In this document: positions 1-49,209 of the stretch, one piece after another
How positions within the stretch are numbered: position 1 is the stretch's first letter
Layout of the letters: each line of letters starts with the position of its first letter
DNA from: Acidimicrobiia bacterium
GTDB lineage: Bacteria; Actinomycetota; Acidimicrobiia; Spongiisociales; JAENVV01
Length of the DNA: 49,209 bases
NCBI GenBank assembly: GCA_041577335.1
Contig: JBFGJH010000018.1
Coordinates: 1 to 49,209, forward strand
Reading direction: 5' to 3'
Notes under the pieces: model-generated
The model's database searches: none
Told to the model about the DNA's origin: nothing
Seen by the model: the letters and a program-made list of their open reading frames with translations, nothing else
Translations under genes and position numbers: made by a program

Positions 1-74
1 GCGCAACCGCACGACGCCGGTCGGGCGCATCGGCAGTTGCCGCCTCGCCACAGCCCGCTGCATTGCCCGAGAAC

Positions 75-216
75 CGCATCCTTCAGCCGCACTCATGTTG
101 TCGGGTGTGACGACGCGGTCGCCTCACCCGACCCAATGAGGCGAGAACGCTTCGCGTTCTCGAATGCAGTTGCGCAGCAACTGCGCGGTGGCGGAACCTC
201 CCCCTCTAACTCCCCC
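75..216 (+). repeat. REP-like family B copy (degenerate), interrupted by a double-hairpin cassette at 142-184
   Basis: gcactcatgttgtcgg and ggtggcggaacctccccctctaactccccc match the copies at 9580-9690 and 4033-4135; cassette cgagaacgc-ttc-gcgttctcg + gcagttgc-gca-gcaactgc recurs inverted at 15971-16015. Confidence 0.65.
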
Positions 217-268
217 AAGTTGCGCGAATCGCGATTAGCGGACCGCGAATCGCTCTTACACTGTTCTG

Positions 269-946
269 ATGCCGTCTTTTGTGTGTTCGTCTTGTGGCGC
301 CGAGTTCACGCTGCCGCAGGCGGTGCTCGATAGGTATCCCGGTTGGACACCTCGTTCGTGTATGGAGTGCCGGGACAAGTCTGCAAGCCCTGGACCCTCT
401 TCGGGAGCTTCGCGATCTCGACCCAAGACGTCCAAGCCCAAGCGCTCTGCAACCGCCAACAACAATCTCACTCTGGCCGAGGTTCTCGACCGATTCGCTG
501 ACGGCCCGACGGACGGCGTCTTCACGGATGGGAGCTCGGTTCCCAACCCGGGCCCTGGTGGTTGGGGCTCCGTTTACGTCTCCAAGGGTGAAATCGTCGA
601 CCAGGCGTTCGGGCACCACGAAGAAGAGACCACCAACAATCGTATGGAGCTGACCGCCATCATCGAAGGCATCAAATTGGTGCCCGCCGGCGAAGCGGCC
701 GTGGTGTACACCGACTCCAACTTGGCCGCCCGCACCATCAACGAATGGGCCGAGGGATGGGCCCGCAACAGCTGGCGACGAAAGAACAACGCACCCGTCG
801 CCAACCTCGATCTCGTCCAAGAGTTGTACGACCTGACCAAGGCACGTCCCGAGATCACGATTCGCTGGATCCGAGCACATTCAGGCAGTCGGTGGAACGA
901 ATATGCCGACGCGCTGTCTACCGCGTGGCAGCGCGACACGTTGTAG
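269..946 (+). CDS. rnhA: Ribonuclease HI with N-terminal CxxC...CxxC zinc-ribbon domain
   Basis: RNase HI motifs VFTDGS..NPGPGGWG, TTNNRMEL, YTDS, WIRAHSG..WNE.AD; N-terminal CSSC...CMEC; TACACT -10 at 257-262, 6 nt before ATG (leaderless-type). Confidence 0.92.
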   Translation: MPSFVCSSCGAEFTLPQAVLDRYPGWTPRSCMECRDKSASPGPSSGASRSRPKTSKPKRSATANNNLTLAEVLDRFADGPTDGVFTDGSSVPNPGPGGWGSVYVSKGEIVDQAFGHHEEETTNNRMELTAIIEGIKLVPAGEAAVVYTDSNLAARTINEWAEGWARNSWRRKNNAPVANLDLVQELYDLTKARPEITIRWIRAHSGSRWNEYADALSTAWQRDTL

Positions 947-955
947 CCTTTTGGC

Positions 956-1108
956 ATGGCCAAATACTCACTGGGCAACGCCTTCACGAACTGGCGAGAT
1001 TCGGACCTTCCCGTGCTGGAGAAGGCTCGACTCACCGCGAAGAACAACCTGATCAAGCTTCGAACCGGAAAGGGTTGCTGTGGCAATCACGGCGAGCCCG
1101 GCTGTTGA
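956..1108 (+). CDS. Small Cys-rich protein MAKYSLGNAFTNWRDSDLPVLEKARLTAKNNLIKLRTGKGCCGNHGEPGC (50 aa); possibly extends through UGA=Sec to 1168
   Basis: Hand-translated, below the ORF-track cutoff; fills the rnhA-uppS gap; TAGCCT -10-like hexamer at 944-949, 6 nt before ATG; C-terminal CCGxHGxPGC. Confidence 0.75.
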   Translation: MAKYSLGNAFTNWRDSDLPVLEKARLTAKNNLIKLRTGKGCCGNHGEPGC

Positions 1109-1189
1109 GCGGGCCTCTCGGAGCCCAGTTCGGGCTCTCACGACCATGACCACCCACACGACCACTGAGATCACGACGCCGGGGCGGCG

Positions 1190-1963
1190 ATGGTCAGCCT
1201 GACCGGCCCGGTCTACCGGCTCTACGAGAGACGCCTCGAGGCGTCGCTGGACCCGGCTCGGTTCCCCCACCACATAGGAATCATCCTCGACGGACATCGG
1301 CGCTACGCCCGGTCGGCCGGCTTGCCCGACTACACGGCCGCCTACCGGGCCGGCATGGCGAAATTCGAGAACTTCCTCGGATGGGCCGAGGAGCTGGAGA
1401 TTCCCACGATCACGGGTTGGGTGTTGAGCACACAAAACCTCGACCGCCCGCCTGAAGAGCTGGAGCCGTATTTCGATGTCCTCATCGAGTTGTTCGCCCG
1501 ACTCCCTGACCTCGCCTCCCGGTACGACATGAAGATTCGCGTCATCGGCAGCCTCGACCTGCTCCCAGCCAGGCTGGTGGCCGCCGCCAAGCAGATGGAA
1601 GAGCGGCGTCCGACCGGCAGCCGACGGCTGAACATCGCCATGGGCTACGGCGGCCATGAGGAGATCGCCGATGCGGTGCGGGAGCTGGTCGCCAGGTTGG
1701 TGACCGAAGGAGTCCCTCCCGAGGAGATTCCTACGCACATCACTCCCGAGACTTTGAGTGGGCACATGTACCTGTCGGATCTGCCCAACGCCGACCTGAT
1801 CATCCGCACGTCGGGTGAGTCGCGGCTGTCGGGTTTCTTGCTGTGGCAGTCCGCATACGCCGAGTTCTCATTCGTCGATGTCTACTGGCCAGCCTTCCGC
1901 CGCATCGACTTCTTCCGATCCCTTCGCGAGTATGGCCGGCGTGAGCGACGCTTCGGAAAGTAG
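1190..1963 (+). CDS. uppS: cis-isoprenyl diphosphate synthase (UppS family, Rv1086-like subtype)
   Basis: HIGIILDGHRR, DLIIRTSGESRLSGFLLWQSAYAE, C-terminal RRFGK. Confidence 0.92.
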   Translation: MVSLTGPVYRLYERRLEASLDPARFPHHIGIILDGHRRYARSAGLPDYTAAYRAGMAKFENFLGWAEELEIPTITGWVLSTQNLDRPPEELEPYFDVLIELFARLPDLASRYDMKIRVIGSLDLLPARLVAAAKQMEERRPTGSRRLNIAMGYGGHEEIADAVRELVARLVTEGVPPEEIPTHITPETLSGHMYLSDLPNADLIIRTSGESRLSGFLLWQSAYAEFSFVDVYWPAFRRIDFFRSLREYGRRERRFGK

Positions 1964-2579
1964 CGCCGGGTCGGCGCCGAGTGACATCGATCTCGCGGCG
2001 TTCGTCGCCGACCGGACCGCCACCGTCGAACTCGAGGACGGAACCCACATCGTCGTCCGACCGGCGACCCGGGCCGACCGGGACTACTTGCTGGAGGGCT
2101 TGAGCCAACTCAGCGAGCGCTCCATCTACACCCGGTTCCTCCGGCCCATGCGGGAGCTTTCCGAACGCGAGCTCGAACATCTTCTGTCAGTGGATCAGCA
2201 CGACCACTTCGCTTGGGCGGCGTTCACTGAGGATGGGCACCCGGTGGGAGTGGCCCGTTATATCCGCGAGGCGCACCGTCCGTCCTATGCCGAAGCGGCC
2301 GTCACCGTCGTCGATCGTTTTCAGCGCCGCGGAATCGGCAGGGTGCTCGTCCAACTGCTGGCAGAGTCGGCCCTTGACAACGGGGTGGAGCACTTCACCG
2401 CATATGTCGGTGAAGACAACGAGGGCTTGGGGGCGGCGCTCGAATCAGCGGGAGCCAAGCCGGTCGAAGTCGATGAATTCGCCACGACGTATGTCATTGA
2501 CCTCCCGCTCCCCCACTCATTCGAGGACTCAGTGCTTCTGGCTGCGCTCAAAGCCGCTGCGCATCCCCCTCAGAGCTGA
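1932..2579 (+). CDS. GNAT family N-acetyltransferase (start uncertain, 1932 or 1941)
   Basis: LSERSIYTRF, GVARY, AEAAVTVVDRFQRRGIG acetyl-CoA binding motif A. Confidence 0.85.
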   Translation: MAGVSDASESSAGSAPSDIDLAAFVADRTATVELEDGTHIVVRPATRADRDYLLEGLSQLSERSIYTRFLRPMRELSERELEHLLSVDQHDHFAWAAFTEDGHPVGVARYIREAHRPSYAEAAVTVVDRFQRRGIGRVLVQLLAESALDNGVEHFTAYVGEDNEGLGAALESAGAKPVEVDEFATTYVIDLPLPHSFEDSVLLAALKAAAHPPQS

Positions 2580-3988
2580 CAGAGCGCCTCGACTTCTTCG
2601 ATCGACACGGGCAAACCTCCGGTGAGGTTCTTTGGTCCCGCTGCTGTCATCAGGATGTCGTCCTCGATCCGCACCCCGATGCCCCGAAACTCCTCGGGCA
2701 CGGGGTGGGTGACCCGCTCGGCGTCGGCCGTCTCCTCGGCTTCCAATTCTTTGGCCTTGGCGGCGCCGAGGCGCATCCTGCGCTGGTAGCGCGCTTCGAG
2801 GTCATAGGGTTGGTTGACGAACTCCACCTCTTGGCGGCCGGCGTCCAAATAGAGGCCAGGCTCGACGGTGAACGCCATGCCTTCGGTAAGCAGCACCGAA
2901 GTCTCGTTGCGCTTATACGGGCCCGCATCGTGCACGTCCATGCCTAGCCAATGACCTAGCCCGTGCATGAAGAACTCGCGATAGTGGTGCATCTCGATGG
3001 TTTGGTCGACAGACCCGGGCACGAGGCCCAGGTCGACCAGACCCTCCGAGACCACCTTGACGGCAACGTCTGTGAGCTCCTTGAACGGTGTTCCGATTTG
3101 TGCGGCGTCAATTGCCGCTTGGTGAGCAGCCAAGACAACCTCGTAGATGGCACGCTGGGGAGTTGTGAAGGTCCCGTTGACCGGAAAGGTCCTTGTGATG
3201 TCGGCTGAGAAGTAGCCGTACTCGGCGGCAGCGTCGATGAGCAGCAGGTCGCCATCCTCCATCATCCGATCGTTCTCCGTGTAGTGCAGGATGCAGGCGT
3301 TCGGCCCTGATGCGACGATCGACGGGTAACCGTTGCGGGGAGATCCGGCACGGCGGAATACCGCCTCCATCTCTGCCTCGGCCTGGTATTCGTACAGGCC
3401 GGGCTTGGTGGCTCGCATCGCGGCGGCGTGACCGTCCACGGAAATCGAGGCGGCCTTGGCGAGCAACTCGACTTCCACCGGTGTCTTGAGCTGGCGAAGC
3501 GCGGCCAGCGCCGCCGTCGGATCCACAATGGCGCGCGGGGCAGCCACTCCATAACGGCTGGCCAGTGCGCTGACTGCCGACGTGGCCGCCAGGACCTCAC
3601 GGTCGAGACGACCGCCGAGGCGGTAATGGACGGCTGATCGTCCTTCGAAACGAGATCGCAGCTCGGTGGCCAGCTCAGCCACAGGAAAGGCTTGGTCGGC
3701 TCCGAACTGGTCCTTGGCACCGTCCACGCCGGCGCGGTAGCCGTTCCACATCTCCATTTCCGGGTCGCGCGGTCGCACGAACAGGACATATTCCTCTTCG
3801 CCGCTCGGGTCGATGATGGCCACCGCGTCGGGCTCGTCGAATCCCGTCAAGAAGAAGAAATCTGAGTCCTGGCGAAACTCGTGATCGACGTCGTCGTTCC
3901 GAACTGCCTCGGTCGCAGCAGGAATCACGGCGATGCCATCCCCAAGAGTCTTGGCGAACTCCCGCCGCCGCCTCAGGTGATTATCCAT
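2570..3988 (-). CDS. pepP: Xaa-Pro aminopeptidase (aminopeptidase P, M24B)
   Basis: FRQDSDFFFLTG, LHY, DAAAEY..ADITRT, HGLGHWLGMDVHD, EPGLY, GVRIEDD; start moved to MDNH. Confidence 0.93.
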   Translation of the reverse strand: MDNHLRRRREFAKTLGDGIAVIPAATEAVRNDDVDHEFRQDSDFFFLTGFDEPDAVAIIDPSGEEEYVLFVRPRDPEMEMWNGYRAGVDGAKDQFGADQAFPVAELATELRSRFEGRSAVHYRLGGRLDREVLAATSAVSALASRYGVAAPRAIVDPTAALAALRQLKTPVEVELLAKAASISVDGHAAAMRATKPGLYEYQAEAEMEAVFRRAGSPRNGYPSIVASGPNACILHYTENDRMMEDGDLLLIDAAAEYGYFSADITRTFPVNGTFTTPQRAIYEVVLAAHQAAIDAAQIGTPFKELTDVAVKVVSEGLVDLGLVPGSVDQTIEMHHYREFFMHGLGHWLGMDVHDAGPYKRNETSVLLTEGMAFTVEPGLYLDAGRQEVEFVNQPYDLEARYQRRMRLGAAKAKELEAEETADAERVTHPVPEEFRGIGVRIEDDILMTAAGPKNLTGGLPVSIEEVEALCQL

Positions 3989-4032
3989 AGTCCAGAATCG
4001 TACCTGGCCTCCGCTGATCTCCTGAAGCCTCC

Positions 4033-4135
4033 TGCGGGGGGTTGGTAAGGGGGAAGGCTCCGCCATCCCCCTACACGGAAGCATGGCGGCGTGTACGTCG
4101 TGCCGACAGGATGTGTGCCGCCGAAGGGCGGCTCA
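4033..4135 (-). repeat. REP-like family B copy, directly after the dehalogenase stop codon
   Basis: Minus strand gccgcccttcggcggc...tgtcgg...ttccgtgtagggggatggcggagccttcccccttaccaacccccc aligns with 49086-49195 and 9580-9690. Confidence 0.75.
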
Positions 4136-5008
4136 GTTGACTCGACCGAAGCCTGATTCGGTCGACCACCTGCGGATTGCCCGGCCGATCGCCGGACCAG
4201 AGTCTTCCTGAATGAAGTGCAGCCCCGGGACCGTGACCTCGGTCTGGTTCTCCCATGTTCGGCAGAACTCTCGCTGCGGCCCGACCAGAATCGATCCGGG
4301 ATCGGCGTTGATGAACAGCTTGGGGAATTGCGCGGTCGGAAGCCAGGCTGCGTAGTCCGACACGATCTGGTGCACGTCGTCGGGCTCGCCTTCGATCGGG
4401 ATCTGGCGCGGCCACGTGAGCGTGGGTCGGCGGCTTTCGCCGGCGTCGAGGTACGGGCGGCGGTACTCGTTCATCACCTCGTCGCTGAGGGTCGCGAGAA
4501 CCGACCCAGGCAGGATGCGCTCGACGAACACATTCTTCTCCAAGACGATCGTCTCACCGGCTTCTGAACGCATTGCTTGGAAGATTGGCCTGGCTTGCTC
4601 TGGCCACGCATCCCATGTGACGGGCTGAACGATGGCTTCCATATAGGCGATGCCGGCGATTCGCTCGGGATGACGCCGCGCCCAGTCGAAGCCAAGGCCC
4701 GATCCCCAGTCGTGAACGACCAGTGTCACCCGGTTGCCCAGATCGAGGTGATCGAGCAACCCGTCCAGGTACTCACGGTGCTCCACGAACCGATAACTAT
4801 CCGGCCCGGAGTCGGGGAGCTTGTCCGAGTCGCCCATACCGATGAGGTCCGGCGCCACCAGGCGACCGGCTTCCTCGAGCTCCGCCATCACGTGCCGCCA
4901 CAGAAACGACGAGGTCGGGTTTCCGTGAAGGAAAACCATGGCGTCACCCTCGCCGCGATCCAGATAAGCCATTTGCTTGCCCTTGATGGTGGCGTACTGC
5001 TTGGTCAT
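4133..5008 (-). CDS. Haloalkane dehalogenase (alpha/beta hydrolase, LinB/DhaA-like)
   Basis: HGNPTSS, APDLIGMGDS, VHDWGS nucleophile elbow, LTWPRQIP, GLHFIQED; GAGGGAG RBS before MTKQ. Confidence 0.92.
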   Translation of the reverse strand: MTKQYATIKGKQMAYLDRGEGDAMVFLHGNPTSSFLWRHVMAELEEAGRLVAPDLIGMGDSDKLPDSGPDSYRFVEHREYLDGLLDHLDLGNRVTLVVHDWGSGLGFDWARRHPERIAGIAYMEAIVQPVTWDAWPEQARPIFQAMRSEAGETIVLEKNVFVERILPGSVLATLSDEVMNEYRRPYLDAGESRRPTLTWPRQIPIEGEPDDVHQIVSDYAAWLPTAQFPKLFINADPGSILVGPQREFCRTWENQTEVTVPGLHFIQEDSGPAIGRAIRRWSTESGFGRVN

Positions 5009-5018
5009 GGCGACTCCC

Positions 5019-6374
5019 TCACAAATCGAACGCCCGGACCAGGAACGTGGCCAACTGGGCCCGGGTGACATGCTCGTCTGGACAATACTCACTGCCGTCG
5101 GCGACGCACCCGGCAGTGACGCCCGCGGCGGAGAGCGTCTCGATGGCGGCGGCGTGAATGGTGTCGCCCGTGTCGCTGAAGGTCACCGGCTCCATAGGGT
5201 CCCAGCCGAGCGCTCGAACCAAGAAACTCGCCATTTGAGCCCTGGTAACGGGTAGGTCGGGACAGTACCGGTCGCCTTCTGTATTACAGCCCGACGTTAC
5301 GCCTGCCTGGGCCAATGCTTCGATAGCTCCGGCGTGGGGTGAAGCATCGACATCGACGAACCTCGACGGCTCTTGCGGGCTGAGGCCGAGGGCTCTCATG
5401 AGGAAGCTGGCCATCTGCCCGCGCGTCACCGCATCTCCTGGACAGAACCGATCACCTTCGGCGTTGCATCCTGACGTGATCCCTGCCTCCACCAGGATTT
5501 CGATAGCTTGTTGATGGATGCTGGCATCGTCATCTCGAAACGTGCCCTGCCACACCAGCACGAGCCCCTCCACCGCCAGGACATCGTTGATCGACTCGGC
5601 GATGAACTCGACGGCCTCGATCCCGGCCGCTTCGGTACTCCAACCGTCGCTGAGTATTGCAACGGCGTAGCCCCCGCCCGACGGATCGTCGATGAAACCA
5701 ACCGAATTGATCCGCCACCCGCTCCCTGTGAGGGGGAAGAAACCGTTCTTCATGGGATGGGTCCAGCCCTCCGGCAGACCCGCGGTGATACCCCACTGTT
5801 GTGATGCGATCACGCCTTCCATGTAATCCCTCGCCCGAGTGCTCGAGTCGGCATCGAAATGGCCGCCCTCGCCCAACAGCACCTGTCGAACGAGCCCTGT
5901 CTGATCAGCTGCGCTCGTCGAGGTTCCGCCCCACGGAGTCGCCGCAACGGTGTCGTCGAGGCCCAAGCGATCGTCGAGGGAGCTCATTCCGGATTGGCCT
6001 CCGAGGCTGAGCCACAGACTCGATGCGGGCGGATCGGCCGACTCGGCGATCATCGGCACGATCAACGCGTCCTCGGCTGCGGTGACGTCTCGGTCTTCGT
6101 CTTGGGCTCGCAGCAGGACGCCCGCCATGAGCTCGATCTTGAGCACGGAGGCCGTCGTGATTCGGCCCTCTGGCCGAAGGTCGTAACTGCATTCGGTGCG
6201 CGTGTCGTAGATGGCCGCAGTGAAGCGCTGGCCAGGCCACGCCGCCAGCAACTCGGCATCGATGCCGACGAAGGGATCGAGGTCGTCGCACGTGATCGTG
6301 TGATCCTCGGCGGCGGCCGGAACGCCGAGGGCGACCAGCCCGGCGAACACGGCGAACACGAGCATTCGCTTCAT
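5019..6374 (-). CDS. Secreted serine hydrolase (class A beta-lactamase-like fold) with three C-terminal SLH-type repeats
   Basis: Signal peptide; SxxK (TASVLK), KNG; three F.D....H..AI..L...G.T.GC.....CP...VTR.QMA.FL.RA repeats. Confidence 0.85.
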   Translation of the reverse strand: MKRMLVFAVFAGLVALGVPAAAEDHTITCDDLDPFVGIDAELLAAWPGQRFTAAIYDTRTECSYDLRPEGRITTASVLKIELMAGVLLRAQDEDRDVTAAEDALIVPMIAESADPPASSLWLSLGGQSGMSSLDDRLGLDDTVAATPWGGTSTSAADQTGLVRQVLLGEGGHFDADSSTRARDYMEGVIASQQWGITAGLPEGWTHPMKNGFFPLTGSGWRINSVGFIDDPSGGGYAVAILSDGWSTEAAGIEAVEFIAESINDVLAVEGLVLVWQGTFRDDDASIHQQAIEILVEAGITSGCNAEGDRFCPGDAVTRGQMASFLMRALGLSPQEPSRFVDVDASPHAGAIEALAQAGVTSGCNTEGDRYCPDLPVTRAQMASFLVRALGWDPMEPVTFSDTGDTIHAAAIETLSAAGVTAGCVADGSEYCPDEHVTRAQLATFLVRAFDL

Positions 6375-6434
6375 GGAGGGTTTCTACCGGCTCGATGCTC
6401 CGCTGTACCGGCGCGTCGGCGCATGGGTACCACG

Positions 6435-7802
6435 TCAGTCGTCGAGGATCTGCGAGATGTTCGCCCGGGCGGCTGCAATCTGGCGAGCCACCTCGGCAAA
6501 GCTGCCGCCTCCGGGGGAGGTACGGCGTCGCACGGAGTCGGCGACGTCGATTCGGGCAAGATCCTCGGCGACAAACCTCGGGTCGGCGGCCGACAGATCG
6601 GCCTCGGTTGCTAGGGCCAGCGACCGGCCAGCGGCTGCGAGCTGGGCGATGAGTCGACCAACTGCCTCATGGGCCTCTCGGAAGGGAACCCCTCGGGTGG
6701 TCAGGGATTCGGCGAGATCGAGAGCTGTGACATCCGCACCTGGCTCCGGCGGATGGAATGAAGCCGTCGCGATCAGTCCGCCCAGCGCCTCCAGAGCTCC
6801 GGCCAACACATCGTCGGCGTGAAAGGCAGCTCGTTTGTCCTCCTGGAAATCACGGTTGTAGGTGAGTGGCAGGCCCTTCTGCAGCGCCAGGAGCGCAGTG
6901 ACGTCGCCGATCGCGGTTGCGGCCCGACCTCGCACCAATTCCGCGATATCGGGGTTCTTCTTCTGCGGCATTGCGCTCGAGCCGGTGGCGAATGAGTCAT
7001 GGAGCGTCATCCACCCGAATTCGGATGATGACCACAGAATGATCTCTTCCGAGAGTCTCGACAGGTGCACCATCGTCTGCGCAGCCGCGAATACATATTC
7101 GGCCACGACGTCTCGCGCACCGACAGCGTCCATCGAATTGACGAAGTGCCATTGCCAGCCGAGCGCCTGCGCAGAGATGGCTGGGTCCAGGGGGAGGCTG
7201 CTGCCACCGGAGGCGGACGCCCCGAGCGGCGACACCTCGAGCCTCCCGACCGCCGCCGAGATGCGTTGGGCGTCTCGGCGCAGCATCTCGGCGTATGCCA
7301 GGAGGTGATGAGCGAACGGTACCGCCTGCGCCTGTTGCAGATGGGTGTAGCTCGGTACGATCACGTCGGCGAGGTTTTGCGCTTGATCGACCAGCACGGA
7401 GGCAAAGCCGGCGATGCGCTTGATCTGGTCACGACCCGACCGGGCAAGATAGAGCCGGATGTCGAGGGCTACCTGATCGTTGCGGCTCCGCCCTGTGTGG
7501 AGCTTCTTGGCGACATCACCGATCAGTTCGATGAGCCTTCGCTCGACCGCCGAGTGAACATCCTCGTCGGAGTCGGTGAACTCGAATGTCCCGGTGCTTG
7601 CCTCGGCCTCCACGCGTCGCAGGCCTTCAGCGAGCAGAACGGCCTCGTCGCCGGTCAGGATCCCCTGCTCTCCCAGCATCGTGACGTGGGCGAGCGAGCC
7701 CCGGATGTCATCGGCCAGCATCCGCCGATCGCTGTAATCAACCGTGAACGCCCACAACCGCGCGTCAGGCCCGTCGGCAAAGCGACCACTCCACAGGGTC
7801 AC
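6435..7802 (-). CDS. argH: Argininosuccinate lyase
   Basis: [36 protein letters not shown]. Confidence 0.96.
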
Positions 7803-9001
7803 TCCCCTTCTCCCAGCCTCGCCTCGGCTATCCGCCGGAGTCGTAGGGCGTTCAGGCGTATGAAGCCGGCCGCGTCTGCCTGGTCGTATACGTCGTCTTC
7901 TTCGAAGGTCACGGTTGCATGGTCGTAGAGCTCGAAGTCGGAGCGACGCCCTTCGGTGTACACGCCGCCCTTGTAGAGCTTCAGCCTCGCTTCCCCACTC
8001 ACCCTCTCTTGAACAGTGTCCATGAACGACTGCAACGCCTCCCGCTCAGGTGCGAACCAGAACCCGTTGTAGACCATCTCGGCATAGCGGGGAATCAGCT
8101 CATCGCGTAGATGCATGACTTCGCGGTCGAGGGTCAGTGACTCGACCGCTCGGTGGGCATAGTGGAGAACCGTCCCACCAGGCGTCTCGTAGACGCCGCG
8201 CGATTTCATGCCAACGAAGCGATTCTCGACGATGTCGACTCTTCCCACACCGTGGCGGCCGGCAATCGTATTGAGCCTGGCTAGGAGTGCGGCCGGTGCC
8301 AGCGCCTCACCGTCGATGGCAACCGGGTCGCCCTTCTCGTAGGTGATGGTGATGGTCTCGCTCTCGTCCGGCGCCAGTTCCGGATCGACAGTCATGGAGA
8401 ACATCCCGGCCGGCGGGGCCACCCACGGATCTTCCAGCACTCCACCCTCGTAGGAAATATGGAGGAGGTTGGCGTCGGTGGAATACGGCTTCTCCGGTGT
8501 CACCGGGACAGGAATGCCGTGCTCCTCGGCGTAGCGGACGCAATCGGCCCGGCCCTTCAGCGACCACTCCCGCCATGGCGCGATGACTTTGATGTCTGGC
8601 TTCAACGCGAACGCCGACATCTCGAATCGAACCTGATCGTTCCCCTTGCCGGTTGCGCCATGCGCAATGGCATCTGCTCCGGTCTGCTCGGCCGCTCGTA
8701 CCAATCCCTTGGCGATCACCGGGCGCGCCAGCGAGGTGCCGAGCAGGTAATGGCCTTCGTAGACCGCGTTGGCTCGCAACGCCGGGAATACATAGTCGGC
8801 GACGAATTCGTCGGTGAGTACTTCGGCGATGGCCTCGGTGGCGCCTGTCTCGAGAGCCTTCGCCTTGGCGTCAGCGACTTCGTCGCCCTGTCCTACGTCG
8901 GCGGTGTACGCAACCACCTCGACGCCATGCTCGTCCATGAGCCAGCGAAGAATGACCGACGTGTCGAGCCCTCCGGAATACGCCAGGACAACCTTCTTCA
9001 T
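7799..9001 (-). CDS. argG: Argininosuccinate synthase
   Basis: [41 protein letters not shown]. Confidence 0.97.
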
Positions 9002-9459
9002 CAGCCCGCTCCGATCTGTTCAAGCCGCTTGGCCACGCGTTTCCCACCCACGCCCTCGGATGCGATCACGAGCAACGTGTCGTCGCCGGCAATCGTGCCC
9101 AGCACCCCGTCGAGGGGGGCCGTGTCAACCGATGCCGCGACGACGTGGGCCGCGCCGGGAGAGGTTCGTACCACCACGATGTTGCCGGAAACCGTTATCG
9201 ATTCGGCGAAGCCAGAGAGGGCCGAAGCCAGCGACTCGAACGCCTCACCGGTAGGGATCGGCTCTTCTGGCAGCACGTAGCGGAGGCGCGATCCGTCACG
9301 CAGCTTCACCGCCCCAAGCGCATGCAGGTCCCGTGACACTGTCGCCTGGGTGACGTCGTAGTCCTGGTTCAACAAGAGGTCGACCAGGGCCTTTTGTGAG
9401 GACACCTTGTTGTCGAGAAGAAGCCGCCGGATGAGGCGCCGCCGAGCCGCAGTATTCAT
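9001..9459 (-). CDS. argR: Arginine repressor
   Basis: TQATVSRDL winged helix; GTIAGDDT. Confidence 0.95.
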
Positions 9460-9462
9460 GCC

Positions 9463-9497
9463 CGCACGATTATGCAGCAGCCCGCATATTCATGCAA
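9463..9497 (-). promoter_or_regulatory. Tandem ARG boxes overlapping the argR-argG-argH promoter
   Basis: Minus strand TGCATGAATATGCG and TGCATAATCGTGCG at 20-bp period; TTGCAT-17 nt-CATAAT promoter 9 nt before argR ATG. Confidence 0.8.
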
Positions 9498-9579
9498 CTC
9501 GGCGTAGGGCGCTCCTTCCCTCTGCCCGCCCTCCGAGCAGCCGACTGTTCCTCGATTCTTGAAGGTCCGTCGACAATCT

Positions 9580-9690
9580 CGAAGAGAGTTGGTGAGGGAG
9601 CAGGCTCCGCCATTCCGCTTTCACAGAGGTGTCGGGACGTGCGCCCGACACCGACAACATGAGCGCCGCCGAAGTGCGGCACGACCAGAA
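9580..9690 (-). repeat. REP-like family B copy downstream of argB
   Basis: Minus strand ctggtcgtgccgcacttcggcggcgctcatgttgtcggtgtcgggcgcacgtcccgacacctctgtg... is colinear with 49086-49195. Confidence 0.8.
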
Positions 9691-9731
9691 GCCGAGGCGC
9701 AGCTCTACCCGAGCCTGCTCGAGTCGAAACC
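9690..9731 (-). repeat. REP-like family C module
   Basis: gggtttcgac-[hairpin]-gagctgcgcctcg; second copy at 15776-15820 with a different but still pairing stem. Confidence 0.7.
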
Positions 9732-9732
9732 C

Positions 9733-10623
9733 CTAGGTGATCATCGTGCCGATGCCCTCGGGTGTGAAGATCTCGAGCAGGAGACTGTGTTGTACCCGGC
9801 CGTCGAGAATGTGGGCTTGCGGGACGCCCGAAGCCGTCGCTGAAATGCACGATCTGAGCTTGGGAACCATCCCGGCCGACGCGGCTCCAGACGAGATCAT
9901 GTCTTCGAGCTCGCCGACGGTCATCCGGGCAACCAGCGAATCCTCATCGCCCAAGTCTCGGTAGAGTCCCTCGACGTCGGTGAGGTAGATCAGCTTGGCC
10001 GCTCCCAGAGCTTCGGCCAGGGCACCGGCAGCGGTGTCGGCATTGATGTTGTACACCTGGCCGTCACTACCTCTGGCGAGGGGAGCAACCACTGGCACGA
10101 TGTCGCGTTCCAGGAGTCCTTCGACAAGGGTCGGGTTCACTGCATCAACTCGACCGACGAAACCGAGGCGCTCATCCTGTGGCACCGCATGAAAAAGGCC
10201 CCCATCGATCCCGGTGATCCCGGCCGCCGAGGCGCCGTGTCCCGATAGCAACCGCACGATGTCGGGATTGATCTCACCGGCCAGCACCGATTGCACCACC
10301 CGAATCGTTTCTGCGTCGGTCACCCTCAGCCCATCGACCCACTCCGGCTCCACCCCGGCTCGTCCCATGGCGCGCGTGATGTGCGGCCCTCCACCATGGA
10401 CAACGACGGTGTGAATGCCGACGAGATTGAGGAGGGCCACGTCACCGGCAAAGGTATCTCTCAGTGCTTCGTCGGTCATCGCCGATCCGCCATATTTGAT
10501 GACGATGGTGCGGCCTTTGAAGGCGCGGATGAAGGGCATGGCCTCCATGAGTATGCGCGCCTTGCCCATGGTCGAGGCGATGCGTCCCTTGCGCTCACTG
10601 GGAGCGGTGTGCCCGGTCGTCAC
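9733..10623 (-). CDS. argB: Acetylglutamate kinase
   Basis: IVIKYGGSAM, VVHGGGP, GLRVTD, YNINAD. Confidence 0.96.
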   Translation of the reverse strand: MTTGHTAPSERKGRIASTMGKARILMEAMPFIRAFKGRTIVIKYGGSAMTDEALRDTFAGDVALLNLVGIHTVVVHGGGPHITRAMGRAGVEPEWVDGLRVTDAETIRVVQSVLAGEINPDIVRLLSGHGASAAGITGIDGGLFHAVPQDERLGFVGRVDAVNPTLVEGLLERDIVPVVAPLARGSDGQVYNINADTAAGALAEALGAAKLIYLTDVEGLYRDLGDEDSLVARMTVGELEDMISSGAASAGMVPKLRSCISATASGVPQAHILDGRVQHSLLLEIFTPEGIGTMIT

Positions 10624-11768
10624 GATCGCTCGCCGTTCAGCTCCACGTAGGCAGGGGTGAGATCGGTCGTCACGATGAACGCTTCCCCGCCTCCGGGCCC
10701 GACTCGCACCTTCACCTCGAGGTCGCCGTCCATGAGCTCCAGGATTGCAGCTTCGTCATGGTCGAGGGCCATCCCATTGCGAGCGACGTCAACACCCTGA
10801 TAGCTCACATCGAACGCATTCGGATCGAAGCCAACCCCGGCAACTCCGGCCGCAGCAAGCAGCCGCCCCCAGTTGGGGTCACCACCGTAGAACGAGCTTC
10901 GCACCAACGCCGAGTCCGCCATGGCTTTGCCCAACGTCCGGGCGTCTCCGTCGTTGGCGGCCCCGAGTACCTCGATGGTCACAACCCGTGAGGCGCCTTC
11001 AGCATCCTCGGCCATCTGCCAGGCGAGCTGACGGCACACTGCGGTCAGGGCTTCCTCGAACTCGTCGTGGTCGGGCGTTATCTCCGACACCCCACTGCTC
11101 ATGAGTATCACCGTGTCGTTGGTCGACTGGCAGCCGTCCACATTGAGCGAATTGAACGTGAGATCTACCGCCCTGCGGAGCATCGAGCCAACCCTGGCTC
11201 GATCGACGACGGCGTCGGTGGTGAGAACCGCCAGCATGGTCGCCATGTCGGGCCGCAGCATTCCGGCCCCTTTGGCCATACCGCCCACCGTCCAACCCCC
11301 ATCCAGGGTCACCGCCGCCTCCTTGGAGCGCGAGTCGGTTGTGAGGATCGCTTCGGCAGCCGCCGACCCGTCAACACTCAGTGCTGCTACCACGCCAGGA
11401 ACACGATCGGGGAGGTCGTCGGGCAGTCGTGTTCCGATGGGGCCCGTCGAGCACACGAGAACCTCTGTGGGCTCGACGCCGAGTTCGACACCGACTCTCT
11501 CACACATGGCGTTGGCAGCGCTCACGCCGGCCGCCCCTGTTCCAGCGTTGGCGCAGCCTGAGTTGAGCACCACTGCCCGGGCTCGACCCGATGCGATGTG
11601 TGCTCGGCTCACCTGCACCGGGGCCGCGGCAGCCAGCGAAGAGGTAAACACGGCGGCGGTGGGACATGCATGGTCGGCCGTGACCAGCGCCAGGTCGCGT
11701 GCCCCGTCTGCTTTGATGCCGGCGCTGACGCCTCCAGCGAGAAACCCGGCGGCCGCAGTGACGCTCAT
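10620..11768 (-). CDS. argJ: Ornithine acetyltransferase / N-acetylglutamate synthase
   Basis: NSGCANA, AKGAGM..PDMATML autoprocessing site, STNDT, DAEGA, DPNWGR; ATGA overlap with argC. Confidence 0.95.
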   Translation of the reverse strand: MSVTAAAGFLAGGVSAGIKADGARDLALVTADHACPTAAVFTSSLAAAAPVQVSRAHIASGRARAVVLNSGCANAGTGAAGVSAANAMCERVGVELGVEPTEVLVCSTGPIGTRLPDDLPDRVPGVVAALSVDGSAAAEAILTTDSRSKEAAVTLDGGWTVGGMAKGAGMLRPDMATMLAVLTTDAVVDRARVGSMLRRAVDLTFNSLNVDGCQSTNDTVILMSSGVSEITPDHDEFEEALTAVCRQLAWQMAEDAEGASRVVTIEVLGAANDGDARTLGKAMADSALVRSSFYGGDPNWGRLLAAAGVAGVGFDPNAFDVSYQGVDVARNGMALDHDEAAILELMDGDLEVKVRVGPGGGEAFIVTTDLTPAYVELNGERS

Positions 11769-12787
11769 GGCATCCACCCGGCAGCGCCGAGGCCGGACGT
11801 CTCGTCGAGACCACACATCAGATTGGCGGCCTGGACTGCCTGTCCGGCTGCTCCCTTCACCAGGTTGTCGATTGCCGACATGGCAATCACCGTGTTGGTG
11901 GCGGAGTCCAGGTATGCGTTCACCAGCGCCCGGTTGGATCCAACGACCCAGCGCGTCTGAGGAGGTTCGTCGATGAGCTCCACGAATGGATTGCTGCCGG
12001 CGAATTCGGCAAGGGCTGACCTCACGCTCGCCACCGTCACCGAGCCGGCAGCCGGCGCCGTGATGGTTGCCAGGATGCCACGCTGCATCGGCACGAGATG
12101 GGGGGTGAACGTCACCGAGATGGGTGAGCCAACGAAGGCTGAAACGGCCATTTCGATCTCGGGGCGGTGGCGATGGGTGGTCACGGCATAGGCGCGAACA
12201 CCCTCATCGACGGAGCCGAACAAGAGGTCCGCTCGCACCGCACGACCTGCGCCCGAGACTCCTGACATGGCATTCACTACAACGTGATTCGTCTCGATGA
12301 TTCCTGCGTCGATCATCGGCGCCAGCGCCAACAATGCCGCAGTCGGGTAGCACCCGGGTGCTGCCACCCGATCGGCGTCCACGATGGATTCGCGAAACAA
12401 CTCGGGAAGGCCGTACGCCCACCGGCCCAACTCATCCGGAAGCGGGTGGGGAGCCCCGTATGCGCGTTGGTATCGATCTGGAGTGTCGAGGCGAAAGTCA
12501 CTGCCGAGATCGATCACCTTCACGCCCCCGCGTGCCAGCTCGGAGCCGAGCTCAGCAGACTCGCCATGGGGAAGGGCGAGAAAGGCCACCTTGATCCCGG
12601 GAAGGTCGGCAGTCATCGGTGACAGCACGCGATCCCCTCCCCAGAGATGTGGGTGCACTTCACCGAGGGTTCTTCCCGCCTGCGAATGGGCACCGAGATA
12701 TGTTGCATCGAAGGTCGGGTGGCCGTCGACGAGCCGCACCAGCTCTCCGCCTCCGTAGCCGGACGCGCCGAGGATCGCAGTCTTCAT
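11765..12787 (-). CDS. argC: N-acetyl-gamma-glutamyl-phosphate reductase
   Basis: GASGYGG, PGCYPT, SGVSGAG, IDNLVKGAAGQA. Confidence 0.96.
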   Translation of the reverse strand: MKTAILGASGYGGGELVRLVDGHPTFDATYLGAHSQAGRTLGEVHPHLWGGDRVLSPMTADLPGIKVAFLALPHGESAELGSELARGGVKVIDLGSDFRLDTPDRYQRAYGAPHPLPDELGRWAYGLPELFRESIVDADRVAAPGCYPTAALLALAPMIDAGIIETNHVVVNAMSGVSGAGRAVRADLLFGSVDEGVRAYAVTTHRHRPEIEMAVSAFVGSPISVTFTPHLVPMQRGILATITAPAAGSVTVASVRSALAEFAGSNPFVELIDEPPQTRWVVGSNRALVNAYLDSATNTVIAMSAIDNLVKGAAGQAVQAANLMCGLDETSGLGAAGWMP

Positions 12788-12791
12788 TACG

Positions 12792-12825
12792 ACATCCTTA
12801 TACGCATATGCGCATATGTCAATGT
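12792..12825 (-). promoter_or_regulatory. argC promoter with probable tandem ARG boxes
   Basis: Minus strand CATTGACATATGCG and CGTATAAGGATGTC at 20-bp period; contains TTGACA and the palindrome CATATGCGCATATG (12805-12818). Confidence 0.6.
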
Positions 12826-12829
12826 TCGG

Positions 12830-14407
12830 TCATCGGGGAGGCTCGAGGCCCATCTCCGGGATTGGAGGGATCTCTGCATCGTACAGCCAGGCATCGAAGA
12901 ATCCGCCGAGCTCTCGACCTGACTGTTCCTCCGCTACCGCGATGAAATCAGCAGTGCCGGCGTTTCCGTACGCAAATCGATCCGCATATGTGCGCAATGT
13001 ATCAAAGAACACCTCATCGCCGACTTCGAGACGGAGCGCATGAAGCGTCAGCCCGCCGCGCAGGTACACAGAACCGTTGAAGAGATCAGACGGGTCCGGC
13101 TCACCAGGTGGAGGGAACGACGCCTGCGCTTCAGCCCGAGCCGCCTGTGCGTCGGCGGCGGTGTCGAGGAAGATGCCGCCACTCATCAAGTCGTAGGCAA
13201 ATCCGATCTCGGCGTCGAACTCCTCGGTCAGTCCTTGGTGCTCGAGCCACAGCCACTGCGTGTAGGTGGCAAAGCCCTCGTTCAGCCAGATGTCGCTCCA
13301 GTCGGCCACACTGACGCTGTTGCCGAACCACTGATGCGCCAGTTCGTGAACGACGACCGTCTCCCCTGCCGGCAGGCTCTGGCGTCCGAACGTGGAAAGC
13401 GTCTGCGTCTCCAACGCAGCACCCAGATTGATGGTGTCGACGACCAGCGAGCCATAGGCTTCAAATGGGTAAGGCCCGTAGATCTCGGTGAGGTAGGCGA
13501 GCATCTCTCCCTGGCGGCGAAATGAGGTCAAAGACGGTGCCGGTATGTCGTCGTCGAAGTAGTTGCGAATCGGCACGCCGTTTGGCCCGGTTTCCTGCTC
13601 GACCACAAAGTCGCCGACGGCCAGCGGCACCAGATAGGGAGCGACGGGATCGCGCGATTCCCAGGTGTAGGTGGTCGTGTCCTCGTCGACGAGGTCAGTG
13701 GATACCAGTGTCCCAATGCTCGCCACCACCAGCGGATTGGGCACGGTGACCTGAATACGATACGTCGCCTTGTCCAGGGGATGGTCGTTCACGGGCATCC
13801 ACGACGAGGTCCCGTCGGGCTCACTCAGCGCAAACAGAGCACCGTTGACGTTGAGCATGCCGGTGGCGAACGGCGCTCCCTGGGAAGTGAACGGGACGGG
13901 AGATCCCCCGTAAGCGACGGTCACCTCGAACTCCGTACCGCTGACGATCACGGTATCTGGGTCGATGCGCAGTTCTCCCATCTGGTGGTCGAACACCGCA
14001 GGCACGCCGTCCACTGCCACGCTTTCGACCTCCAGCTCATCGAAATCGAGTGTGAAACTGTCGAGGTCTTGAGTGGCAATGGCCGTGAGAACCGAAGTGC
14101 CCTCGATGGTGGGAACAGCGGGGTCCATAGACAACGTCAGGGTCACGTTCTGAACGTCGTACCCCGCATTGCCGAGATCGGTGTACAGGGAATCGCCAAT
14201 GCCATCTGCGGCATCGACGCCGGGGGGTAGCGTCGTGGAAGCCGACCCCTCCGTGGAGTCGGCGGCAGTATCAGTGGCTGCCTCCGAGGACACCACCGCG
14301 CCGATCTGAGAGCTGTCTGCCGAGGTCGAACTACACGCGCCGAGCAGCAGGAACAACAAAACGATCAGCAAATGCCCGCGACGAATCGGGGTCTCATGTC
14401 CAGTCAC
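12830..14407 (-). CDS. M1 family zinc aminopeptidase, predicted lipoprotein (start uncertain)
   Basis: Lipobox LGAC; ALETQ; HELAHQWFG...WLNEGFA; YLRG. Confidence 0.9.
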   Translation of the reverse strand: MTGHETPIRRGHLLIVLLFLLLGACSSTSADSSQIGAVVSSEAATDTAADSTEGSASTTLPPGVDAADGIGDSLYTDLGNAGYDVQNVTLTLSMDPAVPTIEGTSVLTAIATQDLDSFTLDFDELEVESVAVDGVPAVFDHQMGELRIDPDTVIVSGTEFEVTVAYGGSPVPFTSQGAPFATGMLNVNGALFALSEPDGTSSWMPVNDHPLDKATYRIQVTVPNPLVVASIGTLVSTDLVDEDTTTYTWESRDPVAPYLVPLAVGDFVVEQETGPNGVPIRNYFDDDIPAPSLTSFRRQGEMLAYLTEIYGPYPFEAYGSLVVDTINLGAALETQTLSTFGRQSLPAGETVVVHELAHQWFGNSVSVADWSDIWLNEGFATYTQWLWLEHQGLTEEFDAEIGFAYDLMSGGIFLDTAADAQAARAEAQASFPPPGEPDPSDLFNGSVYLRGGLTLHALRLEVGDEVFFDTLRTYADRFAYGNAGTADFIAVAEEQSGRELGGFFDAWLYDAEIPPIPEMGLEPPR

Positions 14408-15758
14408 GCACGAGAGCGTAGGCCTCCTCTGGAGTAAACGGGCCATGATCGATGCGATGCTCGGTCAGCAGCTTCATGATTCTGCCTACTTCGGGCCCGG
14501 GCTCGATGCCGAGGAACGCCATCACATCGGTCCCATCGATCGGAGGGCGAAGACTGGCGAGTTCCTCTTGGGCGGACAACACCTCGATCCGTTCCTCCAG
14601 CTCGTCAATGCGTCGCTGGATTGCGTCGGCGCGCTTCTTGTTGCCGGTGGTCACATCGCACCGCACGAGCTGGTTCAGGTCGTCGAGCAAGGGCCCGGCA
14701 TCGCGCACGTAGCGGCGGACGGCGGAGTCGGTCCACCCCATCTTGAACGTGTGGGGTCGAAGGTGCAGGAACACCAGCTGGCCAACCTCCTCGACCAACT
14801 CGCGGGGATATCGGAGCGCTTTGAGCCTCTGCCGAGCCATACGCGCGCCGACCACCTCGTGATGGTGGAACGACACGCCCTTCGGTCCGAACTCTCTCGT
14901 TGCGGGCTTGCCGATGTCGTGAAGGAGCGCGGCCAAACGGATGCGCAAGGTGGGCTCTGTCTTCTCCACAACGGCCAGCGTGTGCTCCCATACGTCTTTG
15001 TGGCGATGGAGAGGGTCCCGTTGCTGTTGCAGCTGCACGAGCTCAGGCAGAAAATGTTCAGCAAGGCCCGTGCGCACGATCCCCCGCAGGCCGGTCGCGG
15101 GTCGCGAGGACACGAGCAGCTTGCTCAGCTCGTCACGTATCCGTTCGCCCGATACGATCTCGAGGCGATCGGCCATGTCGACGACGGCCGCCTCAGTTTC
15201 AGCGTTGATCTCGAAACCGGTTGTGCTCGCAAACCGGAACAGCCGGAGCATCCGCAGTGGATCGTCTCCAAATGACACCTCCGGGCCGAGTGGGGTCCGG
15301 AGCTCCCGACGGGCGAGATCGGCCAAACCTCCAAAGGGATCCACGACTTCTGCGTCGGGGAGCCGCAGCGCCATCGAGTTGATCGTGAAGTCTCGCCGGG
15401 ACAAATCCGTTTCGATGGAATCGGAAAACGTCACGTCGGGCTTGCGACTCTCTTCGTGATAGACCTCGTCCCGAAATGTGGTGATCTCGTACACGTGGTC
15501 GCCGATGCGAACGCCAATCGTCCCGAAGCGCTCCCCCATCGTGTAGACGGCTTCGGCAACCGGGCGCACGATTTGCTTGATCGCGTCGGGTCGAGCGTCG
15601 GTGGCGAAGTCGAGATCGTCGTGAGCAACGTCGAGCAGCGCATCACGCAGAGAGCCACCAACGAGGTAGAGCTCATGCCCGGCGTCGGAGAACAAATCCG
15701 ATAACACAAGCGTCGGCGAACCATCGGCCAAAAGCCACTGCAAACGTTCCGGAATCAT
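14394..15758 (-). CDS. cca: CCA tRNA nucleotidyltransferase with HD domain
   Basis: LYLVGG..RD, DLDFAT, DLSRRDFTIN, DDPLRMLR, LLHDIGKP. Confidence 0.92.
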   Translation of the reverse strand: MIPERLQWLLADGSPTLVLSDLFSDAGHELYLVGGSLRDALLDVAHDDLDFATDARPDAIKQIVRPVAEAVYTMGERFGTIGVRIGDHVYEITTFRDEVYHEESRKPDVTFSDSIETDLSRRDFTINSMALRLPDAEVVDPFGGLADLARRELRTPLGPEVSFGDDPLRMLRLFRFASTTGFEINAETEAAVVDMADRLEIVSGERIRDELSKLLVSSRPATGLRGIVRTGLAEHFLPELVQLQQQRDPLHRHKDVWEHTLAVVEKTEPTLRIRLAALLHDIGKPATREFGPKGVSFHHHEVVGARMARQRLKALRYPRELVEEVGQLVFLHLRPHTFKMGWTDSAVRRYVRDAGPLLDDLNQLVRCDVTTGNKKRADAIQRRIDELEERIEVLSAQEELASLRPPIDGTDVMAFLGIEPGPEVGRIMKLLTEHRIDHGPFTPEEAYALVRDWT

Positions 15759-15775
15759 CGGCCCAAAGGCTAGGC

Positions 15776-15820
15776 GGGTTTCGACCGGGGCAGGCCCTGG
15801 TCGAGCTGCGCCTCGCCTCA
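15776..15820 (+). repeat. REP-like family C module
   Basis: gggtttcgaccggggcaggccctggtcgagctgcgcctcg; exact gagctgcgcctcg also at 9693-9705 (minus). Confidence 0.7.
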
Positions 15821-15900
15821 ACGGGCGGCGCCACTTTTCCGCCAGCGGAGCCGGGGGGAAAATCCAAGATGGCCCAACGGCCATACCTGCTGGGAACGAG

Positions 15901-16052
15901 CGTCGTCAGCAAGGCTCACGCCTCGCCTCCTCCACCGCTCCGCTTTCGCCTACCGGCGAAGCCAACCTCCGTGCAGTTGCTTCGCAACTGCATACGAGAA
16001 CGTAAAGCGTTCTCGACTCAACCGCTCGCTCCGCTCACGGGAGGAGGAAACG
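15901..16052 (+). repeat. REP-like family A copy carrying the double-hairpin cassette (15971-16015)
   Basis: Outer cctcctcc/ggaggagg stem, cgctcgctccgctc motif; colinear with the inverted copy at 40341-40444, which lacks the cassette. Confidence 0.8.
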
Positions 16053-16180
16053 AGGGGGTCTTGGTGAAAGCTCCACCCACCGTGCAGCTGGAGGCACCGT
16101 GGCGGGTACGGCGGGCCGACAGGAAGAGGGCGGACGTAGAGCCGCACGACCAACCCGCTCGGATCCTGATCCGATTTGAA

Positions 16181-17260
16181 CTACGTCTTGATGATGCCGG
16201 CTTGTTCGGCGCGGACGCGGAAGTCGTGGGGGTTGGAGGCGTTCTGCATGGCGACTTGGAAGGTGATCTCGCCGTTCTTGAAACGATCGAGAATCGACTG
16301 GTCGAAGGTCTGCATGCCGTAGAACTCGGACTCCCTGATCACCTCGACGAGGCTGTTGGTTTCCGATCCGTCGACAATGCGGTCATAGACGCGTCCGTTC
16401 ATCGTCATGATTTCGATCGCCGGGATGCGGCCGCCGTCGGTTCGTTCGAGGAGGCGCTGGGACACGACACCCTTCAAGGTCGATGCCAGGAGAATCCGGA
16501 TCTGCTGTTGCTGATGGGGAGGGAAGAAGTCGATGATCCGGTTGATCGTCTCGGTGGCATCGATGGTGTGCAACGTCGAAAGGACCAGGTGCCCGGTCTC
16601 GGCGGCCTGCAATGCGGCTTTGACCGTCTCCGAGTCACGCATCTCACCGATGAGGATGATGTCGGGATCCTGACGGAGAGCACGGCGCAGTGCCTCGTTG
16701 AAGTCTTTGGTATCCATTCCCACCTCACGCTGCGCGATGATCGACAGCTTGTCTCGATGGAGAACCTCGATCGGGTCTTCGATGGTGATGATGTTGACCC
16801 GACGAGTCGTGTTCATGTAGTCGATCATCGACGCCAGCGTCGTGGTCTTGCCCGATCCCGTGGGACCCGTCACGAGGATGAGGCCGCGCGCCTCGCCGGC
16901 GAGCTTCTCGAGCACGGTTGGAAGGCCAAGCTCACCAAAGCTCTGCGTCGACGGAAGCACTCGCCTCAAAACCAGGCTCACCGAGCCACGCTGGCGGTAC
17001 ACGTTGACGCGGAATCGGCCGAGCTCGGGTTTTCCGTATGCGAAGTCTGCTTCCGACAGCTCCCTGAATTCGGAGGCCGCACGTTGCGTAAAGATCTGGT
17101 TGGCGTACTCCTCGGTGTCATTCGGCAGAAGGACAGGAAGCGAGGTCGGGTGGAGTTCTCCATCCAGCCGCATGACGGGCGGGGACCCCACCTTGAGATG
17201 CAGGTCAGAGGCTTCCACCTCGATCATCTTCTTGAGAAGCTCATCGAGCGACGCAGCCAC
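16181..17260 (-). CDS. pilT: Type IV pilus retraction ATPase (PilT/PilU family)
   Basis: ASDLHL, GPTGSGKTT, TIEDPIE, ALRQDPD..LIGEMRD, AETGHLV.STLH, GMQTFD; GGAGG RBS. Confidence 0.92.
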   Translation of the reverse strand: MAASLDELLKKMIEVEASDLHLKVGSPPVMRLDGELHPTSLPVLLPNDTEEYANQIFTQRAASEFRELSEADFAYGKPELGRFRVNVYRQRGSVSLVLRRVLPSTQSFGELGLPTVLEKLAGEARGLILVTGPTGSGKTTTLASMIDYMNTTRRVNIITIEDPIEVLHRDKLSIIAQREVGMDTKDFNEALRRALRQDPDIILIGEMRDSETVKAALQAAETGHLVLSTLHTIDATETINRIIDFFPPHQQQQIRILLASTLKGVVSQRLLERTDGGRIPAIEIMTMNGRVYDRIVDGSETNSLVEVIRESEFYGMQTFDQSILDRFKNGEITFQVAMQNASNPHDFRVRAEQAGIIKT

Positions 17261-17320
17261 CTCAACCTCCTTGCGTCTCGGGCGAGCTACCGACTCCTAT
17301 CGGCGGGTTGCCGGGAGGAC

Positions 17321-18334
17321 TTAACCGATCTTCCAGAATGCTTTTGCGGCCTCGCTCACCAATTCGAGGTTTCGCCATGAGCTCGCCGGCGACTTGTGCT
17401 CCGTCTCCTCATGGAGGGCGTCCCCTGCGGCACCACGCAGGGTGGCCTCGACGGCGCTCTGGATGCCGTCGAGGTTATAGCCGCCTTCGAGAAAGTAGAT
17501 GGTCCGCCCGGCCGGCACGACTCGCGCAACAACCGAGGCCATGAACGCGTAGTCAGGACCCTCCAGGCGGAGATCAGCCAGGGGGTCGAGCACGTGGGCG
17601 TCGTAACCGGCACTCACCAAGACCCAGTCCGGCTGATATTGCTCGAGCACTGGTTGGATGACTCGACCGAACGCTGCCCGATACACATCGCCGGCTGTGC
17701 CAGACGGCAGCGGCAGGTTCAACACGGTGCCGCGCCCTGGGCCATACCCCACTTCGTCGAGCCAGCCCGAGCCTGGGTAGAAGGGGTACTCATGGGTTGA
17801 GATGTACAGAACCTCTTTGCGGTCCACGAATAGGTCCTGCGTGCCGTTGCCGTGATGCACATCCCAATCCACCACGGCAACCCGGAAACCGGCCTCGATC
17901 AGGAACTCCGCGGTGACCGCAACGTTGTTGAAGAGGCAGAAGCCCATCGCACGCCCTGCGACCGCGTGATGGCCGGGTGGCCGAACGGCGCAGAAGGCAA
18001 CGTCGGCCTGTGCCTCGAGCAGAGCGCCCACAGCCTGCGGTCCCGATCCGGCCGCCCGGAGTGCGGCATCCCAGCTGGCTTCCACTGCGTAGGTGTCGGC
18101 ATCGAGATGGCCTCCGCCCGAATCACAGAACGCCTCGATGGAGGCGATGTACCGTCGGGAATGAACGTGCGAAAGCAGTTCCATGTCCACGGGCGCAGCC
18201 TCGAGGGTGGCAGTGACGGTACCCGAAGCCATCGCGCCGTCAATGACGGCGTTCAGCCGCTCAGGTCGCTCCGGATGCCAATCCGAAGACACGTGCTCGA
18301 AAAAGGTCGAGTGAGTGATGAGAGCTGTCTGCAT
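17321..18334 (-). CDS. Zn-dependent histone deacetylase family amidohydrolase
   Basis: HPE, RPPGHHA, GFCLFNN, DWDVHHGNGTQ, SAGYDAH, LEGGY. Confidence 0.93.
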   Translation of the reverse strand: MQTALITHSTFFEHVSSDWHPERPERLNAVIDGAMASGTVTATLEAAPVDMELLSHVHSRRYIASIEAFCDSGGGHLDADTYAVEASWDAALRAAGSGPQAVGALLEAQADVAFCAVRPPGHHAVAGRAMGFCLFNNVAVTAEFLIEAGFRVAVVDWDVHHGNGTQDLFVDRKEVLYISTHEYPFYPGSGWLDEVGYGPGRGTVLNLPLPSGTAGDVYRAAFGRVIQPVLEQYQPDWVLVSAGYDAHVLDPLADLRLEGPDYAFMASVVARVVPAGRTIYFLEGGYNLDGIQSAVEATLRGAAGDALHEETEHKSPASSWRNLELVSEAAKAFWKIG

Positions 18335-18413
18335 CGTTCGCAACTCTATGCGCTGACGGGCGACGGTCGAAAACTCGCCAGGCTCTACGATGTTGTATGA
18401 GAGGAGACCGATC

Positions 18414-19136
18414 GTGCACATCACCGCCCGCGGCACTTGGCCGGGGCCCATCACTCTGCGCCAGGGGTGGGCAAAGGCCGTCGCCCGGCAGTGGAACGAA
18501 TTCGTACCGGATGCACAAATGCGGCTCGTGCGCGGATCCGCTGGGTTCATCGCGGCGGCGACCAGTCATCTCCTCGACACGGTTGCGTTGGGGGTCACTT
18601 CACCGCCGCTGCCCGAGGTGGGCGCCAATGCGTGGCGCAAGGCCGGGTATCACAACTACCTCCATCTCGACCTGTTCTCCATGGACTTGCATACGCTTCC
18701 CAAGGCCCCTGCTCACCCGGTGCGCAGCGACCGGCCTGATTTGTGGCACGAAGCCGTGGCGATCGACTCGGCGGCATTCCAGGTGAGATGGCGGCTCGGA
18801 TCGGTAGGTCTGGCCGAAGCCCGCGACGCCACCTCCCGCTCTGCGTTCTTGACCCTCGAAGACGATGACTCTCTCGCCGGGTTCGCCATCGTGGGAGTAG
18901 CAGGGCCGGTTGCCTACCTGCAACGCGTGGCGGTTCTTCCGCAGGCACGAGGCCGCGGCTACGGACGGTCGTTGGTGCGGGCGAGTGCCCAATGGGGCCG
19001 GGCCCGAGGCGGGCGGTCGATGCTGCTCAATACCCAACCCGACAACGATCCTGCGGCAGCGCTGTACCAGTCGGAAGGCTTTCGCAAACTTCCCGCCGGA
19101 CTCAACGTGCTTCGCTTTCCGGGACCGCTCTCATGA
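18414..19136 (+). CDS. GNAT family N-acetyltransferase (RimI-like C-terminal domain)
   Basis: AYLQRVAV.P.ARGRGYG, N..A.ALY...GF; GAGGAG RBS before GTG 18414. Confidence 0.85.
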   Translation: MHITARGTWPGPITLRQGWAKAVARQWNEFVPDAQMRLVRGSAGFIAAATSHLLDTVALGVTSPPLPEVGANAWRKAGYHNYLHLDLFSMDLHTLPKAPAHPVRSDRPDLWHEAVAIDSAAFQVRWRLGSVGLAEARDATSRSAFLTLEDDDSLAGFAIVGVAGPVAYLQRVAVLPQARGRGYGRSLVRASAQWGRARGGRSMLLNTQPDNDPAAALYQSEGFRKLPAGLNVLRFPGPLS

Positions 19137-20461
19137 CCGTCGACGAACACCTCGTGCCGAGTCGATTCGGGCTCGAAGTCCGATTGGGACAGGACAGCGA
19201 CATCGAGGAGTGGCTCGCCACCGATACCTCACTCGACAGGCCGGTGCTCGTGCGCATCCTCTCGGGAGCGTCACCCCGTCGTCGCCGGCAGTTCCTGGAC
19301 TCAGTGCGGGCTGCCGCCGCAGTGGCTCATACCCACATCGTGCACATCTTCGAGGCCGGCGATCACGGACCGAACTCGTACTCGGTGTCCGAATGGGCGG
19401 GGGGCATGACACTCGCCGATCGGACTGCTGCACACGAGCCGGTGGGGAGCGACGAGTTCCTGCCCAACGCATCTGGACTGGCATCGGCACTCGCCGCCCT
19501 GCACGCAGCAGGCGCCCTGCACGGCGCAATCGACGAGAGCGCCATCTTCTTCTCTGCCGCCCACCCAGCCAAGCTCGCCGCCTTCGGGCGGCCACCCATT
19601 GCCATGTCCCCCGCCGACGACACGCGCATGTTGGCGGAGACCCTGGAGCGGTCGCTCACCGGCCGGGCAGCCGGTTCTGTCTCTCCCAGCCAGGTCATCG
19701 ACGGATTCGACGCAACGGTCGACACCGCTCTGTCGCAAGCGCAATTGGGCCAAACCGGGGCGCATATGTTGGCGAGCTCGCTCCGCGCAGCTCCCACCCC
19801 TCCCCGGCACCCGTCTCCAGAGTCCAGCTGGTCGTGGCGATGGCTGGTCCCAACCGCAGCGCTGGCGCTCGTCGCAGTCGTGCTGGTCGGCTTTGGAGCT
19901 TCGCTGGTGTCCGGGACTGGAGGCGACAGAAACCTGCCGACTCCCGCAACCACGACCACCCCCAGTGCCACCGAGACACCGGCAACGACCGGCGTCGAGG
20001 CCAACGCCGAGCCTGACTCCGGAGAGGACACGCCATCAGTGAGCCCGGTCAGAGCCGTGGCCTTCGACCCTTTCGGGTCCGACGGCGAACACGACGAGCT
20101 CGAGCATCTGGTCATCGACGGCGACTTCGAAACGGAGTGGAAGACGGAGTCATACTTTGATCCGCTGCCGCGCATCAAGCCAGGCGTCGGGATCGCCGTC
20201 GAAGCCGAGGGGTCTGTTGGAGGCGTGCAGGTCTCAGGCGTGCGCGACGGATCACAATGGTCGCTCATGTGGGCTCCGGAGGTCACCCAGAACCTCGAGG
20301 ACTGGACGCTCATTGCCAACGGCACCGTGCGGGCGGGGCGCTTCGACAGCGACGTTCAGGTTCGCCAGGACGGCGTCTGGCTGATCTGGTTCACCGACCT
20401 CCCCGCATCCAACGAGGGTACATTCGCAACCACCGTCGCCGAGGTACGCTTTCGGCCATGA
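19133..20461 (+). CDS. Membrane-anchored Ser/Thr kinase-like protein, probably a pseudokinase, with extracellular C-terminal domain
   Basis: Kinase-like N-terminus (D.SLDRPV, HTHIVHIFE) but VLVR/HGAI/AFG in place of VAVK/HRD/DFG; one TM helix, Pro/Thr linker; syntenic upstream of ECF sigma. Confidence 0.8.
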   Translation: MTVDEHLVPSRFGLEVRLGQDSDIEEWLATDTSLDRPVLVRILSGASPRRRRQFLDSVRAAAAVAHTHIVHIFEAGDHGPNSYSVSEWAGGMTLADRTAAHEPVGSDEFLPNASGLASALAALHAAGALHGAIDESAIFFSAAHPAKLAAFGRPPIAMSPADDTRMLAETLERSLTGRAAGSVSPSQVIDGFDATVDTALSQAQLGQTGAHMLASSLRAAPTPPRHPSPESSWSWRWLVPTAALALVAVVLVGFGASLVSGTGGDRNLPTPATTTTPSATETPATTGVEANAEPDSGEDTPSVSPVRAVAFDPFGSDGEHDELEHLVIDGDFETEWKTESYFDPLPRIKPGVGIAVEAEGSVGGVQVSGVRDGSQWSLMWAPEVTQNLEDWTLIANGTVRAGRFDSDVQVRQDGVWLIWFTDLPASNEGTFATTVAEVRFRP

Positions 20462-21039
20462 CAGCTGCCCGGGCCGAGGACGATCGGGTCCTCGTTGCAC
20501 GTTTCCTCGACGGTGACCGACGCGCCTTCGACGAGCTCATGGGCGCCCACGAAGACCGCGTGTTTTCGATCTGCCTGAGAGTCATGCGCAACCGGGAAGC
20601 GGCGCTCGACGCCCTCCAAGAGACTTTCATCACCGTTTTCCGAAAAGCGCATATGTACAACGGTGAATCGGCGTTTTCGACGTGGCTCTACCGGGTCGCG
20701 ATGAACACGTGCTACGACGAGCTGCGAAAACGGAAGCGGCGGGCCGCCGACTCACTTCCCGACTTCCACGACCCCTCCGACCCGACATCGCAAGACCCAT
20801 TCACCAGCGCAGAGCTTCGCCCCGAGCTCCACGCCGCACTCAACCAGATCTCACCCGAATTCGCAGCCGCAGTGATCCTGTCCGACATCGAAGGGCTGTC
20901 GATCGCCGAGGCGGCCGAAGTGCTCGACGTGGCGGAGGGCACGGTGAAGTCGCGTGTCTTTCGCGGCCGGCGAATGTTGGCCGACATTCTGGGGAACCAA
21001 ACCAGCTTCTCCGAACGTCACAAGGACGATCATGCATAG
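20458..21039 (+). CDS. ECF sigma factor (SigM/SigT-like position)
   Basis: DALQETF, FSTWLYRVAMN, GTVKSRVFRGR; upstream of anti-sigma and trxB. Confidence 0.92.
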   Translation: MTAARAEDDRVLVARFLDGDRRAFDELMGAHEDRVFSICLRVMRNREAALDALQETFITVFRKAHMYNGESAFSTWLYRVAMNTCYDELRKRKRRAADSLPDFHDPSDPTSQDPFTSAELRPELHAALNQISPEFAAAVILSDIEGLSIAEAAEVLDVAEGTVKSRVFRGRRMLADILGNQTSFSERHKDDHA

Positions 21040-21817
21040 CCACGACCTAGACATCGTTGCCGCCCTGGCCGACGGCTCGCTCGAACCCGAGCAGCATGAC
21101 GCCGCCCGCCGCCTGGTTGACTCGTGTGAGGAATGTCGGGAGGAATTCGCCGCCCAGTCGATGATTCTCGAAGTGCTGAGCGAGCCGGCACCGGCAACCC
21201 TCACGGAACTCGAGCGCGCTCGGCTCCACCAAGCAGTCGGGCGCCTCGATCCGCAGCCGGCCCAACGCAGGGGCTGGCTCATCTGGATGCCTCGCGTAGC
21301 AGTAGCGGCTGCCGCGGTCGCGTTTGTGGGAACGTTCGGCGTTTTGTTCTTCAACAACACCGGCGCCTCCGATGGTGCCCAGGATCTCGGGGCACAAGCC
21401 CAGGTCACCGAGGCGCCCGCCGAAGAGAGCATGCAAGCAGAAGCAGCGACTGCCCTCCAGGCAGAGGAAGCGCCCCTAGCCGCGGCTGACCAAGAGGCCG
21501 CCGCAGATGACGCCGGCGCCGTGAGGGCGAAAGGCGTCATCATCTACGGCGATCTCGGCGAACTTCGTGATCTCGACACCTTGACGCGGGAGGCGTTCTC
21601 CCTTGCGGTGCCCGAGACCATGGCCCTCACCGACGATCAGCAAAGGGACTTTTCATGTCTTGTCGATGCCCAGGTGCTGGGTATCCCAACTATCGCTGCC
21701 CAGGCAACGCTTGACGGTGACCCGGTGGAAGTGTTCGAGGTCGACGAGGAGTTCTTCGTCGTGTTGGCTCCCGATGAATGTGACGAGCTGCCCTTCCCCG
21801 GAACGGGGTCCAAGTAG
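21032..21817 (+). CDS. Membrane anti-sigma factor (zf-HC2-like)
   Basis: ALADG.L......R.LV..CEEC N-terminus, one TM helix, overlaps sigma stop. Confidence 0.8.
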   Translation: MHSHDLDIVAALADGSLEPEQHDAARRLVDSCEECREEFAAQSMILEVLSEPAPATLTELERARLHQAVGRLDPQPAQRRGWLIWMPRVAVAAAAVAFVGTFGVLFFNNTGASDGAQDLGAQAQVTEAPAEESMQAEAATALQAEEAPLAAADQEAAADDAGAVRAKGVIIYGDLGELRDLDTLTREAFSLAVPETMALTDDQQRDFSCLVDAQVLGIPTIAAQATLDGDPVEVFEVDEEFFVVLAPDECDELPFPGTGSK

Positions 21818-21838
21818 CGGGCACTAGGCTTCCGCCTC

Positions 21839-22141
21839 ATGGATGAATTCGCAACAAAGTTTGCTGATTTCCTCGACGAGCGCATTATCAAGCCAGTCAG
21901 AGAAATCACCGACGACCGCGTCAATCGGATACTGGTGCTCACGGTGCTGGGATTGGTGGCAGCGATGCTCCTGCTGCTCGCTGCAGTCTTTGGCACGGTT
22001 GCCTTTTTCCGCTTGCTGAGCAACTACGTGACGGTCACGGCCGCCTATGCGATCTTGGGCGGACTATTTTTGATCGCCGGGGCGTTTGTATGGTCGAAAC
22101 GATTCTCGAAACCCACGACCGAGGACTCCCCGAATGCCTGA
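21839..22141 (+). CDS. Small membrane protein, unknown function
   Basis: Two hydrophobic helices; overlaps trxB start. Confidence 0.75.
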
Positions 22142-23060
22142 GAACGTCATCATCATCGGCTCCGGTCCGGCCGGCTACACGGCTGCCCTCTACGCGTCAC
22201 GGGCCAACCTCGAGCCGCTCGTCTTTGAAGGAAGCCAGCGAGGTGGTCAGCTCATGATCACTACCGACGTGGAGAACTATCCGGGATTCCCCGACGGCAT
22301 CATGGGCCCCGACCTCATGGATCAGTTCCGCAAACAGGCCGAGCGCTTTGGCACCCGGCTCGAGACATCCGACGTCAGTCGTGTCGATTTCTCCTCCCGT
22401 CCATTCAAGGTCTGGGTCGGAGAAAACCAGTACGAGTCCAACTCGGTCATCATTGCAACGGGGGCATCAGCCCAGTGGCTCGGTATCCCCGGCGAGGCCG
22501 AGTTGACGGGGATGGGCGTGAGCGCCTGCGCGACCTGTGATGGTTTCTTCTTTCGCGACCGCGAGCTGATCGTGATCGGCGGTGGGGATTCTGCAATGGA
22601 AGAAGCGCTCTTTTTGACGAAGTTCGCTTCCAAGGTGACCATCGTCCATCGGCGGGACGAGTTCCGGGCCTCGGCCATCATGGCGCAGCGAGCGCTCAAC
22701 CATGAGAAGATCGACGTCATCTGGAACACGACGGTCGTTGAGATCATGGGCGAGACCGGTGTCACCGGCGTGCGACTCCACAACGTCGAGAGCGGCGAAG
22801 AGACCGAGATGGCGATCGACGGCGTGTTCGTGGCAATCGGCCACAAGCCCAATACCGACATCTTCGCCGACCAACTACAACTCGACGACAAGGGCTACAT
22901 CGACCTCCCCGGCCGGTCGACCGCCACGTCGGTACCGGGGGTCTTCGCCGCCGGGGATGTCGCCGATACGGTGTATCGTCAGGCCGTGACCGCTGCCGGA
23001 ACCGGTTGCCAAGCCGCCATCGATGCCGAGCGTTGGCTCGAAGCGAATTCAGATCAGTAG
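22134..23060 (+). CDS. trxB: Thioredoxin-disulfide reductase
   Basis: [35 protein letters not shown]. Confidence 0.97.
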
Positions 23061-23082
23061 AGCGAGAGGATTTCAAGGAACC

Positions 23083-23409
23083 ATGGGAGCGAACACGATC
23101 ACCCTCACCGACGGCGACTTCGACACCGCCATTGCCGGAGACAAGCCCGTCCTCGTCGACTTCTGGGCTGAGTGGTGCGGGCCGTGCAAGGCCGTTGCGC
23201 CCATCCTCGACGAGCTGGCAGTCGAATACGAAGGCCGCCTCTCGATCGCCAAACTGAACATCGATGAGAACCCCCAGAGCCCGGCTTCGCACAGCGTTCT
23301 CGGCATCCCGACGATGATCGTCTTCAAAGATGGTGTCGAAGCCAAGCGAATCGTGGGGGCACGTCGCAAGGACGATCTCGTTCGGGAGCTGGCTGAGTTC
23401 GTCGGTTGA
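23083..23409 (+). CDS. trxA: Thioredoxin
   Basis: VDFWAEWCGPCK. Confidence 0.97.
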   Translation: MGANTITLTDGDFDTAIAGDKPVLVDFWAEWCGPCKAVAPILDELAVEYEGRLSIAKLNIDENPQSPASHSVLGIPTMIVFKDGVEAKRIVGARRKDDLVRELAEFVG

Positions 23410-23445
23410 CGACTCGCATCGCCAACGACAGCCGCTAGCTCGCGG

Positions 23446-24414
23446 ATGCGCCTTTATCGCGTCGGAGATTCAGGAGAGCCGGTCCGGGACATCCAGGACC
23501 GGCTTGCTGCGTTGGGCTTCGCCTTTCAGCCCGACGCTCTCGGCGAGTACGGAGCGGCCACCGATGCTGCGGTCAAGGCCTTCCAAGCCGGGCGTGGCCT
23601 GGCTTGTGACGGGATCATTGGTGCTGACACCTGGCGGGCCTTGTACGAGGCCGGGTACTCGCTTGGCGACCGCATTCTGTACTACCGCCTCCCGATGTTC
23701 CGGGGCGACGACGTCGCCGAACTCCAACGACGGCTCAACGATCTGGGTTTCGATGCCGACAAGGTCGACGGCGTGCTGGGCCCACACACCCACACCGCAC
23801 TCGTCGACTTTCAGTCCAACCGTGGGTTGGCGGAGGACGGAATATGTGGACCGTTGGTCGTCCGAGAGCTCGCCGCGATCACCAGGGGCGATCCCATCGC
23901 CGGTCGGGAGCGGGTACGAGAACGAGAGTGGGTTCGAGGGCTCCCGACGTCGATCGCAGGCACGAGGCTTTACCTCGATCCAGTTGGCTACCCGAACGAA
24001 GTTGGCGGGCCGGCATGGGACTTGGCGCTCTCAGTAGCTCGAGGAATGCAGGCGATGGGAGGCGTGCCCGTGCTCTCGCGGAGTGCCGATATCAGCCCCC
24101 CAGCTCCCACCCGGGCTCGTCGTGCCAACCGGCTCGGTGTCCACATCACGATCTCACTCCAGCCTGCGGTCGAAGAAGAGCCTGCAGTTCACTACTTCGA
24201 GTCAGCGCACAGCCGTTCCGAGGCGGGACACCTGCTGGCCCACGAAATCGCCAGCCGGCTCGGAATCCATACAGCCGGCCGGGCAACTGCCATCCTCAAG
24301 CACACGCGCGCTCCCGCTGCCACCATCGCGACCCACCTGGAAACCACTCGATCCGAAGACATCGTCGATGGGGTATGCGCATTCTTCGAGGAAGCTCGCG
24401 ACGCTCTGGGCTAG
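23446..24414 (+). CDS. CwlM-like protein: two peptidoglycan-binding domains plus degenerate amidase_3 domain
   Basis: GD.GE.V..IQ..L, FQ..RGL..DGI.G twice; R..RAN amidase remnant; synteny after trxA. Confidence 0.82.
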   Translation: MRLYRVGDSGEPVRDIQDRLAALGFAFQPDALGEYGAATDAAVKAFQAGRGLACDGIIGADTWRALYEAGYSLGDRILYYRLPMFRGDDVAELQRRLNDLGFDADKVDGVLGPHTHTALVDFQSNRGLAEDGICGPLVVRELAAITRGDPIAGRERVREREWVRGLPTSIAGTRLYLDPVGYPNEVGGPAWDLALSVARGMQAMGGVPVLSRSADISPPAPTRARRANRLGVHITISLQPAVEEEPAVHYFESAHSRSEAGHLLAHEIASRLGIHTAGRATAILKHTRAPAATIATHLETTRSEDIVDGVCAFFEEARDALG

Positions 24415-24441
24415 CCGGCGCGAGCTGCCAAGACCGCCTCG

Positions 24442-25311
24442 CTATTCGTGTAGGACGCGATATATCCGCTCGAGATCCTCGATCGATGTGAACTTGATCA
24501 CCACTCGGCCCCGGTTGCGGTCTTGTCGGTAGGAGATGTCGACGTCGGCGTTGAGCCTGTCGGTGAGCCGCTGCTCGAGCTCAACGATCGCCGCTGGTCG
24601 CGGCTCACTACTCATAGAGGCAGCAGGCGCCTCGTCCTCGGGCATATTCGCGCGCGCCCGCGCAGCATCCTCGACTTGGCGAACCGACCAGCCTTCCGCA
24701 GCTGCGCGCTTGGCAATGTACTCGGCGAACCTGGCGTCGCTCACTCCTGCCAGGGCCCTGGCATGGCCTGCCGACAGCCGCCGGCTGCTCACGAGGCTCT
24801 GCACCGACGCAGGCAGCGACAGGAGCCGCAAAGCGTTGGTGACCGAGCTCCTGCTTTTGCTCACGCGCTCGCCTACTTGCTGGTGGGTCATGCCAAAATC
24901 TTCCAGGAGCTGTTGGTAGGCTCCAGCTTCTTCGAGCGGGTTCAGATCCTCACGCTGGAGGTTCTCGACGAGCGCCTCGACCAGCGACCCCTCATCGTCG
25001 ACCACCCGTATGACCACTGGCACTTCATCGAGGCCGGCGAGTGAACACGCCCGAAGCCGGCGTTCGCCAGCGATCAGAACATAGGCGTCGCCGTCTTTCC
25101 GCACCACGAGAGGCTGCAGCAGCCCTACCTCGGTGATCGAGGCGGCGAGGGACGCCAAGCCCTCGGTGTCGAAGATCTCGCGCGGCTGCTGCGGGTTCGG
25201 TGAAATACGATCGATGGGAACGATCGCGTAGCCTTCAGACGGAGCTGCCGCGGCCGGGCCTCGAGGGATCAATGTTTCCAGGCCCTTGCCGAGTCCGGTT
25301 CGTCGTGTCAC
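24442..25311 (-). CDS. parB: Chromosome partitioning protein ParB
   Basis: GLGKGL..LIP, NPQQPR, LIAGERRLRA, ENLQREDLNPLEEA. Confidence 0.95.
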   Translation of the reverse strand: MTRRTGLGKGLETLIPRGPAAAAPSEGYAIVPIDRISPNPQQPREIFDTEGLASLAASITEVGLLQPLVVRKDGDAYVLIAGERRLRACSLAGLDEVPVVIRVVDDEGSLVEALVENLQREDLNPLEEAGAYQQLLEDFGMTHQQVGERVSKSRSSVTNALRLLSLPASVQSLVSSRRLSAGHARALAGVSDARFAEYIAKRAAAEGWSVRQVEDAARARANMPEDEAPAASMSSEPRPAAIVELEQRLTDRLNADVDISYRQDRNRGRVVIKFTSIEDLERIYRVLHE

Positions 25312-25321
25312 AGTCGTCCTC

Positions 25322-26125
25322 CTAGTAATCCATGGTGTCGCTGGACGCCACGGCCCGCCCGTGTCGGCGCCGAAACTCACGGCCCAGTTCGCGATACGCA
25401 ATCGCTCCTCGACTCATGGGATCGAATGCTTCGATGGGCTCACCGTACGAGGGCGCTTCCGAAAGTCGCACCGATCGCGGAATGATCGTCCGATATGCCG
25501 TGTCACCAAAGTGGGTTCGAACCTGGTCGACGACGTCCGCGGCGAGGTTGGTGCGTGCGTCGTACATGGTGACCACTACCCCACCGATCACGAGATCAGG
25601 ATTGAGATTCCCCTGCACGAGTTCTATGTTGGCAATGAGTTGGGTAACCCCTTCCAGGGCGTAGTATTCGGCCTGAATCGGGATGAGAACTTCCGACGCC
25701 GCCGTGAGCGCGTTGATGGTGAGAAGCCCGAGCGAGGGCGGGCAATCGATGAGAATGATGTCGTAGCCTTCGATGCCGGACAGTGCCTGTTTCAGTCTCT
25801 GTTCGCGAGAAAACACCGACACCAATTCGATCTCGGCCGCTGCCAAATCAACCGTAGCTGGTGCTATATCGAGGTTGTTAACTGAACTAGGGGTAACTAC
25901 GTCCATCAAATCGACCTTGTGAAGCACGACGTCGTACACGGATGAGGCGATGGCGTCACGATCAATGCCGAGTCCGGACGACGCGTTGCCCTGCGGATCG
26001 AGGTCGATCAGCAGCAGCCGCTCCCCCTGCATCGCCAAGGCAGCACCCAAATTGATCGATGTGGTGGACTTCCCCACCCCACCCTTCTGATTCGCCAAGG
26101 CAACGATGATTGGTGACGACGTCAT
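25322..26125 (-). CDS. parA: Chromosome partitioning ATPase ParA/Soj
   Basis: NQKGGVGKST, DLDPQGN, IDCPPSLG, IPRSVRLSEAPS. Confidence 0.96.
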   Translation of the reverse strand: MTSSPIIVALANQKGGVGKSTTSINLGAALAMQGERLLLIDLDPQGNASSGLGIDRDAIASSVYDVVLHKVDLMDVVTPSSVNNLDIAPATVDLAAAEIELVSVFSREQRLKQALSGIEGYDIILIDCPPSLGLLTINALTAASEVLIPIQAEYYALEGVTQLIANIELVQGNLNPDLVIGGVVVTMYDARTNLAADVVDQVRTHFGDTAYRTIIPRSVRLSEAPSYGEPIEAFDPMSRGAIAYRELGREFRRRHGRAVASSDTMDY

Positions 26126-26742
26126 GTGCGGGTCATGATAAGCAGCCACGAAGGCGGATCAAGTATCTCGACCTTCCTCACTTCTGTGACGAATCCATGA
26201 CGATCGGCCGCCTCTCGACAGGGTTCCAACCCACCCGGTTCCCGCATGCGCGATAGACCGATGACGGCGAACCGGTCTGCCAGTCCGGCAGCAACGTCCA
26301 CGGCTTTCGCCGGCGGAAAAGCCGCCCGCATGGTCACTGCCTCCGCCGCGTCGATTTCGTCGCGAAGCACATCTCGCACCAGCACGACGACATTTTCCAA
26401 CTGGGTCACTCGGACAGCCCGCTTCATCAGATCGGTGCGGCCCACCGACCGGTCTACGACCGTCACCCCGATGTCAGGGTGGGCGATGGCAAGAACCAGC
26501 CCTGGTAGGCCCACCCCTGAGCCAACATCGAGCACGGTCGACGCATCAAGATCGGGTGGCAGGTAGAGCAGAGAATCCGCAATGTGACGGTTCTCCAAGA
26601 TGTCGAGCTCGCCTGGACCTATGCCGCCGGCGGCGTGGGCCTCAGACTTCAACCATGAAATGAGTTTCTCGAGCTGGATGGTCTGGGTCGCAGACCAGGG
26701 CAAGTCAAAGGCGGCGACAACCGCGGCGATATCGGCATGCAC
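26122..26742 (-). CDS. rsmG: 16S rRNA m7G methyltransferase RsmG (GidB)
   Basis: RHIADSL, LDVGSGVGLPGL, VTMRA; synteny with parA. Confidence 0.9.
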   Translation of the reverse strand: MHADIAAVVAAFDLPWSATQTIQLEKLISWLKSEAHAAGGIGPGELDILENRHIADSLLYLPPDLDASTVLDVGSGVGLPGLVLAIAHPDIGVTVVDRSVGRTDLMKRAVRVTQLENVVVLVRDVLRDEIDAAEAVTMRAAFPPAKAVDVAAGLADRFAVIGLSRMREPGGLEPCREAADRHGFVTEVRKVEILDPPSWLLIMTRT

Positions 26743-26761
26743 GGTCGACGATGGTACTCAA

Positions 26762-26800
26762 TGTTTCACGTGAAACCTTCGCGGCCGGTTCACATGAACG
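26762..26800. promoter_or_regulatory. parS centromere site(s)
   Basis: TGTTTCACGTGAAACC at 26762-26777 (15/16 to consensus TGTTTCACGTGAAACA); degenerate GGTTCACATGAACG at 26787-26800. Confidence 0.9.
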
Positions 26801-26812
26801 CCTAGCCAACCT

Positions 26813-27595
26813 CTACGAAGGGCTGATCACGACCGATCGACGGGGCTCTTCGCCTTCCGAGTATGAGGACACTCCCTCGATCTCCTGCACGGCGTCGTGA
26901 ATGACTTTCCGATCTGATGCGTTCATAGGTTCCAGCATGCGCTCCTGGCCATCCTCGATCACTTGCTCGGCAAGGCGGCCGGCATAGATCTTGAGTGCTT
27001 CACGGCGCCGCTCGACGTATCCGGCAATGTCCAGCCGTAGCCGGACACCCTCGTGGGTCCGCCGTTGGACAACGGTCCGAGTCAGCTCGTGGACGGCTTG
27101 GAGAATGACCCCTTTGGTGCCAACCAATGCCTCGGTCTGATCGCCGACGACATTGGCGATCACGGCGTCGCCGTCGACTGACGTCTGGACATCCCCCTCG
27201 AGCCCGAAGGAGTCGAGGAGCCCATTGAGGAACTGGGTGATGACCTCGGCTTGTTCTTCACGGGACACGGTTGACTCCTTCTCAGGCCGGGTTGGCTTTG
27301 GCTTGGGTTTCTTGCTCCCACTGGTGCGGTTCTTATCGGCCGAGCGAGTCGGCTTGGCGGATTCGGTCGTCTCACCCTGTTTGCTCGCCGACTTGGACCG
27401 GCTGCGACTCCGACGCCGTTTGGGTTTGGCCTTGAGCCTCACCACGGCGTCCCTACCACCCATACCGAGGAATCCTCGTTCAGGTTCTTGCAACACCTCG
27501 ACGTCTGCTTGTTCCGTCTTTTCGAGGCCCAACTCTTGCAGACCTGCTTCCACGGCGATCTCAACCGACTTGCCGCGCACTTCGACCCATTCCAC
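26813..27595 (-). CDS. jag: Jag/KhpB RNA-binding protein (Jag_N, KH, R3H)
   Basis: GKSVE.AV..GL, GFLG, LVG.KG..L.A, RKVIH, SEGEEP.R. Confidence 0.92.
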   Translation of the reverse strand: MEWVEVRGKSVEIAVEAGLQELGLEKTEQADVEVLQEPERGFLGMGGRDAVVRLKAKPKRRRSRSRSKSASKQGETTESAKPTRSADKNRTSGSKKPKPKPTRPEKESTVSREEQAEVITQFLNGLLDSFGLEGDVQTSVDGDAVIANVVGDQTEALVGTKGVILQAVHELTRTVVQRRTHEGVRLRLDIAGYVERRREALKIYAGRLAEQVIEDGQERMLEPMNASDRKVIHDAVQEIEGVSSYSEGEEPRRSVVISPS

Positions 27596-27597
27596 GA

Positions 27598-28455
27598 TTA
27601 CTTCCTCCTGCGCCGATTGCGCTTCTTCGCGGAACCCTGAGGTTTTGACGGCCGCGGGGGTTCCGGTTTCTCATTGACCGCAGGCGGAGCTGCGGTAGCC
27701 ACGGGCGTCGGCCGTCCATCGATTCGATAGATGAACGCCATTTGCCCAAAACGGAAGACGTTGGAGGTTGCCCAATACACCACCAGGCCGGCAACGAAGT
27801 TCCACGCAAACACACCGAAGAGGAGGGGCAGTACCTTGGTGATCGTCTGAGTCGCCCGCACTTGCGGATTGTCATCTCGCGCTTGACCCGCCTGCGAATA
27901 GGCCTGCTGGAAGAACTGAGCCGCCACCATGACGAGGATGAAGATGACGTAGGGGATCGAGGCGGTGATTCCTCTCATCACGGAGGATTCCATAGCCGCG
28001 CTGAACGCCGAAGCTGCTGTGGACAGGAGATTCATGCCCAGGAACTCGACTTCACCGCGGGCGATTGCGTCATGGAGACCGCCCGGCGGTACGAACTCCA
28101 AAAGCGTCTCCTCATTCCGGAGCAGTCGGAACAGGGCGAACCAGATGGGCATTTGGATGAGCATCGGGCCCAGACAGCCGGCAGGAGTCGCACCATGCTC
28201 TTTTTGAAGCCGCATCATCTCCTGTTGGAGTTTCTGCGGTTCTTCCTTGTATTCGGCTTGGAGTTTCTTCACCTCAGGCTGCATCGCCGAGAACGCCCGC
28301 GTCGCCCGTGTCTGTTTGAGCGTCAACGGGAACAGCGCCACCGAAACGATGACCGTGAGGCCCACGATGGACCAACCGAAGCTCGGTATGAACTGGTAAA
28401 TAATGGAAAGAATCCAAGCCAAGGGAGTCGCGATGAATCCCAGGAGGTCGTTCAT
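27598..28455 (-). CDS. yidC: Membrane protein insertase YidC
   Basis: QPE.K.LQ..YK, GCL.PMLIQMPIW, GLVVYW..SN. Confidence 0.92.
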   Translation of the reverse strand: MNDLLGFIATPLAWILSIIYQFIPSFGWSIVGLTVIVSVALFPLTLKQTRATRAFSAMQPEVKKLQAEYKEEPQKLQQEMMRLQKEHGATPAGCLGPMLIQMPIWFALFRLLRNEETLLEFVPPGGLHDAIARGEVEFLGMNLLSTAASAFSAAMESSVMRGITASIPYVIFILVMVAAQFFQQAYSQAGQARDDNPQVRATQTITKVLPLLFGVFAWNFVAGLVVYWATSNVFRFGQMAFIYRIDGRPTPVATAAPPAVNEKPEPPRPSKPQGSAKKRNRRRRK

Positions 28456-28682
28456 GCTGCTGTCTCTCGCTCGGGCACCGGATCGTATCCACCGTCATGC
28501 CATGGATGGCAGCGCCCCAAGCGCCTGATGCCCATGCGTACCCCGGCAACAGGGCCGTACTGCTCGACCGCTTCATAGGTGTAAGCAGAGCAAGTGGGGG
28601 AATACCGGCAGTTTCTCCCCAAAAACGGTGATACGACGAGTTGGTAGCCCCGGATGAGAACCAGTGCCCACCTGCGGGTCAT
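28452..28682 (-). CDS. yidD: Membrane protein insertion efficiency factor YidD
   Basis: YQ..VSP....CRYSPTCS.Y, RCHPW..GGYDPVP. Confidence 0.95.
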   Translation of the reverse strand: MTRRWALVLIRGYQLVVSPFLGRNCRYSPTCSAYTYEAVEQYGPVAGVRMGIRRLGRCHPWHDGGYDPVPERETAA

Positions 28683-29017
28683 GAGACGGAGCTCTCTGTG
28701 AGCCCCGAGACCAGTTCTGGATATGGCATGGTCGCTACTTCGGCGGTGGGTATGACCACGTAGTCGGCGGCGGGGAGGTCGGCTTCTCGTGCTGCAGCGC
28801 GAACCCTTCGCTTGATTCGGTTGCGAACCACGGCTGAGCCAACTCGACGCGATACCACCAGCCCCAAGCGGGAGTAGTCATATGGGGATTGAGCGATCAC
28901 GACAGTCAAGCCGGCCTTTCGTATCCGTCGACCCTCCCGGAGGATACGACGGAAGTCAGCGGGGGAGCGGATCGGCTCAGGCGCGCTAGGCGGCGAGCCG
29001 ATGACGACCCTTGCCAC
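28679..29017 (-). CDS. rnpA: Ribonuclease P protein component (start uncertain)
   Basis: [22 protein letters not shown]. Confidence 0.92.
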
Positions 29018-29120
29018 GACGCCGTTTGAGGGTGGCGCGGCCGGCCCGGGTGCGCATTTTCGATCGAAATCCGTGCTTGCGCTTCCGCCGGCGCGTGTTT
29101 GGTTGATAGGTCCGCTTCAT
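28986..29120 (-). CDS. rpmH: 50S ribosomal protein L34
   Basis: [26 protein letters not shown]. Confidence 0.97.
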
Positions 29121-29154
29121 TGGGAATCTCCCTGAGGAAAACGAGGTGGTGCCA

Positions 29155-29183
29155 AGATTACGAAATGCGGCCGCCTTATGCAA
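29155..29183 (-). promoter_or_regulatory. Putative housekeeping promoter of rpmH
   Basis: TTGCAT-17 nt-TAATCT on minus strand. Confidence 0.55.
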
Positions 29184-29414
29184 AGGCAGCTGGCGTGGTT
29201 ACCACGCCGGTGAGAGCTGCGCACTAGGTCTCCCGACCCAGTTTGGTGCATAAAGCGCGAGAAATACCAGTAGGACGCGAAATCCCGTTGAAGCCCCGAA
29301 ATTGGTCTCCGCGCCCGTCCTCGCGAAATTCACTTCAAGAAAAACAACCGGTACACAGGCGTTTTGCATTCATGCAGACGAAAAATGCATCGGATACGCC
29401 GGATTTTGTCCGTC

Positions 29415-29540
29415 TTGAATCGCCGATTTGGGCGAACCTACACTTCCGGACGGCGCCGGAGGATTGGCCTACGCACTTCCCTTTTCGCTGATCGGCACCG
29501 GTATTGGTTCTCCACAACTTGTGGATAGTCCTGTGGATTG
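29415..29540 (+). promoter_or_regulatory. dnaA promoter with three DnaA boxes
   Basis: TTGAAT-18 nt-TACACT (29415-29444); boxes TTCTCCACA 29508-29516, TGTGGATAG 29520-29528, TGTGGATTG 29532-29540. Confidence 0.75.
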
Positions 29541-29557
29541 ATCGCAGGGAGGGATAT

Positions 29558-30955
29558 GTGACTCAAGTAACGGACGCCGACTGGGTTCTCTTTCGGGAGA
29601 CGCTGCAGGCAAAAGTCGAGCCGTCGACGTGGCAGCGATGGCTGGCAGCATTGGATTGCCAGGATCAGGACTCGGAGATACTCAAACTTCATGCACCGAG
29701 CCAGTTTCACCTGAAGTGGATTCTTGACAAGCACCTAGCCACACTCGAAGACGCCGCCCAGACGGTCTTTGGATCCGAGGTTCGTATCGAGCTCGAGGCC
29801 GACGACGAGGACGACCTCGAAATCCTCTCACTACCCCGCACTGTTATCGCAACTCCCGGACACGACCGGGTGAGCGACCAGGTGAACGACCAGGTGAACG
29901 ACCAGATCATCCCGGCCGCCGCTCCCCGCGAGGGCCGCCTTCTGGCGCGCTATACGTTCGACAACTTCATCGTCGGCCCTTCGAACCGGTTTGCCCACGC
30001 CGCAGCCATGGCGGTCACGGAGCAGCCGGGAACGCATTACAACCCGCTATTCATCTACGGCGCCGCAGGCCTCGGTAAAACCCACCTGCTCCACGCCGTG
30101 GGACATCACGCCATAGAGCTTCAGCCACGCACTCGGATCCGGTACATCACGTCGGAGAACTTCTTCAATCAGTTCATCGACGGAATCCGACGCAAACGGA
30201 TGGATGAGTTCAAGTCGCAATACCGGACAACTGACTTGTTGCTACTCGATGACGTGCAATTCTTCGAAGGCAAAGAACAAATCCTCGAGGAATTCTTCCA
30301 CACCTTCAATGCCCTCTACGAACAGGGCAAACAGATGGTGATTTCATCCGATCGGCACCCGCGCAACCTGGCGACACTCGAGGATCGGCTACGGAGCAGG
30401 TTCGAGTGGGGTCTTCTCACGGACATCCACCCTCCGGACGTCGAAACTCGTTTGGCGATCTTGAGAAAGAACACTGACGGCGCTCGCCACGAGTTCCCTG
30501 AGGATGTCTTGGAGTTCATCGCGACCCACGTTGAAAACAACATACGGGAGCTCGAGGGTGCGCTCACTCGGGTGACTGCCTTTGCCACGCTGCATCACAC
30601 GGCCGTCGATCTCACCATGGCAACCGACGTCCTCCGAGATCTCGTGCCCCCTTCGGCACCTCGGCCGCTCACACCCGATGACATCATGCGTGCCGTCGCC
30701 GTTCGCTACAACTTCTCGATGGCTGATCTCACTGGCAAGAGCAGGAAGGCGCCGCTCGCCCTAGCTCGCCAAATCGCGATGTACATCTGCCGCGAGTTGA
30801 CCGATCTATCCCTGCCGAACATCGGGCGCCTCTTCGGTGGCAGAGATCACACCACGGTGATGCACGCCGTTGCCAAGGTGAAGCTGCTCATGGAGCAAGA
30901 TCCTGAGGTCTTCGACGGCGTCACGGCTTTGTCCAAAGAACTGAGGACAACATGA
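29558..30955 (+). CDS. dnaA: Chromosomal replication initiator DnaA
   Basis: [54 protein letters not shown] before GTG. Confidence 0.98.
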
Positions 30956-31144
30956 GTATTCTCCACAGGCGCGATCCTGCGCCGGCCGGGCCTGGGGACG
31001 GTGTCACCGTTCCTCGCAGGGCCCTGTGGACGGATTAGCGCCGTAACCAAAGGCCTGTGACATGTTTTCCACTTTTCAACAACCGCCTACTACTTCTCCT
31101 ACCAATAATTAACTAGACAGTAGAAACAGAAGGAACCGAACCCT
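30956..31144. other. oriC (dnaA-dnaN intergenic) with DnaA boxes, DnaA-trios and AT-rich unwinding region
   Basis: TTCTCCACA 30959-30967, TGTGGACGG, tandem TTTTCCACT/TTTTCAACA 31065-31081, then GCC and TAC-TAC-TTC-TCC-TAC, then AATAATTAA. Confidence 0.85.
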
Positions 31145-32236
31145 GTGAAGATCCGTGCTGAACGAGACGACCTTGCCGATGTCTTCGGCCGAGCCAATCG
31201 GGCTGTAGGGGCGAGGGCTGCCGCCCCTCCGTTAACAGGCGTGCTGTGTGACGTCACGGGATCGACGCTGCGCGTCACGGGGACCGACCTGGAGATCACG
31301 GTTCGGACCATGACCGAAGTCGAGGTCATGGAGGAAGGCCGTTCGGTCATCCCTGCCAAGTTCGTGACCGAGGCCATTCGCAAGATGCCGGTAGGTGCTG
31401 TCACGCTGGAGTCGAAGGAGGGCGAGCTCACGATCACAGGGCAGGGTCCCAAGTTCACGGTCAGGGAATTCTCCGTCGATGAGTTTCCTGTGCTCGAGGC
31501 CCCCGACATGGGCAACGCAACTGCGGTCGATGGAAATCAGTTGGCCGAGGCCATTGCTCAGGTGACGGTCGCCGCATCAGCCGATGCCACTCGGCCGATT
31601 CTGACCGGTGTGCTCGTCGAGAACGACGACGACGGCGTCCGGTTGGTCGCCACCGACTCGTACCGCTTGGCAGTGCGAACAGTGAAGGGGGTTGCTGCGC
31701 CGGAGACCGGAGGCCTTGTTCCGGCCCGTGGTCTCCGAGAAATGACCCGCACCGTCGGAACCGACAACGTGCAAATGGCGGTACCGCCGCGAGAGGCCAT
31801 CTTCAGATCCGATTTGGGAACGATCACGATGCGTTTGATCGAGGGGACGTTTCCCAACTACCGCCAGCTGCTGCCTGACTCCTACCCGAATCGAGTCGTC
31901 GTGAACCGGGAGGGACTGCTCGAAGCGCTCGCCCGTGCCGAGCTCGTCGCTGAAGATCACATACCGGTCCGCCTGAAAATGGCCGAAGGCGGAGTCGAGA
32001 TCACGGTCACTCGCCAGGATGTGGGAGGCGAGGCTGAGCACCTGGCAGGTGATTACTCCGGAGAGGCCGACGAAGTCCTCATCGCATTCAACCCCCGATA
32101 CTTGCGTGACGGGGTATCGGTGATGAGCGCAGATGAGATCGAGATCCAGGTGATCGACGGCCTCAAGCCGAGTGTGATTCGTGGCGTCGGGCAGGAGGAT
32201 TTCCTGTATCTCCTCATGCCCGTCCGGATTCCGTGA
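31145..32236 (+). CDS. dnaN: DNA polymerase III beta clamp
   Basis: GTDLEI, VATDSYRL, GTFPNY, AFNP.YL, YLLMPVR. Confidence 0.96.
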   Translation: MKIRAERDDLADVFGRANRAVGARAAAPPLTGVLCDVTGSTLRVTGTDLEITVRTMTEVEVMEEGRSVIPAKFVTEAIRKMPVGAVTLESKEGELTITGQGPKFTVREFSVDEFPVLEAPDMGNATAVDGNQLAEAIAQVTVAASADATRPILTGVLVENDDDGVRLVATDSYRLAVRTVKGVAAPETGGLVPARGLREMTRTVGTDNVQMAVPPREAIFRSDLGTITMRLIEGTFPNYRQLLPDSYPNRVVVNREGLLEALARAELVAEDHIPVRLKMAEGGVEITVTRQDVGGEAEHLAGDYSGEADEVLIAFNPRYLRDGVSVMSADEIEIQVIDGLKPSVIRGVGQEDFLYLLMPVRIP

Positions 32237-33330
32237 TACTCGAGTGGCTCGAGCTTGCATCATTCCGTTCGTACCAGGAACTCACATTTCGTCCTGATCC
32301 GTCGATCAATATCCTGGTTGGCCCGAACGCCATCGGAAAGACCAACCTCCTCGAGGCGGTCGCCTATCTCGCTTCATTGAAGAGTTTCAGGGGCGCCCCC
32401 GAGGAGGCCCTGGTGTCGCTTGGCGCACCGGCGGCCATCATCCGTGGTGAAGTGGAACATCAGAGGTCACGATCTCTCGTGGAGATCGAACTGCCTCGTC
32501 AAGGCCGCCGGCGTGTTCAGGTCAACCGCCAGCGCCTCGCTCGGAGCACCGATCTCCTCGGTCATCTGCGCATGATTGTTTTTCTCCCGGACGACTTGGA
32601 CACGATCAAGCGCTCCCCGTCCTACCGTCGAAACTTCATCGACGAGGTATGTATCCAGATGTGGCCGGGATCACACCTCGATCAATCCGACTACGAGCGG
32701 GCGTTACGGCAGCGAAACACGCTGCTACGACAGATGGGCCGAGAGGCTGATCCGGTGACCTTGGGCGTTTGGAATGAACGGTTGGCCGCGGCGGGCGCCA
32801 AGGTGATGATCCGGCGCGCCCGAGCAATCGAGGCTCTTTCCGCCCATGTGAAGGCGGCGTATCAAGCGTTGGCAAGCTCGAATATCACGATTGCCCTTGG
32901 ATACGACAGCGAATGGGGCGGTGGACTCTCCATCGATACACCCGAGGCGGAGTGGGCGGCCCGGCTGTGGAGCGCTCTGGAGGCTGCAGAGCGGGCCGAC
33001 AAGGACCGGCGAACAACAACCGTTGGTCTCCACCGCGACGAGCCTACCTTTGCCCTCGATGGCCGCCCGTCACGAACTCACGCATCACAGGGCGAGCAAC
33101 GAACGTTGGTGCTGGCGCTACGACTTGCCGCCCATCGGGCCGTTGCGGAGCTGGCCGGCCTCTCTCCGCTCCTCGTGCTCGACGACGTGTTTTCCGAGCT
33201 CGACTTGCAGAGGGCCCGGTCTCTGGCCTCGGCCCTACCCGAAGCACAGACGTTCATCACCACCGCTCGCCACGAGGAGGTGCCCGTTCTGGGTCGGCGA
33301 TGGACCGTTACCGAAGGTCGGGTTGAATAG
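32233..33330 (+). CDS. recF: DNA replication/repair protein RecF
   Basis: FRSY, GPNAIGKTNLLEA, SQGEQR, LDDVFSELD. Confidence 0.95.
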   Translation: MILEWLELASFRSYQELTFRPDPSINILVGPNAIGKTNLLEAVAYLASLKSFRGAPEEALVSLGAPAAIIRGEVEHQRSRSLVEIELPRQGRRRVQVNRQRLARSTDLLGHLRMIVFLPDDLDTIKRSPSYRRNFIDEVCIQMWPGSHLDQSDYERALRQRNTLLRQMGREADPVTLGVWNERLAAAGAKVMIRRARAIEALSAHVKAAYQALASSNITIALGYDSEWGGGLSIDTPEAEWAARLWSALEAAERADKDRRTTTVGLHRDEPTFALDGRPSRTHASQGEQRTLVLALRLAAHRAVAELAGLSPLLVLDDVFSELDLQRARSLASALPEAQTFITTARHEEVPVLGRRWTVTEGRVE

Positions 33331-33334
33331 GCAT

Positions 33335-33637
33335 ATGGACCGGCCACCTCTCGAATCGATCGATACGCCGCTCAGGAACGCCCTTCGGCACCTCGGACTC
33401 GGAGAGATCGAGGTCTTGCTGAGGCTGCTGAGGGAGTGGGATTCGATGGCGGGCCCACCGTGGTCGGGGGCATCCGAGCCAGTAAAACTCCAGGCCGGAG
33501 AACTGGTGGTTCGGGCCGAGAGATCAAGTTCTGTACGGGTCCTTCGTTATGCCACGGGCAGTCTGATCGAGCGTCTCGACACTCAACTCGGCGAGGGAGT
33601 GGTGACTTCGGTCCGAGTTGTTGTGCCAGGCTCGTAA
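33335..33637 (+). CDS. DUF721 / DciA family protein
   Basis: W..MAG, S.P.KL..GEL.V.A; canonical position between recF and gyrB. Confidence 0.8.
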   Translation: MDRPPLESIDTPLRNALRHLGLGEIEVLLRLLREWDSMAGPPWSGASEPVKLQAGELVVRAERSSSVRVLRYATGSLIERLDTQLGEGVVTSVRVVVPGS

Positions 33638-33675
33638 TACCCTTATCCCATAGGCTTTTTTGGCTGCCGACAGTC

Positions 33676-33704
33676 TTGGGAATTGTCCGCCCAGACGGTA
33701 TAAT
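33676..33704 (+). promoter_or_regulatory. Putative gyrB promoter
   Basis: TTGGGA-17 nt-TATAAT; DnaA-box-like TTATCCATA at 33643-33651 upstream. Confidence 0.6.
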
Positions 33705-33924
33705 CACATTGTTGTAAATAGCCGCTAAACCGAGCCCAGGGCGGGTCGTCACGGGAGATTCTGTCCGAGGGACCTGAGACTCTGAGACAGGGATCACCAC
33801 CCTCTGACGAGAGCACTGTCGATGTTGTTCTTGGCAACGGGTTCCGAAGCCCTTCGGACCCCACCCGTCAGACCCGGATTTTTCTGGTGCCCGTGGACTC
33901 GATAGCGGATAAGTGAGGATTGTT

Positions 33925-35841
33925 TTGACCACACACAAGAACGGCTCGTACGGCGCCTCGGACATCACCGTCCTGGAAGGTCTCGAACCGGTCCGCAAAC
34001 GCCCCGGCATGTATATCGGATCAACGGGGCCGCGTGGTCTTCACCACCTCGTGTGGGAAGTTGTCGACAACTCCGTGGACGAAGCCATGGCAGGAGAGTG
34101 CACCCGCATCGAGGTCACGCTCCTCAGCGACGGAGGTGTGCGCGTCTCGGACAATGGTCGAGGCATTCCGGTCAGCAAGCACAAGACCAGCAAGGAGTCC
34201 GCCCTCACCACGGTCCTCACGACACTCCACGCGGGTGGCAAGTTCGAGGCCGGGGCCTATCAGGTGTCAGGTGGGCTACACGGTGTCGGTGTGTCGGTGG
34301 TCAACGCTCTCTCGAGCAGGCTCGATGCCGAGATCCGCCGGGACGGTCATGTCTGGACCCAGTCATTCGTTCATGGGACCCCGCAAGGTCCTGTGAAAAA
34401 AGGCAAGCCCATCAAGAAGACGGGAACGACGATCACTTTCTGGCCCTCCGAGGCAACGTTCACCGAAACACGGGAGTTCAACTACGGGACGATCGTCGCC
34501 CGGCTGCGTGAGATGGCGTTTCTCAATCGGGGCCTCGAAATCAGGCTGCGCGACGAGCGTCCTGAAGAGCCCGTCGAAGACTCGTTCTTGTACAGGCTGG
34601 GCCTCATCGATTTCGTCAAGCACCTCAATTCGACCCGAGAGCCCTCCCACCCCCACATCATCCAGTTCGAAGACGAGGCAGACGAGCACGAGCTCGACGT
34701 TGCGATGCAATGGACTACCGGATATACCGAGACGGTCCTGACGTTTGCCAACAACATCAACACCCATGAGGGCGGAACTCACGAAGAGGGCTTCCGCACC
34801 GCCCTCACGAGGGCGATCAACGAATTTGCTCGTGCCAAGGGGGTCCTCAAAGAGAAGGACGACAACTTCAGTGGCGACGATGTCCGCGAAGGCCTCACGG
34901 CCATCGTGTCGGTGAAGGTACGTGAGCCCCAGTTCGAGGGCCAAACCAAGACCAAGCTCGGCAACACCGAGATCCGCGGGTACGTTCTCAAAGCCCTGAA
35001 TCGCCGTCTTCCCGAGTGGCTCGAGCGGAACGCCGGCGAGGGTCGGCGCATCGCCGAAAAGTGCCTCCAAGCCCAGAAAGCACGCCAGGCAGCCCGCAAA
35101 GCACGCGATCTGACCCGGCGAAAGAGTGCTCTGGAGTCGTCGAGCCTTCCCGGGAAACTCGCCGACTGCTCGTCGCGCAACGCCGAGGAGTCGGAGCTGT
35201 TCATCGTCGAGGGTGATTCGGCGGCGGGCCCTGCCAAGCAGGCGCGTGACTCCATGTATCAAGCGATCCTGCCGATCCGGGGCAAGATCTTGAACGTCGA
35301 GAAGGCCCGGCTGGCGAAAGCCCTCCAAAACATCGAGGTGCAGGGCATCATCACCGCCTCAGGAACCGGCATTGGTGAAGAATTCGACATCGAAAAAGCT
35401 CGGTATCACAAGATCGTGATCCTTGCCGACGCTGATGTAGACGGGGCGCACATTCGCACTCTGCTGCTCACTCTCTTGTTCCGCCACCTCAAGGGCCTCA
35501 TCGAGGCCGGCTACGTCTACATAGCGGTTCCTCCGCTGTACCGCGTGAAGATGGGCAAAGAGGTCATCTATCTCAAGGACGACGCGGCGCTCGACGCCTT
35601 ACGAGAAGAGCACAAGGGCCGCAAGATCACTCCCAACCGTTTCAAAGGCCTCGGCGAAATGAACGCCAACGAGCTCTGGGAGACATCGATGAATCCCGAG
35701 ACTCGTACGTTGGTGAGGGTCGAGATCGAGGACGCAGCCATCGCCGACGAGATGTTCTCGACGCTGATGGGCGACGACGTGGCGTCGCGAAAGGCATTCA
35801 TCCAGCAGAACGCCAAAGACGTTCGCTTCTTGGACATCTAG
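33925..35841 (+). CDS. gyrB: DNA gyrase subunit B (start TTG 33925 or GTG 33913)
   Basis: [54 protein letters not shown]. Confidence 0.97.
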
Positions 35842-35859
35842 AAGCGGCGAGGAGAAACC

Positions 35860-38304
35860 ATGGCAGACGACACCCAAATCAGCGAACCCGCGCGGATACC
35901 CGACATAGATATCAACGACGAGATCTCATCGTCGTTCCTCGACTATGCGATGTCGGTGATCGTGTCACGGGCTTTGCCCGATGTCAGGGACGGGCTCAAG
36001 CCCGTGCAGCGCCGCATCATCTATGCGATGTTCGAATCGGGCATCACGGCGACCGGTCCTCACCGCAAGAGCTCCAAAGTTGTAGGTGAGGTCATGGGGA
36101 ACTACCACCCCCACGGTGACACTGCGATCTATGACGCCCTCGTCCGGATGGGTCAAGACTTTTCGATGCGGTATCCGCTCATCGACCCGCAAGGCAACTT
36201 CGGTACTCCCGACGATGGGGCGGCTGCCATGCGATATACGGAGTCGAGGCTCAGTCCACTCGCCGCATACCTGCTCCAGGACATCAAAGAGCGGACTGTT
36301 GATTTCTACCCGAACTACTCGGCCGAGCTGTTTCAACCTACGGTGCTGCCGGCTCGCTTCCCGAACCTCATCGTCAACGGATCGCAGGGGATCGCGGTTG
36401 GCATGGCCACCAATATGGCTCCCCACAACTTGGGTGAGGTGATCGATGCTGTCATATTCGCCATCGACAATCCCGACGCGCCGCCCGAGGCGTTCCTCGA
36501 TTTCGTCAAGGCTCCCGACTTCCCGACTGGGGGATACATCGTGGGCACCGCCGGAAGTCGCGAAGCAATCCTGACCGGCCGTGGCTCAATCAAGATTCGT
36601 GCCGTCTGCGATGTCGAAGAGGTGCGAAAAGGGCGGACGGCGATCATCGTCACGGAGCTTCCCTACCAAGTTGCCCATGCCCGGCTCATCGCCAAGATCG
36701 CCGATCTGGTGAATGACAAGAGGCTCGAAGGAATTGCCGACATTCATGACCACTCGAGCTCGAGGGTCGGCACCAGAATCGTCATCGAGCTGAAGAAGGA
36801 CGCCGTTCCTCAGGTCGTCCTCAATCAGTTGTTCAAGCTGACCCAGCTGCAGGATTCGTTCGGAGTAAACAACGTTGCGCTGGTCGATGGTGTGCCACGC
36901 ACGCTGAACATGGCCGAAATGGTTGGCTACTACATCGACCATCAGATGGAGGTCATCGAGCGGCGGACCCAATACCGCCTGGAAAAGGCTGAGGAGCGCC
37001 TTCACATCGTCGAGGGTTTGCTCATCGCAGTGGACAACATCGATGAAGTAGTGGCGATCATCCGAGGCGCCGAAGACACCGAAGCCGCCCGAGCCGCCTT
37101 GATGGAACGGTTCGAGCTCAGTGAGATTCAGTCGAACGCCATCCTCGAGATGCGGTTGCGCAGGCTCACCGGCCTGGAGATCACCAAGCTGCGAGACGAG
37201 CATGAGAGCCTCACAGCTCTGATCGTCGAGTTGAGATTGATCCTCCGCGATCCACAGTTGCGTCGGTCGATCATCAAGGACGAGCTGGGTGAGATCCGCG
37301 ACAAGTTCTCTGACAGCCGCCGCAGTCGGATCATTCCTGACGAGGGTGACCTCTCACTGGAAGACCTCATCGCCGACGATGAACTCATCATTTCGGTCAC
37401 CAAAGCCGGCTACATCAAGTCGGTGACTGCCGCGACCTTCCGGGCCCAGGGGAGAGGCGGTCGGGGTGTGAAGTCCAATGAGACTCGCGAGGATGACGTC
37501 GTCACCCACCTCCTCCATACGACGGCTCACGCCTACCTGTTGTTTTTCACCAATGAGGGTCGGGTCCACCGGATCAAGGCCCATCAAGTGCCCCGACAGG
37601 GGAGAACCGCCAAGGGAGTGCTCGCCCAGGGCGTCTTGCCATTGGAGCCCGAAGAGCGTATCGAGGCCGTGATCGACACTCGCGACTACGAAACGTCCCG
37701 CTATCTGGTCATGGTCACCAAGGACGGCGTCGTCAAGAAGTCATCGTTCAGCGATTACGACTCACGCCAACAGACGTTGATAGCCATCAAGCTGCAAGAG
37801 GGCGACGAAGTGGTTGCCGTCCGGGCGACCAACGGCGAGAACGACTTGCTGATGTTCACACGCGACGGGATGGGCATCCGCTTCGCGGAGGCCGATCTGA
37901 GGCCGATGGGCAGGGCAACGCAGGGTGTCCGAGGGATGAAACTCCGCGAAGGCGACGCCGTGGTCGGAGCGGCCTCGAACGACGAAGCCGAGGAAATACT
38001 CTTGATCACCAGCGGCGGATATGGCAAGCGGACGAAGGTCGCCGAGTTCCGGCCGCAGAAGCGGGGCGGCCTCGGCCTCAAGGCAATGAAACTGACGCGG
38101 GTGCGCGGCACCGTCGTCGGTGCCCGGTCCGTCCCGGACGGATCCGAGATCTTCGTTGTTTCTTCGGGTGGCGTTGCCATTCGGACCGCCGTTGGCCATA
38201 TCAGTCGCCAGAAACGCGAAGCCTCTGGTGTCAAGATCATCGACTTGCCGGCCGATCAGGAGGTCGCTGCGTTCGCGCCGGTGATCACCGAGGACGACGA
38301 GTAA
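35860..38304 (+). CDS. gyrA: DNA gyrase subunit A
   Basis: [25 protein letters not shown], GyrA-box QGRGGRG, C-terminal pinwheel repeats. Confidence 0.97.
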
Positions 38305-38409
38305 GGGAACTACCGCACACACCGTCACGTTGAAGGGTGGGCGAACGAATGCAAGAGAAGGGCACGGGCGAGGGTACACTCGTCCCGAGTCGGTAAGGAG
38401 AAGACGCGT

Positions 38410-38919
38410 ATGGCGTCGGTACGTCGGGTTAGAAGGATCGTTCGAAAGATCGATCCGTGGACGGTTCTCAAAGTGTCATTTGTTTTCTACGCCGTCATGG
38501 CGCTGGGAATCGTGCTCGGCCTGGTCATCTTCTGGTCGTTCGTAAACGCCGCCGGGTATCCGGACACCATCGAATCGTTCCTTGCCGATATCTCGATCTG
38601 GGAGTCGGGCGAATCGCCACTGGTGCCGGAGGGCGAGGTTCTGTTCAGGACGTCGGCATTCCTCGCTGTTGCATGGACGGTCTTGATGACCGGGTTCACG
38701 ACGCTCGCCGCCGTGATGTACAACCTCACGGCCGATGTCGTCGGCGGCCTCGAGGTGGTTGTGCTGGAGGAGACTTTGAATGTGCCGGCGACGGCTGCGC
38801 CAAACCAGACATCACAAACGCGGCCAGTTCAGTCGTGGCAGGCGCCTGCTGTGGCAGGCTCGGCGCCCCGGTCGCTGGAGACCCCGAAATCGCCCGAGGT
38901 CACCGAAGTCAACGCCTAG
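38410..38919 (+). CDS. DUF3566 family membrane protein
   Basis: IDPWTVLKVS, YNL.A..VGGLEV; canonical position after gyrA. Confidence 0.88.
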   Translation: MASVRRVRRIVRKIDPWTVLKVSFVFYAVMALGIVLGLVIFWSFVNAAGYPDTIESFLADISIWESGESPLVPEGEVLFRTSAFLAVAWTVLMTGFTTLAAVMYNLTADVVGGLEVVVLEETLNVPATAAPNQTSQTRPVQSWQAPAVAGSAPRSLETPKSPEVTEVNA

Positions 38920-38925
38920 ATCCGG

Positions 38926-39561
38926 TCAGTGTCCGGGAACTGCGGCGAACTCAATTCCGGCTGCCTGAGCCTCTTCGAGGAATCGCGGTCCTGGGCTCTC
39001 TTCACCTTCGAGAAAGCTGATAGCTCGGGCAACCAGGCTGATCGAGGTCATGTAGAGCACGTCATCTACCGCAGCGATCGTTCGTTGCCGGCCATCTCCG
39101 TCAGTGGCCTGTACCAACACACCAGCCCATTGCCCGTCGTTGGGAACCACGACCCCAGTGGGCGTCTCGGACCCATGGACCCTGCCGAGTGGCTCCGGAA
39201 AGTCAACGACGACGCCTTCCCGCAGCTCTGAGCCAGACGCGGTCCAGGCGACAAGCTCAATGTCGTCTCCGTTCATTTGGCTGGCGAGGGAGGCGGCCAT
39301 GGTTGACAATCCACCACTCTCAGTGGTGGCCTCGCCTTCAACGGTGACGACCGGTGTGCCAACCTCGAGCGCGGCGGTCACGTACGGGTGGCCGAGATCG
39401 AATGCAATGACCACGTCAGCCGTGAATCCGGTGAGCGGGACGGTGCGCGGCTCGGACGTCTGGGGGCGGGGAACTCCAAGCTGCTCTAGCCGACGATCCG
39501 CCAGCAGCACACGCCCGACGCGCGTCGCCAGTTCATCGCCGGGAGAGAGCCCGACTTTCAC
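38926..39561 (-). CDS. Hypothetical protein
   Basis: 211-aa ORF with protein-like composition; GTGA overlap with upstream small gene. Confidence 0.7.
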   Translation of the reverse strand: MKVGLSPGDELATRVGRVLLADRRLEQLGVPRPQTSEPRTVPLTGFTADVVIAFDLGHPYVTAALEVGTPVVTVEGEATTESGGLSTMAASLASQMNGDDIELVAWTASGSELREGVVVDFPEPLGRVHGSETPTGVVVPNDGQWAGVLVQATDGDGRQRTIAAVDDVLYMTSISLVARAISFLEGEESPGPRFLEEAQAAGIEFAAVPGH

Positions 39562-39713
39562 TGAGTATCGGAACGATCTCCGAAGGGGCGCAACGGGTCG
39601 ACAGGTTTCCAGATGTCTTCGGGGCCTGCTGGTTGTTGCTGTTGCTGCTTGAGATATGCGGCCACGGCGGCACCAGCCACCACCGCGAAGAGAATGAGGC
39701 GTTTGATCTTCAT
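39558..39713 (-). CDS. Small single-TM protein, DLW-39-like
   Basis: MKIKRLILFAVVAGAAVAAYLK...EDIWKPV; near tRNA-Ile; TAGACT 7 nt before ATG. Confidence 0.7.
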   Translation of the reverse strand: MKIKRLILFAVVAGAAVAAYLKQQQQQPAGPEDIWKPVDPLRPFGDRSDTQ

Positions 39714-39819
39714 GAACCGAAGTCTAGATCGCTTCGCAACCGCACGGATCAACGTTCGATGAGAGGAGAAATGGGTCGAGCGACCCATAGATTCCCACAG
39801 AGGGTGGTTGTACCTTGGT

Positions 39820-39995
39820 GTCACGAGTACGGCGCTCGTAGCCCGGGAAACCGGAGGTGAGTCAGAGGCTCCCCCTACGACTTCCCACTTCTGAGATACC
39901 GGGCAACACAGGGGGGGGACGGGTCCCATTGAGAACCCGGGCTAGCTGGGAGGCTAGTTAGGAAAGGACCTGCGGGAACGCGGGTCCTTTTCTCT
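39820..39995 (+). ncRNA. Candidate structured small RNA (unassigned)
   Basis: TACCTT -10 at 39811-39816, nested stems, intrinsic terminator, no convincing ORF on this strand. Confidence 0.5.
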
Positions 39996-39999
39996 TTCT
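39963..39999 (+). terminator. Intrinsic terminator
   Basis: AAAGGACCTGCG-GGAA-CGCGGGTCCTTT followed by TCTCTTTCT. Confidence 0.8.
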
Positions 40000-40062
40000 G
40001 TTGGAAGGCCGGCTTTCGGCTCGGCCTCTCGTCGCACCCGTTGGTGCTGAAGAATCGCACCA

Positions 40063-40316
40063 GGGTGTCACACCGGAGCGGAACAGACGCCGGTCGATCC
40101 CTGCTCCTATGGTCGACCGACTTTGGGCTCGGCGTCGGTTCGTGCGTCCCGTTGCTGGTTCGATGTCGGTCCGGGGTGTCACACCGTGCCCAAACGGACG
40201 CCGGTCGATTCCTGCTCCTATGGTCGACCGACTTTGGGCTCGGCGTCGGTTCGTGCGTCCCGTTACTGGTTCGATGTCGGTCCGGGGTGTCACACCGTGC
40301 CCAAACAGACGCCGGT
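40063..40316. repeat. 111-bp tandem repeat, about 2.3 near-identical copies plus a degenerate upstream copy
   Basis: gggtgtcacaccg at 40063, 40174 and 40285 (period 111). Confidence 0.92.
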
Positions 40317-40340
40317 CGGTCGAGATGTCCTCGCAGACGC

Positions 40341-40444
40341 GATCTCCTCCTCCAGCGAGCGGAGCGAGCGTTGGGGGAGGTGGACTCGGCGGAAGCCGAG
40401 GACGGAGGGGGCGGAGGAGGTGAGGCGTAGCCTCGGCGACGACG
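40341..40444 (-). repeat. REP-like family A copy without cassette
   Basis: Reverse complement is colinear with 15901-16052. Confidence 0.8.
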
Positions 40445-40739
40445 TGAGTACCCATGTCCGAAGCGTTCTACGCGCACCGGATCGCCCAAGGGCGACTGAT
40501 GAATGCAAACCAGCAGCTGACCCGTTGTCGAACGCTGTCGTCCCCCCGATTCTGACCGGACGACCGTCCGAAGTGCTGCCGATTGCCGACATTTCATGGC
40601 GGAGAACTGCTCGGCCGGCACGGTCATTTGCATGCAGCAAGAGGGCTCAGCCGCAGGCGGCTCGCGTGACCCGAAGAGAGCGTGCACACGCAAAACGTTC
40701 TCGACCGGGAAGAATCGTTGCGACGTGCACAACGGTCTG

Positions 40740-40814
40740 TGGGCCCACCTGGACTTGAACCAGGGACCTCTTCCTTATCAGGGAAGCGCTCTAACCGGGC
40801 TGAGCTATGGGCCC
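40740..40814 (-). tRNA. tRNA-Ile (GAT), CCA not encoded
   Basis: GGGCCCATAGCTCAG...CTGATAA...GGTTCAAGTCC...TGGGCCCA cloverleaf. Confidence 0.96.
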
Positions 40815-40921
40815 GTGCCTGGACGTAACGTCCGACGGGTGCGGGATTGTATCAGCAACCGAGAAGCCCCTCCAAGACGATTTGGTCCGGCACCCCGTTG
40901 ACATAGAATGTGGCACCGCAA

Positions 40922-40994
40922 GGGGCTGTAGCTCAGTTGGCAGAGCACCTGCTTTGCAAGCAGGGGGTCAGGGGTTCAAATCCCCTCAGCTCCA
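40922..40994 (+). tRNA. tRNA-Ala (TGC), CCA not encoded
   Basis: GGGGCTGTAGCTCAG...TTTGCAA...GGTTCAAATCC...CAGCTCCA; G3:U70 pair. Confidence 0.96.
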
Positions 40995-41079
40995 CTTCTC
41001 TTGCTGGTCGATGGTCAATCCGGTAACTCCCCGCCTCGTTGGTGGTGATTGACCCAAGGGACGGCGGGTCGCCATTCGG

Positions 41080-42441
41080 TCAGTTGCGCCGTGGTGATCC
41101 CCTGCGGGTGTTCACCCGGCTCAACACCTCTTCGGCAACGCAGATACCCTGTTCCAATCCGGCCTCGATGCCCATCGGGTAGTGGATTCCCCCATGAAGA
41201 CGCGACTGGGCGGCCTCGTTGGCCGCCTCCCAGACCGAAGAAAACCTTCTGGGCGCGAAGCCGTTTGGTGTTGCGCTGTCGTCGGTGAGGGCCACCGTGC
41301 CGACCAATGCCGTCAGCGCCGTGGCTGCCGCTCCCGAGCCCACCGAGTGCCCCGAGGTGTATTCCGGGAAGGCGGGGCTGTTGACGAATGAGTTCCAAGC
41401 CGGATCGATGTTGGCTTTGATATAGGTCACAGGCCGCACGAGATTCGAGCGATACTTCTCGGTCCAGCAGGAAGTGAAGGCGTCAGCGACGGTGATCCCG
41501 TGCAGTGCCATGACTTCTGCTGCCCGGGCGAGGTCGAAACCGAGCTGTCGAACAAGACCTACGGCGATCAATGCCCAGTGCCCCGATGGCAGGCCTGTTG
41601 TCCCGTCGGGATTGTCTCGCCAATAGAGGGAGGTTTCCTTTTGCACGTCCGAGAGGGCGTTCACGGCGTCGTAGGTTGCAAGCGCCTCTGCATAGAACGC
41701 GGATGAAGGGTCTGTCGAGAATGGCACCGGAGGGGGAGGTGCGCACGCGGTGACGGGTGAGAGGGCGAATGGCCTGACTTGCTCCCAGTACGGTTCGATG
41801 GCCGACCCGAAGTTGGGTGGGGTCCGCTCCCATAGCCCAGGACCAACCGGCGGCGTGTAGGCAAGACCTTGGATCGCTGCCCATCCGTCACGACGTATCC
41901 AGGTCGCCAGATCGGTTCCAATCGCCCGACCATGCGCAACCGATCGATCAATCGTGGCCTGGTCTGGCACGGATGCCTGGCGCTCGGCACGAATGTCAGC
42001 CTCGAGATCGGCGAGCGACGCCATCGATGTCTCGCGACCTTCAAAAAGAACCGGGACAATTGTTGCGATCGCTGCGTTGGCGGCGGTTGGCCAGTCGTAG
42101 GCCAGGCCGACCTGCGGGAGGGGGAGTCGGGGCAGATCGTTCAGTTGCCGTCCGAGGGATCGATGTCGCGGCATGCCTCCCACGACAGCCTCATATGCAG
42201 CTACACCGATGTACCCGTAGGTCCTCGCAGCATTGGGAGGCGTGTATCTCTCGAACTTGACCGCGTCATACACCGCCTGAATCCACCGGAGGAGGACCTC
42301 GGCGTCGTAGGCGTTCGTGAGCGGATGCCCCGGTGCCAACGCGAGCGCCGCTGCCCCTGAAGAAACCTGAAGTGCTACGACGCCGGCACCGATCGACATG
42401 GATCGGACCAGGAACTCACGCCGGGAAACGGTTGATCCCAT
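41080..42441 (-). CDS. Vanadium-dependent haloperoxidase / PAP2 superfamily protein with Tat signal
   Basis: SRREFL twin-arginine motif; KY.....RP, PAFPEYTSGHS, SRLHGGIHY vanadate/phosphate motifs. Confidence 0.88.
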   Translation of the reverse strand: MGSTVSRREFLVRSMSIGAGVVALQVSSGAAALALAPGHPLTNAYDAEVLLRWIQAVYDAVKFERYTPPNAARTYGYIGVAAYEAVVGGMPRHRSLGRQLNDLPRLPLPQVGLAYDWPTAANAAIATIVPVLFEGRETSMASLADLEADIRAERQASVPDQATIDRSVAHGRAIGTDLATWIRRDGWAAIQGLAYTPPVGPGLWERTPPNFGSAIEPYWEQVRPFALSPVTACAPPPPVPFSTDPSSAFYAEALATYDAVNALSDVQKETSLYWRDNPDGTTGLPSGHWALIAVGLVRQLGFDLARAAEVMALHGITVADAFTSCWTEKYRSNLVRPVTYIKANIDPAWNSFVNSPAFPEYTSGHSVGSGAAATALTALVGTVALTDDSATPNGFAPRRFSSVWEAANEAAQSRLHGGIHYPMGIEAGLEQGICVAEEVLSRVNTRRGSPRRN

Positions 42442-42572
42442 CTGCGGTTGGCCTTTCTGTTGAGAGCAGCAGCGATCCCCAGTGGCACCATGCGACTCTT
42501 CCTGTCTGCTCCCCGCAAAGTAGGCGTCTTATTGGTCGTTCGTCAAGTCCCATTTCGAACGCGCTCACAAGG

Positions 42573-42605
42573 GTTGGCCGGCGGCGACTCAACCCGCCGG
42601 CCGAC
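42573..42605 (-). terminator. GC-rich hairpin downstream of the secreted-protein gene
   Basis: GTTGGCCGGCGG / CCGCCGGCCGAC 12-bp stem; no clear U tail. Confidence 0.45.
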
Positions 42606-42649
42606 GGCTGTCTGGCGATCTGGGCGGCGTTGGCGAACAGCCCTGCCGG

Positions 42650-43162
42650 CTACGGTGCGATGGCGAGGGTTCCGTTGAATTCGAGGAAGTTGGCGTCGCT
42701 CATACCTCGAAAGACCATTCGATTCCCCACCAAATCGGTCGGGAATGATCCTCCGGCGTCTACCCAAACAACGTAGCCCTCGGCCGTAGCCGTGAGATGT
42801 GGTGCATTGGCGACTCCCTCGTCATATCCCCACATCGCGACGTCGCCCATGCAGGCCGTCATGACGCCATCGGTGAATTCGGGCACGAACGACTCGTAGA
42901 CGACCCAGAACTCTTGGAACAAGAACCCACGGCCGCCGTCGACGCGACCAGTGGGAATGAATGCCAAGCCAAACGTGTCACCTTCGAAGTCGATGGTCCC
43001 CGCCCACGAAAACTCAGGACACGGCGCGGTGGGATCACCCAAACCAAGATTGAACTGCAGGTCCATCTCACCGACCAGTGGAGTGTCAGCTCCAACGGGT
43101 GCTGCAACGAGTGTGACCAGAATTCCGACGGCCGCGATGATCGCGAGAAGCTTCCTCGGCAT
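42650..43162 (-). CDS. Secreted hypothetical protein
   Basis: Signal peptide ending VGA-D; GGGGTAGGA RBS. Confidence 0.75.
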   Translation of the reverse strand: MPRKLLAIIAAVGILVTLVAAPVGADTPLVGEMDLQFNLGLGDPTAPCPEFSWAGTIDFEGDTFGLAFIPTGRVDGGRGFLFQEFWVVYESFVPEFTDGVMTACMGDVAMWGYDEGVANAPHLTATAEGYVVWVDAGGSFPTDLVGNRMVFRGMSDANFLEFNGTLAIAP

Positions 43163-43424
43163 GTCCTACCCCCTTGAATCGGATGGTTCAACAGGTCGAC
43201 CTTGCGGCACCGGCGTACTGCGCGCCAGAGGCATTGGTCCTTCTCGGCGCCCCTTGCTGGGGGCAGAGATGGCTGGTGGGCTGTTCATGAGGCCGGCTCG
43301 AAAGGAGCGGCGCTGAGCCGCCGGGTGGGAGCGCAACACCGGTACACTATCCCGGCTACGAGTGCTGGAACCCGTGACGGGCGAGGGGACCGGCCGGAGC
43401 TAACTCACAGCCCTACGAGGTCCC

Positions 43425-43946
43425 ATGCCGTCGACGAAGATCCCTGCGACAATCGAGCGGCTTTCCGAAATGCCGGATGCGGTGCCGACTGTGGCCCGCT
43501 GGATCTGGGATGCTTGGGGCGCCAAGACCTACGCTCAGACAGTCGCCTCGCTCGAGAAACCCGGCTTGCCGGCTCCGCTGATCGCGGTTGTTGCCGGGGA
43601 ACCTGTGGGTGTGGTGAGCTTCGCTCATTTCGATCTCGGCGGTACCGGCACCGACGACCTCTGGATAGATGCTCTGTTCGTCATGCCGAGACGCCGATCC
43701 TCGGGTTTGGGCTCCCGTCTCGTCACCGAAGCGGCTGCCGTCGCGGCGGCCACCGGCGCGCAATGGCTCTACGTCTACACCGACATCAGCGCCTGGTACG
43801 AAGCTCGCGGTTGGGAGGTCGTGGACTCAAGAAAAGGCGGGACGGTCCTCCGCTCTGCTTGTGCGCCCGAGAGCCCGCCTGAGTTCGCCGGTCGAACGAC
43901 GGTGAGCCGTGACGTATCCAGGATCGGTCGGTCCGACGGCCCCTAA
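43425..43946 (+). CDS. GNAT family N-acetyltransferase
   Basis: WIDALFV.P.RRSSGLGS.L, LYVYT, WYEARGW; GAGG RBS. Confidence 0.85.
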   Translation: MPSTKIPATIERLSEMPDAVPTVARWIWDAWGAKTYAQTVASLEKPGLPAPLIAVVAGEPVGVVSFAHFDLGGTGTDDLWIDALFVMPRRRSSGLGSRLVTEAAAVAAATGAQWLYVYTDISAWYEARGWEVVDSRKGGTVLRSACAPESPPEFAGRTTVSRDVSRIGRSDGP

Positions 43947-45676
43947 CTGGCTGCCCGCGTGTGAGTCGAACCGGCCGCCATTTGGGGACTGTCTACGGAT
44001 TCGCGCACGGCTGGCGCATGGGGCAGCACTGCGCCTGGTAGCTCAATCATGAAACAAGCGCCCCCGAGGAGTTCAGAAGTTCGGTAGGTGACACGACCAT
44101 TGTGTGCCTTGACGAGCGAATCGACAATGCTGAGTCCGATGCCTGATCCGGGTATCGAAGCGTTGAACCGGTGATGGGCCCGCTCGAACCGCTCCCACAT
44201 CGTGATTTGGTGCTTCTTTGGCACGCCCGCACCGTTGTCGTGGACGGACAAGAAGAGATCCGCGCCTTGCGATGTAGCAGCCAACGTGACCTCTCCCGAA
44301 CCGTACCGATTGGCGTTCGTGAGCAGGTTGACGAGGACCTGTTGGATGCGATCGCAGTCGACAGAAACCAACAGGCGCTCGTTCACGTCGACGGTGAGGC
44401 CACGGCGGGGAATGTCTGAAGAGACGATTGAGCGCTCTACGAGCTCGGCCAAGACCTCGGCACTGACGTCGATTTCGACAGAGTCGAGGTCGTCGCGAGC
44501 CAGCATCACGAGATCGGTGACCATCCGGCCCATGTAATCAGCTTGCTGGCGTGTCGTCGAGATGATATCGATTCGCTCACCGGCCGTGAGTAGGTCTCCA
44601 TCATCGTCGAGCACGCTCAGGAACCCGACGAGGGAGGTGAGCGGCGTTCGCAGTTCGTGAGATAACGACGAGATGAGCGCAGTTCGCTCGTGCTCGACAA
44701 GGATGCGGTTCTCGCGGATGGCCAACGCCTGTCTAGCGAATACCAGAGAACCCACGAGGAATGTGGCAGGAAAGAGCATCAACGTGTGCTGGTCCCCGTC
44801 CGCCAGGATTTCCATCGCAAGCAGAACGAACATCCCCGCCGCTGCGCCGTATGGTGCTACGAGTGACCATATTGGCGTACGGCGATCACTGACCTCGCGG
44901 GCAACGGGCATCTTGTCTGTGATCTCTGCCGCTGCGAAATAGAAGAACACAGCTGCAGTGAACATTGCGAAGTTCGGCGTTGCCTCAGCAAATGAGACAC
45001 CTGTTGCGGTGGACAGAAAGCTGAGATCGGCTGCTGCCTGCAGCGTGAGGCCGATGGCGACAAGCACGAGCCGAACGTCGAATCGGTATTGCCGCCTGCG
45101 AACAAACACGATCCCGATTGAGACGACGCCGGCAGTATCGAGCAGCGGATATGCGCTCCCGACCCACCGGTCGAAAGTTGGAGCGTCGGCCAAGCCCAGA
45201 AAGATATCTTCGAGCACGATTGCCGCCAGAATCGCGGCGATCGACAGAGAGACGACAACGCCGTCGATGATTCGTTGAGCTCGCTCACGCCAGTCGCCTC
45301 CTCCGCCCGGGAGCAAAGCCAGACCGGTGACAAAGAAGACATAGCCTCCCAAGATCACGAAATCGAAGCCACTGAAGGCGGGGATGCTTCCCACGATCAT
45401 GGCGGTCGCCACCCCAGCCAGGACGCCGAGAGAGGAGACAGCGAATCCCAGACCCATGAATCGCCAAGCCTGCTGTTCCTTGTCATCGAGCCGGCCGGAC
45501 CGGCGAATCATCAGAATTGCCGCATAGCCATTCCCGAACACGACCGCAATGATGGCGATGAGTTCGGCCCATCCAGGCATTACAGCGGCCGCGACGACAC
45601 CGATTGCTAGGAGGGTAAGCACCACCATGGAGCTGCGCGAAAGAGCTCGTCGTGATGGACTCGGCGAGGACGACAT
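43943..45676 (-). CDS. Multi-TM sensor histidine kinase (HisKA + HATPase_c)
   Basis: Many TM helices, SHELRTPL H-box, NLLTNA, DNGAG, GSGIGL. Confidence 0.92.
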   Translation of the reverse strand: MSSSPSPSRRALSRSSMVVLTLLAIGVVAAAVMPGWAELIAIIAVVFGNGYAAILMIRRSGRLDDKEQQAWRFMGLGFAVSSLGVLAGVATAMIVGSIPAFSGFDFVILGGYVFFVTGLALLPGGGGDWRERAQRIIDGVVVSLSIAAILAAIVLEDIFLGLADAPTFDRWVGSAYPLLDTAGVVSIGIVFVRRRQYRFDVRLVLVAIGLTLQAAADLSFLSTATGVSFAEATPNFAMFTAAVFFYFAAAEITDKMPVAREVSDRRTPIWSLVAPYGAAAGMFVLLAMEILADGDQHTLMLFPATFLVGSLVFARQALAIRENRILVEHERTALISSLSHELRTPLTSLVGFLSVLDDDGDLLTAGERIDIISTTRQQADYMGRMVTDLVMLARDDLDSVEIDVSAEVLAELVERSIVSSDIPRRGLTVDVNERLLVSVDCDRIQQVLVNLLTNANRYGSGEVTLAATSQGADLFLSVHDNGAGVPKKHQITMWERFERAHHRFNASIPGSGIGLSIVDSLVKAHNGRVTYRTSELLGGACFMIELPGAVLPHAPAVRESVDSPQMAAGSTHTRAAS

Positions 45677-45825
45677 CCCTCTGTATCGGTAGCGAACAGC
45701 GGCGTATTGAGCAACTTGAGGGAACCCGTCAGTAGACCGCCGGTCGATCCTTGAGAAGTCGAGCCAACCGGGAACCTGATCGGTCCGCGCTATCGGTCAC
45801 CTTCACCGACCACGCGGGCGCTGCG

Positions 45826-47100
45826 CTAGATGGCGGCCACGTCGGTCGATTCGTACTCTACGAGGTCGACGACGACATGATCCAATCCAACGACTTCTTC
45901 TATGTGGTGAGCAAGCGTTTCCAGCATCGATACCAACTGGTCGGCTGATAGGTACGTGGTATTGGTGAAACGAAAGCCGCTGTGGCCAGCCGGAACGGCG
46001 GGAAACGAAGCCAAGTTGAGGAAGTAGCCATCTGCCATCATTCGCCTGCCGACCTCAATGGATTCTTCATGGCCGCCGACTCTGACGAACCAGATGGGCG
46101 TTGGGTCTTTGCGGGAGACGGGAAGTTTGAGGCGGCTCAGCTCAGTGGAGGTGAGCTCGATTTGGCGTTCGAGCACTTCCTGTCGCTCGAGGTGCTCGGC
46201 CGAAAGGTGAATGTCTGCAGCTGCGACTGCTGCTCCGAGTTCGGCCGGGTGCAGGGGGCCCGAGAAGGTGAGAGTCCCGCTGCAGATCTGAACCCTCCTT
46301 GCCATGTCATCGTCGGGGAAAGCGATCATGGCACCGCCGGCGCCAAATGACTTCGCTAGCGAGGCGGCAACGACCACTCGGGGGTGCCCCCCAAAAGCCT
46401 CTAGTGCCATGCCGCGGCCGAACTTTCCGTACCATCCGAATCCATGTGCATCGTCGATATACGCCCAGAGGTTGTCGTGGACATCGAGACTGTCGTTCAG
46501 GGCTTCGAACGGCATCACGTCCCCCAGCATGGAATAGATGCCGTCGGCCAAATACCACACAGCACGGTGGGAACTCAGCATTTCAAACGCCGCCTCCATA
46601 GCGGGAACGTCATTGTGAGGTACGGGCTCCACCGGGATTCCTTGGGCGATGAGCGTTTGGGTGGCTAGATGAACTGAAGAGTGCGCTTGAGCGTCGACGA
46701 CTACTGCGTCTCCTGGGCCTATCACCGTGGGCAGAAAAGCGAGATGGCCGAGGGTGGTTGTCGTCGGTACCACCACGGTTGTTCCGACGATTTGCTCCAA
46801 CTTCTCTTCGAGCTGTGAGTACAGCGGCACTGAGGTATACGCGGTAGAACTCGAGAAGACGGGACCGAATGCGTCGATCGCAGCTTTGGCTCCGTCCTTG
46901 AGCCGCTGATCGAGGTTCAGGCCGAGGTAGGCGCACGAGCCGAAATTGACGAGCTCCTTGCCTTCGATGGTGACGATATCCCCAGCGAGCTCAGTGTCTT
47001 CAACCCTTATCCGACACAAGTTGGCCTCAATTGCCGTCTGTGCGTGACGTTCGAATAGACGAAGAACGCGATCATGGCGAGCGGCACTGCCTGTGCGCAT
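45826..47100 (-). CDS. PLP-dependent alpha-oxoamine synthase family enzyme (BioF/Kbl/SPT/CqsA fold)
   Basis: NFGSCAYLGL, AHSS, HND, DGIYSM, DDAHG, SLAKSFG (PLP lysine); GGAGG RBS. Confidence 0.88.
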   Translation of the reverse strand: MRTGSAARHDRVLRLFERHAQTAIEANLCRIRVEDTELAGDIVTIEGKELVNFGSCAYLGLNLDQRLKDGAKAAIDAFGPVFSSSTAYTSVPLYSQLEEKLEQIVGTTVVVPTTTTLGHLAFLPTVIGPGDAVVVDAQAHSSVHLATQTLIAQGIPVEPVPHNDVPAMEAAFEMLSSHRAVWYLADGIYSMLGDVMPFEALNDSLDVHDNLWAYIDDAHGFGWYGKFGRGMALEAFGGHPRVVVAASLAKSFGAGGAMIAFPDDDMARRVQICSGTLTFSGPLHPAELGAAVAAADIHLSAEHLERQEVLERQIELTSTELSRLKLPVSRKDPTPIWFVRVGGHEESIEVGRRMMADGYFLNLASFPAVPAGHSGFRFTNTTYLSADQLVSMLETLAHHIEEVVGLDHVVVDLVEYESTDVAAI

Positions 47101-47285
47101 GGAAACCTCCGGGCGACCTACTGGGATCTGTGACTATACAAGCCTGACACCGCATAGCTAGTCAGAGTTCCCTCTCAGTTGGGAAGTTCACCCCAACTCA
47201 CCCTTCTTCCCACCCTTCTTCGCGAGTCGCGAACCGAGGGGCGTTTCCTCTCGTATTGAGTAGGGACCGAGCCAAGGAGGAACAT

Positions 47286-47723
47286 ATGCGACGGTCAATC
47301 ATTGCTGCGCTGGTGGTGTTGAGTTTGGGAGCAGCCCTGCCTGCAGCGGCATCGAGTCGTCAGCTCTACGCGTCACTCGATGCAAACAACGAGGTCGGCG
47401 GCGGAGACGGCAACGCTACGGGATGGGCCGTTATTCGGCTTCGCCCGGAAACCAGCCAGGTGTGCTTTCGGATCACGACCGATGGTCTGACCACCGATCC
47501 GATCGCAGCTCATATACATGACGGCGCCGCCGGCGTGAATGGGCCGGTAGTGGTCAACTTCGACTGGGCCGCCAACGGATCGGGCGCCAATGCCGATGGC
47601 TGCGTGAGCGCAGACCTCGATCTGATCAAGGACATCCACAGGAATCCCGGTGAGTACTACGTCAACGTGCACAATCCAACCGTCCCGTCCGGCGCTGTCC
47701 GGGGCCAATTGGTCCACGGATAA
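47286..47723 (+). CDS. Secreted CHRD-domain protein
   Basis: Signal peptide; AAHIH.G..G.NGPVV, YYVNVH....P.GAVRGQL; AAGGAGG RBS. Confidence 0.9.
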   Translation: MRRSIIAALVVLSLGAALPAAASSRQLYASLDANNEVGGGDGNATGWAVIRLRPETSQVCFRITTDGLTTDPIAAHIHDGAAGVNGPVVVNFDWAANGSGANADGCVSADLDLIKDIHRNPGEYYVNVHNPTVPSGAVRGQLVHG

Positions 47724-47883
47724 CGCTCGCACAAGGCCGCACTGAGTTCCGCGCAGCGTCCGGGCCCTCACTGGCCCGGACGCTGCGCCCTCTCGCTGTC
47801 GGGTGGTCGTCTTGACGTTGCCCGCCGGCGTCGGAAAACGGACCGGCTGATATTCTTCAACGCACGCGCGCACTAGGAGTTTG

Positions 47884-49083
47884 ATGCCCGAAGCTGTGAT
47901 CGTCGATGCCGTACGGACCCCCGTTGGAAGGCGAGGAGGAAAGCTCAAGGACTTTCACTCCGTCGATCTCGCCGCCAAACCGCTCGATGCTCTCGTCAAG
48001 CGCAACGATCTCGATCCCGAGTTGATCGAAGATGTGATCATGGGCTGCGTCATGCAGACCGGAGAGCAGTCGGCCAACGTCGGTCGAAATGCCGCGCTGG
48101 CTGCCGGCTTTCCCGAGACGGTCGTCGGCACCACCATCGATCGGCAATGCGGTTCGTCGCAGCAGTCCGCCCACTTCGCCGCGCAAGGCGTGATGGCCGG
48201 CGCCTACGACGTCGTGGTCGCCGCGGGTGTCGAGTCGATGACCCGGATCCCCATCGGGTCATCATGGGAGCAAGGCCCAGGCCTTCCCTTCGGCCCGCTG
48301 ATGTTGGAGAGATACGACCACCGTCTCGTACCGCAGGGAATCTCAGCCGAGATGATCTCGAAGAAATGGAATCTCTCTCGAAACGAGCTGGACGAGCTGT
48401 CGTACTACTCACACATGCGAGCGGCCACGGCAACCGAAGAAGGGCGGTTCGACACGCAGATCGTCCCCGTCGATATCCGGTTGGATGACGGCTCGAGCGA
48501 AACCATGACGATCGACGAGGGAATCAGGTGGGAGACGTCGCTCGAGAAGCTCGCTTCTCTGAAGCCTGCTTTCGATCCCGATGGGGTTGTCACGGCCGGA
48601 AACTCTTCACAGATCTCCGACGGCGCGGCAGCCGTGCTGATCATGGCCGCCACCAAGGCAGAAGAGCTCGGATTGGAGCCCATGGCCCGGTTCACAGCCT
48701 TCTCGCTTGCGGGCGTTGATCCTGTGACGATGCTGACCGGCCCAATCCCGGCGACGAGCAAGGTGCTCGACCGGGCCGGGCTCTCGGTAGATGACATCGA
48801 TCTGTTCGAGGTCAACGAGGCGTTCGCGGCGGTCACAGCTGCCTGGCGCATCGAGCACGGCGGCACAGATCCCGACGGGCTGTGGGAGCGAACCAATGTC
48901 AATGGGGGAGCGGTGGCGCTGGGCCATCCTCTCGGAGCGTCGGGTGCCCGATTGCTCACCACTCTCGTGCATGAGTTGGTGCGAACCGGCGGTCGCTACG
49001 GCCTGCAAACGATCTGCGAGGGCGGCGGCATGGCCAACGGCCTCATCATCGAGAACATTTCAGGCCGGGCAGGCCCAGCCTGA
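47884..49083 (+). CDS. Thiolase (acetyl-CoA C-acyltransferase)
   Basis: RTP.G, DRQCGSS, NEAFA, GHPLGASG, CEGGG. Confidence 0.95.
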   Translation: MPEAVIVDAVRTPVGRRGGKLKDFHSVDLAAKPLDALVKRNDLDPELIEDVIMGCVMQTGEQSANVGRNAALAAGFPETVVGTTIDRQCGSSQQSAHFAAQGVMAGAYDVVVAAGVESMTRIPIGSSWEQGPGLPFGPLMLERYDHRLVPQGISAEMISKKWNLSRNELDELSYYSHMRAATATEEGRFDTQIVPVDIRLDDGSSETMTIDEGIRWETSLEKLASLKPAFDPDGVVTAGNSSQISDGAAAVLIMAATKAEELGLEPMARFTAFSLAGVDPVTMLTGPIPATSKVLDRAGLSVDDIDLFEVNEAFAAVTAAWRIEHGGTDPDGLWERTNVNGGAVALGHPLGASGARLLTTLVHELVRTGGRYGLQTICEGGGMANGLIIENISGRAGPA

Positions 49084-49085
49084 GT

Positions 49086-49195
49086 CCTGGTCGTGTCGCC
49101 CTTCGGCGACGCTCTTCGTGTCGGTGCCGGGCGCAGGTCCCGGCACCTCCGTGTAAGGGGGACCGCAGAGCCTTTCCCCCTTACGAACCCCCTTC
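49086..49195 (+). repeat. REP-like family B copy after the thiolase stop codon
   Basis: Three hairpins gtcgcc/ggcgac, ggtgccggg/cccggcacc, gtaaggggg/cccccttac; aligns with 9580-9690 and 4033-4135. Confidence 0.8.
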
Positions 49196-49209
49196 ATGTG
49201 TGCCACCCA

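Follow-up and report, generated by a model that had tools for sequence, protein, structure and literature searches.

The window analysed here is a 49,209-nucleotide stretch (contig JBFGJH010000018.1) from an Acidimicrobiia bacterium whose genome comprises 3.4 Mb, has a GC content of 63% and is 91% complete. Between an RNase H gene and a cis-isoprenyl transferase gene, it carries a short open reading frame (956-1108) that by translation encodes 50 amino acids, has the C-terminal end GCCGNHGEPGC and then meets TGA. If this TGA is taken as selenocysteine (U), the protein grows to 70 residues and continues as U-AGLSEPSSGSHDHDHPHDH up to the next stop codon, TGA, at 1166-1168. Both the frame and its read-through, which the original prediction had picked out, are borne out by translation. 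As the 50-residue form is already present in the protein collection (P0049, 100% identical), the gene is mis-terminated rather than wholly uncalled. The features of the locus are as follows:

269-946, forward strand: upstream neighbour, RNase H with an N-terminal CxxC pair (PF00075, E 9e-34)
944-949, forward strand: possible -10 element TAGCCT, 6 nt 5′ of the ATG (from sequence)
956-1168, forward strand: whole gene, predicted 70-residue selenoprotein (ORF translation and homologue comparison)
956-1075, forward strand: residues 1-40, basic, two predicted helices (6-15 and 20-37), conserved Asn12 and Asn30 (AlphaFold2 and alignment)
1076-1105, forward strand: motif Cys41-Cys42-G-[NH]-x-G-[EQ]-P-G-Cys50 (alignment of distinct genes)
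1106-1108, forward strand: TGA, predicted selenocysteine 51 (codon counts and Cys orthologues)
1109-1165, forward strand: 19-residue read-through tail ending in HDHDHPHDH (1139-1165), variable and dispensable across the family
1120-1138, forward strand: SECIS-type hairpin, stem of 6-7 bp, loop AGUUC at 1127-1131 (folding and homologues)
1190-1963, forward strand: downstream neighbour, cis-isoprenyl transferase (PF01255, E 9e-62; best match NF011403)

The N-terminal extension of the RNase HI (269-946) contains two CxxC motifs, which look zinc-ribbon-like, and a basic linker.

We compared the codon after Gly-Cys in 284 distinct genome-derived homologues, pooled after duplicate removal from all genome searches and including the best 80 of 524 GTDB stretches. 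It is TGA in 278, TGC in 4 and TGT in 2, as foreseen for a selenocysteine codon, and no homologue was found that ends in TAG or TAA at this position with conservation lost downstream. Further along in frame, these genes terminate with TGA in 149, TAG in 97 and TAA in 31 cases (TAG or TAA in 128 of 277). The real stop thus varies freely in these genomes and codon 51 does not. The same picture emerges from each search: close relatives (homologues in 23 of 61; codon TGA in 24/24), GTDB (524 stretches matched; TGA in 79 of the best 80), Actinomycetota (gene in 73 of 401 genomes searched; TGA in 73/73), Chloroflexota (30 of 301; TGA in 27/30) and Dehalococcoidia (107 of 301; TGA in 93/97, with 90 loci examined and 2 unparsed). 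The unpublished genomes G036 and G147 contribute one locus each, and five more enter the selA tally given below; the conclusions are independent of them.

Cys forms of the gene occur as well. When metagenomes were scanned for the motif with TGC, TGT, TGG, TAC, TAT or TAG behind it, TGA and TAA being excluded by design, the 120 matches listed comprised TGT 84, TGC 35, TGG 1 and TAG 0. Many of these Cys forms run on as C-EGSSAKHHSHG-stop, where a normal open frame encodes the His tail, and others as C-E-stop; being largely from one clade, they represent few independent events. Independent Cys forms are the locus L118, the pair L138 and L168, and 7 of the 150 listed representative proteins. L138 and L168 still keep a strong SECIS-like hairpin behind their TGC and are probably recent Sec-to-Cys changes. 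Trp stands at the Sec position in 4 of the 150 listed representatives (P0163, P0167, P0212 and P0225) and in one poor-quality locus (L165), possibly owing to TGA-to-TGG changes or to gene calling under code 4. In a degenerate copy of the gene (L310, genome G066), Cys50 is replaced by Phe and both TGA and hairpin remain, and locus L076 bears a second gene copy on the opposite strand.

Downstream of the TGA, GAGCCC and GGGCTC enclose AGTTC at 1121-1137, exactly where a hairpin had been placed by the original prediction, with the loop starting 18 nt after the UGA. The calculated energy is -11.9 kcal/mol for 7 bp, one extra G-U pair counted. This hairpin is part of the minimum free energy structure when 40 nt from the UGA onwards, or any of three shorter segments, are folded; in a 70-nt fold an alternative pairing wins, and the stability is no better than that of shuffled sequences (z 0.53). 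The hairpin of this single copy is not beyond chance, and the case rests on comparative data. According to the available text of a 2026 review, the bSECIS model calls for a loop of 3-9 nt, a stem of 4-16 bp, a spacing of 16-37 nt and -7.5 kcal or better, together with a G in the first two loop positions and G-U or G-G at the 5′ side of the apical loop (PMC13188914). The hairpin at 1120-1138 agrees with this published model (5-nt loop AGUUC, 7 bp, 18 nt, -11.9).

With an ungapped stem of -7.5 kcal or better and G-U or G-G early in the loop as the criterion, a hairpin is present in 133 of 165 distinct TGA loci versus 2 of 95 Cys loci and 1.2% of 6000 sampled genomic TGAs; the remaining 32 TGA loci fail this strict ungapped cut-off. 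Counted from the codon, the loop G of 142 distinct hairpins falls at offset 19 or 22. Among 93 hairpins with a five-nucleotide loop, pairs 3-6 are kept in 87, 88, 90 and 85 cases, against maxima of 74, 76, 56 and 70 in shuffles, which ignore kinship and were run on hairpins selected by their loop pattern. The pair kept in 90 of the 93 uses A-U 33, C-G 28 and G-C 22 times and reached at most 56 in 500 shuffles, pointing to compensatory changes. The hairpin thus extends to the homologues, as had been anticipated, and covaries. In 22 of 277 Sec forms, translation stops within five residues of Sec, and in several lineages (U-M-stop, U-R-stop) the hairpin then lies past the true stop. Such loci, with Sec, one to five residues, a stop and the hairpin in untranslated RNA, are L284, L285, L290, L297, L389, L392, L393, L403, L416 and L422. 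As the hairpin persists beyond an early true stop, it appears to be kept as RNA.

The host encodes all components for selenocysteine insertion: selA, an adjoining selB, a selD with its own in-frame TGA, and tRNA-Sec. Their absence had been named as grounds for abandoning the selenoprotein, and that objection falls away. RF2 is encoded too, so UGA is a stop by default in this organism. Across Actinomycetota, selA occurs in 69 of 73 gene-bearing genomes compared with 267 of 401 overall, and the gene is found in 69 of 267 selA-positive versus 4 of 134 selA-negative genomes, counts in which kin are not independent. Three of the four selA-negative carriers have tRNA-Sec or selB. In G108, the genome of the TGA-form, hairpin-bearing locus L284, selA, selB and tRNA-Sec were not found at 91% completeness. 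Among Chloroflexota, selA accompanies 26 of 27 TGA-form and 2 of 3 Cys-form genomes, and was not found in G688. Cys forms are hence not confined to hosts that lack Sec, given that two of the three Cys-form Chloroflexota genomes keep selA. The close relatives carry selA in 57 of 61 cases and are for that reason uninformative on co-occurrence. The genome G001, of the same genus and devoid of both the gene and selA, had been considered as a case of co-loss and was dropped, as tRNA-Sec and a partial selB are present.

Because codon 51 is either UGA or Cys, because a covarying hairpin accompanies the UGA and disappears in Cys forms, and because the host has the machinery, the UGA at 1106-1108 is, on comparative sequence evidence, almost certainly read as selenocysteine in a SelB-dependent manner, and the predicted Cys/Sec/His selenoprotein of about 70 residues finds support in the codon counts, the covarying hairpin and the host machinery alike. 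The gene might conversely end at an ordinary stop, with the hairpin acting in termination or transcript stability and the His-rich stretch belonging to another small ORF or arising by chance; this would suit the presence of RF2, the 136 of 150 listed representative proteins that end at GC, the GTG or ATG found after the TGA in 51 of 172 loci, and the one gene-bearing genome (G108) without detected Sec machinery. We consider this highly improbable, since TAG and TAA are absent from all 284 homologues, Cys orthologues run through in frame, 121 of the 172 loci offer no ATG or GTG after the TGA, no U-tract terminator was found, and the hairpin has a loop G at fixed offsets and is lost together with the UGA where Cys is encoded. 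A code reassignment of UGA to Trp in this organism, reported for one Actinomycetota family in the accessible part of PMC13462651 and in keeping with the five Trp forms, is already largely refuted and deserves next to no weight: RF2 is present, the neighbouring genes are intact under table 11 with some ending in TGA, the orthologues have Cys, and the hairpin is specific to codon 51.

In an alignment of 114 diverse members, N30, C41, C42, G49, C50 and U/C51 are invariant and N12, G43, G46 and P48 nearly so. Over 374 distinct genes, C41 and C42 are present in 374/374, C50 in 373, G49 in 373 and P48 in 371, the conservation of C41 and C42 being partly built into the search patterns. AlphaFold2 models helices at residues 6-15 and 20-37 and a Cys segment without regular structure (mean pLDDT 73, with 82-88 over residues 11-40; pTM 0.50). 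The helical part carries a net positive charge in 357 of 357 distinct homologues, with a median of +6. The idea of a membrane anchor was tried; hydrophobic moments are barely above those of shuffles (0.42 versus 0.34 and 0.60 versus 0.56), and an anchor is not claimed. Judged from these alignments, the conserved core consists of the two basic helices and CC-x7-C(U/C); the His tail is an optional addition. The original prediction of an in-frame His/Asp tail holds insofar as His makes up 15.8% of the tail in frame compared with 1.7% and 0.9% in the other frames (172 TGA loci). The tail is, however, not essential, as the early-stopping Sec forms and the many Cys forms reading CC-E-stop demonstrate.

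Clustering at 90% leaves 1471 proteins in the family and clustering at 50% leaves 522 clusters, almost all of them cut short at the UGA; the family spans Actinomycetota and Chloroflexota, and the names displayed are all 'hypothetical protein'. Among 8000 candidates scored, no fusions were seen: none of the 37 longer proteins has a Pfam domain, and the 25 of them examined are N-terminal over-calls that all end at GC. Tandem arrays of two to three paralogues occur in nine Dehalococcoidia genomes (loci L376-L384; G997, G1022, G850, G984, G799, G769, G935, G834 and G954). The paralogues have diverged, a separate TGA and hairpin are present in every copy parsed, and the L376 and L379 arrays lie between leuD and a LeuB-type gene.

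At the start of the gene, TAGCCT (944-949) overlaps the stop codon of the upstream RNase H gene. A TANNNT element just 5′ of the start codon is found in 95 of 174 TGA loci, as opposed to 12 of 174 in a control window 20 nt further upstream, and a consensus scan found no full sigma-70 promoter. The sequence pattern points to a gene that is likely leaderless and has its own promoter, which fits its wandering genomic position; it may also be co-transcribed with rnhA, the -10 box overlapping the rnhA stop codon.

As the original prediction had not recognised the family, we searched for known relatives, and no library family matched. The window protein has no match in Pfam or NCBIfam. For the 114 read-through members, the best Pfam hit has E 0.014 with no family matched, and NCBIfam (June 2026) gives nothing better than E 0.019, in single members only; the models of named CU-motif families (SaoC, KCU-star/DUF466, MbdU, TsoC and the other NCBIfam selenoprotein models) likewise gave no HMM match. 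PDB sequences reach E 0.35 at best, and Foldseek found no match for the predicted structure. A wide VIA-align search yielded no Z of at least 5, the best being a generic helix pair (Z 3.5, rmsd 1.7, 39 aligned). The ESM Atlas holds unnamed clusters only for the 50-residue part and no usable named match for a Cys form, and the two Rfam matches are both due to chance. Literature searches by motif and topic returned no description of the family. Among the 119 selenoprotein families that a 2026 review lists, none is recognisable as this one in the available text (PMC13188914); BSepDB, as far as its accessible description goes, contains only homologues of earlier families (PMC13326102); and no GCU motif was found in the supplement text of the deep-Sep study, where longer sequences are incomplete (PMC12013277). 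The family is uncatalogued as far as the compared sources reach, the families of Haft and Tolstoy 2025 being covered via NCBIfam models only. It could stand as an unnamed candidate in Haft and Tolstoy 2025, Deng et al. 2026 or Table S2 of BSepDB, or be the unnamed 78-residue deep-Sep family of the Actinomarina preprint.

The recoding mechanism is a known one; the protein architecture is new, and its function is what we infer below. As in the formate dehydrogenase alpha type of bSECIS recoding, there is an in-frame UGA, a downstream hairpin, SelA, SelB, SelD and tRNA-Sec, and there are Cys orthologues; the hairpin of the host's own fdhA has the same geometry after its UGA as that at 1120-1138. 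In contrast to that type, no library model covers the present family, and in some members the hairpin lies untranslated beyond the true stop. SaoC (NF040734), KCU-star/DUF466 (NF033934), MbdU (NF045648) and the N-terminal CU of HgcA (NF040863) are similarly small or modular, have a Cys-Sec dipeptide and CC orthologues, are usually UGA-truncated in databases and are proposed heavy-metal binders. The present proteins, by contrast, have a further vicinal pair (CC), 7 residues upstream and preceded by two basic helices, and no conserved operon accompanies the gene. The deep-Sep 'hypothetical protein DW', a small dual-CXXC protein (NF041197), resembles it in length (about 55 residues), GxU motif and a Desulfobacterota host; its published sequence has two CxxC around R-U and no CCG motif and thus belongs to another family (PMC12013277). 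The Cu(I) buffers MymT, CopZ and Csp, as described in the available part of PMC11672702, are small cytoplasmic Cys/His-rich proteins too, and a few homologues of our protein lie beside copZ or copA; no sequence or fold similarity to them was found, and the present site has four chalcogen ligands only, including selenocysteine.

The 413 loci collapse to about 169 independent contexts, in most of which the neighbours are unrelated, and the search for a conserved operon yielded none. Many Dehalococcoidia loci read leuC-leuD-gene-leuB, with leuD and a LeuB-type gene both adjoining in 14. In one Actinomycetota clade, a TCA cluster (mdh, icd, sdhAB, class I fumarase) contains the gene behind the fumarase or mdh, and in 30 loci, mostly of the Cys form, a 2-oxoacid:ferredoxin oxidoreductase beta gene lies upstream. 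These adjacency counts are raw, and Fe-S enzyme genes are common in these genomes. Copper genes adjoin in five contexts, as copZ-copA (L316/L343), YHS-copA (L358) and copA-YHS (L196), with YHS also at L147 and L229. Sought post hoc and all in Dehalococcoidia-like or metagenome loci, the copper links are weak and amount to six motif matches, one of them false, in about 169 contexts, against a loose background of 1.5% (P ~0.05). The gene's own neighbours in the window, RNase H and isoprenyl transferase, are among the unrelated ones, and an isoprenyl transferase neighbour recurs in the window's own group. Divergent cupredoxin-like genes lie upstream at L246, L275, L278 and L282 in one Actinomycetota clade.

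Taken as a whole, we judge it very probable that the locus encodes a 70-residue selenoprotein in which Cys41-Cys42...Cys50-Sec51 form a likely binding site for a soft metal, for instance Cu(I). The hairpin, 18 nt behind the UGA, would bind SelB-tRNA(Sec), whose Sec inserted at this codon would complete the site, and the Gly/Pro-rich linker would bring the two vicinal pairs, CC and CU, together as four ligands. Because AlphaFold2 shows no secondary structure in the Cys segment, this geometry is a model. Selenium may let the site bind soft metals more tightly or make it more reactive, docking on a partner or membrane may be the task of the basic helices, and the His/Asp tail could be an optional extra metal collector. 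More tentatively, and with the chances somewhat against it, the protein may be a Cu(I)-type buffer or chaperone that takes up and hands on such ions and thereby shields exposed Fe-S enzymes. A role of this type is favoured because other selenoproteins with CC and CU motifs have been linked to the handling of heavy metals (Haft and Gwadz, 10.1101/2022.07.06.499078, as far as that text is available), because Cu(I) attacks exposed Fe-S dehydratases (accessible text of PMC11672702), and because copper exporters and such dehydratases are among the neighbours; that only Cys/Sec, Gly, Pro and two Asn are invariant also counts for a metal role. Selenium supply might further limit output, as termination at the UGA leaves a product with three Cys.

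The main rival to a metal role is a redox shuttle in which Cys50-Sec51 cycles as a selenenylsulfide, like a detached C-terminal arm of mammalian thioredoxin reductase, and is reduced via Cys41-Cys42 or by a separate flavin disulfide reductase. Mammalian thioredoxin reductase has a C-terminal Gly-Cys-Sec-Gly motif. The likeness drawn to it by the original prediction stands for the Gly-Cys-Sec tripeptide, nearly invariant here and likewise on a flexible segment. It does not carry further: a single one of 271 distinct TGA copies has Gly after Sec, the pair is usually trailed by about 16 more residues instead of being C-terminal, and there is neither a flavoprotein body nor a thioredoxin fold. At L314/L315 (=L362/L365) and L424, the gene is immediately followed, on its own strand, by that of a class I pyridine nucleotide-disulfide reductase lacking a C-terminal Cys pair, and 13 Cys-form loci have such a gene in convergent orientation; the reductase link is seen in 2-3 of the ~169 contexts. 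Disulfide reductases and NifS adjoin the gene in a few contexts and rubredoxin, rubrerythrin, SOD, MsrA and WrbA in single ones, and most selenoproteins are considered redox proteins in the available text of PMC13188914. A shuttle alone leaves the His tail unexplained, and we regard it as possible though rather doubtful.

Less likely still is a selenoprotein that carries its own Fe-S cluster on the four chalcogen ligands and acts as a carrier, repair factor or sensor for Fe-S enzymes. The four ligands with their Gly/Pro spacing and the recurrent place beside LeuCD, class I fumarase, 2-oxoacid:ferredoxin oxidoreductase, NuoI/ferredoxins and NifS would be consistent with this role. Vicinal Cys pairs, however, rarely both ligate one cluster, and a single one of the 114 members touched the CCG domain model (E 0.054). 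The leader-plus-core appearance and the tandem arrays in Dehalococcoidia might also suggest a modified-peptide precursor, with a helical leader and a Cys/Sec core that radical SAM or related enzymes would process. Against this, the scanned neighbour representatives (52, 48 and 89 proteins) include no radical SAM enzyme, RiPP maturase or dedicated exporter, and the helical part is conserved like a folded unit, so that a precursor is very improbable. Broadly put, the family might comprise stand-alone micro-selenoproteins with a Cys3-Sec site, each protecting Fe-S enzymes as a dedicated buffer of soft metals or as a free-standing redox arm, in which selenium switches the ligand set at the UGA; we offer this wider view as speculative.

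If the preferred soft-metal reading is true, the protein would be selenium-based and metallothionein-like, with three Cys in one state versus three Cys, Sec and the His tail in the other. A large missed family, found in about one fifth of the sampled Actinomycetota and one third of the sampled Dehalococcoidia and truncated at the UGA in nearly all database copies, would be added to the bacterial selenoproteome, and an HMM for it would correct annotation at once. With 50-70 residues and natural Sec and Cys versions, it provides a very small system in which to study the contribution of selenium to a metal or redox site that is not enzymatic, and the members with a SECIS element past the stop constitute a natural test of how near termination bacterial Sec insertion works.

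The strict hairpin pattern follows 78 of the 92,660 TGAs in the host genome, including that of the present gene. Two more of the 78 are in-frame TGAs in what we take, from their motifs, to be formate dehydrogenase alpha and AhpC/TSA-like genes. The AhpC/TSA-like and formate dehydrogenase alpha-like genes (C57:10547 and C50:17225, minus strands) show the same hairpin geometry. At C34:16368, also on the minus strand, a long ORF with an in-frame TGA (HYGTFGFF-U-FDLFVPG) is followed by a strong SECIS-type hairpin and is another candidate selenoprotein of this host.
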